From positions 30,876,001-30,940,000 of the forward strand of contig OZ024747.1 in assembly GCA_964016885.1 (NCBI GenBank): a stretch of 64,000 nucleotides of DNA. The letters run 5' to 3'. The notes under the pieces are model-generated. The model did not search any database. It had not been told where the DNA came from and worked only from the letters and a program-made list of their open reading frames with translations. Shown in pieces: positions 1 through 64,000 of this stretch (position 1 is the first letter of the stretch; each line of letters begins with the position of its first letter). The stretch comes from Eledone cirrhosa (lineage: Eukaryota). The position numbers were made by a program, and so were the translations under genes.

Positions 1-146
1 TTATACAGAGAAAAAGAAAAAGAGAAAATAAAATGTAAATACCAATGTAAATACCAATGTCAATTTTTTTTCTCGGAAAATCTAAAACTAGGATATTATA
101 TAAAATAGGCATAAGCATTTTAGAAGAAACCTACAAGACATACTCG

Positions 147-178
<32 letters not shown>

Positions 179-217
179 TGCACATATACACGCTTTTGTG
201 TAAGTATAAAATGTATG

Positions 218-372
218 AGGCAGTGAATTGTCAGAGTCATTAGAACATCTGATAGAATGCTTTACAGTATTCATTCTGACTGCTCTCTGAGTTCAAATCC
301 TGCTGAGATCAACTTTGTCTTTTATCCATTCGAGGTCGATAAAAAAAAACACAAGTCCAATACTTGGATTGA
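218..372 (+). mobile_element. tRNA-derived SINE (Deu/Nin-like core), degenerate
   Basis: B-box-like gagttcaaatcc followed by aactttgtcttttatccattcgaggtcgataaaa; aligns by eye with copies at 32430, 37650, 40754 and 42613. Confidence 0.7.
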
Positions 373-869
373 TTCTGCTTCTATATCTCTTTCTCACTTC
401 CATTTTTTCACTCTCTATATTTCTCAGGAAGAAATCTGCTGTATTCAGACCTGGAGCGGGGATGAGTTCCACCAAGCTTTAAAATGCTCAGAAACAATGT
501 ATGTCAATATGGCGTCCCCATGACTCCCTCAGGTATATGGTCAGTCAACAAGGAAAACACAGGAGAACAATACAGTACAATGGTGATATATATTAGTTTA
601 ACACTTCATATAATAGGAAAAGATTATTGATGTTTGCGATGTTAATCCTTCATTGAAAGATAGAATGAGAGATAGAAGAAAAAATAGAGTGAGAAAAGAA
701 AGAAAACTGTGAAAATGAGTTAATGTTTAAAATGTATATATATATAAAGAACAGAATATATACAGAAGAACATGTATATATAAATATTCAAGATGCTTTG
801 CAATCAAGCAATTCTAGATTCAATTTGATTGTGTCTGAAAAAGTCCAAAGTCTGGAGCCTGGAGGCTCA

Positions 870-1055
870 TCAGGCTTTATTTTCGTTTCTGGGGATGTTA
901 AGTGAATTGGAGAAAAAGGCCAGTCCATTGCAGGGTTAAACCCCCATCTACTGCTCAAACTCAACTTAGCTGAGTGTACTGGAGCAATGTGAAATGAACA
1001 CAACTCAGTCCAGGAATCAAACCCCCAACATTATGATCATAAGTTTAGAACTCTT
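870..1055 (-). mobile_element. SINE remnant
   Basis: Shares cattgcagggttaaaccc...tactggagcaa...ccaggaatc with the copy at 10330-10556. Confidence 0.55.
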
Positions 1056-1095
1056 GCAAGAAAGGGGTGGATATACATATATACACTGATATGTA

Positions 1096-1126
<31 letters not shown>

Positions 1127-1355
1127 TTAAATAATTGGCTTCTGAATAGTTTACTTCAGCCAAGTTTCACAGAATTATCATTGGTGAGTCTGAAGCTACG
1201 CTAGTTAATACTTGTACAATAGGATCAAACCACATGGCTGCAAAGTGAACTTCTTAACTACTGACATGTCTGCATTCAAATATGTATGTGTTTGCACATT
1301 CACATATATACACACACATATACATATGTGTATCACTCACTCTCTCTCTCTCTCT

Positions 1356-1413
<58 letters not shown>

Positions 1414-1503
1414 GAGTTAAACAATATTCAATGAGTATATCAAAGAATGAGTTTTACAATAGATTGGAAGCACTCTATGTAAAATAATATTCCAGAGTTA
1501 TTA

Positions 1504-1986
1504 ATATTAAAATACAAATATTAATAAAATAAAAAAACCTAAAATCTTGATTCTTCACCCTAAAATAGCATAAATTAAATATTTTCAAACTTAACCGTTT
1601 AACTTTTGGAAAATCTCCTTCTACATATATTCCCTCTCTATATATTATCTCAGTGGCTCTCATTGACCGCTTTCCCTGATAAATTGTAGTATCATACATT
1701 TTAAAATCTCTATAACTGTTACATTAAGCAACGTTTTTCTTACTCACACATTCTCTATTGAATTTATTACGTTTTCGGATTTTCTCATTATTAGGGTATA
1801 AATGTTAAACTTTCTCTTAGGTTAATCACTACCTTGATTAAATCTTAACCATTTAATATCTCAGGGTATGTCATGTATCATTACATTTTGTCTGATGAAG
1901 ACGTACTGTTGTACATCTGAAATATGTATAATAAAATGTAATTGATAAAATGAAAATCTATTTTATTAATATTTGTATTTTAATAT
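1504..1986 (+). mobile_element. Penelope-like 3' end remnant with inverted terminal copy
   Basis: 1504-1531 is the reverse complement of 1959-1986; contains a hammerhead motif; followed by (TA)n. Confidence 0.6.
1881..1941 (+). ncRNA. Type I hammerhead ribozyme motif
   Basis: ttacattttgt-CTGATGA-agacgtac(tgtt)gtacatct-GAAA-tatgta-TA-ataaaatgtaa; 11-bp stem I, 8-bp stem II with one mismatch, AUA cleavage triplet. Confidence 0.8.
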
Positions 1987-2343
1987 ATATATATATATAT
2001 ATATATACATTAAACACAATGTGCATATTTGTATTTGTGTATGTACATAGCAATGGTACTATTTGTGTGCAAAAAGGTGCTTAGAGTTGTTGGCAAGATG
2101 GTTAATAATTTTGTGTCGTCAGACGTCATAGTTTCAATATATCCATGCCCAGGAAATATGTATGTGTGTGTGTATGTGTGTATGTATATATATATGCATA
2201 TTCCACATATGCCAAGTTCAAAATAGAATTGTATTGTTTTAAACAAGAGATAAGAAACCTACTTTCAAATCAAACTGTTATCAAGGAAATGATATCCCAT
2301 AGTAACTAGTTCCAACTAATTTGAACTCAAACTCAAATATATA

Positions 2344-2405
<62 letters not shown>

Positions 2406-3409
2406 TGTATGTATGTATGTATGTATATATATATATGTATATATATATATGTATATATATATATGTATATATATATATGTATATGTATGTATGTATGTAT
2501 GTATATATATATATACGGTATGTATATATATATATATATGGTCACTGGACTCGGGAATGTCACGACAGAAGTTTGTGGAAGTTACACAAATATTTTAGTA
2601 TATTTTAGCAGAGCAATCCTTATTTATATCTTACATTTTACATTTACTTACATATCAATATAACATGGCTAAAATTCAAATTTTGCAAAGAGAAGAAAAC
2701 GGTCAAATGAACTAGATACATCTCACTGTCCCCACCACCACAATAACGTCTACACTCTCTCCCCACCATCACATGTCATTACCATACCATACCCTATCTA
2801 AACTAAAGTCATCGACTTGTTGTCAAACTCTCTACTCTCTGTTGAATGTGTATATAGTAGAATAATCGAGAATCAGAATATCAGCCCACGAAATCACGAT
2901 AAACAATATCCGATATATGTGGCAGAGGGCTCAATAATTTGGAAAAATCAGAGCTATAACTATCGTTAAAATACCAACACATAGAGGTCATGCCTAAAAT
3001 CACCCATGCAGCCGAAAATAAACGACCAGGAAGATTCGGGTCACTCAAATAAAATATCAATAAATTAATAAATTAAATGAATGTGTATATACATCACTCA
3101 GTCAAACGACCAGATTTCAACCCCAACATCTACAACAACAACAACACCGGCACTAATGTTTACAGCAACAACAGCTTCAGAATGAACTGAAATGAACATT
3201 TACAACAACAACAACAACAGCGGCATCAAAACATAAAAAAAGGAAGGGAAAAGAAAAGAAAAGGGAAAAAAAAAAAACATCAAAATAACAAAACACACAC
3301 ACACACGCACACAACACAACAACTTCAACTGCCACCACCACCACCACCGCCACCGCCGCCGCCATCACCATCACCAGCGACCGGGCCTTAAGAAAACAAC
3401 TTTAATAAT

Positions 3410-3558
3410 AATTTTTCTGCTTTTGGCACGGATCCAGCGACTGGCCAGCGCATCACTGGTACTCTCTTTTGTTGACTCCGTGGGGATGAAGGGCAAGGTT
3501 GATCTCGGCGGGATTTGAGCTCAGAGCGTGGAGAGCCATAACTCTATGCTGTAAAGCA
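3410..3558 (-). mobile_element. SINE (Deu/Nin-like core)
   Basis: Reverse complement of the 32430 family (ctggtact...gatgaagggcaagg...gggatttgagctcag). Confidence 0.65.
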
Positions 3559-3661
3559 ATTATAATAATACTGGACTGTAATACGATCGGCTTCAACTAT
3601 ACAAACTCTTGAAAGTCAACAGTTGACATAATCTTGTAATCATGTATCAGTAATGACGGTA

Positions 3662-3693
<32 letters not shown>

Positions 3694-3835
3694 AAGTGAG
3701 TAGAGTAGCGTGTGTGTGTGTTTGTTTGTATGTATGTGTTGCTGTGTGCGCGCATATGTATGCGTGTGTGTGTATGTCGTACGTATAAGTGTCAATAAGT
3801 GATTTTTTTTTTTTTTTTTTGCGCGGGGACATAGA

Positions 3836-6800
3836 AATAATCGGGCTGGATGCCCGATCGCGCAGTTAAACCACTGGGAGTGAAGAACCCCTAGCCCTTG
3901 TCAGGGCATTCTTCTAGGAGAAGGCATCTCAGGAAACTGGGTTAACTCCGATATAAAACCTGCGGCTCAGTAGTTACCAATGATGTTGATCTTTTCTTCT
4001 TTTCGGGTTATAGCTACTGTCGCTCAGAGAGTGGGATTGGCTCAGTGCACAGTCTTTCCTCACTTTAAAAATATTCGTCATGCACAGGCATTGCACGAGT
4101 GCATTAATAATTATTAATAGTGTACTATTATTATTATTATTATTACTATTATTATTACTTTTTTTTTTTTTTTTTTTTTCACAATTCAATGATGTTCCAG
4201 AACAATGTAAAAGAGATAATTGGCAATTTAGGTTCTGGAACAAAAAAGATCATTGGCAATAAGGGCAGGGGCCCCAAGTTATCACAGCCTGGGCCCGCTC
4301 GTCATCGTGCCATTGTAATAGAGCCAAACAAGGCATTTAGTCTTGGCTGCTGGAACGTACGGACGCTGCTTGACAGGGATTCCTTGGAGCGTCCTGAACG
4401 AAGGACCGCTCTTGTTGCAAAGGAGCTTCGACGTTACGATCTTGACATCGTGGCTTTATCTGAGACGAGGTTAGCTGGAGATGGTCATCTTACGGAATTT
4501 TGTGGAGAATATACATTCTTCTGGAAAGGAAGAGATGAAGGAACCAGAAGAGAGGCTGGGGTAGGATTTGCTGTTAAGACTGTACTTGTGAATAAATTAG
4601 AAGAATTCCCAGTAGGGATTAGTGAGCGTCTTATGTCCATGAGAGTTCCGCTGGACAAAGGAGGATATGCTACCCTGGTGAGTGTGTATGCTCCAACTAT
4701 GAATTCTGTCGATGAAGAAAAACTGTCCTTTTACCATGCCTTGAAAGGTGTTCTAAGAAATATCCCTCAGGCAGACAAAGTCAGCGTGCTTGGTGACTTT
4801 AATGCTAGAGTGGGTAGGGATTTTAACACATGGAATGTAATCGGAAGGCATGGAGTGGGAAAGTGTAACAGCAATGGTATGCACCTGCTGCAGATGTGTG
4901 AGGAGCTGGATCTGTGTGTTACCAACACCATGTTCCAACAAAAGAACAAATTCAAGACCACATGGATGCATCCTGCATCTAAGGAATGGCATCTTTTGGA
5001 CTACGTCCTAGTCAGGATGCGTGACAGACAGGATGTGCAGTGTGTTCGTGTTCTTCGTGGAGCTGAGTGCTGGACGGACCACCGCCTGGTACGCGCAAAA
5101 GTGAAACTAATCACCAAACGTAAAATCCGGGCTCCTGGTGTTACCCTGCCCAAAAGATTGAATGCTGCTCGTCTTAAGGATAAAAATGTAAAGAGGACAT
5201 TGGAAGAAGAGATGCAGGCTGCAGATCTTGGTGAGGATTGGCCGACCCTTAAAAAGTCGGTTTATGATGTAGGCAGGCGTGTTCTGGGATTGGTGCAGAG
5301 GAAACATCAGGACTGGTTTGATGAGAATGATGTACATATAGAAGACTTGTTGGCTGATAAGAGGCGTGCTCTGTCACGCTACTTGACGGCAAAACCACAG
5401 GAGAGGAATACGTTGCATGAGGAGCTCAGGGATGTAAAATCACGTGTTAGGCAGAGTCTTTCTCAGATGAAGGATCAGTGGTGGAGTGAGAAGGCTGGTG
5501 AGATACAAACTGCGTCTGATTCCAATAACACAAAGCTGTTGTACAGTCTCTTGCGTGAGGTTTATGGACCGTCTTCTTCTCTGGTGACACCGCTTCGCAG
5601 CAAGGATGGCAAATAACTTCTTCGTGACTCACAGGGAATTCTACGAAGGTGGCGAGAGCACTTTGATGATCTTTTGAATCAGCCGTCTGTCGTCAGTGAA
5701 GATTTACTCAATCTCATTCCAGAAAGTCCTGTGAAAGTAGCTCTCGCAGAACCTCCGACGCTTGTGGAGGTTGCAGTGGCTATTTCGAAGCTGAACAGTG
5801 GAAGATCTCCAGGTATGGATGGCATACATGCTGAGCTCCTACAATATGGTGGTGAGAGACTCCTGCAACATCTGCACTCTTTGTTTGGAAGGATATGGGC
5901 TAATGAATCCGTACCTGAGGACTGGAGAGATGCAGTAATGGTGGTCTTGTACAAGGGAAAGGGTAACAGGAATGATTGTGGGAACTACAGAGGTATATCA
6001 TTGCTTTCTGTCATAGGGAAAGTTTTATGTAGGGTGCTTCTGGACCGTCTGCTGACACACATTGCAGATTGTGTTCTTCCTGAAAGTCAATCTGGTTTTC
6101 GTGCTGGACGCGACACTACTGATATGATATCCTCAGCTAGACAGCTCCAGGAGAAGTGCATTGAACAAGGCTTGGATCTGTATCAGGTTTTTGTTGATCT
6201 GACAAAGGCTTTCGATACTGTCAACAGAGATGCATTATGGAAGGTTCTCCAGAAACTTGGTTGCCCTGATAAGTTCTTTGCTTTAGTTAGGTCTTTCCAT
6301 GACGACATGAAGCCTTGGGTTAATGTCGGAGGTAACATGTCGGAGCCTATCTCAGTAAAAAATGGAGTGAAACAGGGGATATTCCAGCACCGACCCTGTT
6401 TGCCATATACTTTGCAATGGTTTTCTGTATTGCATTCAGGAATTGCGAGCATGGTGTTTACATCCGATATCGAACCTCAGGCAGCATATTTAACATCAGG
6501 CGCTTTGCTGCAAAGACAAAGGTGTTTACATCAATCATAAGAGACCTCTTGTATGCAGATGATTGCGATCTTGTAGCGCACACAGAGAGTGATATGCAGC
6601 ACATTTTGAATGCATTTTCTGATGCTTGCACTGCCCTGGGTTTGACTGTCAGTCTCAAGAAAACCGTCGTCATGTACCAACCTGCCCCTAGTAAGCAGTA
6701 CACTGAACCAAACATCTATGAGTATGGCAAACGGCTTGGAGTGGTTCATCAGTTTGTCTACCTGGGAAGCACTGTCAATCGATACGGCAACCTTGATGGT

Positions 6801-7837
6801 GAAATCTCACTTAGGATTAGGAAAGCAAGTGATGCTTACGGAAAGCTAGAAAGGCGACTCTGGGGTCGGCGAGACATATGCAGGAGGACAAAGGTAAAGG
6901 TGTACAGGGCATGTGTACTCTCTTGTCTTCTTTATGCCTGCGAGACCTGGGTCACATATCGACACCACCTTAAGCAATTGGAGCGTTTCCATCAGATGTG
7001 TCTCAGACGGATCCATGGCGTTCACTGGAGGGACCACATAAGTGATGTCGAGATTTTGGAAAGCTCTATGCGTGACAGTATAGAAGCTCTTGTGCTTAAG
7101 CAACGACTCCGTTGGAGTGGTCACCTTGCCAGGATTCTAGAATACCAAAACAACTCTTCTATGGAGAGTTGGTTAAAGGAAAACGACCACCACATAAACC
7201 AAAAAAGAGGTATAGGGATTCCTTGAAAGCCTCTCTGAAAGACGCTAACATCTCTGCTGATACATGGGAAAATGTTGCTGCTGATCGTAATAAATGGAGA
7301 AAGACTGTATATGAGGGAAAAGTTGCCTTTGAGGCATCTCAAATCGCACACGAGAAAGTAAAGCGGGATGTGAGGAAGGGCATTGCTGTTGCACTTCCAG
7401 ACGGTGAGAGTCCTCCTATGGTGCTGACATGCAGCGTCTGTGCGAGACTCTGCCTAAGCAAATCTGGACTCGAAAGTCATCTTCGCAGTCATAAAGTAAG
7501 ACCAGTGGTTGACTACCAGGCTGCTGTTGGAGATGCTACTCATCATGCTTGCCAAACATGTGGTAGAGAATGTAAATCAGCAGAAGGGCTCAAGCGACAT
7601 GCAAAAGTACACAAACTCCAACCACAACCGACTATTCCCAGTGAATATTTTGATTGCTGACTCTGTGCAAGACATTTTAGATCATTGGCTGGGCTAAAAA
7701 GCCACATTCGATCGCAGCACTGTTAGTTGCTATCGTGTGTGTGTGTGTGTGTAGATATGCTTATGTGCGTGCGTGTGTGTGTATATATATATGAATATGT
7801 ATATTATTATTGTTGTTGTCGTTATTATTATTATTGC

Positions 7838-7868
<31 letters not shown>

Positions 7869-8105
7869 GTTATTAATGTATGTGTGTGTGTATGTGTGTG
7901 TGTATGTGTATGTATGTGTGTATGTATATATGTATGTATGTATATATATATATATATATAATCTTTTTTTTATTTTTTATTTATTTTTTTATTTATTTAT
8001 TATTATTATTATTATTATTTTTTTTTTATTTATTTATTTATTTTTTTATTTTTTTTTTTTTTCTTCTCGTGCAAAGGCCATACTCGATAACGAGGGGGTA
8101 GCCAT

Positions 8106-8111
<6 letters not shown>
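3836..8111 (+). mobile_element. Near full-length RTE/BovB-clade LINE, disrupted
   Basis: Putative 5' UTR from about 3836; APE endonuclease (WNVRTL, LSETRL, GDFNARVG, LDYVLV, TDH); RT (YRGISLL, FVDLTKAFDTV, LLYADD); 3' stem-loop gccatactcgataacgagggggtagcc plus (atc)n tail at 8075-8111. Confidence 0.92.
4189..7725 (+). pseudogene. LINE ORF: AP endonuclease + reverse transcriptase + three C2H2 zinc fingers
   Basis: ORFs 4120-5616 and 5674-6540 share a frame and are separated by a TAA at 5614; frameshifts near 6385 and 7130 lead into 6417-7226 and 7112-7660; TGA at 7658 inside the third finger. Confidence 0.9.
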
Positions 8112-8155
<44 letters not shown>

Positions 8156-8395
8156 ATGTATGCATATATATATATATATGTATGTATATATGTTTGATCC
8201 GTTTTAGCTTGTTAGCTTTTTTGGCTATGGTGGTTAATGGCTTCTTAACCATCGTCTCAGCGTGAATGACCTTTTTAACTTATGTTTATAGCTCTGGTGT
8301 CTTCTTCAGTTCCATGGAGCGCTTGTCAGCACAATATAGAAGTTGCGTTTCGCTAATTTCTACCCGCCGAAATGCGATTCTCGCTAAATTATATT

Positions 8396-8429
<34 letters not shown>

Positions 8430-8706
8430 ATTACATCCACCATAAACTTCATAGAAACTGCTTTTCATACCCAAGCATCTCTGCCTGCTTAATATGCTTT
8501 TAGACCTGTATTGTATTATGTGATACCTTTGCTATACTGTGATACCATTGATATACATAGTGCCATTGCTTGTTTCTTACCGGGTTATTCCGTTTATCTT
8601 TCACCGAAAGTGATTTTTGAATGCATCTCTTCTTTCCATGATATCCGGATTACATTGAGTTCTTCATACGGATTGGACACTACCGTAAACTTTTGGTAGA
8701 TTTATC

Positions 8707-8768
<62 letters not shown>

Positions 8769-8851
8769 GGAGGTGAGTTTTATTGTAGTACAATAAAGCA
8801 ATGCAGATATCGGATAAGAAGCACTCTACAATTTGTGGGACTGGAGTATGC

Positions 8852-9856
8852 ATAATATAAGATCAAAAGATGGTTAAAGGAGTTCCATATATTTTATTAT
8901 GCGCATTTCAAAAAAATTAGAATATTCATCCGCAATCATTATTATTTTTTCTCTCTATCATAAATCTTTTTAATCTCAATTTCATCCTTAATTTATTATT
9001 ATTTTTTTCTCCCCATCAACGAACTCATTATTAATACATATTAACTCTTTATTCGCACATATTATCAATTCAATCAATATACAAACTTTAACTTCACATT
9101 ATTTTTCTCAAATCCTTCTACACACAAACCTTAACAATTTTTCTCTTCGCTAATTTTGAAATTGCCACAATACATACATTTCTTTTTTGACGTTAGAATA
9201 TTCACCCACAATTATTATTTTTTTCTCTCTATCTTCATACATAATTTCCCTTCGTTAATTTTCAAATTCCTTTAATTTATACATTATCTTCCAACGGTTC
9301 CCAACCTCTCTATATTAAAACAATATATCTTTTTCTCAGTTATAAAAACTATCTCTTTCTCTCTATCACCCATCTCTCCCTCTCCACCTTCACTCTCATC
9401 TCCTCCCCCTTTTTTTCATCCTTTCCACCCTCCCTCCCTAAATAAAATATTTTTTCCTCGCACATATCCTCCCTTCATTAATTTTCAAAATTTTTAATTT
9501 ATACAGTATCTTCCAACGGTTTTCAACCTCTCTATGTAAAAAATATATCTCCTCTCAGTTATAAAAACTATCTCTTTCTCTCTATCACCCATCTCTCCCT
9601 CTCATCTCCTTCCCTTTTCATCCTTCCCCCCCCCCTCTCTAAATAAAATATTTTTCCCAATATCACACATCAATCTAAAACCACTTTTCATATGTTGATT
9701 TAAAACTGCACTATCCACAAGTGTTTTTTAGCCTTCATATCATGTTCTCCTATTTTATCTGATGAAAACACAAATATTATTGCATGATGATGTTTGTTTT
9801 TGAAATGCGCATAATAAAATATATGGAACTCCTTTAACCATCTTTTGATCTTATAT

Positions 9857-9860
<4 letters not shown>
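8852..9860 (+). mobile_element. Penelope-like 3' UTR/pLTR remnant with inverted 5' copy of its own 3' end
   Basis: About 8915-9860 closely matches 45275-46220, downstream of a GIY-YIG ORF; 8852-8913 is the reverse complement of about 9797-9860. Confidence 0.85.
9751..9821 (+). ncRNA. Type I hammerhead ribozyme motif
   Basis: tattttat-CTGATGA-aaacacaaatattat...atgatgtttgttttt-GAAA-TGCGCA-TA-ataaaata; palindromic minimal stem III. Confidence 0.85.
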
Positions 9861-9887
<27 letters not shown>

Positions 9888-9909
9888 AATATATACATAT
9901 ATCTATGCA

Positions 9910-9953
<44 letters not shown>

Positions 9954-10157
9954 AAAGGATTCAGGACCCTGACGGCTGAGCTCCGGCCGTTTCGACAGCT
10001 AGATCCGAACTAGATCCAAACTCGGATCTAGATGTCAAAATGGCCGCAGCTCAGCCTGCGGGGTCCTCAATCCTTTCATATTACACACTCTCCTACCCTA
10101 AGTATTGAATACTCTGGTGTGTTATGGTCCACCTGGAATCTTTCCACACCCTCTCTT
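9954..10157 (+). mobile_element. ~200-bp hairpin-plus-tail repeat, copy 1
   Basis: Foldback 9954-10076 plus tail shared with copies at 11483, 33811 and 35370; flanked by TA-rich repeats. Confidence 0.7.
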
Positions 10158-10329
10158 ATATACATTTATATATATACCTTTATGTATACATATATCTATA
10201 TCTATATCTATACATAAGATTTTTTTATTATTATTTGTGGCAATATTACAATATGACCCTCCCCAAGTATCTATACAAAAAATCTCTCTAAAAAAAAGTC
10301 TAAACTTTGTCTTAATCGAGAACGTTCAT

Positions 10330-10556
10330 ATGGCCGGTGCTTATCCCGTTTTCATGGCGTGAAGCGACTGAGAGTACAAGACTCCCCCCTGGACAGGACT
10401 CCAGTACATTGCAGGGTTAAACCCCAAGCTATTTTCAGCTGAATATACTGGAGCAACGTGAAGTGCTTCAAGAAAACAACATGCAATCCAGGAATCGAAC
10501 TCATGACATTATGATTGTAAGTCCAACACCCTTTCCAATAGGCCACATGCCTCCAC
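10330..10556 (-). mobile_element. tRNA-derived SINE
   Basis: Minus strand starts ggaggcatgtggcc and has B-box gagttcgattcc. Confidence 0.7.
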
Positions 10557-10577
10557 CATATATATATATATCTATCT

Positions 10578-11400
10578 ATATCTCCAACCTCATCTATGGA
10601 CTTCGCTGCACAGAGTGCAGCGCACCTATGTCAGACAGACTGGACATTGTCTGGTGGATCGGTTCATGGAGCACCTCCGAGACATTCGTTTCGGCGGGAG
10701 TTCCCCCATCGTCCGCCACTTTGGTTCTGCTGGACACTCTGCCAGCAACTTCTCCATCAGGGGCCTGATTGAATGTCATGGGACCCCCGCAACCCGACTT
10801 AGGGCTGAACAGCACACCATCTTCACCCTACAGACCCACACACTCCCAGCCTGAACTCCCCACCCCTCTTCCTTTAGCCTTTGACCGTACCCCTCCTCCT
10901 CCTCTGCACACACCCCTACTAACACCACTAAAACACTCCCAAGATTCACCATCTCCTCCACTTCCAGCCACTCCCACCACCTTGGTTCACCCTCAACTAA
11001 CAATACTAACCCCCACCCCCTCCTCTATCACCCGCACACCCACACCCTCAACCCGCGCACACACACCAGTACATATATACACTCACTCACACTATTCACA
11101 CACACACTACCACCACTAACCCCCACCCCACATCCACATCCGACCACCCCACCACTAATAATACTAAACATCCCCCAACCCACCTTCCCCCTTACACCAG
11201 CATACATACACTCACCCAGACCCACATACACACCGATACACAACACACTTCATCAGAATGAAATTTTATTTGAAGTGGATATCAAATAAAATTTCATTCT
11301 GACGAACGATTTCAGACGTCTGTGTCGAGCTTGTCTGTCTTCATGAAACCTTTGGTAAATGGAATAATTGTCTTATGTTGTTTATTACATAACTATGTAT
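10578..11400 (+). mobile_element. Penelope-like fragment: frameshifted GIY-YIG endonuclease plus 3' UTR
   Basis: NLIYGLRCTEC / YVRQTGHCLVDRFMEHLRDIR...HFGSAGH...RLRAEQHTIFTLQT; hammerhead motif at 11291. Confidence 0.8.
11291..11365 (+). ncRNA. Type I hammerhead ribozyme motif
   Basis: atttcatt-CTGACGA-(stem II including cagac/gtctg)-GAAA-CC(ttt)GG-TA-aatggaat; GUA triplet. Confidence 0.75.
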
Positions 11401-11482
11401 ATATATATATATATATATATACATATATATCTACATATCTATACATATATATATATACATTTATATAATCATATAAATATAT

Positions 11483-11680
11483 GGGAAAAGAGTCAGGACC
11501 CCGATGGCTGAGCTCCGGCCATTTCGACAGCTATCTCAGAGTTCAGAGATAGCTGTCGAAATGGCCAGAGCTCAGCCGTCAGGGTCCTGACTCTTTTCCT
11601 ATTACCCACTCTACTACCCATAGTATCGAGTGCTCTGGTGCGTTATGGTCCACCTGGTTCCTTACCACACTTCCTTCATT
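11483..11680 (+). mobile_element. ~200-bp hairpin-plus-tail repeat, copy 2
   Basis: Near-perfect inverted arms of about 55 bp at 11483-11600, plus the conserved tail. Confidence 0.75.
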
Positions 11681-12255
11681 ATATATATATATATATATAT
11701 ATATATACTACATATTATATATACTAACTTATATACCTGTTCATATCCAACATGTAGTTATTTACAAATCGGCATTATGTGCAGGGCTTTATTCAGATAT
11801 GCACAATACACATATCAACTGATGCACATTTACCTGTTTGTACACACACCCACACATATATATATATATCCATATATCTATCTATAAGAATGTAAACATT
11901 ATACACATACAGACAAACCTTCACACACACATGTGAAATTATGAGCACAACTCAACTACTAAAGTGATTATTGAGAATTATAAATAACAATATTCTTCAT
12001 AAGGAATGAAAATGTAAAGCAAAAAAAAAAAATAAACAAAAAAATAAAATAAATAGCAAAATATCTAATTAAAAAATAAATAAATAAAACATAAAAAAAA
12101 CAAAAACAGGAAAAAGACAATGTCATATAGCTTTCTTCGTTATTAAATTAAGATATTTTCTAAACTCTAGAAGCAAAAACATATTATCATTGCACAAAGA
12201 AATTAAATTTGTAAAGATAAAAGCAAAAAAAAAAAAAAAAAAAAATTTAGCCAAC

Positions 12256-12294
12256 CTGTTCCAAGGATGTGTGTAGCATCTTTCGGAATAAAAC
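12256..12294 (-). other. Candidate 39-nt host exon
   Basis: Polypyrimidine tract + tttcag | GTTTTATTCC...GGAACAG | gttggc; open in phase 1 (FIPKDATHILGT). Confidence 0.4.
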
Positions 12295-13335
12295 CTGAAA
12301 TACATTAAAAAAAAGAAGAAAAATTAAGAATTGATATATGAAATTTAAATTGATAAACATGTAGTTAGTAAAAGCAACCATATTTCTTATGCATATGATT
12401 GTGTAAAGTTTTATTTGCATTATTCAATTACAATATGTGTTAGTGTATGTTTGCAAACAGACATATATGAGTATAGAAGGAAAATGAAATAAATGGGTGG
12501 TGTATCACTTGAATTTCAATGTTGATGATCATATAAAATAAAAAGTTTGGATATTTAATTTAGAAAAAAAATTTTTTATTAGAATAAATAATAGCAATAA
12601 TGATTGGATACAAAATGTGATATGAAACATAAATATGGTAAAAAGAGTAAGTTAAACATTAAGACACAAACGTTTGCAAATGTTTCCGTGCTGGGTATAC
12701 ATGGGTCTGTGTGTGAGTGTGTGTACTTTGATTATAAATATATATATATATACATATACATCCGGATGTAGTTGATGGCTGAGAGTAAAGAGTACTCAAT
12801 ACCAAAGTAGAGTTTTAATATTCATTTTATTAAGGCTAAATAGTAAGTCTTCTTACTCTGGAGATTCACTTGTTTATCACAGGTCTATGTTGGTTGCTTT
12901 GATTTACACTCATATATATAAAAACTACATCCATCATTTTACAATCGACTATGTCTTGGTAGTATGAGCCACACTTTTGTTAAAGGCATTTAGATGCCCA
13001 TGCAGTTGCAAACAGACACATATGCTGTCATGACCCACATTCCCTTGATCCAGAAGAACATACAGAATGTGATAACTGGAAGGATAGAGAGAGGGCTGCA
13101 CCAACAATGGGCTGATACTTTATCGACCCTGAAAGTGGGTCTTGGCAGGATTTGACCTCAGAATGCAAAAACAAGGAACACTTCACCATTATCATTTTAC
13201 ATCTATTTTTCATGTTTGCATGGATTAGAAAGGTTGTCCAGCTTTGAAGCCAGACAGGCAAGTCAGATAATTGTCTTACTCATACATTCCCTTTTAACAT
13301 ATATATATGTATGAACATATATATATATATATATA

Positions 13336-14226
13336 CTAGCAGAGGTACCCAGCGTTGCTTGCGTATTAAATAGCAGTTGTGTATACCATTTATGTCAATA
13401 CTTCAGGGCTGCTTCGAAAACTATACTTTTACAAAATCATCGGCTTTTTCCAAAAGGGGGTTCCTGCCCGCACGGGTCCCCTACTCAATATGTGCCAATT
13501 CTGAGAGTTCACATTCATCTGTAGGACAAATGTTGCGAACTCCAGAAGTTATGACGTTTTGTTGCATTGCACTGCAGTGCTTCAGTCGACTCCAAGAAAG
13601 TGGTTAAAGGGGGTTATCTGCCGGGAGGCCCTATAATCAATATCTGGAAAAATGAAAGTGCCCATGACCATCCAGAGTACATAAGTAACCTATGTCTTAA
13701 GTTTGGTGAAAATACTGTAGAAATGCATAAGCTTTATACATGCGTGTGTGCGTGTGTGTTTTTGGGTGTGTATGTATTTGTGTGTGCGTATGTATGTGTA
13801 TGTCCATCAGGGCATACGTATGTACTGGCCTAAATCTTCACTATTTACTTTTACTATTTTAATAACCTCTGTCATTTTCGTTTTCAATTTTATTTACATC
13901 ATTCTTAAACTCCGGGGCTGGAAATAATTCTGTTATTTTAAATGGAATATTAGTCTAACGACTCCATTTATACCATAAACTTGGTCTTGCCTTTGCATGA
14001 AATTGTTCTTCTCGGTCCACATAACGACGTACTATCCTCGCTTTTTTTTCGTTCATTACCAGGGAACGTCTTCACGAACCAAAATATCGTCTTCCTGTTT
14101 TCCTTCGGTTTCAACGTTTCTCAAAATATTTACTTCTGCGTTCACAGATTAAATTTTTTAGTTTCAGAAGATCCCATTAATGTTGAAAGAAGCGATTCTT
14201 TTCTTAAACTTTAATCTGTTCTTATA

Positions 14227-14230
<4 letters not shown>
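13336..14230 (-). mobile_element. Non-autonomous Helitron-like element
   Basis: Minus strand ends gcaacgctgggtacctctgCTAG|t; 13850-14220 is similar to 59990-60510. Confidence 0.5.
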
Positions 14231-14257
<27 letters not shown>

Positions 14258-14713
14258 AAGAGAGATGCCTTGTACGGCTTTTGGAGGAAGGAGTGATCAG
14301 CAGTACGTTGTTCAGTATTATTACGAAGGTGTAGCAGAGAATCCCGCGTGAACTAACAACTCGGGAGGAAACTGCTTACCTCGAAGATTCATTTGCCATC
14401 GTTCTTGTCAATGCTCCGTTTACTTGGTATTTGTTGGTCTACAGTTAGATGAATGGCACACAAATGGTTAATGTTTATTGGCAAGAAGTTTTTTGAATAA
14501 TAAAAGACGGGTTAAAGCGACCTACAATGTATCTGTGTGTATATATATATACAGAGTTATTAACTCATATTGATACCCTGCAATTAAACAAGCTCGAAAT
14601 TTACTGTGTTTATTTATACATATATTACTATATATATATATATATATATAAGAAAGTGATTATCGCTAAATGCTGATGTTGGTTAGATTATCAATATTAG
14701 TATTATTGGGGCA

Positions 14714-14840
14714 CCCACTGATGAATTATAGGAGCCCACTTGAATATATATCTATTGATGGTATACAAGCTCCTACATAAATTGGTATAATTTCACCCAA
14801 ATTTTAGGAGTCCTATAATGAAACGAGACGTCCGTCTGGG
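14714..14840 (+). ncRNA. Type I hammerhead ribozyme with branched stem II
   Basis: ccca-CTGATGA-attatagga...tcctataat-GAAA-CG(agacgtc)CG-TC-tggg; GUC triplet, predicted cut after 14836. Confidence 0.85.
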
Positions 14841-15416
14841 AAGAGATATATTAGATATGTCTCATTTGAAATAATACAGCCAATTTTCCACGCAATACTT
14901 TTAGTTAGCACCCCGAACAGATAATTGTGAATATAATCACTTATTTCCTAATGTTTGTTGAGTGAGTTGGAATTTGGCTGGAGTATCGCTAAAAAGCTTT
15001 CTCCGATATTGTATTTATTTACTTACTCTTGGCGCAGCAGATTTGAAAAAAATTCCCGGTATAAGGTTAGCATTTCTTTGTTTATTTTTTATATATGAAT
15101 ATTGATTGTTCCTTATATCTCATTCTGTTATTTTGCCTGAGAAAATATCTGTGTCATCAAATGTTGTACACACATAGATATTTTTTCAATTTCCAATTGA
15201 GTTCTTAGCACGTGGCCTGAATTCCTTTCAGAGTTCATTGTCACGCGCATGTATTGTTTTTTTTGGCGGTAATTCACTTCCTCATTTTTTGAATCAGTTC
15301 GAGCACTTCTTTCAGAACTGCTGGACTGGCTACCTGACAGATACCCCAGGCACAGAAAGTGATTATCGCTAAATGCTGATGTTGGTTAGATTATCAATAT
15401 TAGTATTATTGGGGCA

Positions 15417-15543
15417 CCCACTGATAAATTATAGGAGCCCATTTGAATATATATCTATTGATGGTATACAAGCTCCTACATAAATTGGTATAATTTCACC
15501 CAAATTTTAGGAGTCCTATAATGAAACGAGACGTCCGTCTGGG
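15417..15543 (+). ncRNA. Hammerhead copy with core mutation (CTGATAA)
   Basis: Same fold as 14714-14840 but G8 changed to A. Confidence 0.7.
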
Positions 15544-15718
15544 AAGAGATATATTAGATATGTCTCATTTGAAATAATACAGCCAATTTTCCACGCAATA
15601 CTTTTAGTTAGCACCCCGAACACATAATTGGGAATATAATCACTTATTTCCTAATGTTTGTTGAGTGAGTTGGAATTTGGCCGGAGTATCGCTAAAAAGC
15701 TTTCTCCAATATTGTATT

Positions 15719-15749
<31 letters not shown>

Positions 15750-15810
15750 ATGTATGCATATATATATATATATGTGTGTGTATGTCTGTATATATATATA
15801 TATATATATA

Positions 15811-16856
15811 TCATCATCAACATCAACGTTTAACGTCCGTGTTCCACGCTTGCATGGGTTTGGACTGGGGTAGTCCCACTTGAGGCACGAGTGATTGTCT
15901 TGCTCGCATAGGACTGTCTGGCAGGTTTTCTACAGTTGGATGCCCTTCCTAACACCAACCACATTTACAGTGTGGGTCTGGGAGGTTTTTACCGTGTTGC
16001 CTACACGGCCACATTACAGCGTGGACTGTGTGTTTTTTTTTGTCGTGACACCTACACGATCTCATTTGTTTCGGCCTGGATGGCGCGGCACCAACATAAC
16101 TTTACATAGAACGGGGTGGTGTGGATGGGGTGGGGGTGGTGGTGGTGGGACGGGGTGTATTTTGTTAGAGATGCCTACTGGCTGTAGTAGGTTTTACTAT
16201 GTATTTAGGTAAGGCGGGTCTTCTCTGTTACTGAGTACCGCCAAAGGTCTCGGTCCAGTGACATTGTCTTGGAGAGGTGTAAGTGTGTGAGGTCGGAGTT
16301 TATCAGCTCGTCCCAGGTTTTTCTAGGTCTGCCTATTCTGTGGCTACCGTCTATCTTTATTGCCCTGCACTTTGTTATACAGCTATCGACTTTCATGCGC
16401 ATCACGTGTCCATACCAACGTAGCCTTCTCTCGAGTAAACAACATCTGATCCCTCTTGTTTCTAATTTTTTCCTTAGTTCGTTTATGCTTTGCCGTTCAC
16501 GTATATTACTGTTACACATCCAGCGGAGCATGCAAGCTTCGTTCCTCTCTAGTCTGTGTATATCCTCCGCACACAATGCCCAGGTCTACTGCCATGCAAC
16601 ATTGCTGTTCGTATGCAGGCATCGTACAACCTGCCTTTCATTTTTAGGGAGAACCCTTTAGCAGCTAATAGTGGTATAAGCTCTCTGAACTTTTTCCAAC
16701 CAGTTCTGACTCTAGCTACTGTACTTTCAGAGCACCCTCCCCCACTGCTGATTTTATCGCCCAGGTAACGGAAACTGTCCACTATTTCTATAGAACCCTC
16801 TGCGCAATTGAAAGAGCTAGTATTTTGTGGGCACTTGCTGCTACTTATTGCACCGT
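15811..16856 (-). mobile_element. RTE-type LINE 3' fragment (RT thumb, 3' UTR, (atg)n tail)
   Basis: [26 protein letters not shown]; close match to 48835-49872. Confidence 0.9.
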
Positions 16857-17300
16857 GTGTGTGTGTATATATATACATATATTTTTATGCGTATATTTAT
16901 ATATGTGTATATGTGTATATCTATATATGTGTATATGTGTTTGTATATATATATATATATATATGTATGTATATGTGTATATATGTGTGTGTCTATGTAT
17001 ATATGTGTATATATATATATATATGTATATATAAGTATATATGTATATATATATGTGCGTGTGCGTGTGTCTGTGTGTGAATGTAGCGAAGATAATATGT
17101 CTGAATGACATGATGCAGACAGCCAGGCATACAGACAGATATTATAAGAGCACGACAGAGATGGATAACTGGCGCCTAACACCCTTTAACAACAGAAAAT
17201 TGAAAAAAAGAAAGCAGCAGTTAATATCTTTAGACCGCAAGGAATATATAAATGCAAGTTTGAAGTCAATCGGAGTAGAAATGTGGATTTGTATAGACTT

Positions 17301-17376
17301 TGAGGACACACAGACAACATCAGTTTTATATATATATATATATATATATAAAACTGATGTTGTCTGTGTGTCTTCA
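17301..17376. repeat. Palindrome with (TA)n centre
   Basis: tgaggacacacagacaacatcagtttta(ta)n taaaactgatgttgtctgtgtgtcttca. Confidence 0.85.
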
Positions 17377-17393
17377 TATATATGTATATATTT

Positions 17394-17933
17394 AGGAGAA
17401 GTACCTAGCTAAAAGTAAACCCCTCTAATTAGCTTTTGTTGACTTGGAGAAAGCCTTTGACAGAGTCCCCCACTCCATTATCTGGTGGGCCCTTATAAAA
17501 CTAGGTGTAGATGAATAGCTTGTGAGAGCTATACAAGCCATGGATAGAGGAACATTCAGCAAGGTTAGAATTAACAATGAATGTAGTGAAGAATTTAGCT
17601 AATAGTAGGTGTTCACCAGGGCTCCGTCCTTAGCCCCCTCCTATTTATTATTGCCCTTCAGGCTATAACAGAGGAGTTTAAGACTGGCTGCCCATGGGAA
17701 CTTCTATATGCAGATGATCTAACTCTCATAGCTGAATCCATAGCTGAGCTAGTGAAAAAATTCCAAACATGGAAGCATGGCCTAGAATCAAAAGGCCTTA
17801 AAGTTAACTTGTCTAAGACTAAAGTTCTAGTATGTAGAAAGGAAAATAGGGCACAGGTTCCCTCTGGGACGTGGCCATGCTCAGTATGTAGGAAAAGAAT
17901 GGTTAGAAATTCAATTCTATACCCCAAATGAAA
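17394..17933 (+). mobile_element. RTE-type LINE RT fragment
   Basis: [21 protein letters not shown]; matches about 48215-48755. Confidence 0.88.
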
Positions 17934-18498
17934 ACTTACTATCTACTCTTCCCCCTCTTTCTTCCTCTCCCTTTTTCCCTCACACATTCACACACTCTCC
18001 CTCTGCCAGCCACCTCATTGTTTCCCTTGCCTGACCCTCTAGCAGTCCTTTTCTCACTTACACTTGCTGGGGTCAGATGCGTCTTTTCGCTCACCCACAT
18101 GCTCTCGAACATAAGTTGTCTTACCGCTGTGGTCTTGGATATCCTTACCTTAAGTTACTCGGACATTGCTCGGTTTGTTGTTTTTTTGCTGTTTTCTCTT
18201 TTTTTCCCTTTTCCCTTCTATTTTTCTTCCCTCCCTCCTCCATTTTCCCAATAACTTACCAATAACTTACCCAGTTATTGAACGCTCTGGGGGTAGATAT
18301 TTTTTGTCTTTAAAGCGTTGAAATATCCGAGACCCCCAGTAGACAACTGATGAGGAAAACTCCCCACCCCCACCCCCGTTCTTGCTGTCTTCTTATTCTC
18401 ATTCCATTTTAAGCTATATATATATATATATATATATAAAATATTAAACAAATAATGAATAAAACAATGAAACAGTTCCTTATATTAAACAAAAAAAG

Positions 18499-18652
18499 TT
18501 CATTATTTAACGATCGTTTCTAGGATATATATGTGTTAGAATTGGCATGCATATTCAACAGATCTATGTACAAAATTATACAAAATTATACAAACTATCA
18601 AGATTAAATATACATACCAACACATATATACGCCGTCTTCAGAAATAATGAA
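18499..18652 (-). ncRNA. Type I hammerhead motif, degenerate stem II base
   Basis: Minus: ttcattattt-CTGAAGA-..tatatatgtgtt...aacacatatata..-GAAA-CGATCG-TT-aaataatgaa. Confidence 0.65.
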
Positions 18653-19242
18653 ATATATTTATTGATAATAACAACAATTCAAAATTTCAGGTCCGTTTGG
18701 GAACAAAATTGACCAATGAAAATACAAAAGGTTTTATGCAGTTCGGTGTGTGTATATACATGTAACTACCCTTACACATATTTTACAAAAATGTATGCTC
18801 AACATGTATACGCATACCAAAAGGATGGATGCAAATACAAAATTTCAAGGTTAATGTCTCTGTAAGTTTATAATGCACAGATAAGATGCGTATAGACACA
18901 TAAATATGAAATAAGTGTATACACATATTCTCATACTCACACATATCCGTACAATCACACACACGCGCGCGTATATGCATAAACATACACATAATTACGA
19001 ACATACAAACACACACACACCCCCACTCACATAAACACTGCCACACACATTTAGATCAAGATACAGAAATTAGGTGGGAGGGGGGGAGAGGTCAGTATTC
19101 AACGGTTTGGGCAGACTGCTTATTATAGATGTATCTATAAACTAAGAAAATAAAAAATAAAAATTAAAAAGGAAAGAAAAGAAAAAGAAAAAAGAAAAAA
19201 GAAATATATCAAGAAAATATATATATATATATATACATATAT

Positions 19243-19286
<44 letters not shown>

Positions 19287-19383
19287 ATATACATACATAT
19301 ACACACATCCACACTTAGAACATACATACACACACATATATAAACATATACATATACACACATACACACATATACACACATAC

Positions 19384-19452
<69 letters not shown>

Positions 19453-19726
19453 TACACATATAATCACACATACTATATAGACACACATATATATACACAC
19501 ATACACGCACATATACATACACATACATACTTATATACATACAGAAATACACATACATACCTATATATACACACAAATACATACAGACATACATACATAC
19601 ATACACACAAATACTTACGCATCCATATATCGGTATATACATACAAACACCGTAAACTCTTGGTAGATTTATCTACATATATATATATATATATATATAT
19701 AAACATAAATAAATAAGTATATATAT

Positions 19727-20400
19727 ATATTGTTATGCTTTGGGAGGGTCATGTTGCCAATAAGAAACACACGCACCAGTTGCTTTCACTTCAATTTTTT
19801 GTTATAAGAATCTACACACAGAAAAGACGCAATGTTTAGACAAATCACAGAAGCAATAAACATAAATGAACTCCAACCAAAATTAAATAGTAAACATGAA
19901 TGGAATAGCAACATCACAACTTACAATTAAGGACAAAATGAAAAAACACACACACACATAGAACAAACAACCAGCCAGTAACATGTAAATAAACATATAA
20001 ATAAACAAACATAAACACACACAGACACCTGTAATACATGATGTAACACATGCACAAACTAATCACACAACACACACAAAAACAAGATGGCGTAGGACAG
20101 AACAAAGGAGAGGCACAAAAACAAAGAAAAGAATCCCCAGTCACTGAAGAGGTCACAGAATGCGTGACGAAAGAACTTTGACACTATATGAACAATTGTC
20201 TGGTTGTAGGACCAACCAATCAACCGGAAATTTATAAATTCCTAAATTTATGAATTTAATTTATAATAAATTGAAGTAAAACCAACTGGTGCGTGTGTTT
20301 CTTATTGGCAACATGACCCTCCCAAAGTATAACAATATCGGTTTCAACACACGTTTTCAGATAAAGAATCTTGCTAAACAAATTCAGAAACGAAGTATAT
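19727..20400 (+). mobile_element. Penelope-like remnant with ~70-bp inverted repeat and degenerate hammerhead (20140-20182)
   Basis: 19727-19797 is the reverse complement of 20268-20338; gtca-CTGAAGA-ggtcac(agaatgc)gtgac-GAAA-gaac-tt-tgac; related tail at 54060-54190. Confidence 0.6.
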
Positions 20401-21450
20401 ATACATATATATATATAATGTATATTTCAGTGGTTGCCTGTACTTACTATGGTAATTATTTACAGATAGTAAAAGTTAATAACCATCTATAAAACCAGTG
20501 TCAGTGTTGGGATATGAAACATTATCTACTTGCCCAAGAGGTTGATACTTTTATAGTATTGATTCAGTTGTGTATCTATTTCTCTCTCTCTCTCTCTATT
20601 TCTACTCATATAATACATAACTATATATGAAAAGCATTAATAATCAAATCTGACCTAAGTTTAAAATGCCAGACAACTTTTCCTGAAATGTCTTCACATT
20701 TAAATATTCTGAACATATCCAAATACCTCTAGACACACTTTTATGTTATTTCATAATAACCAGAAAAACTCATAAAGTTTCTCTACTGGTTAGTTGTAGA
20801 AAAATATCGACAATATTAACAAGCGATCAACTTAAGCTTCTTTCCTTTTTGTCAAGAAGAATATAATAAATACCAGTAATAGAGTGAGATATATTCAAAG
20901 TACTTTACCTCCATTCTCCATTCAAGGAAAAACATTGCCCCCTTCTCCAATAAGGAAACCATGAATGAACATATCTATGAATTTATATTGTTATACAAAT
21001 CATTATATTTATAGTAAGTTACAAAGGTTAGAAATTTTGTTATATGTTAGGATTAAATCTCTTGTAATAAATCTCTCTTTTAAGAGCGATATTTTGGGGC
21101 CAAAGTAAACTATATTTTCATGATTTAAAGCATGATGTCTTTTGTTGTTTGCCCTTTCACTTCTGGAAATGTTTTAATTCAGAACATATCAAATGCAGTC
21201 TAAATAGAATGGTTAAAATGCTTCTGACAAGTAGTCAGGATCAAATAAATGTTTACACTACACTGGTCTATATGAAGGCTGTTTAAGAGAATATTTCTTT
21301 TGCCTTACTGAGTACTTTACAATTTCATTTCTCTCACATACACTAATTTTTCTTTACATCTATTACCATACCATTTTATTTAGTATATATATATATATAT
21401 GTGTGTGTGTGCATGTGTGTGTGTGTTAATAGGGAAAGCTGATGTTAAAA

Positions 21451-21486
<36 letters not shown>

Positions 21487-21977
21487 TTCTACAATTTTAC
21501 TGGTTATTTAGCCTCAATAAAAAGTATTTTCATAGTCACTGTTTCATCTTTTTAATCTACTTCTTTAAACACTTTTATCTATCAGAGTATACTATTAGAG
21601 CAATTATGACTGATATGTTTCAGTTTTATTCTTTCTATTTCAGGCTCAGATATTTCATTGTTAGGTAACATTAAACACATTGAAAGTAATGCTTTTATCA
21701 AGAAAATCTGATAGCTTTAGTTAAATAACTCTTTGTGTGTTTTCCAACACTAGAAATACTTTATCAAATCCTTGATATGTATATCAAAAGAAAATATTTT
21801 ATTATTCTGCCATAAATTTTATATGAATTTTCATTTTCAGAAGTATACACAAAAAATTATTTAGCTGGTTATAATAAATGTTAATTGTGATTTTGAGTAA
21901 AATATACAAAACTGTGTTTTGAGCCTATTTTTGAATAGGCACGAAATCAGAAACTAGAAATCTCTAAATAGGTAGCC

Positions 21978-22163
21978 CAGGCATGTCAAGCTGAGGGTCC
22001 CCCGAGGGCCATATGGGTCCCATATGTGTTGTCTGAGGGCCACACATGACAACTAATTATGCACATTACAACTATTTAAAAAAAATTTTATTACGAAGAT
22101 AAAACATGCTCACACTGTAAAAACCTTTGTGTGGGCCGCAGGTATGCATGTTTGACATGCCTG
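21978..22163. mobile_element. hAT (Charlie-like) MITE
   Basis: TIR caggcatgtcaa / ttgacatgcctg; 8-bp TSD aggtagcc / atgtagcc. Confidence 0.8.
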
Positions 22164-22269
22164 ATGTAGCCAATATCTTACAGTGGTTTTACATGTTGGA
22201 ACAAATTCTCATGAGTAGAAATATTTTGCAAACATGCAAACAGTGATGTATTAGTGTAAATACATTCCA

Positions 22270-22762
22270 ACTTGTAAAGTGACATGACAAAAAACACCCA
22301 GTCCCACCCTGTAAAATATTTGTGTTGGTGACTCTAAAGTGGTCATGTTGGTGGCATGCCCCAAATCAGTCATATGGTTATGTTGGTGTCATGACAAAAA
22401 CACCCAGTTCACATTGTAAAATGTTGGTGTCATGACAAAACTGCTCAGTCCACCCTGTAATGAGGTTCTTTTGGTACCATGATAAAAGTGCCCAGTCCAC
22501 TCTGTAAAGTGGTCATGTTGGTGACATGACAAAAAGCACCCAGACCACCCTGTCAGTTGGTCATTTTGGTGCCATGATGAAAAGCACCCAGTCCATGCTG
22601 TGAAAGTAGTAGCCATTAGGAAGGGTATTCTGTCCTAAAAACCATGCCAGGAACAATTCTGTATCAGCAAGACATGGTCATCTGACCTGACTTGTCATAC
22701 AACAGGACAATTCGTCCAACCCATGCTAGCATGGAAAAATGGGTGTTAAACGATGATGATGA
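22270..22762 (+). mobile_element. SINE/LINE 3' tail with degenerate ~45-bp tandem units
   Basis: Repeated atgacaaaaa.cacccagtccac..tgtaaa; ends aacccatgctagcatggaaaaatgggtgttaaacgatgatgat. Confidence 0.65.
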
Positions 22763-23180
22763 CATTTGTTTTTATAAGTGAATTTAAGAATTACCAGTTA
22801 TTGTAAATACTGTTATGGTGATACTATAAGTTAAACAATATCATGTCAGAAATTTAAATGATAACAAAATACCCTGTATGTGAAATCCTCCAAATAAGTG
22901 AAATTTTAAGTTACCCAAATCATCATCATCACTACTGTTTACAATATATCTTCCATACCTGCTTGGGTTAGATAAGTTTTCACACACCGAGGCTCGATTG
23001 GCCAGGTGACTATGTCTTGCTCATATATACTGTTTTGGGCTTGGTTTCGATGGCTGGATGCCCTTTTTAGCACCAACCGCATTACAGCATTGAGAGCATT
23101 ACATCATGACTCTACCACTACTACTTTACAGGGTGGACTGTATGTGTATGTACTTGTGTATATATAGATATACATATATA

Positions 23181-25625
23181 TCATCATCATCATCAGTGTT
23201 TTACGTCGATATCTCCACGCTAGCATGGGTTAGATAGGTTGTCCTGTTGTTGGCAATGCCAGGTCAGGTGTCCATGCCTTGCTCATAAAGGATTGATTTT
23301 GGCTCAGTTTCTACAGCTGGATACTCTTCCTAACACCAACCTCATTTACAGTGAGTACTGGGTGCTTTTTTACTGTGGCGCCTACATGACCACTTTACAG
23401 TGTGGACTGGGTGCTTTTTGCATGACACCTTCACAACTACTTTACAGCAAGAGGGGCGTGGGGGCATATTGTATATATGCTTCAGGTTGTACCCATAGGA
23501 ACTCGGGTCTTCTGTATTACTGCATAATGCCAGAGGTCTCAGTCCTGTGCCATCACTTTGAGAGATGCAATTGAGGAAGATCAGTTTTTATCATCTCATC
23601 CCAGGTCTTCTTGGGTCTCCCCACTCCAAGGCTTTCATCGACTTTTAGTGCTCTGCACCTTTTTATGCAACTGTCATCCTTCATACGCATCTATGTCCAT
23701 ACCAACGCAACCTCCTCTCCTGCACACATCATTTGATTCCTCTTATGCTCAGTCTCTCTCTCAATTTGTTTATGCTTTGCCGTTCACGTATTACACATCC
23801 ATTGGATCATGCAAGATTCATTTCCCTCTAATATATGCAAGTGTTCTGCATACAATGCCCAGGTCCCACAACCATGTAACATTGCTGTTTGTACACACGC
23901 AGCATGCAGTCTGCCTTTCAATTTGAAGGAAAAGCCTTTTTGTAGCTAGCAGTGGTAGTAACTCCCTGAACTTCTTCCATCCCATTCTTACCCTGGTTAC
24001 TCTACTTTCAGAACACCTACCTCCACTGCTAATTCAGTCTCCTAGGTAGCAGAAGCTGTCTACTGTTTCTACAGAGCCCTCCCAGAATTTGGTGGTTTTT
24101 GTTTCCTGTGGCTGTTTGCTGCTTACTGTCCTGGTACAACTGCTACATGTAAAGCCTACATACTTAGCTAGACTTCCTGAGATCCGACTACAACCATTGT
24201 GCACCCATAGTTTGCATTTGGGGCAGAAGATAGAATTTCTACCTACACCATTCCTACATACTGAGCAGTGCCATTTTCCTGAGGGGGTCTGGGTTCTGTT
24301 TCCCCACCTACTGAGGACCTTATTCTTTGTCAGGTTGACTCTGAGGCCCTTTTTTTATAGTCCCTGTTTCCATGTTTGGAATTTTTACTCTAGTTCCATC
24401 CGCGTGCAGAAATTCCCATGAGCATCTGGTCTTAAATTCCTCTGTTATAGCCTGCAGTGCTATAATAAAAGGGAGAGGGCTAAGAACGGAGCCCTGGTGG
24501 ACACCGACCTGTGTGCTGAATTTCTCGCTGCAGTCATTGTTAACCCTAACTTTGCTGACTGCTACCCTATACCTGACTTGTACAGCCTTTACAAGCCATT
24601 CATCTACACCTAGTTTTCTAAGAGCCCACTGGATTATAGCACGGGGCACTCTGTCGAAGGTTTTTTCTAGATCGACAAATGCCAGGTAGAGTGGCTTACT
24701 TTTAGCTAGGTACTTTTCCTGTAACTGCCTCACAAGGAAGAAAACATCAGTGATGCTTTTGCCAGGCACAAACCTAAACTGCATCTCATCTAGATTGACC
24801 CGGTCCCTAATCAGCTGTGCTATAACTCTTTCCGTTACTTTCATGACCTGGTCCATCAGCTTTATACCTCTATAGTTTCCTCTATCTAGTGCATCACCTT
24901 TACCTTTGTAGCAGTTGACAATGATGCTGCTGCACCAATTCTTTGATATGATGCCCTCTAGTAATACTTGATTAACAATACGTGTGGTTATGGTGTGACC
25001 TACCGACCCAGATGCTCTCAGCATCTCGGCAGTTATACCTGATGGACCGGTTGCCTTCTCCGTCTTCATATCTTTATTGCCTTACTACGCTGCTACTGAC
25101 TTGTACTGCTGGCCCCTCTATAGGATCCACTTGAGCTAGGGTCTCTTTCTCCCATGCATTCTACTCATTTAGTAATCTTTCACAATGGCTCTTCCATGCA
25201 TCTTTCTTCTCAGCACTTGTGAGGGCAAGCTCTCCTTTATCATTCCGGATACACTTCTCTCCAATGACATCACAATTCTCTCTGACACACTGCCTCACAA
25301 TCCTGAATACCTCCTGTTTCTGCTCCTTACATTGCAAAACATGCTTGAATTTTCAATCCTCCACTTCCCTTCTAGCTTGGTCTCTATGTAATGTATCCTG
25401 CTTCCCCCATTCTTCCATTGTTTCCATTCCTGTCTCTTAGCCTTAATTGCCTCATTTACCTAATTGTTCCACCACCAAGTCACTCTCCTCCTTCCTGTGG
25501 TCTTGCTCCAACCACAAATCTCGTCTTTTTCTTTTAGTAAGTTATTTTTTAGGAACTCCCAGTGCTCTTCTATATTGAATGTTTCTATCTGTTCTTCTTT
25601 ACTGTCATAGGTGTCAAATAAGATA
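23181..25625 (-). mobile_element. RTE-type LINE, 5'-truncated and degenerate
   Basis: ORF 24320-25069 with [30 protein letters not shown]; 3' tail at about 23181. Confidence 0.9.
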
Positions 25626-25689
25626 TCTTTAAATATGTTACTGGCTGAGGGGTCTTTGCCATCACTGGTGGGAGAGGGTGAATTTTAGT

Positions 25690-26000
25690 GAGGGAGTGTG
25701 TATTCATTTGGGGTTGTTCCATCATCCTCAGCTCATCCATAGATAATGATAAACAGAAATTTCTTTGGGGCATGGATAGAAAAGGGTGTAGTAGTAATGG
25801 GAGAATTTGTTGGTGCAAGAAATGGGTGAGGATATGTTGCTGTGGTTTGATTGGTCAAAAAGCCTATGGTGGCATGTAGTTGAATGGTAAGATAGGTAAT
25901 CATCATTGCATATATTGTCGTTGAAGATTCGGGGGAAAATAAGCAGATACAAGTTGGCACATTCGACAAGGCAAGTGAGCGGGAGCTTCAAAGATGGTCA
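25690..26000 (-). mobile_element. Possible highly degenerate GIY-YIG (Penelope-like) fragment
   Basis: Weak resemblance (C..ECANLY, spaced His residues) to the 10578 endonuclease. Confidence 0.3.
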
Positions 26001-27149
26001 CCAACTAAATGATAGATTGATTGGGTGATTTCAAAGACAGTTGGAGAGAGATAGAGAGGGGGGTGTCCAACGTCGTTAATATTGTAAATAGACAAATATA
26101 AGTTGGGGAAAATAAAATGAATAACAGTAATAATGTATACAGCACATTTTCAAATTGAGAAAATGAGAAATACCTGTAAAATGAAAGATTTATGGATGGC
26201 TGGGATGATTTGGGAATTTTTCTGCAAATCCATAGAGGTCTAAAAAAAACAGCTATATTTGCAACACCAAGATATATATATATATATATAGACACACACA
26301 TATATATATATACATATATATACAAAGGGCAGATGAGTTGTACAACGAATGTCCTGTATTTCAGGGTCATTGAGGAGATATACAATAAAGATAAAAGTAA
26401 GAATAAGTGAGGATGAAAATAAAAAAATATAAATGTGTGTGTGTGTGTGTGCACGCTAGCTTATATAGAAAGAAGAATGAAAATAAAATTGAATGATTAG
26501 AAACTCTTCTAGTATTTTTGGATTAATATTTCAGAAGTGGAATAAATCAGTTTGTTATGAGGGAAATGTTTCTGTCAGAACCTTCTAATGGAGAATCTTT
26601 CAGTAGAGAATACCCCATAGAAAATCAAATGTTTCCACTTCCTGAAATGTTTATACTTACTAATTTCCAATACACATGATTGCTGTTGACTATTTTTATA
26701 TTCTTATTCAGTTATTAATCATGATGTATTTATAGAAAAAAAAGCTATCATGAAGTGAACTAATGAGAGGTTTTTCATATGATCACTTGATCAGCATGAA
26801 ATGATACCCAGACCACCTGCAAATCACACCCTATCCACTTCAAACTGTAATGACATGCTGTATAATGTAGTTCTGGAAGCAATATAGATGAAGAAAAAAA
26901 GATAAGACGATAATCTTTAGAACACCTTTGATCATGAGTTTTAAATGATCATGGTTAACTTGAGACAAAACAACAACAGTTATTTTGTGAAGCAAGACAA
27001 AAACTGACAAAAGTCAATAATCAATTAATTACCTATGTATAAAATACACAAGGTAAGTAAAGACAAAAATATAGTTAAGAAATATGGAGACATAAATGAA
27101 AAGCTGTTGGATTATACTTCTGTTTCCTATCATGTTGTAAGGTGCATTT

Positions 27150-27605
27150 GATATAATTTGTTTGCAAGTATATATAACAGTGATTGATGTGTGGTACAAA
27201 ATACCATGCCCCACTGACTGATGTGTGATACGATATATCAAGTCTAAAAGTGATTGATGAATGATAAAGTCTTATAGTGACTGGTGATTAACAAAATACA
27301 CCAAATCCCACATAGTTGATGATTAATCAAATAGACCAACTTTAATAATGATAAATAACATAATAGACCAACTCTAATATTACTTTGTAAGAGACACGAT
27401 ATGAAAATGCTAACACTGGTTGGTGAGTGACAAAATATATCAACTCTATTAGAGTTAACTAAGTCAGAACTATACCAACTGTAGTAGAGGTTGAGTGACA
27501 AAATACACCAATATTAATGCAGTTAAGTGATAAAATGCACCAACTAGTAGAGTTAATTTTGAGGCAAAATAAGTTAACTTTAACAGGGTTAAATGACAAA
27601 ATGAT
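27150..27605. repeat. Degenerate ~33-bp minisatellite
   Basis: Recurring tgacaaaatacaccaact...agagtt units. Confidence 0.65.
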
Positions 27606-27838
27606 TACAGGTATTCCAGCCATGGTCATCCAAATGTTTTAGTGATATATATAGAGAGGACTATATTATCCAATATGTCCTTTTCTTTCTCATGGTGGTG
27701 TGGGATTTGAGGAAGTTTTCACTGCTGTTGTTAGCAAGTTGAGTAACAAGAAAAGTGTGTGTATTTTTGCATGTTATATATATATAGTATAAGAATAAAG
27801 AAACAAAGAATCAGTGTTGAATCATAACATATCTAATA

Positions 27839-27935
27839 ACATATTACATATGTTTCACTGTCGATCAGCTCAGCTCGAGGAACGATCTATTATTGATAAA
27901 ACCTGACTCTGGAATTGAAAGATCCTCAGATATGC
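27839..27935 (-). ncRNA. Type I hammerhead motif
   Basis: Minus: gcatat-CTGAGGA-(long imperfect stem II)-GAAA-CATATG-TA-atatgt. Confidence 0.6.
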
Positions 27936-28479
27936 CTCCGTATGTAAGCTCCTCTCTGATTTTGTGCTAATATCTCCATTACCTTGCTATAAGTAGCACA
28001 TTCTAACAATGTGGTGTTCTGAGGTATCCGCTCATTGGTTCGTTATACATTATAAATTCGATTTATCTACAAAATAATGTCTATCCCTCATCCGGTCAAG
28101 TCATCGTGTGCATTCATGCATGACTGTCTGCCTATCTTCCACAGCCACACTTGTTTGAAGCATTTGTTAAGCTATAAGTCATATCTAGGATGCTTTTGTG
28201 TTGACAGGTAGACACTGCACATTTAGACACTGCACATGAAAGACAAGACAAATATGGACTTACATTCACATATCTAGCATGCACGTACTCACATACAGAT
28301 GTGCGCACATATCCACCCACTCACACACATACACACAAATATATATATATATATATATACACACACACCCATCCATATATACACACACACATCCATATAT
28401 ACCCATATATATGCATACACATAATATACACACATACACATATATACATACATATACACACACATACACCTATATACTC

Positions 28480-28812
28480 TCAGACCAAGTGGTGTGTTGT
28501 TTCCTTGAGCAAGACACTTTATTTCACATTGCTCCAGTTTACTCAGCTGTAGAAATGAGATGATAGGACTGGAGTCCCTATCATTCCACTGTAAAGTGGT
28601 CGTGTAGGCGCCACGGAAAAAAAAGAATCCCTCCACTCACTGTAAATGAGGTTGGTGTTAGAAAGGGCATCCAGTTGTAGAAATCAAGCCAGAATCAGTT
28701 CCTATATGAGCAAGGCATGGTCAGCTGACCAGACACTGCCCATAAGAGGCCAACCTGTCTAACCCATGCAAGCGTGGAAGAATGGACGTAAAACGGTGAT
28801 GATGATGATGAT
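28480..28812 (+). mobile_element. SINE with RTE-derived 3' tail
   Basis: Core gtttccttgagcaagacacttta; tail aacccatgcaagcgtggaag...(gat)n also ends the LINE at 49820-49872. Confidence 0.8.
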
Positions 28813-28824
28813 ACACAAATCCAA

Positions 28825-28870
<46 letters not shown>

Positions 28871-29574
28871 TTGTATACATACACATACCTATACACACAC
28901 ATACTATATATGCATACACATACATTCACACACACACAGATATATACACCACCACATACATATGCATATAAATAAATACATACATCCGCACATGACCGTA
29001 GAGATACATAGGGAAACAATCACTAACCCACATACACACACTCTCACTGCTACTCCTACATATGCAGCCACCCTCATATATACTTATACAGATCTATACA
29101 TATACACATACATACACATACATACATGCACGCACATACCCATACAAAATTATGTAAATATACATAGGTGTCCATACATATATACTCCTGCGGACAAGCA
29201 GCCATGCTTATACTAACACATCCAATACAGACACAGACATACACATATAAACGAACCGCCACACCCACACACATATATATATATATATACATACACTCAC
29301 ACATCCACATACACATACATATATATATATACACACACACATATATATATATACACACACATATCATCATCATCATCGTTTAACGTCCATCTTCCACGCT
29401 TGCATGGGTTTACACATATATATTTATACACACACACACATATATATATACACACACACACACATATATATACACACACACACACACATATATATATACA
29501 CACACACACACACATATATATATAAACAATGAGTTATGTTCATAATATAGAGTTACATCTTTTGTTTATTACTA

Positions 29575-29607
<33 letters not shown>

Positions 29608-29799
29608 ACATGCATATATACACACCCTCACACACATGCACACATACAATCATAAACATACATATGTATGCCCACGTGCGGGAGTACACATACAACCACA
29701 CAAGGTACACATCTGTAGGTACACACTCGCGTTATAAGTGAAATATCAGGAACAAATAAAGGTGGGTCATTTAGAGAGGTGACAGGTGTCAAGACATTT

Positions 29800-31590
29800 A
29801 TGAGTGGATGCCCGTAAGTAAGAGATACCAGACGATATAGATATGAAATCCGTGATACATAACCAAATTGGATGCATGACACGTCCGTCTACAATGTGTG
29901 ACATGTTGTGCGCAGTACTCTTTCACTCCTTTTTGGTAAAATCCAATGCAGAAAATGTGCAATTCCTGTGGTGCCTGCATGCTATGATTATCTCAGATTT
30001 GAGGTTAACCGAATTATTTTTTAATCTTACTATCTCCATGGCTTCTGCCACACATAGCTTGCATCATCCATCGCCCACAGAACATGCAGCCGTATGTTTC
30101 ACTATACACCAGTGGAGCTTGTATTCTATGCCTCTATATTTTGGCCCCCAGATCAAGTCTGCCAGGCTAGTGGTGTCTCTTAGTCCAGTACTTAAACGAA
30201 TTTGTGTGGTTCTACATCCTCAACGTAAAGGTCATGGATGTTGTACCAATGTAGTTGTGCCTTGTCTACTGATGCAGCAGTTACAGGTGCGGGTGCCAGG
30301 TTGCCTGCTCATGACCCATGGGTGAGAGCCCATTGTGACTTGCCCTGCGCTTCCTCCATGCCAGTCCGTGGGCATAGTGGATGTCACATTCGAGGTTGCC
30401 ATTGGCTGGGTGCCCAGGTTACGGCACTCGGTGGGTCGCATACTAATGTGGAGTGGGTTGTAGTCGGTGTGCAGATCATTAAGTGCTCCCTCAACTACCC
30501 CGGAGAAATCTTTTATCTGCTGTTGGCGACACTTGAAATTCCTCATTTTCACTTAATCGGTGTTAACAATATAGTCACCTACGTTGAGCACAGTAGAAAA
30601 TGAAAACTTCACAGTGTGCTGATTGAATAGTTTGTGGTGTGGGTAGCTGGGAAATACTCATCCAGTGCTCAGAAGAATATCCAGGGTATGTTTGTACGTA
30701 TGTGTTTAGAGTACGGTGCATTGAACCATGTAATATTCCTCGATCTAAACCTAGTGTGTCGTCTTTGCACTGTGGGTATAGGCCCATGCTGTGTACTGCT
30801 ATTGTGCTCTTCAGTTCTGCCATCCTTCTATTCATACTACTACTAGATCTATCATTCCGGTCCGGGTTTCCGTGGTTACTGTCTATATTAGGGTGTTGAG
30901 TATTATTGACATTGTACCTATTCCTACTGGTATTGGGTGTGCTTTTGAAGCTGGTTGTTTGCATTTCCCGGTGTTCTTACATTGCCACTTACCTGTACTA
31001 TCTTGCTACATTGTTCTGCACTGGTATCCCTACCTCTAACGCTCTTATCGTTTGGTATGTCATTGAGGTGATTCCAGTTCCATGTGTTATATGCCCTAAC
31101 AATCCCTTGTGCTGCAATGTGTCTAACTGTCATGTTGTTATCCCTGTCACTATCATTGTCCTGGAGCCTATCAGTGCGTGTTTTGTGTGCGGTTAATATG
31201 CATGGCGTTACCTATACTAGTGCTACTCGTGTACTTGGGTTTCCCACAACTAGGCATGTCTGAGTCCGAGGTGTATATAATGGCTCCCGTATAACTGGTC
31301 CTAGCCAGTGCCTCATTGTAATATTCGGCATGCTGCTTGAACACATCGGTGTTGGCCGACAAGGTAGACACCCTGTTTGAAACCCCCTTAACTATAGAGT
31401 TAATTACGGATTTGGGGTAGTTCGAATGCTTGTTTATGTACTGAAATTTTCATTAGGTTTATGATAAGGTCGTTGAATGCCTGTGTCTAACTCTAGGGTT
31501 TACATCCAGGAAGTTCACCGTCTTTGTCCTATTGTCTATCTCTACTGTTAAACCATACTGTTTAAAAAAGTATCTAATACGTTTCCGCAT
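29800..31590 (-). mobile_element. Penelope-like retroelement remnant (RT thumb + GIY-YIG)
   Basis: TVNFLDV, LSANTDVFKQHAEYYNEAL, TSLADLIW, CKLCVAE, NLKSEIIIACRH; colinear with 43680-45086. Confidence 0.75.
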
Positions 31591-31775
31591 TCACCCCAGC
31601 TGGAAGGTTGAGTGAGCGGAATATAAAAAGAGCATAAAAATACCCCAGGTATTTCCTCCAACAACTGTTGCAGGAGGAAAATTCCCACTAAGTCCGTCAG
31701 CTGTGCAGAGTCACTAGAGTCCATATATATGTATATATGCTAGCATGGAAAATATACATATGATGATGATATATA

Positions 31776-32350
31776 TTATAGTTCTGGTATCTCAAATTAG
31801 TACCATCGAACCACAACTATTATAAACACCATGCATATTTCTGTAGGTACCTAGTGCCTGTTGGAATATCCATACACTTTTATAATTTTTCTCCTTATGT
31901 AGAGAACAAAACGTTGTATCGCGCTGCTATTTTTAGCGACATGATCAACAAGTGTATAATAACCCGCTTTTACTTGTGGCCTAACTTTGCGTGTGCGTCA
32001 CTTCAATGGCTTGACCGCATGCGTTGGGCAGTAAACAAAATATTGACTTACTATGAGGTTTTGCACCCTTATGGTATGGAAATAGCTGTCTGAAGATCTA
32101 ATTCTTTCCATTGGAAATTCTCTGGATTTCCAATCTTTTGATTATTGAAACCATCGGTAACAACAATAGAACAGGTGAATATTTAAATTGTTTTTTAATT
32201 TATTTAAAAGATTGTTTGATAATTGCTTGCTCCGCTCATTTTTATAGTTCTGGTATCTCAAATGAGTACCATCGAACCACAACTATTATAAACACCATGC
32301 ATATTTCTGTAGGTACCTAGTGCCTGTTGGAATATCCATACCCTTTTATA
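31776..32350 (+). mobile_element. Retrozyme-like 466-bp monomer with ~105-bp terminal redundancy
   Basis: 31776-31883 repeated at about 32242-32350; hammerhead motif between the repeats. Confidence 0.7.
32085..32164 (+). ncRNA. Type I hammerhead motif
   Basis: gctgt-CTGAAGA-(weak stem II)-GAAA-CC(atc)GG-TA-acaac. Confidence 0.6.
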
Positions 32351-32429
32351 TATATATGTATGTATATGACAGAATAACACATGATATGGCATGTTGATAG
32401 ATATTTTACCAATATTATTTTACTTTTTT

Positions 32430-32615
32430 AGGCGGTGGATTGGCAGTATCGGTAGAGGGTCGGATGCCATGCTTTCCAGCATAGTTATGTCCCTTTATGG
32501 TCTGAGTTCAAATCCTGCCGAGGTTAACTTTGCCTTTCATCCTTACGGGGTCGATAAAATAAAGTACCAGTAATGCACTGGGTAATTTCTGGCCTTGTGC
32601 CAAATGTAGAAACAA
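32430..32615 (+). mobile_element. tRNA-derived SINE (Deu/Nin-like core)
   Basis: ggcggtggattggcag...gagttcaaatcc...ctttcatccttacggggtcgataaaataaagtaccag; flanking duplication ttattttactttttt. Confidence 0.85.
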
Positions 32616-33671
32616 TTATTTTACTTTTTTTACTCTGAAGAAGGCTTGTCAAAATTGCATATCTCAAAACATTTTGTAATTGATTAAAATATGCCTTATA
32701 ATTATTCATTTGTATGTATATATATGTCCTACTATTATACGTACAGTTAATCATATCAAACCAAGTACCCATTTAAAAAACAAATTCTAGAATTTGTGTA
32801 ATCAATATCTGTTGGTCAAACTGCAAATTTACATGACATAAATAAACAGCTCTAGTGGAGTGTAGATATGGATGCATACCCATATACATAGCTAAATCGA
32901 TAGATAGTTAGATACATACATACATACACATATACATAGCTAAATCGATAGATAGTTAGGTACATACACATATACATAGATACAAACAGACAGAATGTGC
33001 TTCCACACAGTTTCTGCCAAATTGCACTCACAGGACATTGGTCATCCCATGTATATAGCAAAAGATACCTCAGGCGCCATGCAGTGGCACAGAATCTGAA
33101 ACCACGTCGTTCAAGAGTGAATGTCTTCCCTACTCAATCCTGTACATGTATATAACATTATATATAAACTTTAAAAATTTAACAAAGAAAAGACAAGACA
33201 ACAAAATGAAACAAAAAAAAACAAAAAACTACTTTTAAAGAGTAAACCTTAAAAAATTATTATTAATGGAACCATATGTACACCCATCAGGATCATTTGA
33301 CCACAGTTGCTTTTGATGCTGTTGAATAGCTCTGGTCAGTTGTGCTACAAAATGCAACTGACTTAAAAGAACAATTATTTAATGGGCATAATTAGCCATG
33401 ATTATTTTGACTTTATCATTGGCATTTTGCCAAGAATGTATATATATATATATCTATCTATATATCAGTGTGTATGTGTATGTTTGCATATATATATATA
33501 TATATATATATATTGTGTGTGCGTGTGTATATGTGTATATATATATGTGTGTATGTGTGTATGTGTATAGTTGAACAAATAAAACAAAAACACATGGATG
33601 CAAAAATACAAGATTGTATTAGGATCGCACTTAGGATGAAGTGGATACATATATATATGTGTGTGTGTGTG

Positions 33672-33737
<66 letters not shown>

Positions 33738-33810
33738 CGTATATATATATGTATATATATATATATATGTATATATATATGAGTGTGTGTGTATATATAT
33801 ATATATATAT

Positions 33811-33999
33811 AACGGAGGAAATGTGGTAAGGAACCAGGTGGACCATAACGCACCAAAGTACTCAATACTTAGGGTAGTAGAGTGGGTAATGGGAACGAGT
33901 AGGACCCCGACGGCTGAGCTCAAGCCGTTTTGACGGCTAATTCTGAATTAGCTGTCAAAACGGCTTGAGCTCAGCCGTCGGGGTCCTACTCGTTCCTAT
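33811..33999 (-). mobile_element. ~200-bp hairpin-plus-tail repeat, copy 3
   Basis: Near-perfect palindrome 33889-33999 plus tail. Confidence 0.75.
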
Positions 34000-34004
34000 A
34001 TATA

Positions 34005-35283
34005 TATATAAAGATTTACATATACACAAACTAGACAAAGTCACAGATATATATGTGTTTTGGCAACCATTCACGATGGGGCACAATGATGAATTAATAA
34101 ATTAAATAATCAGAGCAATATACTATAAAGTATGTCCATAGAATCATTTGATAATATATATACACCATTTCCTCTCCCAATTAGCATAATTAACCACACA
34201 AAAAATCAATTAGACCAGGCTCTAAGATTAAAAGGCACCTATGAAGAAATAATAGATAAATAAACGACAGCAATCTCTTTGCGGCCAACCGCCATAGAAT
34301 ATTTACCCAACATTTCAACAGCACGTGGAAATCGATTAAATATAATGTCAACCATACACAATTAGGTATAAAATTAAAGTTAAAAGAAATGGATATACAC
34401 ATACCAGGATTACGTTTCTACCCTCGGGTTTCGTTCGCATTTGGAAATATCCTATTAAGGATAAAATCTCGAGCTTCGAACTCATGAGGAAACAAACTCG
34501 TTTGAAGAGATTATTTTCTTAAGTGATCCCCGCCAGAAACGAATTCAAAATGGCTAAGAATTGTGACGTGGCAGTGGTCAAGTCAGAAAGAATGTGATTG
34601 GTTGCTTACGGTGAGTGAGCTGGTTGCTAGAAAGCGCAGCCCAATATTGCCCAAATTGCATCACAACCTTATGGGAGATTATTAAATATAAAGATTTACA
34701 TATACACAAACTCGACAAAGTCACAGATATATATGTGTTTTGGCAACCATTCACGATGTGGCTCAATAATGAATTAATAAATTAAATAATCAGAGCAATA
34801 TACTATAAAGTATGTCCATAGAATCATTTGATAATATATATACAACATTTCCTCTCCCAATTAGCATAATTAACCACACAAAAAATCAATTAGACCAGGC
34901 TATAAGATTAAAAGGCACCTATGAAGAAATAGTAGATAAATAAACGACAACAATCTCTTCGCGGCCAACCGCCATAGAATATTTACCCTACATTTCAACA
35001 GCACGTGGAAATCGATTAACTATACCGTCAACCATACACAATTAGGTATAAAATTAAAGTTAGAAGAAATGCATATACACTGTTGAAATATTGGGTAAAT
35101 ATTCTATGGTGGTTGGCCGCGAAGAGATTGCTGTCGTTTATTTATCTACTATTTTTTCATAGGTGCCTTTTAATCTTATAGCCTGGTCTAATTGATTTTT
35201 TGTGTGGTTAATTATGCTAATTGGGAGAGGAAATGGTGTATATATATTATCAAATGATTCTATGGACATACTTTATAGTATAT
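34005..35283 (-). mobile_element. Retrozyme-like partial tandem with 680-bp period and inverted end
   Basis: 34011-34400 repeated at 34691-35080; 35081-35283 is an inverted copy of about 34799-35000; (TA)n flanks. Confidence 0.75.
34413..34494 (-). ncRNA. Type I hammerhead motif with variant core (CTCATGA)
   Basis: Minus: tgtttc-CTCATGA-gttcg...cgaac-GAAA-CCC(ga)GGG-TA-gaaacg. Confidence 0.7.
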
Positions 35284-35316
35284 ATATATATATATACTTA
35301 TATATATGTATATATT

Positions 35317-35353
<37 letters not shown>

Positions 35354-35369
35354 GTATATACATATAAAA

Positions 35370-35531
35370 CAAAGAAGGTGAGGTAAGATACCAGATGAAC
35401 CATGAGTACTCTATACTTACAGTAGTAGAGTGGGTAAGAGGGAAAAGAGTCAGGATAGCTAGATCCGAACTCGGATCTAGCTGTCGAAATGGTCGACGCT
35501 CAGTTGTTGGGGCCCTGACTCTTTTCCCTAT
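35370..35531 (-). mobile_element. ~200-bp hairpin-plus-tail repeat, copy 4 (deletion in one arm)
   Basis: gggaaaagagtcagg...agctagatccga/tcggatctagct...cctgactcttttccc. Confidence 0.7.
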
Positions 35532-35534
35532 GTG

Positions 35535-35570
<36 letters not shown>

Positions 35571-35575
<5 letters not shown>

Positions 35576-36437
35576 TCATCACCGTTTTATGTCTGTTCTT
35601 CCATGCTAGCATGGGTTAGACGGGTTGTCCTGTTGTGGGCAATGTCTGGTCAACTGACCATGCCTGGCTCATACAGCAACTGAATATGGCTTGATTTCTA
35701 CAGCTGGATGCCCTTCCTAACACCAACATCATTTACAGTGAGTGCTGGGTGCTTTTTCCGTGGCACCTACACTTCCACTTTACAGTGTGGGCTGGGTGCT
35801 TTTTTTCCATGGCACCTACACTTCCGCTTTACAATGTGGGCTGGGTGCTTTTTTTCCATGGCACCTACACTTCCGCTTTACAGTGTGGGCTGGGTGCTTT
35901 TTTTCCGTGGAACCTACACTTCCGCTTTACAGTGTGGGCTGGGTGCTTTTTTTCTGTGGCACCTACACTTCCACTTTACAGTGAGTGCTGGGTGCTTTTT
36001 TTCCGTGGCACCTACACGTCCATTTTAGTGTGGGCTGGGTGCTTTTTTGCCATGGCACCTACACTTCTACTTTACAGTGAGTGCTGGGTGCTTTTTTGCC
36101 ATGGCACTTCCACGACCAATTTGCAGTGGGAGGGTGTGGGGGCATATTGTCTATATGCTTCAGCTTCGGCTTGTACCCGTGGGGTGTCGGGTCTTCTGCA
36201 TTGCTGCATGACGCCAGAGGTCACGGTCCTGTGTCATCGTCTTTGAGAGGTGCAATTGGGTAAGGTCAGCTTTTATCACCTCATCCCAGGTCTTCTTGGG
36301 TCTCCCCACTCCGCGGCTTCCATTGACTTCTAGTGCTCTGCACCTTTTTATGCAGCTGTCACCCTTCATACGCATCACATGTCCATACCAGCGCAACCTC
36401 CTCTCCTGCACACAGCATTTGATTCCTCTTATGCTCA
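35571..36437 (-). mobile_element. RTE-type LINE 3' end with expanded ~48-bp minisatellite in the 3' UTR
   Basis: RRLRWYGHVMRM, GRPKKTW; about 8 units of tttacagtg.g.gctgggtgctttttccgtggcacctacacttcc at 35732-36120. Confidence 0.88.
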
Positions 36438-36855
36438 TATATATATATATATATACTATGGAAATGAATTTATCACAAAGGCTTTATCTGTTATACATTG
36501 AGCAATTGAGCATTTCGTGTCATGCAACAATGTAGAGGAAGATTTCTTCAATGGCTTGCTGTAGTTATTGCTATTTGAATATCTCACAAGAAAATATATA
36601 TAAAATTAAGTGTTTGCTTGATATTTTATCTTTCACTAGTTTCCTCATCAAGCTCATGAAATAAATATATTGAAATGCCCCCCCCCCCCCAAAAAAAAAA
36701 CCCCAAAACAAACAGATTAAAATATTGGCTTTTCTGTGGTTTAGTGGAATACATGCTTGGTTTAATTTACCAGAAAGACATCAGGAGAGAAATGTAATCA
36801 ATTATGTAGAATGTAATGCAGAAAAAAACAAAAACAACAACAACAACAACAACAC

Positions 36856-36907
<52 letters not shown>

Positions 36908-37649
36908 AATAATTATGCTATATTACTATGGAAAAACTGAAAATGGAAACTGAATGTGTGTTTTTTTTCCTTCAATTACCACCAATATTTCAAACTGAAA
37001 ATATTTTATGGGTTTTCTTTTTCTTTTATATTCTAATTTTTATTCAAGAATGATTGAAGTGCTGTGTACGATTTATCACTTTAACGGCATTGCAGTAAAT
37101 GCAATGATGAAGAAGACAATCAATAAATATATAAATAATAACAGTAATCAAGAAATAATGAGAAGTATAAGAACAATACTACTACTACTAATAATAATGA
37201 TAATTATTATTATTATTATTAACAACATTATTATTATTATTAATATTATTCCTATGGTGGAAGTGGAGGCAGTAAGACAGATATGATTAAAGATACAAGC
37301 AAAAAGAAGGCAAAAATACAAAATAATGAAAGAACGATTGCTAAGCCATGATAATAATGGTAGTGGTGTTTAAATTAGCTGTCAAAATGATGGAATTTGA
37401 TCATGAAATACCTAGAGTTTCTATTTCATTAAAATATATTCCACTAAAATATTTTGACCATCCTGCTTAATTTTCATCCTCCATTATGGTAATAGATGAT
37501 GTTTTGTTTTAGTTTGTGTTGTTTTCTATAGTTTTGTTTCTATTATTTTATAAAGAATAGTCTTTTGTGCGTTTGCTTGCTTTATTCATTAGTGTTAACA
37601 TTATAATTGTAATGAGTTAATCTATTATCATTATCATTAGCTTTATTGG

Positions 37650-38090
37650 ATGGTGGATTGGCAGTAACGGTATAACATTGGACAACATGCTTTGCTGCCT
37701 ATATGGCTCTTTACATTCTGAGTTCAAATCCCACTGAGGTTAGCTTTATCTTTCATCTTACATGGTCAATAAAATAAGGCACCAGTAATGCACTGGGGCC
37801 AATCTAATAGACTTTCCCGTCACCCAAAATTCTTGGCCTTGTGCCTAAATAAGAAACCATTATTTGAGAGTGGTGGATTATCAATACCAGCAGTGTGTTG
37901 GACACCATGCTTTGCTGCATATAGTTATGGCAGTGCCACAGCATGCTCTGAGTTCAAATTCTGCTGAAGTTAGCTTTACCTTTCATCCTTACGGAGTCAA
38001 TAAAATAAAGTACCAGTAATGCACTGACGCCAATTTAATTGACTTTCCCCTTTCCTTCAAATTGCTGGCCCTATGCCTAAAGTAGAAACA
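37650..38090 (+). mobile_element. Two adjacent SINE copies (Deu/Nin-like)
   Basis: ggtggatt...gagttcaaat...ctttcatc...aataaaataa..accagtaatgcactg occurs twice (about 37650-37862 and 37868-38090). Confidence 0.8.
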
Positions 38091-38691
38091 AGTAAGAAAT
38101 TATTACTTTTTTTACTCTTTTACCTCTTCCAGTCATCCGGCTGAAGCCATGCTGCGGCACTGCCATTTCATTATCTTTATCCTCAAGATGCTACGTCTGT
38201 TGGGAAAATATTCATATGAGCTTGAGGTTGTACTGTACCCATTATAACCAACTATGTGACATAAAAAAAAGCCTCTATCAGCCTGCTGGAAATAGTTGCA
38301 AAATTTCCTGTAAATGATATCCTACTATCTTATAAAAAGGATGGATATAGCAAATAATATATTCCTATATACATACAACATGGTACTTGAATGAAAAAAG
38401 AAATACACAGCATAGATATGAGTGGAGTACTTTTGATCATATGTCTGAGTTATTTCTATTGGAAGACTGATGCATAAAGTGTTTTGTTATTGTTGTGGTT
38501 GTGTAGCCTCAGGTAAGATCTGTTTGAACAGACCTATGATTAAAGGCCATCCCTCCCTGACCGTCAATCAGGCATTGCTTCCAGGTTAGTAAATCTAAAA
38601 GTACATTATCGAATAAAATGGTTGGATGTTATATGAGGAAGCTGTGGCTTTATAAGAATGTCAAGTGACTGCTTAGAGCTGCCTAATTATA

Positions 38692-38890
38692 TGAGGGTGA
38701 GCTCAAAAGTTCATAGGCTGATTATGAAGGAGTGATGCTAGAGCTGTGAAATCTTGCATGCATTAATTTCAACTCTTTTTATAAATAACTGAATTGTTTC
38801 TTTCCAGGGAATATATTGAAAAATAAACCTTATTTGGTCATTCCAAGGAGAGTATCTTCGTCAGCTTAAGAACTTTTCAGCAAACACTCA
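38692..38890. mobile_element. Tc1/mariner-like MITE
   Basis: Imperfect TIR tgagggtgagctcaaaagttc / gaacttttcagcaaacactca with TA on both sides. Confidence 0.65.
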
Positions 38891-39009
38891 TATATATTTG
38901 CTATTAAGTAGATTAGATTAAATGATGCACAAAATATATGCAAAGAAAGGTCCATCCATTTAGAGAACATAACTATAGAAACTGAATATTAACAATATTG
39001 TGACATTTT

Positions 39010-40335
39010 ACTGGTGCAGTGGTATTCTTATAAATTGCTACAAAGGTAAAATGGATGCTCTGGAGAGGAGCAATTATAGGGGCATAAAACTGATGGATCA
39101 GGTTATGAAAGTGGCAGAAAGAATACTAGTGCAACTAATTAGAGAACAGGTCAAATTAGATGCGATGCAGTTTGGTTTTGTGCAATAGATGCCCTCTGCT
39201 TAGTAAGACCAACTACAAGAGAGGTTCTTAGAGAAGAATAAGCCACTATACTTAGCTTTTGTTGACCTAGAGAAGGCCTTTGATAGGGTACCCCGATCTG
39301 TCATCTGGTGGTCCCTAAGGAAACTAGATGTTGAGGAATGGCTTGTGAGGTCAGTGCAAGCTATGTACAGAGGAGCTGTCAGTAAAGTGAGAGTAGGAAT
39401 GGAGTTTAGTGAGGAATTCCAGATACAAGTAGGAGTGCATCAGGGTTAGGTTCTCAGCCCACTCTTATTCATTATAGTCCTCCAAGCCATAACAGAGGAG
39501 TTTAAGACTGGCTGCCCATGGGAACTTCTCTATGCTGACGATCTGGTACTTATAGCAGAATCAATTGAGGAGCTAGAGAATAAATTCTGACTATGGAAAC
39601 TGCAGTTGGAATCAAGAGGACTGAGAGTGAACCTAGCTAAGACTAAACTGTTGATAAGCAGGAAAGAGGACAAAACTCTGATTCCATCAGGGAAATGGTC
39701 ATGTTCGATATGTAGAAAAGGAGTTGGCACAAATTCTATAGAATGTACACAATGCAGATCTTGGGTATACAAGAGGTGTAGTGGAATAGCAGGCAAACTA
39801 ACAGGTTGGGAAAACTACATATACAGTAGATGTTCAGGGAAATTTGATAGTAGAAGTTGCAGTGATGGATACATTTTTCAAATGCAGATAGCATCCGATA
39901 CCTAGGTGATCAGATTAGCAAGGGGGGAGGGTGCTCCAAAGCCATAGTATCTCGAATAAGGACAGGTTGGAAGAAGTTTAGGGAGTTACTTCCTCTGTTG
40001 ACAAAGAAGGGTTTCTCCCTATGAACGAAAGACCGGTTATATGATGCTTGTGTGAGATGCGCGATGCTGCATAGTAGTAGGACATGGCCAGCAACTGTGG
40101 AGGATATGCGACGGCTGGAGGAAAATGAAGCAAGCATGCTCTATTGGATGTGCAATATGATGTGCATGAACGACTAAGCATAGATGAGTTGAGAGAGAAA
40201 CTGTGTATAAGAGGGATAAGTTGTAGTGTGCAGGAGAGAAGACTGCGATGGTATGAACATGTGATGCGCATGGAGGATGATTGCTGAGATAAGAAGTGCC
40301 AAGAAATCCCAGTAGATGATGATGATGATGATGAT
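39010..40335 (+). mobile_element. RTE-type LINE RT fragment, degenerate
   Basis: [38 protein letters not shown]; multiple stops. Confidence 0.88.
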
Positions 40336-40753
40336 TGAATATGTAAATTTATATTCAGTTTTCTCACTTAATACATACTTTTATTCTCATAAACTATTTT
40401 CTGATATGCAAGATGAGTTCAAGGAAGAATTCTAATTACATTCATAATGGATTAAGTTCTGAGAACAGAATATCTATGTGCTTTTAGAAGACTTAAGGAG
40501 ATTTTATTCAGTCAAATATAGATTCTTAATAATAACATTGGGAAATTTCCCAAGGGTGTTGTCTACGCAAACAGTGTACAGTTCATTTAAATTTAAATTG
40601 ATTAATATATCTTGGATTAATAATGTCCCATGACACACTTTCAATATTCAAGTGTCATATAAAATTTGACTTCATGTATATCCACTCAGTAGTAATCAAA
40701 CACATCAATATTATAACTGTTTTAACCTACAGAGAAAGAAACTGCTAAATAAT

Positions 40754-40939
40754 TGTTTCTACTTTAGGCACAAGGCCAGCAATTATCCAGTGCATTACTG
40801 GTACTTTATTTTATCGACCCCGTAAGGATGAAAGGCAAAGTCAACCTCGGCGGGATTTGAACTCGGATCGTAAAGGGACGTAACTATGCTGGAAAGCATG
40901 GCGTCCGACCCTCTACCGATACTGCCAATCCACCGCCCT
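40754..40939 (-). mobile_element. Young SINE with 17-bp TSD
   Basis: agaaactgctaaataat at 40737-40753 and 40940-40956. Confidence 0.9.
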
Positions 40940-41040
40940 AGAAACTGCTAAATAATGTTACACTTTTATGTTGGAATACTTTCATAAGACAACAGACTAC
41001 AAGGCAAATATGACCAAAACCAAACAAAAAGTGTTGGAAG

Positions 41041-41954
41041 TCAACCAAGGAGGGTTTTCTCCAACAGGAGTGAAAAGGCCCTGGAGAGGGTGGTGCTGTT
41101 TTTCTGATCCACTCTCCTAAAGTTGTCGCAGTGATTGTACCAGCATTCCTTAAATTTATTAGCCGTAGCTCCGATATAGATGAAGGTTTGGTTTTTGGTA
41201 CTCACCCTACATTCATAGACTAACCTACTGCTAAGGCACTTGCTTTCCAGGGGGCAGTCACCGGGGTTTCTACTATTACAACACGGAAGGGTATACCACA
41301 CGGATCACCGGGTCATGTTATATGACATTGATTGTTCATGGTTCATAATGTTACCATCGGAGGAAGAGGCATTTTTGTTGCACACCACCCCCTGGTTGCT
41401 GCCCCCAAGTTGCGGACATTTTTAATCTACTTCGGTTTAAGGCTTCTATATTTTGTGCTAGGTTTCTAGTTGTGGAGTAGGACAATTTAATTGTGTGCCT
41501 GTTGAAAATGGTGTGGTACCTGTGCTGTTTAGGGAGGTGTTTATCCAAGGCCCTGAAGAAAGAGGCTGTGAGTTGCTGCATAAACTGGTGTGGCAGGAGG
41601 GGTTAAACCATACAACATTGTGGGAATGGGTTCGTTTCCTGTTGTAGTCCATAGTCCCTCTACCCGTTCCATCTGAGTATGTGCTACACAGTTGCTATGG
41701 GCGCCTGGAAAGGCCACGCTCCCCGGTTTATCGTTGCCCATTGGGTTGGCGATGCCGAGCGGAGCACCCCGAGCTGTGTGGTCCCCATTTGGAGTGAGAG
41801 TAGCACTTTGTACTGTCCACGCTCACCCCTGGGCCCACACATGTCTCGCACGGCTCTATGCCAGCCTCCTCATTGTCCATTGTAAGCGAAGTCAGGTCCC
41901 TGCTTAATAAGTTTTGGTTTACAGTTCCTCTAGGATTAGTTTGTAGTGTGCCTA

Positions 41955-41955
<1 letters not shown>
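41041..41955 (-). mobile_element. Penelope-like fragment (linker + GIY-YIG)
   Basis: VVWFNP, FNRHTIKLSYS, CNSRNPGDCPLESKCL, LVYECRV...YIGATANKFKECWYNH. Confidence 0.85.
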
Positions 41956-41999
<44 letters not shown>

Positions 42000-42129
42000 T
42001 CGCTCAACATGGCTGAATACAATAAATGTAATCTAATTTTTCCGAATATTAATAATTAGACAATTCTATTGACTGATTAATTGCTTAAGTTTATTTAAAA
42101 ACAACCCGGTCGAGAGCTTACTTCGATGA

Positions 42130-43177
42130 AGGAAGAGGGCATCAGTGGTGCCTTTTTCTGGCACGAACCCAAACTGCATCTCATTTAGTTTAACCCGATC
42201 CCTAATCAACTGTGCTATAACTCTTTCCGATACTTTCATGACTTGATCCATCAGCTTTATACCTCTATGGATTCCTCTATCTAGTGCATCACCTTTACCC
42301 TTCTAGCTGTTAACAATGATGCTGTTGCACCAATCCTTTGGTATGACACCCTCTAGTATTACTTAGTTAACAATACGTGTGGTTATGGTGTGACTTACCG
42401 ATCCATATCCTCTCAGCATCTTGGCAGCTATATCCAATGAACTGCCTTACTCCGCTGCTGCTGACTTGTACTGCTGGCTCCTCTATAGGGTCCACTTGGG
42501 CTAGGGTCTCTTTATCCCATGCATTCTTTTCATTTAGTAATCTTTCATAATGGCTCTTCCACGCATCTTTCTTCTCAGCACTTGTGAGGGCAAGCTCACC
42601 TTTATTATTACAAGGGCGGTGGATTGGCAGTATCGGTAGAGGTTTGGACGCCATGCTTTGACGCATTGAGTTATGGCCCTTGCCATTCTGAGTTCAAATC
42701 CCGCCGAGGTTAATTTGCCTCTCATCCTTACGGGGTCGATAAAATAAAGTACCAGTAATACACTGGGTATTTGCTGGCCTTGTGCCAAAGTAGAAACAAT
42801 TATTACAGACACACTTCTCTCCAATGACATCACAATTTTCTCTAACACACTGCCTCGCAATCTTTAACACCTCCTAAAATCTGCTCCTCACACTGCAAAA
42901 CATGCTTGAATTTTCAATCCTCCACTTCCCTTCTAGCTTAGTATACTTGTTGCCTAGCTTCCCTCCTGGTCTGTATGTAATGTACCCTACTTCTCCCGTT
43001 CTTCCATTGTTTCCATTCCTGTCTCTTAGCCTTAATTGCCTCATCTACCTTATTGTTCCACCCCCAAGTCACTCTCTTTCTCCCTGTGGTCTTGCTCCAA
43101 CCACAGACCTCATCTGTCATCTTTAGTAAGTTATTTTTTAGGAACTCCCAATGCTCTTCTACCTTGAATGTCTCTAT
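42130..43177 (-). mobile_element. RTE-type LINE fragment interrupted by a SINE
   Basis: [26 protein letters not shown]; SINE at 42613-42798. Confidence 0.85.
42613..42798 (+). mobile_element. SINE nested in LINE, 9-bp TSD attattaca
   Basis: Same family as 32430; duplication at 42604-42612 and 42799-42807. Confidence 0.88.
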
Positions 43178-43553
43178 CTAGCATTGGGCTTGCAATCGAA
43201 AGGTTGTGAGTTCGATTCCCAGACTGGGTGATGTGTTGTTTCCTTGAGCAAGACACTTTATTTCACATGGCTTCAGTTTACTCAGCTGTAGAAATAAGAT
43301 GATAGGACTGGGGTCCCTATCATTCCACTGCAAAGTGGTCGTGGATGTGCCACGAAAAAAAAAAAAAGCACCCAGCCCACACTGTAAAGTGGATGTGTAG
43401 GCGCCAAGGAAAAAAAAGCACCCAGCACTCACTGTAAATGAGGTTGGTGTTAGGAAGGGCATCCAGCTGTAGAAATCAAGCCAGAATCAGTTCCCGTCCT
43501 ACTCTTGCAAGCAGGGAAAAGCGGAAGTAAAATGATGATGATGATGATGATGA
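43178..43553 (+). mobile_element. tRNA-derived SINE with RTE subfamily-B tail
   Basis: B-box gagttcgattccc, core ttccttgagcaagacact, tail cttgcaagcagggaaaagcggaagtaaa(atg)n. Confidence 0.85.
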
Positions 43554-43679
43554 TTATATATATATATATATATATATATAAAGAGAGAGATACATATGTA
43601 TATATATATGTATATATACATATATACATATGTACATATGTATATATACATATGTATATATATATATGTATATATACAA

Positions 43680-46211
43680 TTGACTGATTTAATTGGTATC
43701 TTCATTTTGAACTCTTTGAGTCGGAAAATTCCTCAACTTCGCGGTGGAATTTATCGTGACGATCGACTCTTTACTATCCTAAATTGCAATATAGTTAACC
43801 TTAATATTATTAAGAACAATATACGTAATCTCTTTAACCAACATAACCTAAAAATTGAATTTGATAATAGTATCAAACTAGCTAATTTCTTGGATGTATC
43901 TCTTAATCTTGACACTGGCCTATATTACCCTTACCATAAAAACAATGAGAACCTAAATTATGTTAACTTTAAATCTAACCATCCTACCAATATCAAGAAT
44001 GCTATAGTTAGTAATATTGGAAAAAGAATATCTAACATATCTTCTAATAAAAACATCTTTGATGCTAACGCCAATTACTATAATAACGCACTTTCTAAAG
44101 CCGGCTATCCAGATAAAATCAAATATAGTAAAGAAATAAATTCTAGAAAAACTTACAGTAGAATAATTAATCATGATCATTCCAATAATTTTAATAAAAG
44201 ACCTAGATACAAAAACATAATCTGGTAAAATGCTCCTTTCTCCATCTCTATTAATAACAATATTCCTAAATTATTTTTTAGTGCCTTAAATAAATGCTTC
44301 CCTCCCTCACATATCTATAGTAAAATATTTAACAAACACACCATCAAATTTTCTTATTCTACATCCTCCAATATTTCCAACATCATCTCTAAACACAACA
44401 ATAAAATACTAAATACTAAATCTCTTCCTTCCAACATTGAATTTCATAATAACAGTAATAGTACTCCCGACGTCATTGTAAACCCTAGGCTAACTTCTGT
44501 AAACCCAAATACAACGTCAAACACAACTTCGCTAAATGTTCATAATCCAACTCTAAATCAAGAAACTATTATTCCTATTATTCCTATCGCAAACAACTTC
44601 TCCAATCCAATTCCTTCTATAGATAACACTAGGTCACTCATTAATAATCTCTCTAATTGCAACTGCCGCATTAAAAATAAATGTCCTCTCAACAACCATT
44701 GTCTCGATAAAAACTTAATTTATGAATGTAAAGTTATAACTAGCACCAATTCCTTCACCTATTTTGGCTCCACTTCCACCTCTTTTAAAGCTCGTCTCTA
44801 TAATCACCATTCATCTTTCAAATACAAACTTAAAAGAACCAACACGGCTCTCTCAGAACTCATATGGTCCTTGAAAGACAAAAACATTAAATATACCATC
44901 TTTTGGAAGAAGGTTTCTTCTGCATCCTCATACTTGAACTGCTCTCTATCTAAAATCTGTAATCTCTGTCTAAATGAAAAATTTACCATTATCTCTAATC
45001 TAGATTCTATAATAAATAGACGTACAGATTTGTTTTCTATCTGCCTGCATAAATTCCATAGGACTTTTCACAAAGTATACAGTTAATATTCAATTCTTTA
45101 TCAATTTAGAATCTTTTCTCAAAGGCACATATACATACACCTCTTTAAAATATACCCATCTTCCTACCTTACTTCAAAGGGCATTATACACTCTATAATA
45201 CTTGTTTACTCATTACCCTCTTTCTATCTTCACCTTGTAAAATCCTTCATAACATATACATTTGTTTTTTTGACGTTAGAATATTCATCCGCAATTATTA
45301 TTATTTTATCCTCTCTATCATAAAACTTTTTAATCTCAATTTCATCCTTAATTTATTATTTTTTTCTCCCCATCAACGAACTCATTCTTAATACATATTA
45401 ACTCTTTATTCGCACATATTATCAATTCCTTCAATATACAAACTTTAACTTTACATTATTTTTCTCAAATCCTTCTACACACAAACCTTAATAATTTGTT
45501 CTCTTCGTTAATTTTGAAATTGCCACAATACTTATCAACATACACTTTTTTTGACGTTAGAATATTCATCCACAATTATTATTTTTTCTCTCTATCTTCA
45601 TACATAAATTCCCTTCGTTAATTTTCAAATTCTTTTAATTTATACATTATCTTCCAACGGTTCTCAACCTCTCTATGTAAAACAATATATCTTTTCTCAG
45701 TTATAAAAACTATCTCTTTCTCTCTATCACCCATCTCTCCCTCTCCACCTTCACTCTCATCTCCTCCCCCTTTTTTCATCCTCCCCTCCCCCTCCCTAAA
45801 TAAAATATTTTTTCCTCGTACATATCTTCCCTTCGTTAATTTTCAAATTCTTTTAATTTATACATTATCTTCCAACGGTTTTCAACCTCTCTATATAAAA
45901 CAATATATCTTCTCTCAGTTATAAAAACTATCTCTTTCTCTCTATCACCCATCTCTCCCTCTCATCTCCTCCCCTTTTTCATCCTCCCCCCCCCCTCTCT
46001 AAATAAAATATTTTTCCCAATATCACACATCAATCTAAAACCACTTTTCATATGTTGATTTAAAACTGCACTATCCACAAGTGTTTTTTAGCCTTCATAT
46101 CATGTTCTCCTGTTTTATCTGATGAAAACACAAATATTATTGGATGATGATGTTTGTTTTTGAAATGCGCATAATAAAATACATGGAACTCCTTTAACCA
46201 TCTTTTGATCT

Positions 46212-46220
<9 letters not shown>
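43680..46220 (+). mobile_element. 5'-truncated Penelope-like retroelement
   Basis: RT GIYRDD, ANFLDVSL, SNHP; in-frame stop at 44226; GIY-YIG region (CNCRIKNKCPL..CL..NLIYEC...YFGST) and CNLCLNEK...CLH to 45086; long 3' UTR with hammerhead. Confidence 0.92.
46111..46181 (+). ncRNA. Type I hammerhead ribozyme motif in Penelope 3' end
   Basis: tgttttat-CTGATGA-...-GAAA-TGCGCA-TA-ataaaata; same as 9751. Confidence 0.85.
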
Positions 46221-46254
<34 letters not shown>

Positions 46255-46266
46255 TATATACATATG

Positions 46267-46348
<82 letters not shown>

Positions 46349-46376
46349 CATATGTATATATATGTATATATATATG

Positions 46377-46436
<60 letters not shown>

Positions 46437-46442
46437 CATATG

Positions 46443-46522
<80 letters not shown>

Positions 46523-46550
46523 CATATGTATATATATGTATATATATATG

Positions 46551-46590
<40 letters not shown>

Positions 46591-46595
<5 letters not shown>

Positions 46596-49500
46596 ACGAT
46601 GCTATAAGCTTTTCTGGGTGGGAAATGACAATGGGCTGGGTGGGGTAGGAATTATGGTAGCAGAAAAGTGGGCAGATAAGATAATAGACGTAAATAGAGT
46701 GAATGACAGAATAATTACAATAAGACTTGTCCTCAGTAGAACGACGGTGACAGTAATATCTGCGTACGCACCCCAACCCGGACTGCCCAGCACTATAAAA
46801 GACAGATTCTATGAGACACTGATGCTCACTACCTCCCAAATAACCGACAGTGACTATATAATTATTTCAGGCGACCTAAATGGTCACGTTGGACAACATT
46901 GTGACGGCTACGACGAAATCCATGGAGGCTATGGTTTTGGTACTAGAAATGAGGAAGGCTCCAGAATCCTGGAATTCTGTGACGCAAATAACCTAACTAT
47001 CTGTAACACTAACTTCAAAAAACGTGACAATCACCTGATCACCTATAGATCGGGGGAACACACAAGCCAGGTAGATTATATCCTTACCAGAAGACGTGAG
47101 AGAGTGTCTGTTGTAAACACTAAACCCCTCCCCCATGAAAAATGCATCTCCCAACATAGACTGATAATTAGTGACCTAATAGTCAGGACGAGACGTACTA
47201 GGCAACAGAAGAGGACTATCCTCAGGAGAAAAATATGGAAGCTAAAGGACCCCACAGCCAGAAATAAATTCAAAAGTATACTACTTGATGCTTTCGACAG
47301 TAGGGAAGAGCAATTAGAGTCGTACAATATAGAGGAGCAGTGGGAATTCCTGACAGCAAACCTGCTGATGGCGGCAGACGAAGTCTGTGGCTGGAGCAGG
47401 CCTGTAGGCAGGAGGAGAGTAACATGGTGGTGGAACAGTAAGGTGGAGGGGTCAATTAAGGCCAAAAAGCAGGCTTGGAAAGTATGGCGGGATGGGGGAA
47501 GCAGAGAAGACTATCAAGTGGCCAGGAGGGAAGCTAGGAGACAAGTGTACTTCTCAAGAAGGGAAGCAGAGGAAAGAAAGTTCAAGCATGTTCTACAACG
47601 CGAGGACCAAAAACGTGAGGTGTTCAGGATTGCTAGGCAATGTGTCAAGGAAAACCGTGATATTGTCGTGGAGAAGTGTGTACTTAATGATGACGGCGTA
47701 CTTGCCATCACCGACGCTGATAAGAAGGTAGCTTGGAAGTGTCACTATGAAAGGCTACTAAATGAGGAGAATAAATGGGAGAAAGACAGTCTCCCCCACA
47801 TCGACCCAATAGAGGGACCAGCAGTGTTAGTCGAGGGTAGTATAATAAGTAAGGCAATCAAAGATATGAAGACGGGTAAGGCGGCTGGGCCTTCGGAAAT
47901 AGTTGCCGAGATGCTGAAGGCATCCGGTACGGTGGGACACACCATGGTCACCTGGATAGTCAACCAAGTCGTACAGAATGGGGTTGTTCCGAAGGACTGG
48001 CGTAGCAGCATCATCGTTAACTGTTATAAGGGTAAAGGAGATGCCCTAGATAGGAGTAACTATAGAGGCATTAAATTAATCGACCAGGTCATGAAGGTCA
48101 CGGAAAAAGTAATAGCGCAACTAATCAGAGAGAGAATTGATCTAGATGAAATGCAGTTCGGGTTTGTGTCAGGCAACAGTACCACAGACGCTCTTTTCAT
48201 TGTACGACAACTACAGGAGAAGTACCTAGCTAAAAGTAAACCCCTATACTTAGCTTTTGTCGACTTGGAGAAAGCCTTCGACATAGTCACCCGTTCCATT
48301 ATCTGGTGGGCTCTTAGAAAACTATGTGTTGACGAATGGCTTGTGAGAGCTATACAAGCCATGTATAAAGAAACAGTCAGCAAGGTTAGAATTAAAAACG
48401 AATATAGTGAAGAGTTTAGCGTAAAAGTTGGCATCCATCAGGGCTCTGTTCTCAGCCCCCTACTATTTATTATTGCCCTTCAGGCTATAACAGAGGAGTT
48501 CAAGACCGGTTGCCCATGGGAACTCCTATACGCAGATGACCTAACACTCATAGCTGAATCAATGGCCGAGCTAGAGGAGAAATTCCAAACATGGAAGCGC
48601 GGCCTAGAATCAAAAGGCCTTAAAATTAACCTGGCTAAAACTAAAGTTCTAGTTTGTAAGAAAGAAAATAAGGCGGCGGTCCCTTCCGGGAAGTGGCCAT
48701 GCTCAGTGTGTAGGAAAGGCGTGGGTAGAAACTTCATTTTGTGTCCCAAATGCAAAGTATGGGTGCATAAAAGATGTAGTGGGATCACAGGTAAGCTAAC
48801 TAAGAACATAGATTTTACATGTGGCCGGTGCTCTGGTGCAATAAGTAGCAGCAAGTGCCCATAAGATACTAGCTCTTTCAACTGCGCAGAGGGTTCTATA
48901 GAAATAGTGGACAGCTTCCGTTACCTGGGTGACAAAATCAGCAGTGGGGGAGGGTGCTCTGAAAGTACAGTAGCTAGAGTCAGAACTGGATGGAAAAAGT
49001 TCAGAGAGCTTATACCACTATTAGCCGCTAAAGGGTTCTCCCTAAAAATGAAAGGCAGGTTGTACGATGCCTGCATACGAACAGCAATGTTGCATGGCAG
49101 TGAGACCTTGGCATTGTATGTAGAGTATATACGCAGACTAGAGAGAAACGAAGCTTGCATGGTCCGCTGGATATGTAATAGTAATATACGTGAACGGCAA
49201 AGCATAAACGAACTAAGGAAAAAATTAGAAATAAGAGGGATCAGATGTTGTTTACTCGAGAGAAGGCTATGTTGGTATGGTCACGTGATGCGCATGAAGG
49301 ACGATAGCTGTATAACAAAGTGCAGGGCAATAAAGATAGACAGTAGCCACGGTCTAGGCAGACCCAGAAAAACCTGGGACGACTTGATAAATTCCGACCT
49401 CACACACTTAAACCTCTCCAAGACAATGTCACTGGACAAAGCTCTTTGGCACTTCAAAGTAATACAGAAGACCCGCCTTGCCTAAGTACAAAGCGAAACC

Positions 49501-49872
49501 TACAGTCAGTAGGCACCTCTAACAAAAATACACCCCTGTTCCACTACCCCACCCCATCCACACCACCCCCTTCAATGTGACGTTATGTTGGTCCCACAAC
49601 ATCCAGTACGAAACAAATGAGGTCGTGTAGGTGTCACAACAAAAAAACACACAGTCCACGCTGTAATGTGGCCGTGTAGGTAACACGGTAAAAACCTCCC
49701 AGTCCACACTGTAAATGTGGTTGGTATTAGGAAGGGCATCCAGCCGTAGAAAACCCGCCAGACAGTCCTATACAAGCAGGACAACCAATCTTGCCTCAAG
49801 TGGGAAAACTCCCGTCCAAACCCATGCAAGCGTGGAAGATGGACGTTAAACGATGATGATGATGATGATGAT
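46591..49872 (+). mobile_element. RTE-type LINE, slightly 5'-truncated, one in-frame stop
   Basis: APE ([20 protein letters not shown]), RT (LYADDL), PHD-like C4HC3 insert, thumb 48907-49485 after TAA at 48862; (gat)n tail. Confidence 0.95.
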
Positions 49873-49873
49873 C

Positions 49874-49906
<33 letters not shown>

Positions 49907-50188
49907 CATATATACATATATATCAGAGGTATATATTGATTTAGAAACTCAAAATAGTATCTTACAATTAAATAGCTCAAAGAAAGAAGTTTTCCTGAGA
50001 CATGTAATATAATTGAATATACAAGAGAGGTAAACACAAATTCAAACATACATTTGTTCGAATTGTAAGGGAGCAAGTTCGCTAGGGTGAAACATTTATT
50101 ACTTTAAATTGAGTCTGGCAAACCGTACTTACAGAGTTAGTATTTTTTCATCCTTGATATTCAATTATATATATATATATATATATAT

Positions 50189-50190
<2 letters not shown>

Positions 50191-50220
<30 letters not shown>

Positions 50221-51185
50221 TTTACGTCCGCTTTTCCCTGCTTGCAAGGGTGGGACGGGTCTTATTCAGCACAGCATCTCTCCACTCGTCATGGTCCCTC
50301 GTCATCTCCACCGTGAGCTTCAATGATCTGAGGTCTGTTCTCACCACCTCCACCCATGTTTTTCGTGGTCTACCTCTACCACGTCTTCCTTCAACTGGCA
50401 ATTCCTGGCACTTCTTCACCCATCGGTCATCCTCCATGCGCATCACATGTCCATACCACCTCAGTCTCCTCTCCCATACACTACATTCTATCCCTCTCAG
50501 ACACAGTTTCTCTCTCAACACATTTATGCTGGGTCGTTCACGCACATTTACACTGCACATCCAACGGAGCATGCTTGCCTCATTTCTCTCCAGCCGTCGC
50601 ATATCCTCTGCAGTTGCTGCCCATGTCTCACTACCATGCAGCATCGCGCTCCTCACACAGGCATCATACAACCGGCCTTTCGTACGCAGGGAGAAACCCT
50701 TCTTCATCAACAGAGGAAGCAGCTCCCTAAACTTCTTCCAACCCGTCCTTATTCTAGATACTATGGCCTCGGAACACCCTCCTCCCATGCCAATCTGATC
50801 TCCTAGGTACCGGAAGCTATCCACCACTTCTATAGCGCCCTCTTGCATTTGAAAAATGTGTCTATCATTGCGACTTCTACTGTCTAATTTCCCTGTACAT
50901 CTACTGCATACATATTTCTCCCTACCTGTTAGTTTGCCTGCTATCCCGCTACATCTCTTGTGTACTCAGGATCTGCCTTGTGCGCATTTTATAGAATTTA
51001 TGCCAGTTCCTTTTCTGCATATCGAACATGGCCATTTCCCTGACGGAATCAGGGTTTTGTCCTCTTTTCTACTCATCAACACTTTTGTCTTAGCTAGATT
51101 CACTCTCAGTCCTCTTGCTTCCAACTGCTGTTTCCATAGCCAGAATTTATTCTCCAGCTCCTCTACTGATTCTGCTATAAGAACC

Positions 51186-51189
<4 letters not shown>
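50191..51189 (-). mobile_element. RTE-type LINE subfamily B, 3' fragment
   Basis: ORF 50222-50848 ([24 protein letters not shown]) runs directly into an (atg)n tail. Confidence 0.9.
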
Positions 51190-51220
<31 letters not shown>

Positions 51221-51223
<3 letters not shown>

Positions 51224-51516
51224 TCATCATCATCATCATTTTACGTCCAATCTTTTCCCTGCTTGCAAGGGTGGGATGGGAACTGATTCTGGCTTGATTT
51301 CTACAGCTGGATGCCCTCCCTAACACCAACCTCATTTACAGTGAGTGATGTGTGCTTTTTTGTCGTGACACCTCCACGACCACTTTGAGTAAACTGGAGC
51401 AATGTGAAATAAAGTGTTTTGCTCAAGGAAACAACACATCACCCGGTCTGAGAATTGAACTTACAACCTTTCGATTGCAAGGCCAATGTTCTAACCACTA
51501 AGCCATGTGCCTCCAT
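51221..51516 (-). mobile_element. SINE, same family as 43178
   Basis: Minus starts ggaggcacatggcttagtggttag; subfamily-B tail. Confidence 0.8.
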
Positions 51517-51597
<81 letters not shown>

Positions 51598-51602
51598 TTA
51601 CA

Positions 51603-51636
<34 letters not shown>

Positions 51637-51679
51637 CATATATATATACATGTACATATATACTTATACATATATATAT

Positions 51680-52135
51680 AATAAATGTAATCTGAGTTTT
51701 TCGAATATTAATAATAATATTTGATTCATTTGCAATCATGTAAACAAGCCTCATTTTTAAAGCCATGTCCGTAGAATGAGCCCCTCATTCTTGCTCCTGT
51801 TTTGGCATGTAAACAGAACTGCAGACACCAATGTTTCTGGGTATTACCCTTCATCAGTACAATTCACTGTTCACTTGCCAACTATCAGAGCTAGTGAAAA
51901 TATATATTTTCTAAAATATACAGTGACTGACCGGCCGGATTTGCATATTAGTAGACCAGTTGGTCAGTCAGATCTGCATGTTAGTAGATCCACTGATCAG
52001 CCAGATTTCCATATCAGCAGACTGGCCAGTCAGCGATCAATGGTCGGCTTTTTCATATTAAAAAAAAAATAAATAAATATTTTCGCTCTACATGGCTGAA
52101 TATAATAAACATAATTTGAGTTTTTCGAATATTAA
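51680..52135 (-). mobile_element. Retrozyme-like 424-bp monomer with ~32-bp terminal redundancy
   Basis: aataaa..taat.tgagtttttcgaatattaa at 51680 and 52104; internal hammerhead. Confidence 0.6.
51816..51865 (-). ncRNA. Type I hammerhead ribozyme motif
   Basis: Minus: gaattgta-CTGATGA-aggg(taata)ccca-GAAA-CA(ttgg)TG-TC-tgcagttc; 8-bp stem I, GUC triplet. Confidence 0.8.
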
Positions 52136-52299
52136 AGGTAAAACAAAAAACAAAAGCAATAACGAAGAGTGTAGTAGAAAGTGTTAGTATTAGGTTCACA
52201 CTTGAGAGTGCCGGATGGGGGACGACGTTTCGGGAATAAGCCCTTCATCAGGAGAAAAGTGGGAAGAAAAAGGGTTCCGAGGATGTGAGGAAGAGTGGT

Positions 52300-53813
52300 G
52301 GAAAGGCAGACATCTTAATTATAAGCTTTTCTGGGTGGGTAATGATGATGGGTTAGGTGGGGTATGCATTTTACTGGCTGAGAGATGGATCGATAAACAA
52401 TAGAGATAGTTAGAGTTAGTAATAGAATAATTAAGCTTAGATTAGTTGTAGGCAGGAGACTGCTGACAATCATCTCTGCTTATGCTCCCCAGGCAGGCCT
52501 AGGTAAAGAAGAGAAAGACTGCTTTTATCAGCAACTTTTAGAAACAGCCACAATGACAGAGGACGGAGATATTGTAATGCTAGCAGGGGACTTCAATGGT
52601 CATGTTGGTCAGCTCCAGGATGGATACACTGTGGTACATGGTGGGCACGGTTATGGCTTAAGAAATGAAGAAGGTGTGAGACTTCTTGAATTTTGTGATG
52701 CTAGTGCACCAACCATTTGCAACACTAACTTCAAGAAACATACCAACCACCAAATAGCCTACAAATCAGGCGAGCACATAAACCAGATTGACTTCCTGCT
52801 AGTTAGGCAGCGAGACAGACAGATGGTTTCAAATACTAAGGCATACCCCGGGGAAGAATGTACCCCACAGCATAGGTTAGTCGTTAGTGATATCTCAGTA
52901 AGCAAAAGACAAAATGAGACATACAGGAAGGTGTGGAAAAGGAAGGTCTAGAAGCTAAAATATAAATTTAAGAAAGCTCTTCAAGAAGTGTATGACGAAA
53001 AAAAGACGATTTAGAATCATATGACACAGATGATAACTGGAATTTCTTACGTGACAACTGACTGCAGGCTACTGATGAAACTTGCGTCTGGAGCAGAGCC
53101 ACAAGTTTCAGACATAGAGTGATCTGGTGGTGGAACAGCATGGTAGATAGGGCCATTAGAGATAAAAGACTAGCATGGAATGCTTGTAAAAACGGTGGGA
53201 GTAGAGAAGGTTACACAACCACTAAGAGAGAAGCTAGATGTCAGGTGTACTTAGCAGCAGGGACGCTGAGAGTAGGAGATTTGCCAATGTTCTGTGACGG
53301 GAAGATCAGAGACGTGCGGTGTTCCGCATTGCAAGTCAGTGTGTCAGTGTAAATCAGTATGTTGTTGGAGATAAGTGTGTCTCAAATTATGCCGGTGTAC
53401 TTAGTGTCACTAATGATCAGAAAAAAAGAGGTCTACCCGACAGAGGGACCAGCTATTGAGATTGACGAATATAGGGTCCAAGAGGCAATTAAGGAACTGA
53501 AAAATGGTAAGGCCGCTGGACCGTCGGGGATAGTTGCTGAGATGCTGAAGGCATCAGGAGAAGTAAGCACTAAACTGGTTGCACGCATCATCAATCAGGC
53601 TATATATGGCGGTGTCATACCCAAAGACTGGAGCAGCAGTATTCTCATAAATTGCTACAAAGGTAAAGAGGATGCTCTGGAGAGGAGCAGTTACAGGGGC
53701 ATAAAACTGATGGATCAGGTTATGAAAGTGACAGAAAGAATATTAGCACTACTAATTAGAGAAAGGGACTAATTAGATGAGATGCAGTTTGGTTTTGTGC
53801 TTGGGAAAAGTAC
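52300..53813 (+). mobile_element. RTE-type LINE fragment (APE to early RT), degenerate
   Basis: YKLFWVG, AGDFNGHVG, QIDFLL, YRGIKLMDQ. Confidence 0.88.
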
Positions 53814-54288
53814 AGAGTGTGTGTTTATATGTGTTTCTTGATATTGTACTTAAGGGAAATATTAATAAATAAATATATACACAAGTACAATAACAACAAA
53901 CACATATAAACCCACACTAGTAGACAAAGATAGAATATAAAAACCAAAACACATACGAAAGAACTTTGATAGACTTTATATAGATATATATTTATATCTG
54001 CATTTTTGATAAACATTGATTGCCAAATGAATTAACTATGGAGTTATAAAAGATACAGAAGACAAAACCAACCAAACAGTGAGTGTGTTCTGTTATTATT
54101 TCTGGCAATATTATTACAACAAAATGACCTTCCCCAGGAATAACAATATTTGTTTCAACTCACGATTTCATATCAAAAACCTCGCAAAACAAATATATAT
54201 ATATATATACAAGTTATCCCGTGTTCAATCGGGGGTACCCACAGTAAGTAAGGTACTCAATACAAAGCAGAGTATAAATGTTTTATAC

Positions 54289-54393
54289 AGAAAAGCTTCT
54301 ACAGGACTAGAACTGTTTCATTCATGAGAAATCATCAGGAGCTTTCTGGATTTCTTACGAATGAAACAGTTCTAGTCCTGTAGAAGCTTTTCT
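54289..54393. repeat. Foldback palindrome with 45-bp arms
   Basis: agaaaagcttctacaggactagaactgtttcattc... and its reverse complement, two mismatches, 15-nt spacer. Confidence 0.85.
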
Positions 54394-54396
54394 ATA

Positions 54397-54459
<63 letters not shown>

Positions 54460-54696
54460 TATGCATGTATACGTACATACATATATGTATACAGACGTAC
54501 AGTAGCATGCACATATATATATATATATATACATATATACATACATATGCATACAGGTACACATACATATATGCACGTATCAGTTTAGCGGTGCTAACGT
54601 CGCTTTGTTCGTTTGTAAACAAACTGAACAGCCTGAATTTATGCCATACAGTGTTAAGGCAACCACGTCACCTTTTTGTTCAACACTGACACAGGA

Positions 54697-54739
54697 ACGA
54701 TGTACTAGTTTCAAGCTTGTTAGCTATCATCAGCACCGT
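54697..54739 (-). ncRNA. Minimal type I hammerhead ribozyme, unit 1
   Basis: Minus: acggtg-CTGATGA-tagct(aaca)agctt-GAAA-CTAG-TA-catcgt. Confidence 0.88.
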
Positions 54740-55164
54740 TTACCCATCTGCCAGATAGTTGAACGTTCGAAAGTATATACTTTCCTTATGAAAATTAACG
54801 GCTGAGCAGCCTAATTTGCATATTGAGTGAGTTAAATCGGTCAGGCATACCGAAAACGATAAATTGAAACAAAATGAAAACGAAATTTCATTTCTCACTC
54901 TTAGTATGGCACTTACTTAAATGTAAGTATGCATGTATACGTACATACATATATGTATACAGACGTACAGTAGCATGCACATATATATATATATATATAC
55001 ATATATACATACATATGCATACAGGTACACATACATATATGCACGTATCGGTTTAGCGGCGCTAACGTCGCTTTGTTCGTTTGTAAACAAACTGAACAGC
55101 CTGAATTTATGCCATACGGTGTTAAGGCAACCACGTCACCTTTTTGTTCAACACTGACACAGGA

Positions 55165-55207
55165 ACGATGTACTAGTTTCAAGCTTGTTAGCTATCATCA
55201 GCACCGT
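55165..55207 (-). ncRNA. Minimal type I hammerhead ribozyme, unit 2
   Basis: Identical to 54697-54739. Confidence 0.88.
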
Positions 55208-55632
55208 TTACCCATCTGCCAGATAGTTGAACGTTCGAAAGTATATACTTTCCTTATGAAAATTAACGGCTGAGCAGCCTAATTTGCATATTGAGTGAGT
55301 TAAATCGGTCAGGCATACCGAAAACGATAAATTGAAACAAAATGAAAACGAAATTTCATTTCTCACTCTTAGTATGGCACTTACTTAAATGTAAGTATGC
55401 ATGTATACGTACATACATATATGTATACAGACGTACAGTAGCATGCACATATATATATATATATATACATATATACATACATATGCATACAGGTACACAT
55501 ACATATATGCACGTATCAGTTTAGCGGCGCTAACGTCGCTTTGTTCGTTTGTAAACAAACTGAACAGCCTGAATTTATGCCATACGGTGTTAAGGCAACC
55601 ACGTCACCTTTTTGTTCAACACTGACACAGGA

Positions 55633-55675
55633 ACGATGTACTAGTTTCAAGCTTGTTAGCTATCATCAGCACCGT
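55633..55675 (-). ncRNA. Minimal type I hammerhead ribozyme, unit 3
   Basis: Identical to 54697-54739. Confidence 0.88.
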
Positions 55676-56282
55676 TTACCCATCTGCCAGATAGTTGAAC
55701 GTTCGAAAGTATATACTTTCCTTATGAAAATTAACGGCTGAGCAGCCTAATTTGCATATTGAGTGAGTTAAATCGGTCAGGCATACCGAAAACGATAAAT
55801 TGAAACAAAATGAAAACGAAATTTCATTTCTCACTCTTAGTATGGCACTTACTTAAATGTAAGTATGCATGTATACGTACATACATATATGTATACAGAC
55901 GTACAGTAGCATGCACATATATATATATATATATACATATATACATACATATGCATACAGGTACACATACATATATGCACGTATCAGTTTAGCGGCGCTA
56001 ACGTCGCTTTGTTCGTTTGTAAACAAACTGAACAGCATAAATTCAGGCTGTTCAGTTTGTTTACAAACGAACAAAGCGACGTTAGCGCCGCTAAACTGAT
56101 ACGTGCATATATGTATGTGTACCTGTATGCATATGTATGTATATATGTATATATATATATATATATGTGCATGCTACTGTACGTCTGTATACATATATGT
56201 ATGTACGTATACATGCATACTTACATTTAAGTAAGTGCCATACTAAGAGTGAGAAATGAAATTTCGTTTTCATTTTGTTTCA

Positions 56283-56327
<45 letters not shown>

Positions 56328-56340
56328 TGTATATATATAG

Positions 56341-58642
56341 TTAAAGAAAGGAGAGTAACATGGCTGACTGTACAACAAGGGCTTTATTCAAAGTGCTGAC
56401 AATTGTTTCGTTGATCTGGTGCCTCTAGAGTTCGCTAATCGCTTGATGCTGCGTCAATCGATCTCCAATACGTTGTTTACAACCAGGGACAACATCAACA
56501 AACCTGATAACACCAACACTACCTGCTCATACAGAAATAAAAAGCATAGGACTAAGCATAGATCTAGACAACTAGCACCAATAATAGGAGAACAGAGCAC
56601 TAATAATAGAAACCCCCAAAACTATAGAAGAACCAGAGAAAGAAAGTACCTATGGTTCAATCCGATTTTCAACTCATCTATAAGAACTACCTTCTATGTT
56701 TTTTAAACTAACAGATAAACACTTACCTACACTACATAGATACCATAAAATCTTCAATAGAAAAACTATAAACCTTTCATAGTCTACTGCAGCCAACATA
56801 GAATCGTACATACGTAAGATCAACCACAAAAATATCTCTAAGGAAATTACCCCACCAACGCGCACCATAGCACCAAATACAAAACACAAACATATAACAA
56901 CATCACAACCACAAATGCATCTGAACACACCACAGCAAAACATCAATAGGCCTAAATCGCAACCCACACAAAACAACTTTCAAAACCGCAATGAAGAAGT
57001 TGCCCAGAATAATACCTCAAACTGCAATTGTCACCTTCCAGATAAGTGCCCACTAAGGAATAGATGCCTGGATTCCAGCTTGGTGTACCTGTGTACTGTA
57101 AATTCAGGCAATTCCACTTGGCACTACATAGGATCCACAGCAGGGGAATTTAAAAAAAGGTGGTACGTCCACAGACACTCTCTGAGGAACTGTGCATTGG
57201 AGAATTCTACAACGCTCGCCAATAAAATCTGGCAGCTTAAGGACAAAATCCTTGAATACAATATTAGCTCGTCGAAATTAGCAGCAGCAAAAGCCTATAG
57301 CAATGGTATGTCCCACTGCGGGCTCTGTAACTTGGAATTGCTACATATCTTAAGGTACGATAAGATGCTGCTTAACAGCAAAATAGAAAGATCCATTTTC
57401 TACAGACATAAGATTGCTACTAGATTTACAAAATTTAAACCACCGTGATTCGAACCAGCATTCCCAAAATTAATAGAAAACCACTTAGACTTTAACATAT
57501 GAAAGCCGCACTCTCACACAGCTATTCCAGAACCATAAATTTCTGTAAACCTCTGCCAGCCTCCCTCCATCAATACCATCAAGATAGTATAGCAGGCACA
57601 ATGTCTACTACAAACATTTATCAATTATCTTGTCAGCCCATAAATTAATCTCGTCTTTAGTGTTGTTCATTCTTTCGGACCACACCATTGTATCTACATA
57701 TCTCATATTAGCACCCATGAACACATACAGATGAACTTAATTCTAAGTACATTATCTTATTACTTCCTAACTCTTATTTTCTTCTTATTATTATCATTTC
57801 AATGTACTCTATCCTTGATTTTATTCGCCATGTTCTCTATCCATTTACCATGCATGTTTCATTATTGATGTTATTGTTTTAATTATACGCTATTTTGTTA
57901 TTGATGTTACAAAACTTAAACCTCCATGATTCGAACCAGCAATCCCAAAATTTGGACTAAACCACCTAAATCTTAACATACTGAATCCACAATTTTCACT
58001 TAATACCAGCTACCATAGAACCATAAATCTCTATACACTCCCTCCATCAATCTCACTAGGATAATACAACAGGGGAAAATATCTACTACAACCATTTATC
58101 TGTGAAACCATAAATTAATCTCCGTTTTATTGTTGTTCATTTTTCAGCCCCACAGCTCATTTGTATCTAAATCTCTCATAATTGCACTTACAGTATAGAT
58201 CCTAAAATCTGACTCTAAGTACATTTTATTATTTTATTCCTTTATCTACTTTTCCTCATTCTCTTAATATTACTACTACTTTTAATGTACCCTATCTTAG
58301 ATTTCACATGTCACTTCATACATCTGTATCATCTCTGTTTATTTACCATGCGTGTTATATTATTGATGTTATTGTTCTAATTATTTGCTATCTAGCTATT
58401 TTGTTACTGATGTTATTGTTTTGGTTTAACACCACTCTTCTATAAAAGCCATGCCTTGCGTATTATTCTCATATCCACTTGCTCTGATGTATTGACTGGT
58501 TGTAAACAACGTATTGGAGATCGATTTACGCAGCATCAAGCGATTAGCGAACTCTAGACACACCAGATCAACGAAACAATTGTCAGCACTTTGAATAAAG
58601 CCCTTATTGAACAGCCAACCATGTAACTCTTCTTTCTTTAAA
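56341..58642 (+). mobile_element. 5'-truncated Penelope-like element with inverted pLTR segment
   Basis: YLWFNP; ORF 56915-57448 with CNCHLPDKCPL..CL..LVYLC...YIGSTAGEFKKRWYVH (GIY-YIG); 56341-56486 is the reverse complement of 58496-58641; 3' UTR duplicated with ~481-bp period. Confidence 0.9.
58480..58588 (+). ncRNA. Hammerhead motif with variant core (CTGATGT)
   Basis: tgct-CTGATGT-attgactggt...accagatcaac-GAAA-CAATTG-TC-agca. Confidence 0.65.
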
Positions 58643-58830
58643 TATTATTACTCCAAGTATAACCTGCATAGAAATTACCGCGAATTCGCTGCATCACTAT
58701 GGAAGCATCTTGTTGAATCAAACTAAGCTGCACGTTAAAATCATCCACAACACGGAGTGCTCAAACTGGACTACCTCTAAGTGGATCACCTATAATGATA
58801 ACTTGTTATCCCATATATATATATATATAT

Positions 58831-59212
58831 ATCATCATCATCATTTTACATCAGCTCTTCCCTGCTTGCAAGGTGGCACGGGTCTTATTCAGCACAGCAT
58901 CTGTCCACTTGTCACGGTCCTTCGTCATCTCCACTGTGAGCTTCAGCGATCTGAGGTCTGTTCTCACCACCTCCGCCCATGTTTTTTGTGATCTACCTCT
59001 ACCACGTCTTCCTTCAACTGGTATTTCCTGGCACTTCTTCACCCATCGGTCATCCTCCATGCGCATCACATGTCCATACCACCTCAGTCTCCTCTCTCGC
59101 ACACTACATTCTATCCCTCTCAGACACAATTTCTCTCTCAACACATTCATGCTGGGTCGTTCACGCACATTGACACTGCACATCCAACGGAGCATGCTTG
59201 CCTCATTTCTCT
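58831..59212 (-). mobile_element. RTE-type LINE subfamily B, 3' fragment
   Basis: Close match to 50200-50590. Confidence 0.9.
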
Positions 59213-59455
59213 CTCTCTCTATATATATATATATATGTATATATGTATAACGTACTTATGTGTGTATATTTATATACGTTTATATAATTATAGGTATACA
59301 CACATATATATATATTAATGTGTATTCGGTGTATTCGTTCGTATGTGTGCGGGTACATGTGTCATTTAGGTTTATGTATGTGTACGTGCATGTTTATGCA
59401 TGGCGGGTGTTTTCGCGTTTGCACGAGCATGTACGTATGTGGATGCGTGTATGTA

Positions 59456-60510
59456 TCTAAACTATAATAAAGGAAGGTCTGCGGGACTGCGTACAATTTT
59501 TTTTTATCCCGTTAGTAAATTAAGTTGGATTACTTTGAATAAATAATGAATGAATATTACATAATTTATCTACTAAATTTCGTAAACAAAAATAATTTAA
59601 AATTGACTTCTTTTCAAAATTGCACTTCCGATATATCGTTGCCACCACCACCACCACTTCAACTACCATATATATAGAAAGAGAGAGTGAGTGATGTCAA
59701 CACTTCCGGTGGCCATCACTTAAATAAACATACAAATGTTCTGTCACTAATTTTCTCCTAATGCAGTTTATATATAATATCGTCTTTTTTTAATGTATCA
59801 TGGATTACGTTACTGATTACATAAGACAGTGTAAGACAGTCTTCTTTCAATTTCTGTGTATATTGTCAATTACGATTTTATTTGATCATATCTACATGTA
59901 TATATACTTGCGAGTAATATCAATATACACACTACACATGCTAGCAGAAAACCACCCGAGGGTGGTTTTTCTGCTAGTATATCTAATTAAAATTACTTTT
60001 ATGATTTCAATAACCCCAGTCATTTTCGTTCTACAAATTCTTTTACATTATTCTTAACTCTGAAGCCGACAATCATTCGGTTTCCTAAATAAAATATTAG
60101 TCTATGACTCCATTTATACCATAAACCTGGTTCTGTCTTTGCGTGTAATTGTTCTCATCGTCCAACATAATGACGTATTATCTTCGTTTTTTCCGTTCAT
60201 TGACAGGGAACGTCTCCACGAAGCACCTAATAGAATATTAGTCTACGACTTCATTTATAACATAAACATGGTTTTGTCTTTGCGTGTAAATGTTTTCACC
60301 TCTCCAAATAATGACGTATTATCTTCACTATTTTCCGTTCATTGCCAGGGAATGTCTTCACGAACCAAAGTATCGTCTTCCTGTTTTCCTTTGGTTGCCA
60401 CGTTTTTCGAAATATTTACTTCTGCATTCACAGATCGATGTTTTTTAGTTTCAGAAGATCCCGTTAAGGGTGAAAGCAGCGATTCTTTGCTTAAACTTTA
60501 ATCTGTTATT
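59456..60510. mobile_element. Helitron-like non-autonomous element(s)
   Basis: a|TCTAAACTATAATAAAGG at 59456; hairpin ending CTAG|t at 59941-59977; 59990-60510 related to 13850-14220. Confidence 0.5.
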
Positions 60511-60598
60511 TTAATAAATATTTGCACTATATATTTGATATATATTTATCCTTATCGAACCCTCTTTGGATTTTAGTCTTCACATTTATTATTATTAC

Positions 60599-60669
<71 letters not shown>

Positions 60670-60674
<5 letters not shown>

Positions 60675-61113
60675 CGTTTCATTTTTTCCGTTTATCGTTT
60701 TCGGTGCACCCGGCCGATTAACCCACTCGATATGCAAATTGGACTATTCAGCCGTTAATATGCATAAGGAAAGTATATACTTTCGGACGTTAAATTATCT
60801 GGCAGGAAGGTATACGTTGCTGACGATAGCTAGCAAGCTTGAAACTAGTACAGCGTTCCTTTGTCAGTGTTGAACAAACGAGCAACGGTGGTTGCTAGAC
60901 ACTACGGCTTAATACGGGATGTTTGTTTACAAACACACCGAGCATTATAATAAATGTTTGGTGAATCCATACATACATATATATATGTGTGCATGTATGT
61001 ATATATACATACTACTGTACGTCTGTATACATATATGTATGTACGTATACATACTTATATTTAAGTAACAGCCGTACTAAGAGTGGGAAATGAAATTTCG
61101 TTTCATTTTTTCC

Positions 61114-61119
<6 letters not shown>
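60670..61119 (+). mobile_element. Diverged 424-bp monomer of the 468-bp family with 26-bp terminal redundancy
   Basis: aatttcgtttcattttttccgtttat at 60670 and 61094; homologous to the reverse complement of the 54457 unit; inside (TA)n. Confidence 0.85.
60814..60856 (+). ncRNA. Minimal type I hammerhead ribozyme
   Basis: acgttg-CTGACGA-tagct(agca)agctt-GAAA-CTAG-TA-cagcgt. Confidence 0.88.
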
Positions 61120-61175
<56 letters not shown>

Positions 61176-61333
61176 GTATGGAGAAAAAGACGATCATTAC
61201 AGAGAAAAAAAAAATTTTGCCCTTTTATTTTTTCTCTTTTTTTTCCTGGGTCAGAAAATGTTTAAAACGAAATGTTTTAGTTTGTGTGAAGAGTTAATTT
61301 ATTTATTAGTTGACAATGGCATTTAATTATTTA

Positions 61334-61387
<54 letters not shown>

Positions 61388-61562
61388 ATACTATTTATAG
61401 TTATGTATATAGTATAAACAACTATAAACAAGAAGGTCAGTAATTTCTTATTACCTTATTACCAGTAAGAGAAATAACTCAATGTATGAACATCAGTTGT
61501 TTTACAGAGCAGGAAAATAAATAAATTATACAATAATCAAAGTTGTGTTCAAATCATTTAAT

Positions 61563-61608
61563 AGCTGACAATCGTTTCTTCCAAACTCACGTTTGGAGTC
61601 ATCGGAGC
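61563..61608 (-). ncRNA. Degenerate hammerhead motif (core CCGATGA)
   Basis: Minus: gct-CCGATGA-ctccaaac(gtga)gtttggaa-GAAA-CGATTG-TC-agc. Confidence 0.6.
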
Positions 61609-62671
61609 ATTATCAATGTTATCACATATAATTAACCTCCTATTCAACTGAACAATAATATAGATACATATAAATTGATGTTGTGAACAACAGTTTCGTA
61701 TTTACAGTGTGGAATGGATGTGACATATATTTTACGAGAATTGTACAATAATTGTACAAACATTCAAGTTCAAATTCAAATTCAAATTTAAATTAAATCC
61801 AAATCAAAAGCACGGAGTGGAATACATGCAACAGATAAAACAAGAGAATAGTCCAATTATTAAAGAGGCATTGAGAAAGTAGTTTTGAGAAAGGAAGAGT
61901 ACATTAACAATTCATATGCAGGCGTATGGAGAGTGCAACTGCGTTAGTCATATACATGAGAAGGACACAAGCAAAGCTATTATGCATATACAGATGAATA
62001 AATACTGCACTTTAAGCAAATATGTTAATGTATGAGAATCTATGGTGGGTGCTGTATGCTGATAGTGTTCGAATTAATGTGTGTTGAGAAACATACAGTT
62101 TTTGCAGACTTTTCAATGACATATGTTGAATAAAATTTTAGTTAATGTTTATATTTAATGTTAAAGTTAGTTAGAACAATGGATTGTGAATTAGTCTTAA
62201 TGTATTCATATTCATAGACTATATTTGATCAACCGTTAAATTTTCCAATCGTTAATTTCCGGAAGTGAATAAAGGGAGCTAATGCGTAAGGGGAGGTAAC
62301 TAGCTAATTAAGTTCAATTCAGTTATTAAAATTCTTTTGTTCTAATACACATTATAATGTGATATCATTGGATCTCTGTTACATAACGCTGTATATTTAT
62401 ACCTGATTTTAAATACAGTGTCTTTTACTATCATACATTAAAGTTCTCTTTAGATTGTTATCTATTCATTACTGGACAAGGTATATGTTATGAAGGATTG
62501 TAGCTGTTAATATGTCAAAATAGATATGCCATATGTGTAATAATATACATTATTGTTTTGAAAGTTAATCCCTAATATTCAATGCTATTACATTTTATAT
62601 TTAATTATAAATGTATATATACTTTATTATTATTATGTTGTGTAATTTAAGTATTTAATTATACAATTAAA

Positions 62672-63590
62672 TCTCTCTCAGTTATTTACCATGCGACCCT
62701 CAGTTCCTACCCCCCCCCCTCTATGCACTTCTTTAAGGCTTACTACCCTGTCTTTAACCTAATTCATTCAATCTGAAAATCTACGAAGGTATTTTAGCCT
62801 ACATATTGTCGTTAATATTATGATGTTCCCTGCTGTATTAGCGTTAAATTTTCCCTGCTGTATTAGCGATAAATTTTCTAGGGTTTCTCTTAGTAGTTTT
62901 TTTCATGACGTTATTATTGTTAATTTTACTGATGTAGTATTAACTTGGATATTTACCATGCGACCCTCAGTTCCTACCTTACAATTCCCATTCTTCTCTG
63001 CTAAAATGTATCACTAGAGCTGACTCCAATTATTCCAGCCATCCATCTAATCTACGAAGGTATTTTAGCCTACATATTGTCGTTAATATTATGATGTTCC
63101 CTGCTGTATTAGCGTTAAATTTTCCCTGCTGTATTAGCGATAAATTTTCTAGGGTTTCTCTTAGTAGTTTTTTTTTTTTTCATGACGTTATTATTGTTAA
63201 TTTTACTGATGTAGTATTAACTTATTAACTTGGATATTTACCATGCGGTATTCTAATCCTATTGTATCTCTCTCAGTTATTTACCATGCGACCCTCAGTT
63301 CCTACCCCCCCCCCTCTCTATGCACTTCTTTAAGGCTTACTACCCTGTCTTTAACCTAATTCATTCAATCTGAAAATCTACGAAGGTATTTTAGCCTACA
63401 TATTGTCGTTAATATTATGATGTTCCCTGCTGTATTAGCGTTAAATTTTCCCTGCTGTATTAGCGATAAATTTTCTAGGGTTTCTCTTAGTAGTTTTTTT
63501 TTTTTTTCATGACGTTATTATTGTTAATTTTACTGATGTAGTATTAACTTGGATATTTACCATGCGACCCTCAGTTCCTACCTTACAATT
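62672..63590. repeat. Irregular tandem duplication with ~270-330-bp units
   Basis: tctacgaaggtattttagcc at about 62780, 63051 and 63377; ttaccatgcgaccctcagttcctacc four times. Confidence 0.85.
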
Positions 63591-63901
63591 TCCCTCCCCC
63601 CCCACCCCCACACACCACCATAGTCTATTCGACCAATCAAACCTAGCATGCCATTTCCACTGCTGCTGCTACTACCTGCCTAACTAACTCTCTCCTCCTC
63701 TGGCGCATCCCAACACACCCTGCCATTACCCCACCACCACTGTTCTTCTAGCCCTCAATTTTCCCACCGTTATGGATGGATGAGCTGGGAATACACGAGC
63801 AACTCTGAATCAATAGATGAAATATGAATCTGCGAGCTACCAAGCACCCACGTGAAGCGCCAACCCAGAGACCCTCCCCTACGAGTGTCGACAAATGCCC
63901 A

Positions 63902-64000
63902 AAACTCCGAGTTGGTACCATCAATGTAGGCTCAATGAAAGGAAGAGCAGGAGAAATCGTAGAAATGCTAGAGCGAAAGGAAGTTGATGTATGCTGTGTG
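63902..64000 (+). mobile_element. Start of an RTE-type LINE AP endonuclease, running off the window
   Basis: KLRVGTINVGSMKGRAGEIVEMLERKEVDVCCV, a typical APE N-terminus. Confidence 0.8.

Follow-up and report, generated by a model that had tools for sequence, protein, structure and literature searches.

How does a short, non-coding stretch of DNA come to lie within an (AT)n tract, carrying one complete repeat unit, the first bases of a second one and a hammerhead ribozyme motif? This question is raised by positions 60670 to 61119 of the window, by which is meant the whole stretch of 64,000 nucleotides analyzed here, from contig OZ024747.1 of Eledone cirrhosa (positions 30,876,001 to 30,940,000, forward strand). 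The features on which the argument depends are the following.

60599..60669, no strand assigned: (AT)n target, left side
60670..61119, plus strand: retrozyme copy of subfamily B, 1.06 units, single arm, 5′-truncated, with a tailed (T) 3′ end
60670..61093, plus strand: one full 424-bp unit, 37% GC
60801..60865, plus strand: type I hammerhead motif, with extended stem I, a 4-bp stem II that has U.U at its base, and minimal stem III
60817/60853, plus strand: stem I pair, U.G here, G.U or A-U in other subfamilies
60820..60826, plus strand: catalytic core, first strand; N7 is C at 60824, a subfamily state
60833, plus strand: loop II A to G, private to this copy
60841..60850, plus strand: core second strand, stem III and cleavage triplet
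61057..61119, plus strand: tail of ∼60 nt between the two 3′ end sites of the family (N site near 61057-61063, T site at 61119)
61094..61119, plus strand: 26-bp start of the next unit, element sequence found at tandem junctions
61120..61171, no strand assigned: (AT)n target, right side
54450..56288, no single strand: sister two-armed insertion of subfamily A (468-bp unit), 3.4 units on the minus strand with an N end and 0.54 unit on the plus strand with a T end
60042..60597, plus strand: 3′ UTR/pLTR and tail from a coding Penelope-like family that is abundant and has Hydra-clade motifs; it adjoins the copy and is a separate element

The copy is a real, truncated member of an abundant non-coding repeat with a hammerhead motif. 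Homology to the 468-bp array at 54450-56288 extends along the entire copy, which diverges considerably from that array, as the initial annotation had proposed (76.5% identity over 498 BLAST columns, or 382/449 aligned bases). The reading as one 424-bp unit (60670-61093) followed by a 26-bp repeat of its start (61094-61119) is also correct, and the same unit position does end both this copy and the inverted arm at 56288, each before (AT)n. The copy does not stand alone as a diverged sister, however, being an ordinary member of subfamily B; five near-private differences occur in its first 285 bases, the loop II G among them. The fold of unit 60670-61093 is a chain of hairpins (z −4.9, a value to which the TA-rich part contributes). 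An open reading frame with reverse transcriptase and GIY-YIG domains was sought in the unit and none was found, which makes it unlike an autonomous Penelope-like element.

Is the motif a ribozyme? The hammerhead consensus is present, with the core CUGANGA / GAAA / UH, three helices and an open stem I, which consists of a 6-bp proximal part, separating the core from a 3-nt bulge, and then a distal stem. The cut is predicted between 60850 and 60851, a position that we take from the known hammerhead consensus. Stem III is minimal and contains a 6-nt palindrome that could pair with itself (−6.2 kcal/mol). Rfam gave no hammerhead here, either at the gathering threshold or among the 50 matches at E ≤ 10, and the evidence for a ribozyme is therefore the core motif together with the pairing counts; the miRNA matches in the same database were TA-repeat artefacts. 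At its base, stem II has U.U in place of the canonical G10.1-C11.1 pair. The same U.U, together with a 2-bp stem III, appears in the axolotl ribozyme HHR_Amex2 in the passages of PMC7229834, and those of PMC4209133 describe ribozymes with such a weak stem III as active in dimers. The isolated ribozyme is no more stable than its shuffles (z −0.41), and its active fold lies 4-6 kcal/mol above the minimum-energy fold.

The family to which the copy belongs is large. In the 3.0 Gb of genome searched, exact ribozyme patterns matched 13,319 and 26,951 times, far above chance, since their reversed controls matched 0 times; a motif from the flank, outside the ribozyme, matched 19,267 times. A DNA search, in which 40 of 1,519 candidates were scored, returned sequences that were all 97-100% identical. 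Clustering of 146 copies gave 7 groups with at least three members each and left 10 stragglers, and the units of the family measure 422-510 bp. They are short, non-coding, arranged head to tail and below 50% in GC, each with a type I hammerhead, and they are present in high copy number as dispersed monomers and multimers. On these features, the testable ones among those that define the group, the family classifies as a type I hammerhead non-LTR retrozyme. Two or more ribozymes, another retrozyme feature, are found in 19/68 arms of the family, while the copy at 60670 has only one; consequently, no unit-length RNA could be released from it by double cleavage. Four older subfamilies (L151, L198, L214 and L221) have a GUU cleavage triplet, and in three of them C.A replaces U.U at the base of stem II.

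Another question is whether the ribozyme fold is under selection, as had been suggested from the changes between this copy and the 468-bp unit. All of the changes listed at that time are present: core N7 (60824), loop II (60833) and the stem I swap from G.U to U.G (60817/60853). The loop II change is private decay, with G in 0/36 close relatives; in run X1, made of contigs of unknown kind, the family base A accounts for 1,371,147 of a summed depth of 1,371,242 at this place. As for covariation, it is weak. The alignment held 67 of 94 distinct ribozyme stretches and the subfamily A unit of the window, leaving out 21 stretches found by a relaxed ribozyme pattern and 6 picked by their flanks, most of them with shifted or indel-bearing stems. 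Paired cells made up 94.5%, compared with 92.4% in shuffles and 31-47% in slid controls, and pairs changed on both sides numbered 2 (shuffles, 2.4; slid controls, 3-5). At 60817/60853 the states were U.G in 25 rows, G.U in 20, A-U in 13, U-A in 2 and other in 7, and U.G has a single origin on the tree; the swap is one event, a subfamily difference. One distal stem I pair is unpaired in 26/67 rows. The pattern is consistent with the fold and does not amount to statistical covariation, for which the genome offers too small a number of independent changes.

Conservation tells a more favorable story for one part of the motif. In a sample chosen in part by ribozyme patterns, the majority rows of the 7 subfamilies vary at none of the columns of the core (0/11), stem II (0/8) or stem III (0/4), that is at 0/23, versus 47/167 in the flanks (core versus flank, p = 0.039; core plus inner stems, 3/35 columns, p = 0.017). 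Parsimony places 15 changes on these 23 columns where 41 are expected. Selection is thus supported for the core and stems II and III, and not for the ribozyme as a whole, where 15/65 columns vary (p = 0.51 versus flanks). The contrast between trunk and tips, with tip counts from 76 rows chosen otherwise, gave p = 0.13 for the core with stems II and III and p = 0.79 for the whole ribozyme, and some flank stretches are as constant as the core and inner stems.

The copy itself is ordinary, and the useful result comes from the way in which the insertions of its family end. Across 149 loci, the 3′ ends adjoining (AT)n fall on two sites ∼60 nt apart, N (tail-less) in 110 cases and T (tailed) in 95, with 4 others. 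When two arms stand head to head, they nearly always combine one end of each kind: 49 pairs are N+T, 2 are N+N and 0 are T+T (p = 6 × 10−13), a count that leaves out 2 pairs with an unclassified end and 4 pairs, all N+T, with a gap, and that includes locus L079 twice; with L079 counted once, 48/50 independent pairs are N+T. In L079, one two-armed insertion is present twice, 2.6 kb apart, by local duplication or as an assembly repeat. The array at 54450-56288 of the window is one N+T pair. Either arm of a pair can be the longer one, and the inner starts lie ≤15 nt apart in 7/15 clear pairs (p = 4 × 10−4), several of them at palindromes.

The 5′ ends are different. They are scattered: only 4 of 45 clear ones fall in unit positions 1-26, and the 26-bp overlap of the copy is for this reason a product of chance truncation at the 5′ side, combined with a fixed start site at the 3′ side. 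The overlap as a target-site duplication is excluded, because the same stretch occurs at internal tandem junctions; the terminal repeat is indeed element sequence, as first read, and yet with 5′ ends so variable it is no feature of the family. A linear, ribozyme-cut monomer was also rejected as the template, given 3′ ends located 200-270 nt beyond the cut site and no accumulation of 5′ ends there, with 1 of the 45 within 5 nt of it. Among 68 arms in 40 loci chosen by ribozyme pattern, lengths range from 0.35 to 9.4 units, and such lengths require a template longer than the unit. The early suggestion of a circular or multimeric template therefore holds, and the arms with two or more ribozymes bear it out.

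Which machinery could leave such ends? Truncation at the 5′ side, an inverted 5′ arm, a tail at one end and a (TA)n target form the insertion signature of Penelope-like elements, and the retrozyme has all of them. In the passages of PMC8557442, Penelope-like insertions are described with 5′ truncation, partial tandems, an inverted 5′ copy and a tail that is often confined to one end, and for Hydra elements the targets are given as (TA)n. In those of PMC11167929, a purified Penelope-like enzyme acts on AT-rich DNA, where it cuts and extends each of the two strands; it has two internal start sites on the RNA, which delimit the tail, and it is predicted to form a dimer. The N+T rule found here matches these two published start sites.

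The same pairing is displayed by two coding Penelope-like families represented in the window. For the one at 60042-60597, with 18,439 exact motif matches, the arm pairs read by eye were 11 N+T, 1 N+N and 2 unclear, and for the one at 56337-58830 pairing was N+T in 4/4. Taken with the published start sites, these two families suggest mobilization in trans. We consider it highly probable that the copy is a 5′-truncated, single-ribozyme retrozyme insertion in (AT)n, likely produced in trans by a Penelope-like reverse transcriptase/endonuclease. The enzyme would nick the palindromic (AT)n target on both strands, and each nick would prime reverse transcription at one of the two internal start sites, on a template longer than one unit. 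The far ends of the two cDNAs would then be joined, in many cases where there are internal palindromes. For the arm at 60670, synthesis would have started at the tail site and stopped 26 nt beyond one full unit. With less certainty, the template could be a circle, cut by the ribozyme and ligated, which the enzyme would copy by rolling round it. Against mobilization in trans by such an enzyme stands the partner search: in contrast to the Xenopus cases of bioRxiv 10.64898/2026.07.22.740005, no homology was detectable between the retrozyme and the families at 56337-58830 and 60042-60597 or seven other fetched stretches, a small sample of the Penelope-like families of the genome, with one marginal score (40 versus a shuffled maximum of 33). 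The tail of ∼60 nt, longer than published ones, and the mosaic loci described below also count against it.

Circle or linear multimer? A circular template is plausible, and it is the choice towards which we lean. In 13/17 arrays, 3-13 variants that depart from the cluster majority are fixed in every unit, and 6 of these, in 4 arrays, are seen in no other locus; this points to a bottleneck of one unit. The same enzyme and the same end rule could instead operate on a linear, multimeric RNA, transcribed from a tandem array already in place and left uncut, without circles and with arrays that lengthen later by local duplication. We regard this as a serious contender, if one that we would not back. 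It gains from the weak stem III, which likely limits cleavage of the monomer (PMC4209133, as far as its passages go), and from the finding, in the passages of PMC11167929, that unprocessed RNA is the main substrate in vitro, so that no circle is required. It gains also from two mosaic loci with variants common to only some units: L066, where a private allele is in 6/7 units of one arm and 0/2 of the other, and L095, with 16 partly shared sites. These mosaics indicate that local amplification, conversion or mixed templates also act. The one-unit bottleneck weighs against the linear transcript, as does the conservation of the core, which implies that cleavage matters; so does the match within loci between same-arm and opposite-arm distances (0.056/0.054 in L095 and 0.004/0.006 in L066).

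A more specific form of the circular reading can be offered, tentatively and with some doubt: a dimer of the enzyme would take the circular retrozyme RNA without any shared sequence, recognize the tail by its structure and fire each start site once, one per cut strand, rolling round the circle.

Could the element instead be the detached pLTR of an unsampled autonomous Penelope-like family, many of the copies being truncated insertions of that element? This is improbable, even if Xenopus retrozymes match pLTRs in the parts of bioRxiv 10.64898/2026.07.22.740005 consulted and Penelope-like fragments occur in 15/148 retrozyme-search loci. The units stand head to tail with no open reading frame between them, and the neighboring coding families have ribozyme motifs and tails of their own, which are different. 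Adjacency to the family at 60042-60597 was not counted as evidence, because both elements target (AT)n.

The neighbors deserve a description of their own. The family at 60042-60597 has a 645-aa open frame with the RW(R), DKT and CxCX5C motifs described for Hydra; a full-length unit of 3,259 bp is found at L261:2112-4046, where this frame hits a stop before the last endonuclease residues. Its pLTR contains a hammerhead-like motif (60448-60500, plus strand) with the core CAGAAGA, not CUGANGA, fixed in the 18,439 exact matches, which would make it a natural variant of the core or, in spite of the success of the family, a dead ribozyme. The older coding insertion at 56337-58830, beside the array, has a GIY-YIG-like frame (56783-57448), an inverted tail-less arm and a pLTR hammerhead-like motif with ∼80 extra bases in stem-loop II and a core that is mostly CUGAUGU. 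Pfam and PDB gave no name for either Penelope-like protein, and the Atlas returned reverse transcriptase/GIY-YIG look-alikes, a lead. Elsewhere in the window, three more hammerhead-core-like motifs (51857, 52251 and 54338, minus strand) are probably pLTR remnants, a short inverted repeat at 54280-54400 abuts the array, and broken LINE-like endonuclease/reverse transcriptase fragments at 52397-53772 and 58851-59255 have a weak Exo_endo_phos_2 match only.

Spread at the DNA level, by satellite amplification, hairpin-driven palindromes and recombination between (AT)n tracts, with TA-rich ends as deletion products, is very unlikely and largely refuted, despite a unit rich in palindromes and TA runs, 7/15 junctions near fold-back geometry and some mosaic arrays, since deletion into (AT)n would not give N+T in 49/51 pairs, arms of which either can be longer are not fold-back copies of each other, and conservation of the ribozyme core needs an RNA stage.

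In L1 twin priming, cDNA is primed from the two nicks in the target and a 5′ inversion results, with arms that come from different parts of one RNA. Retrozyme arms, unlike those of L1, overlap in unit coordinates and have both outer ends at fixed sites. A literature search, limited to main texts and for the most part to journals outside subscription, found no paper joining retrozymes with twin priming or head-to-head arms; by paper title it found no such ribozyme family in octopus or other cephalopods.

How does the family compare with known systems? The metazoan non-LTR retrozymes of coral, mussel and axolotl, in the passages of PMC7229834, are alike in their type I hammerhead, short non-coding tandem units of low GC and thousands of copies. 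Their units are ∼170-400 nt, versus 422-510 bp here, and circles have been shown for them, whereas for the present family they are a prediction. Head-to-head arms and the N/T end rule, found here, are absent from the same passages, and "inverted" has 0 occurrences in that paper. The likeness to the Penelope-like elements that encode an endonuclease (EN+), namely the Hydra clade (PMC8557442) and Poseidon PAc (PMC11167929), extends, within the passages of those papers, to 5′ truncation, partial tandems, the inverted 5′ arm, the one-end tail, (TA)n targets, two internal start sites and a hammerhead in the repeat. Unlike them, the retrozyme has no open reading frame and has an extended stem I of the canonical type rather than the minimal pLTR ribozyme; its tail of ∼60 nt exceeds the 30-40 nt published for Penelope-like elements in the same passages, and the tails of the coding families here are longer still. 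Xenopus retrozymes, in the parts of bioRxiv 10.64898/2026.07.22.740005 consulted, are also non-autonomous, co-occur with Penelope-like elements and are present as monomers, dimers and multimers. Their link to these elements consists of co-occurrence and pLTR homology, whereas here it is the signature of the insertion ends, pLTR homology being not found in the stretches compared.

Two open questions meet at this locus: how do animal retrozymes enter genomes, and why do Penelope-like insertions have a tail at one end only? The end-pairing rule likely marks copying by the enzyme of a Penelope-like retrotransposon. If the reading of a dimer on a circle were true, the rule of one arm with a tail and one without would be the trace left in vivo by target-primed reverse transcription acting on two strands in concert, and retrozymes could by this means be assigned to Penelope-like machinery independently of sequence. 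With thousands of young insertions, a near-strict end rule and a non-coding template of 424 nt, the family lets both questions be put to a direct test, in vitro and through a census of the genome.
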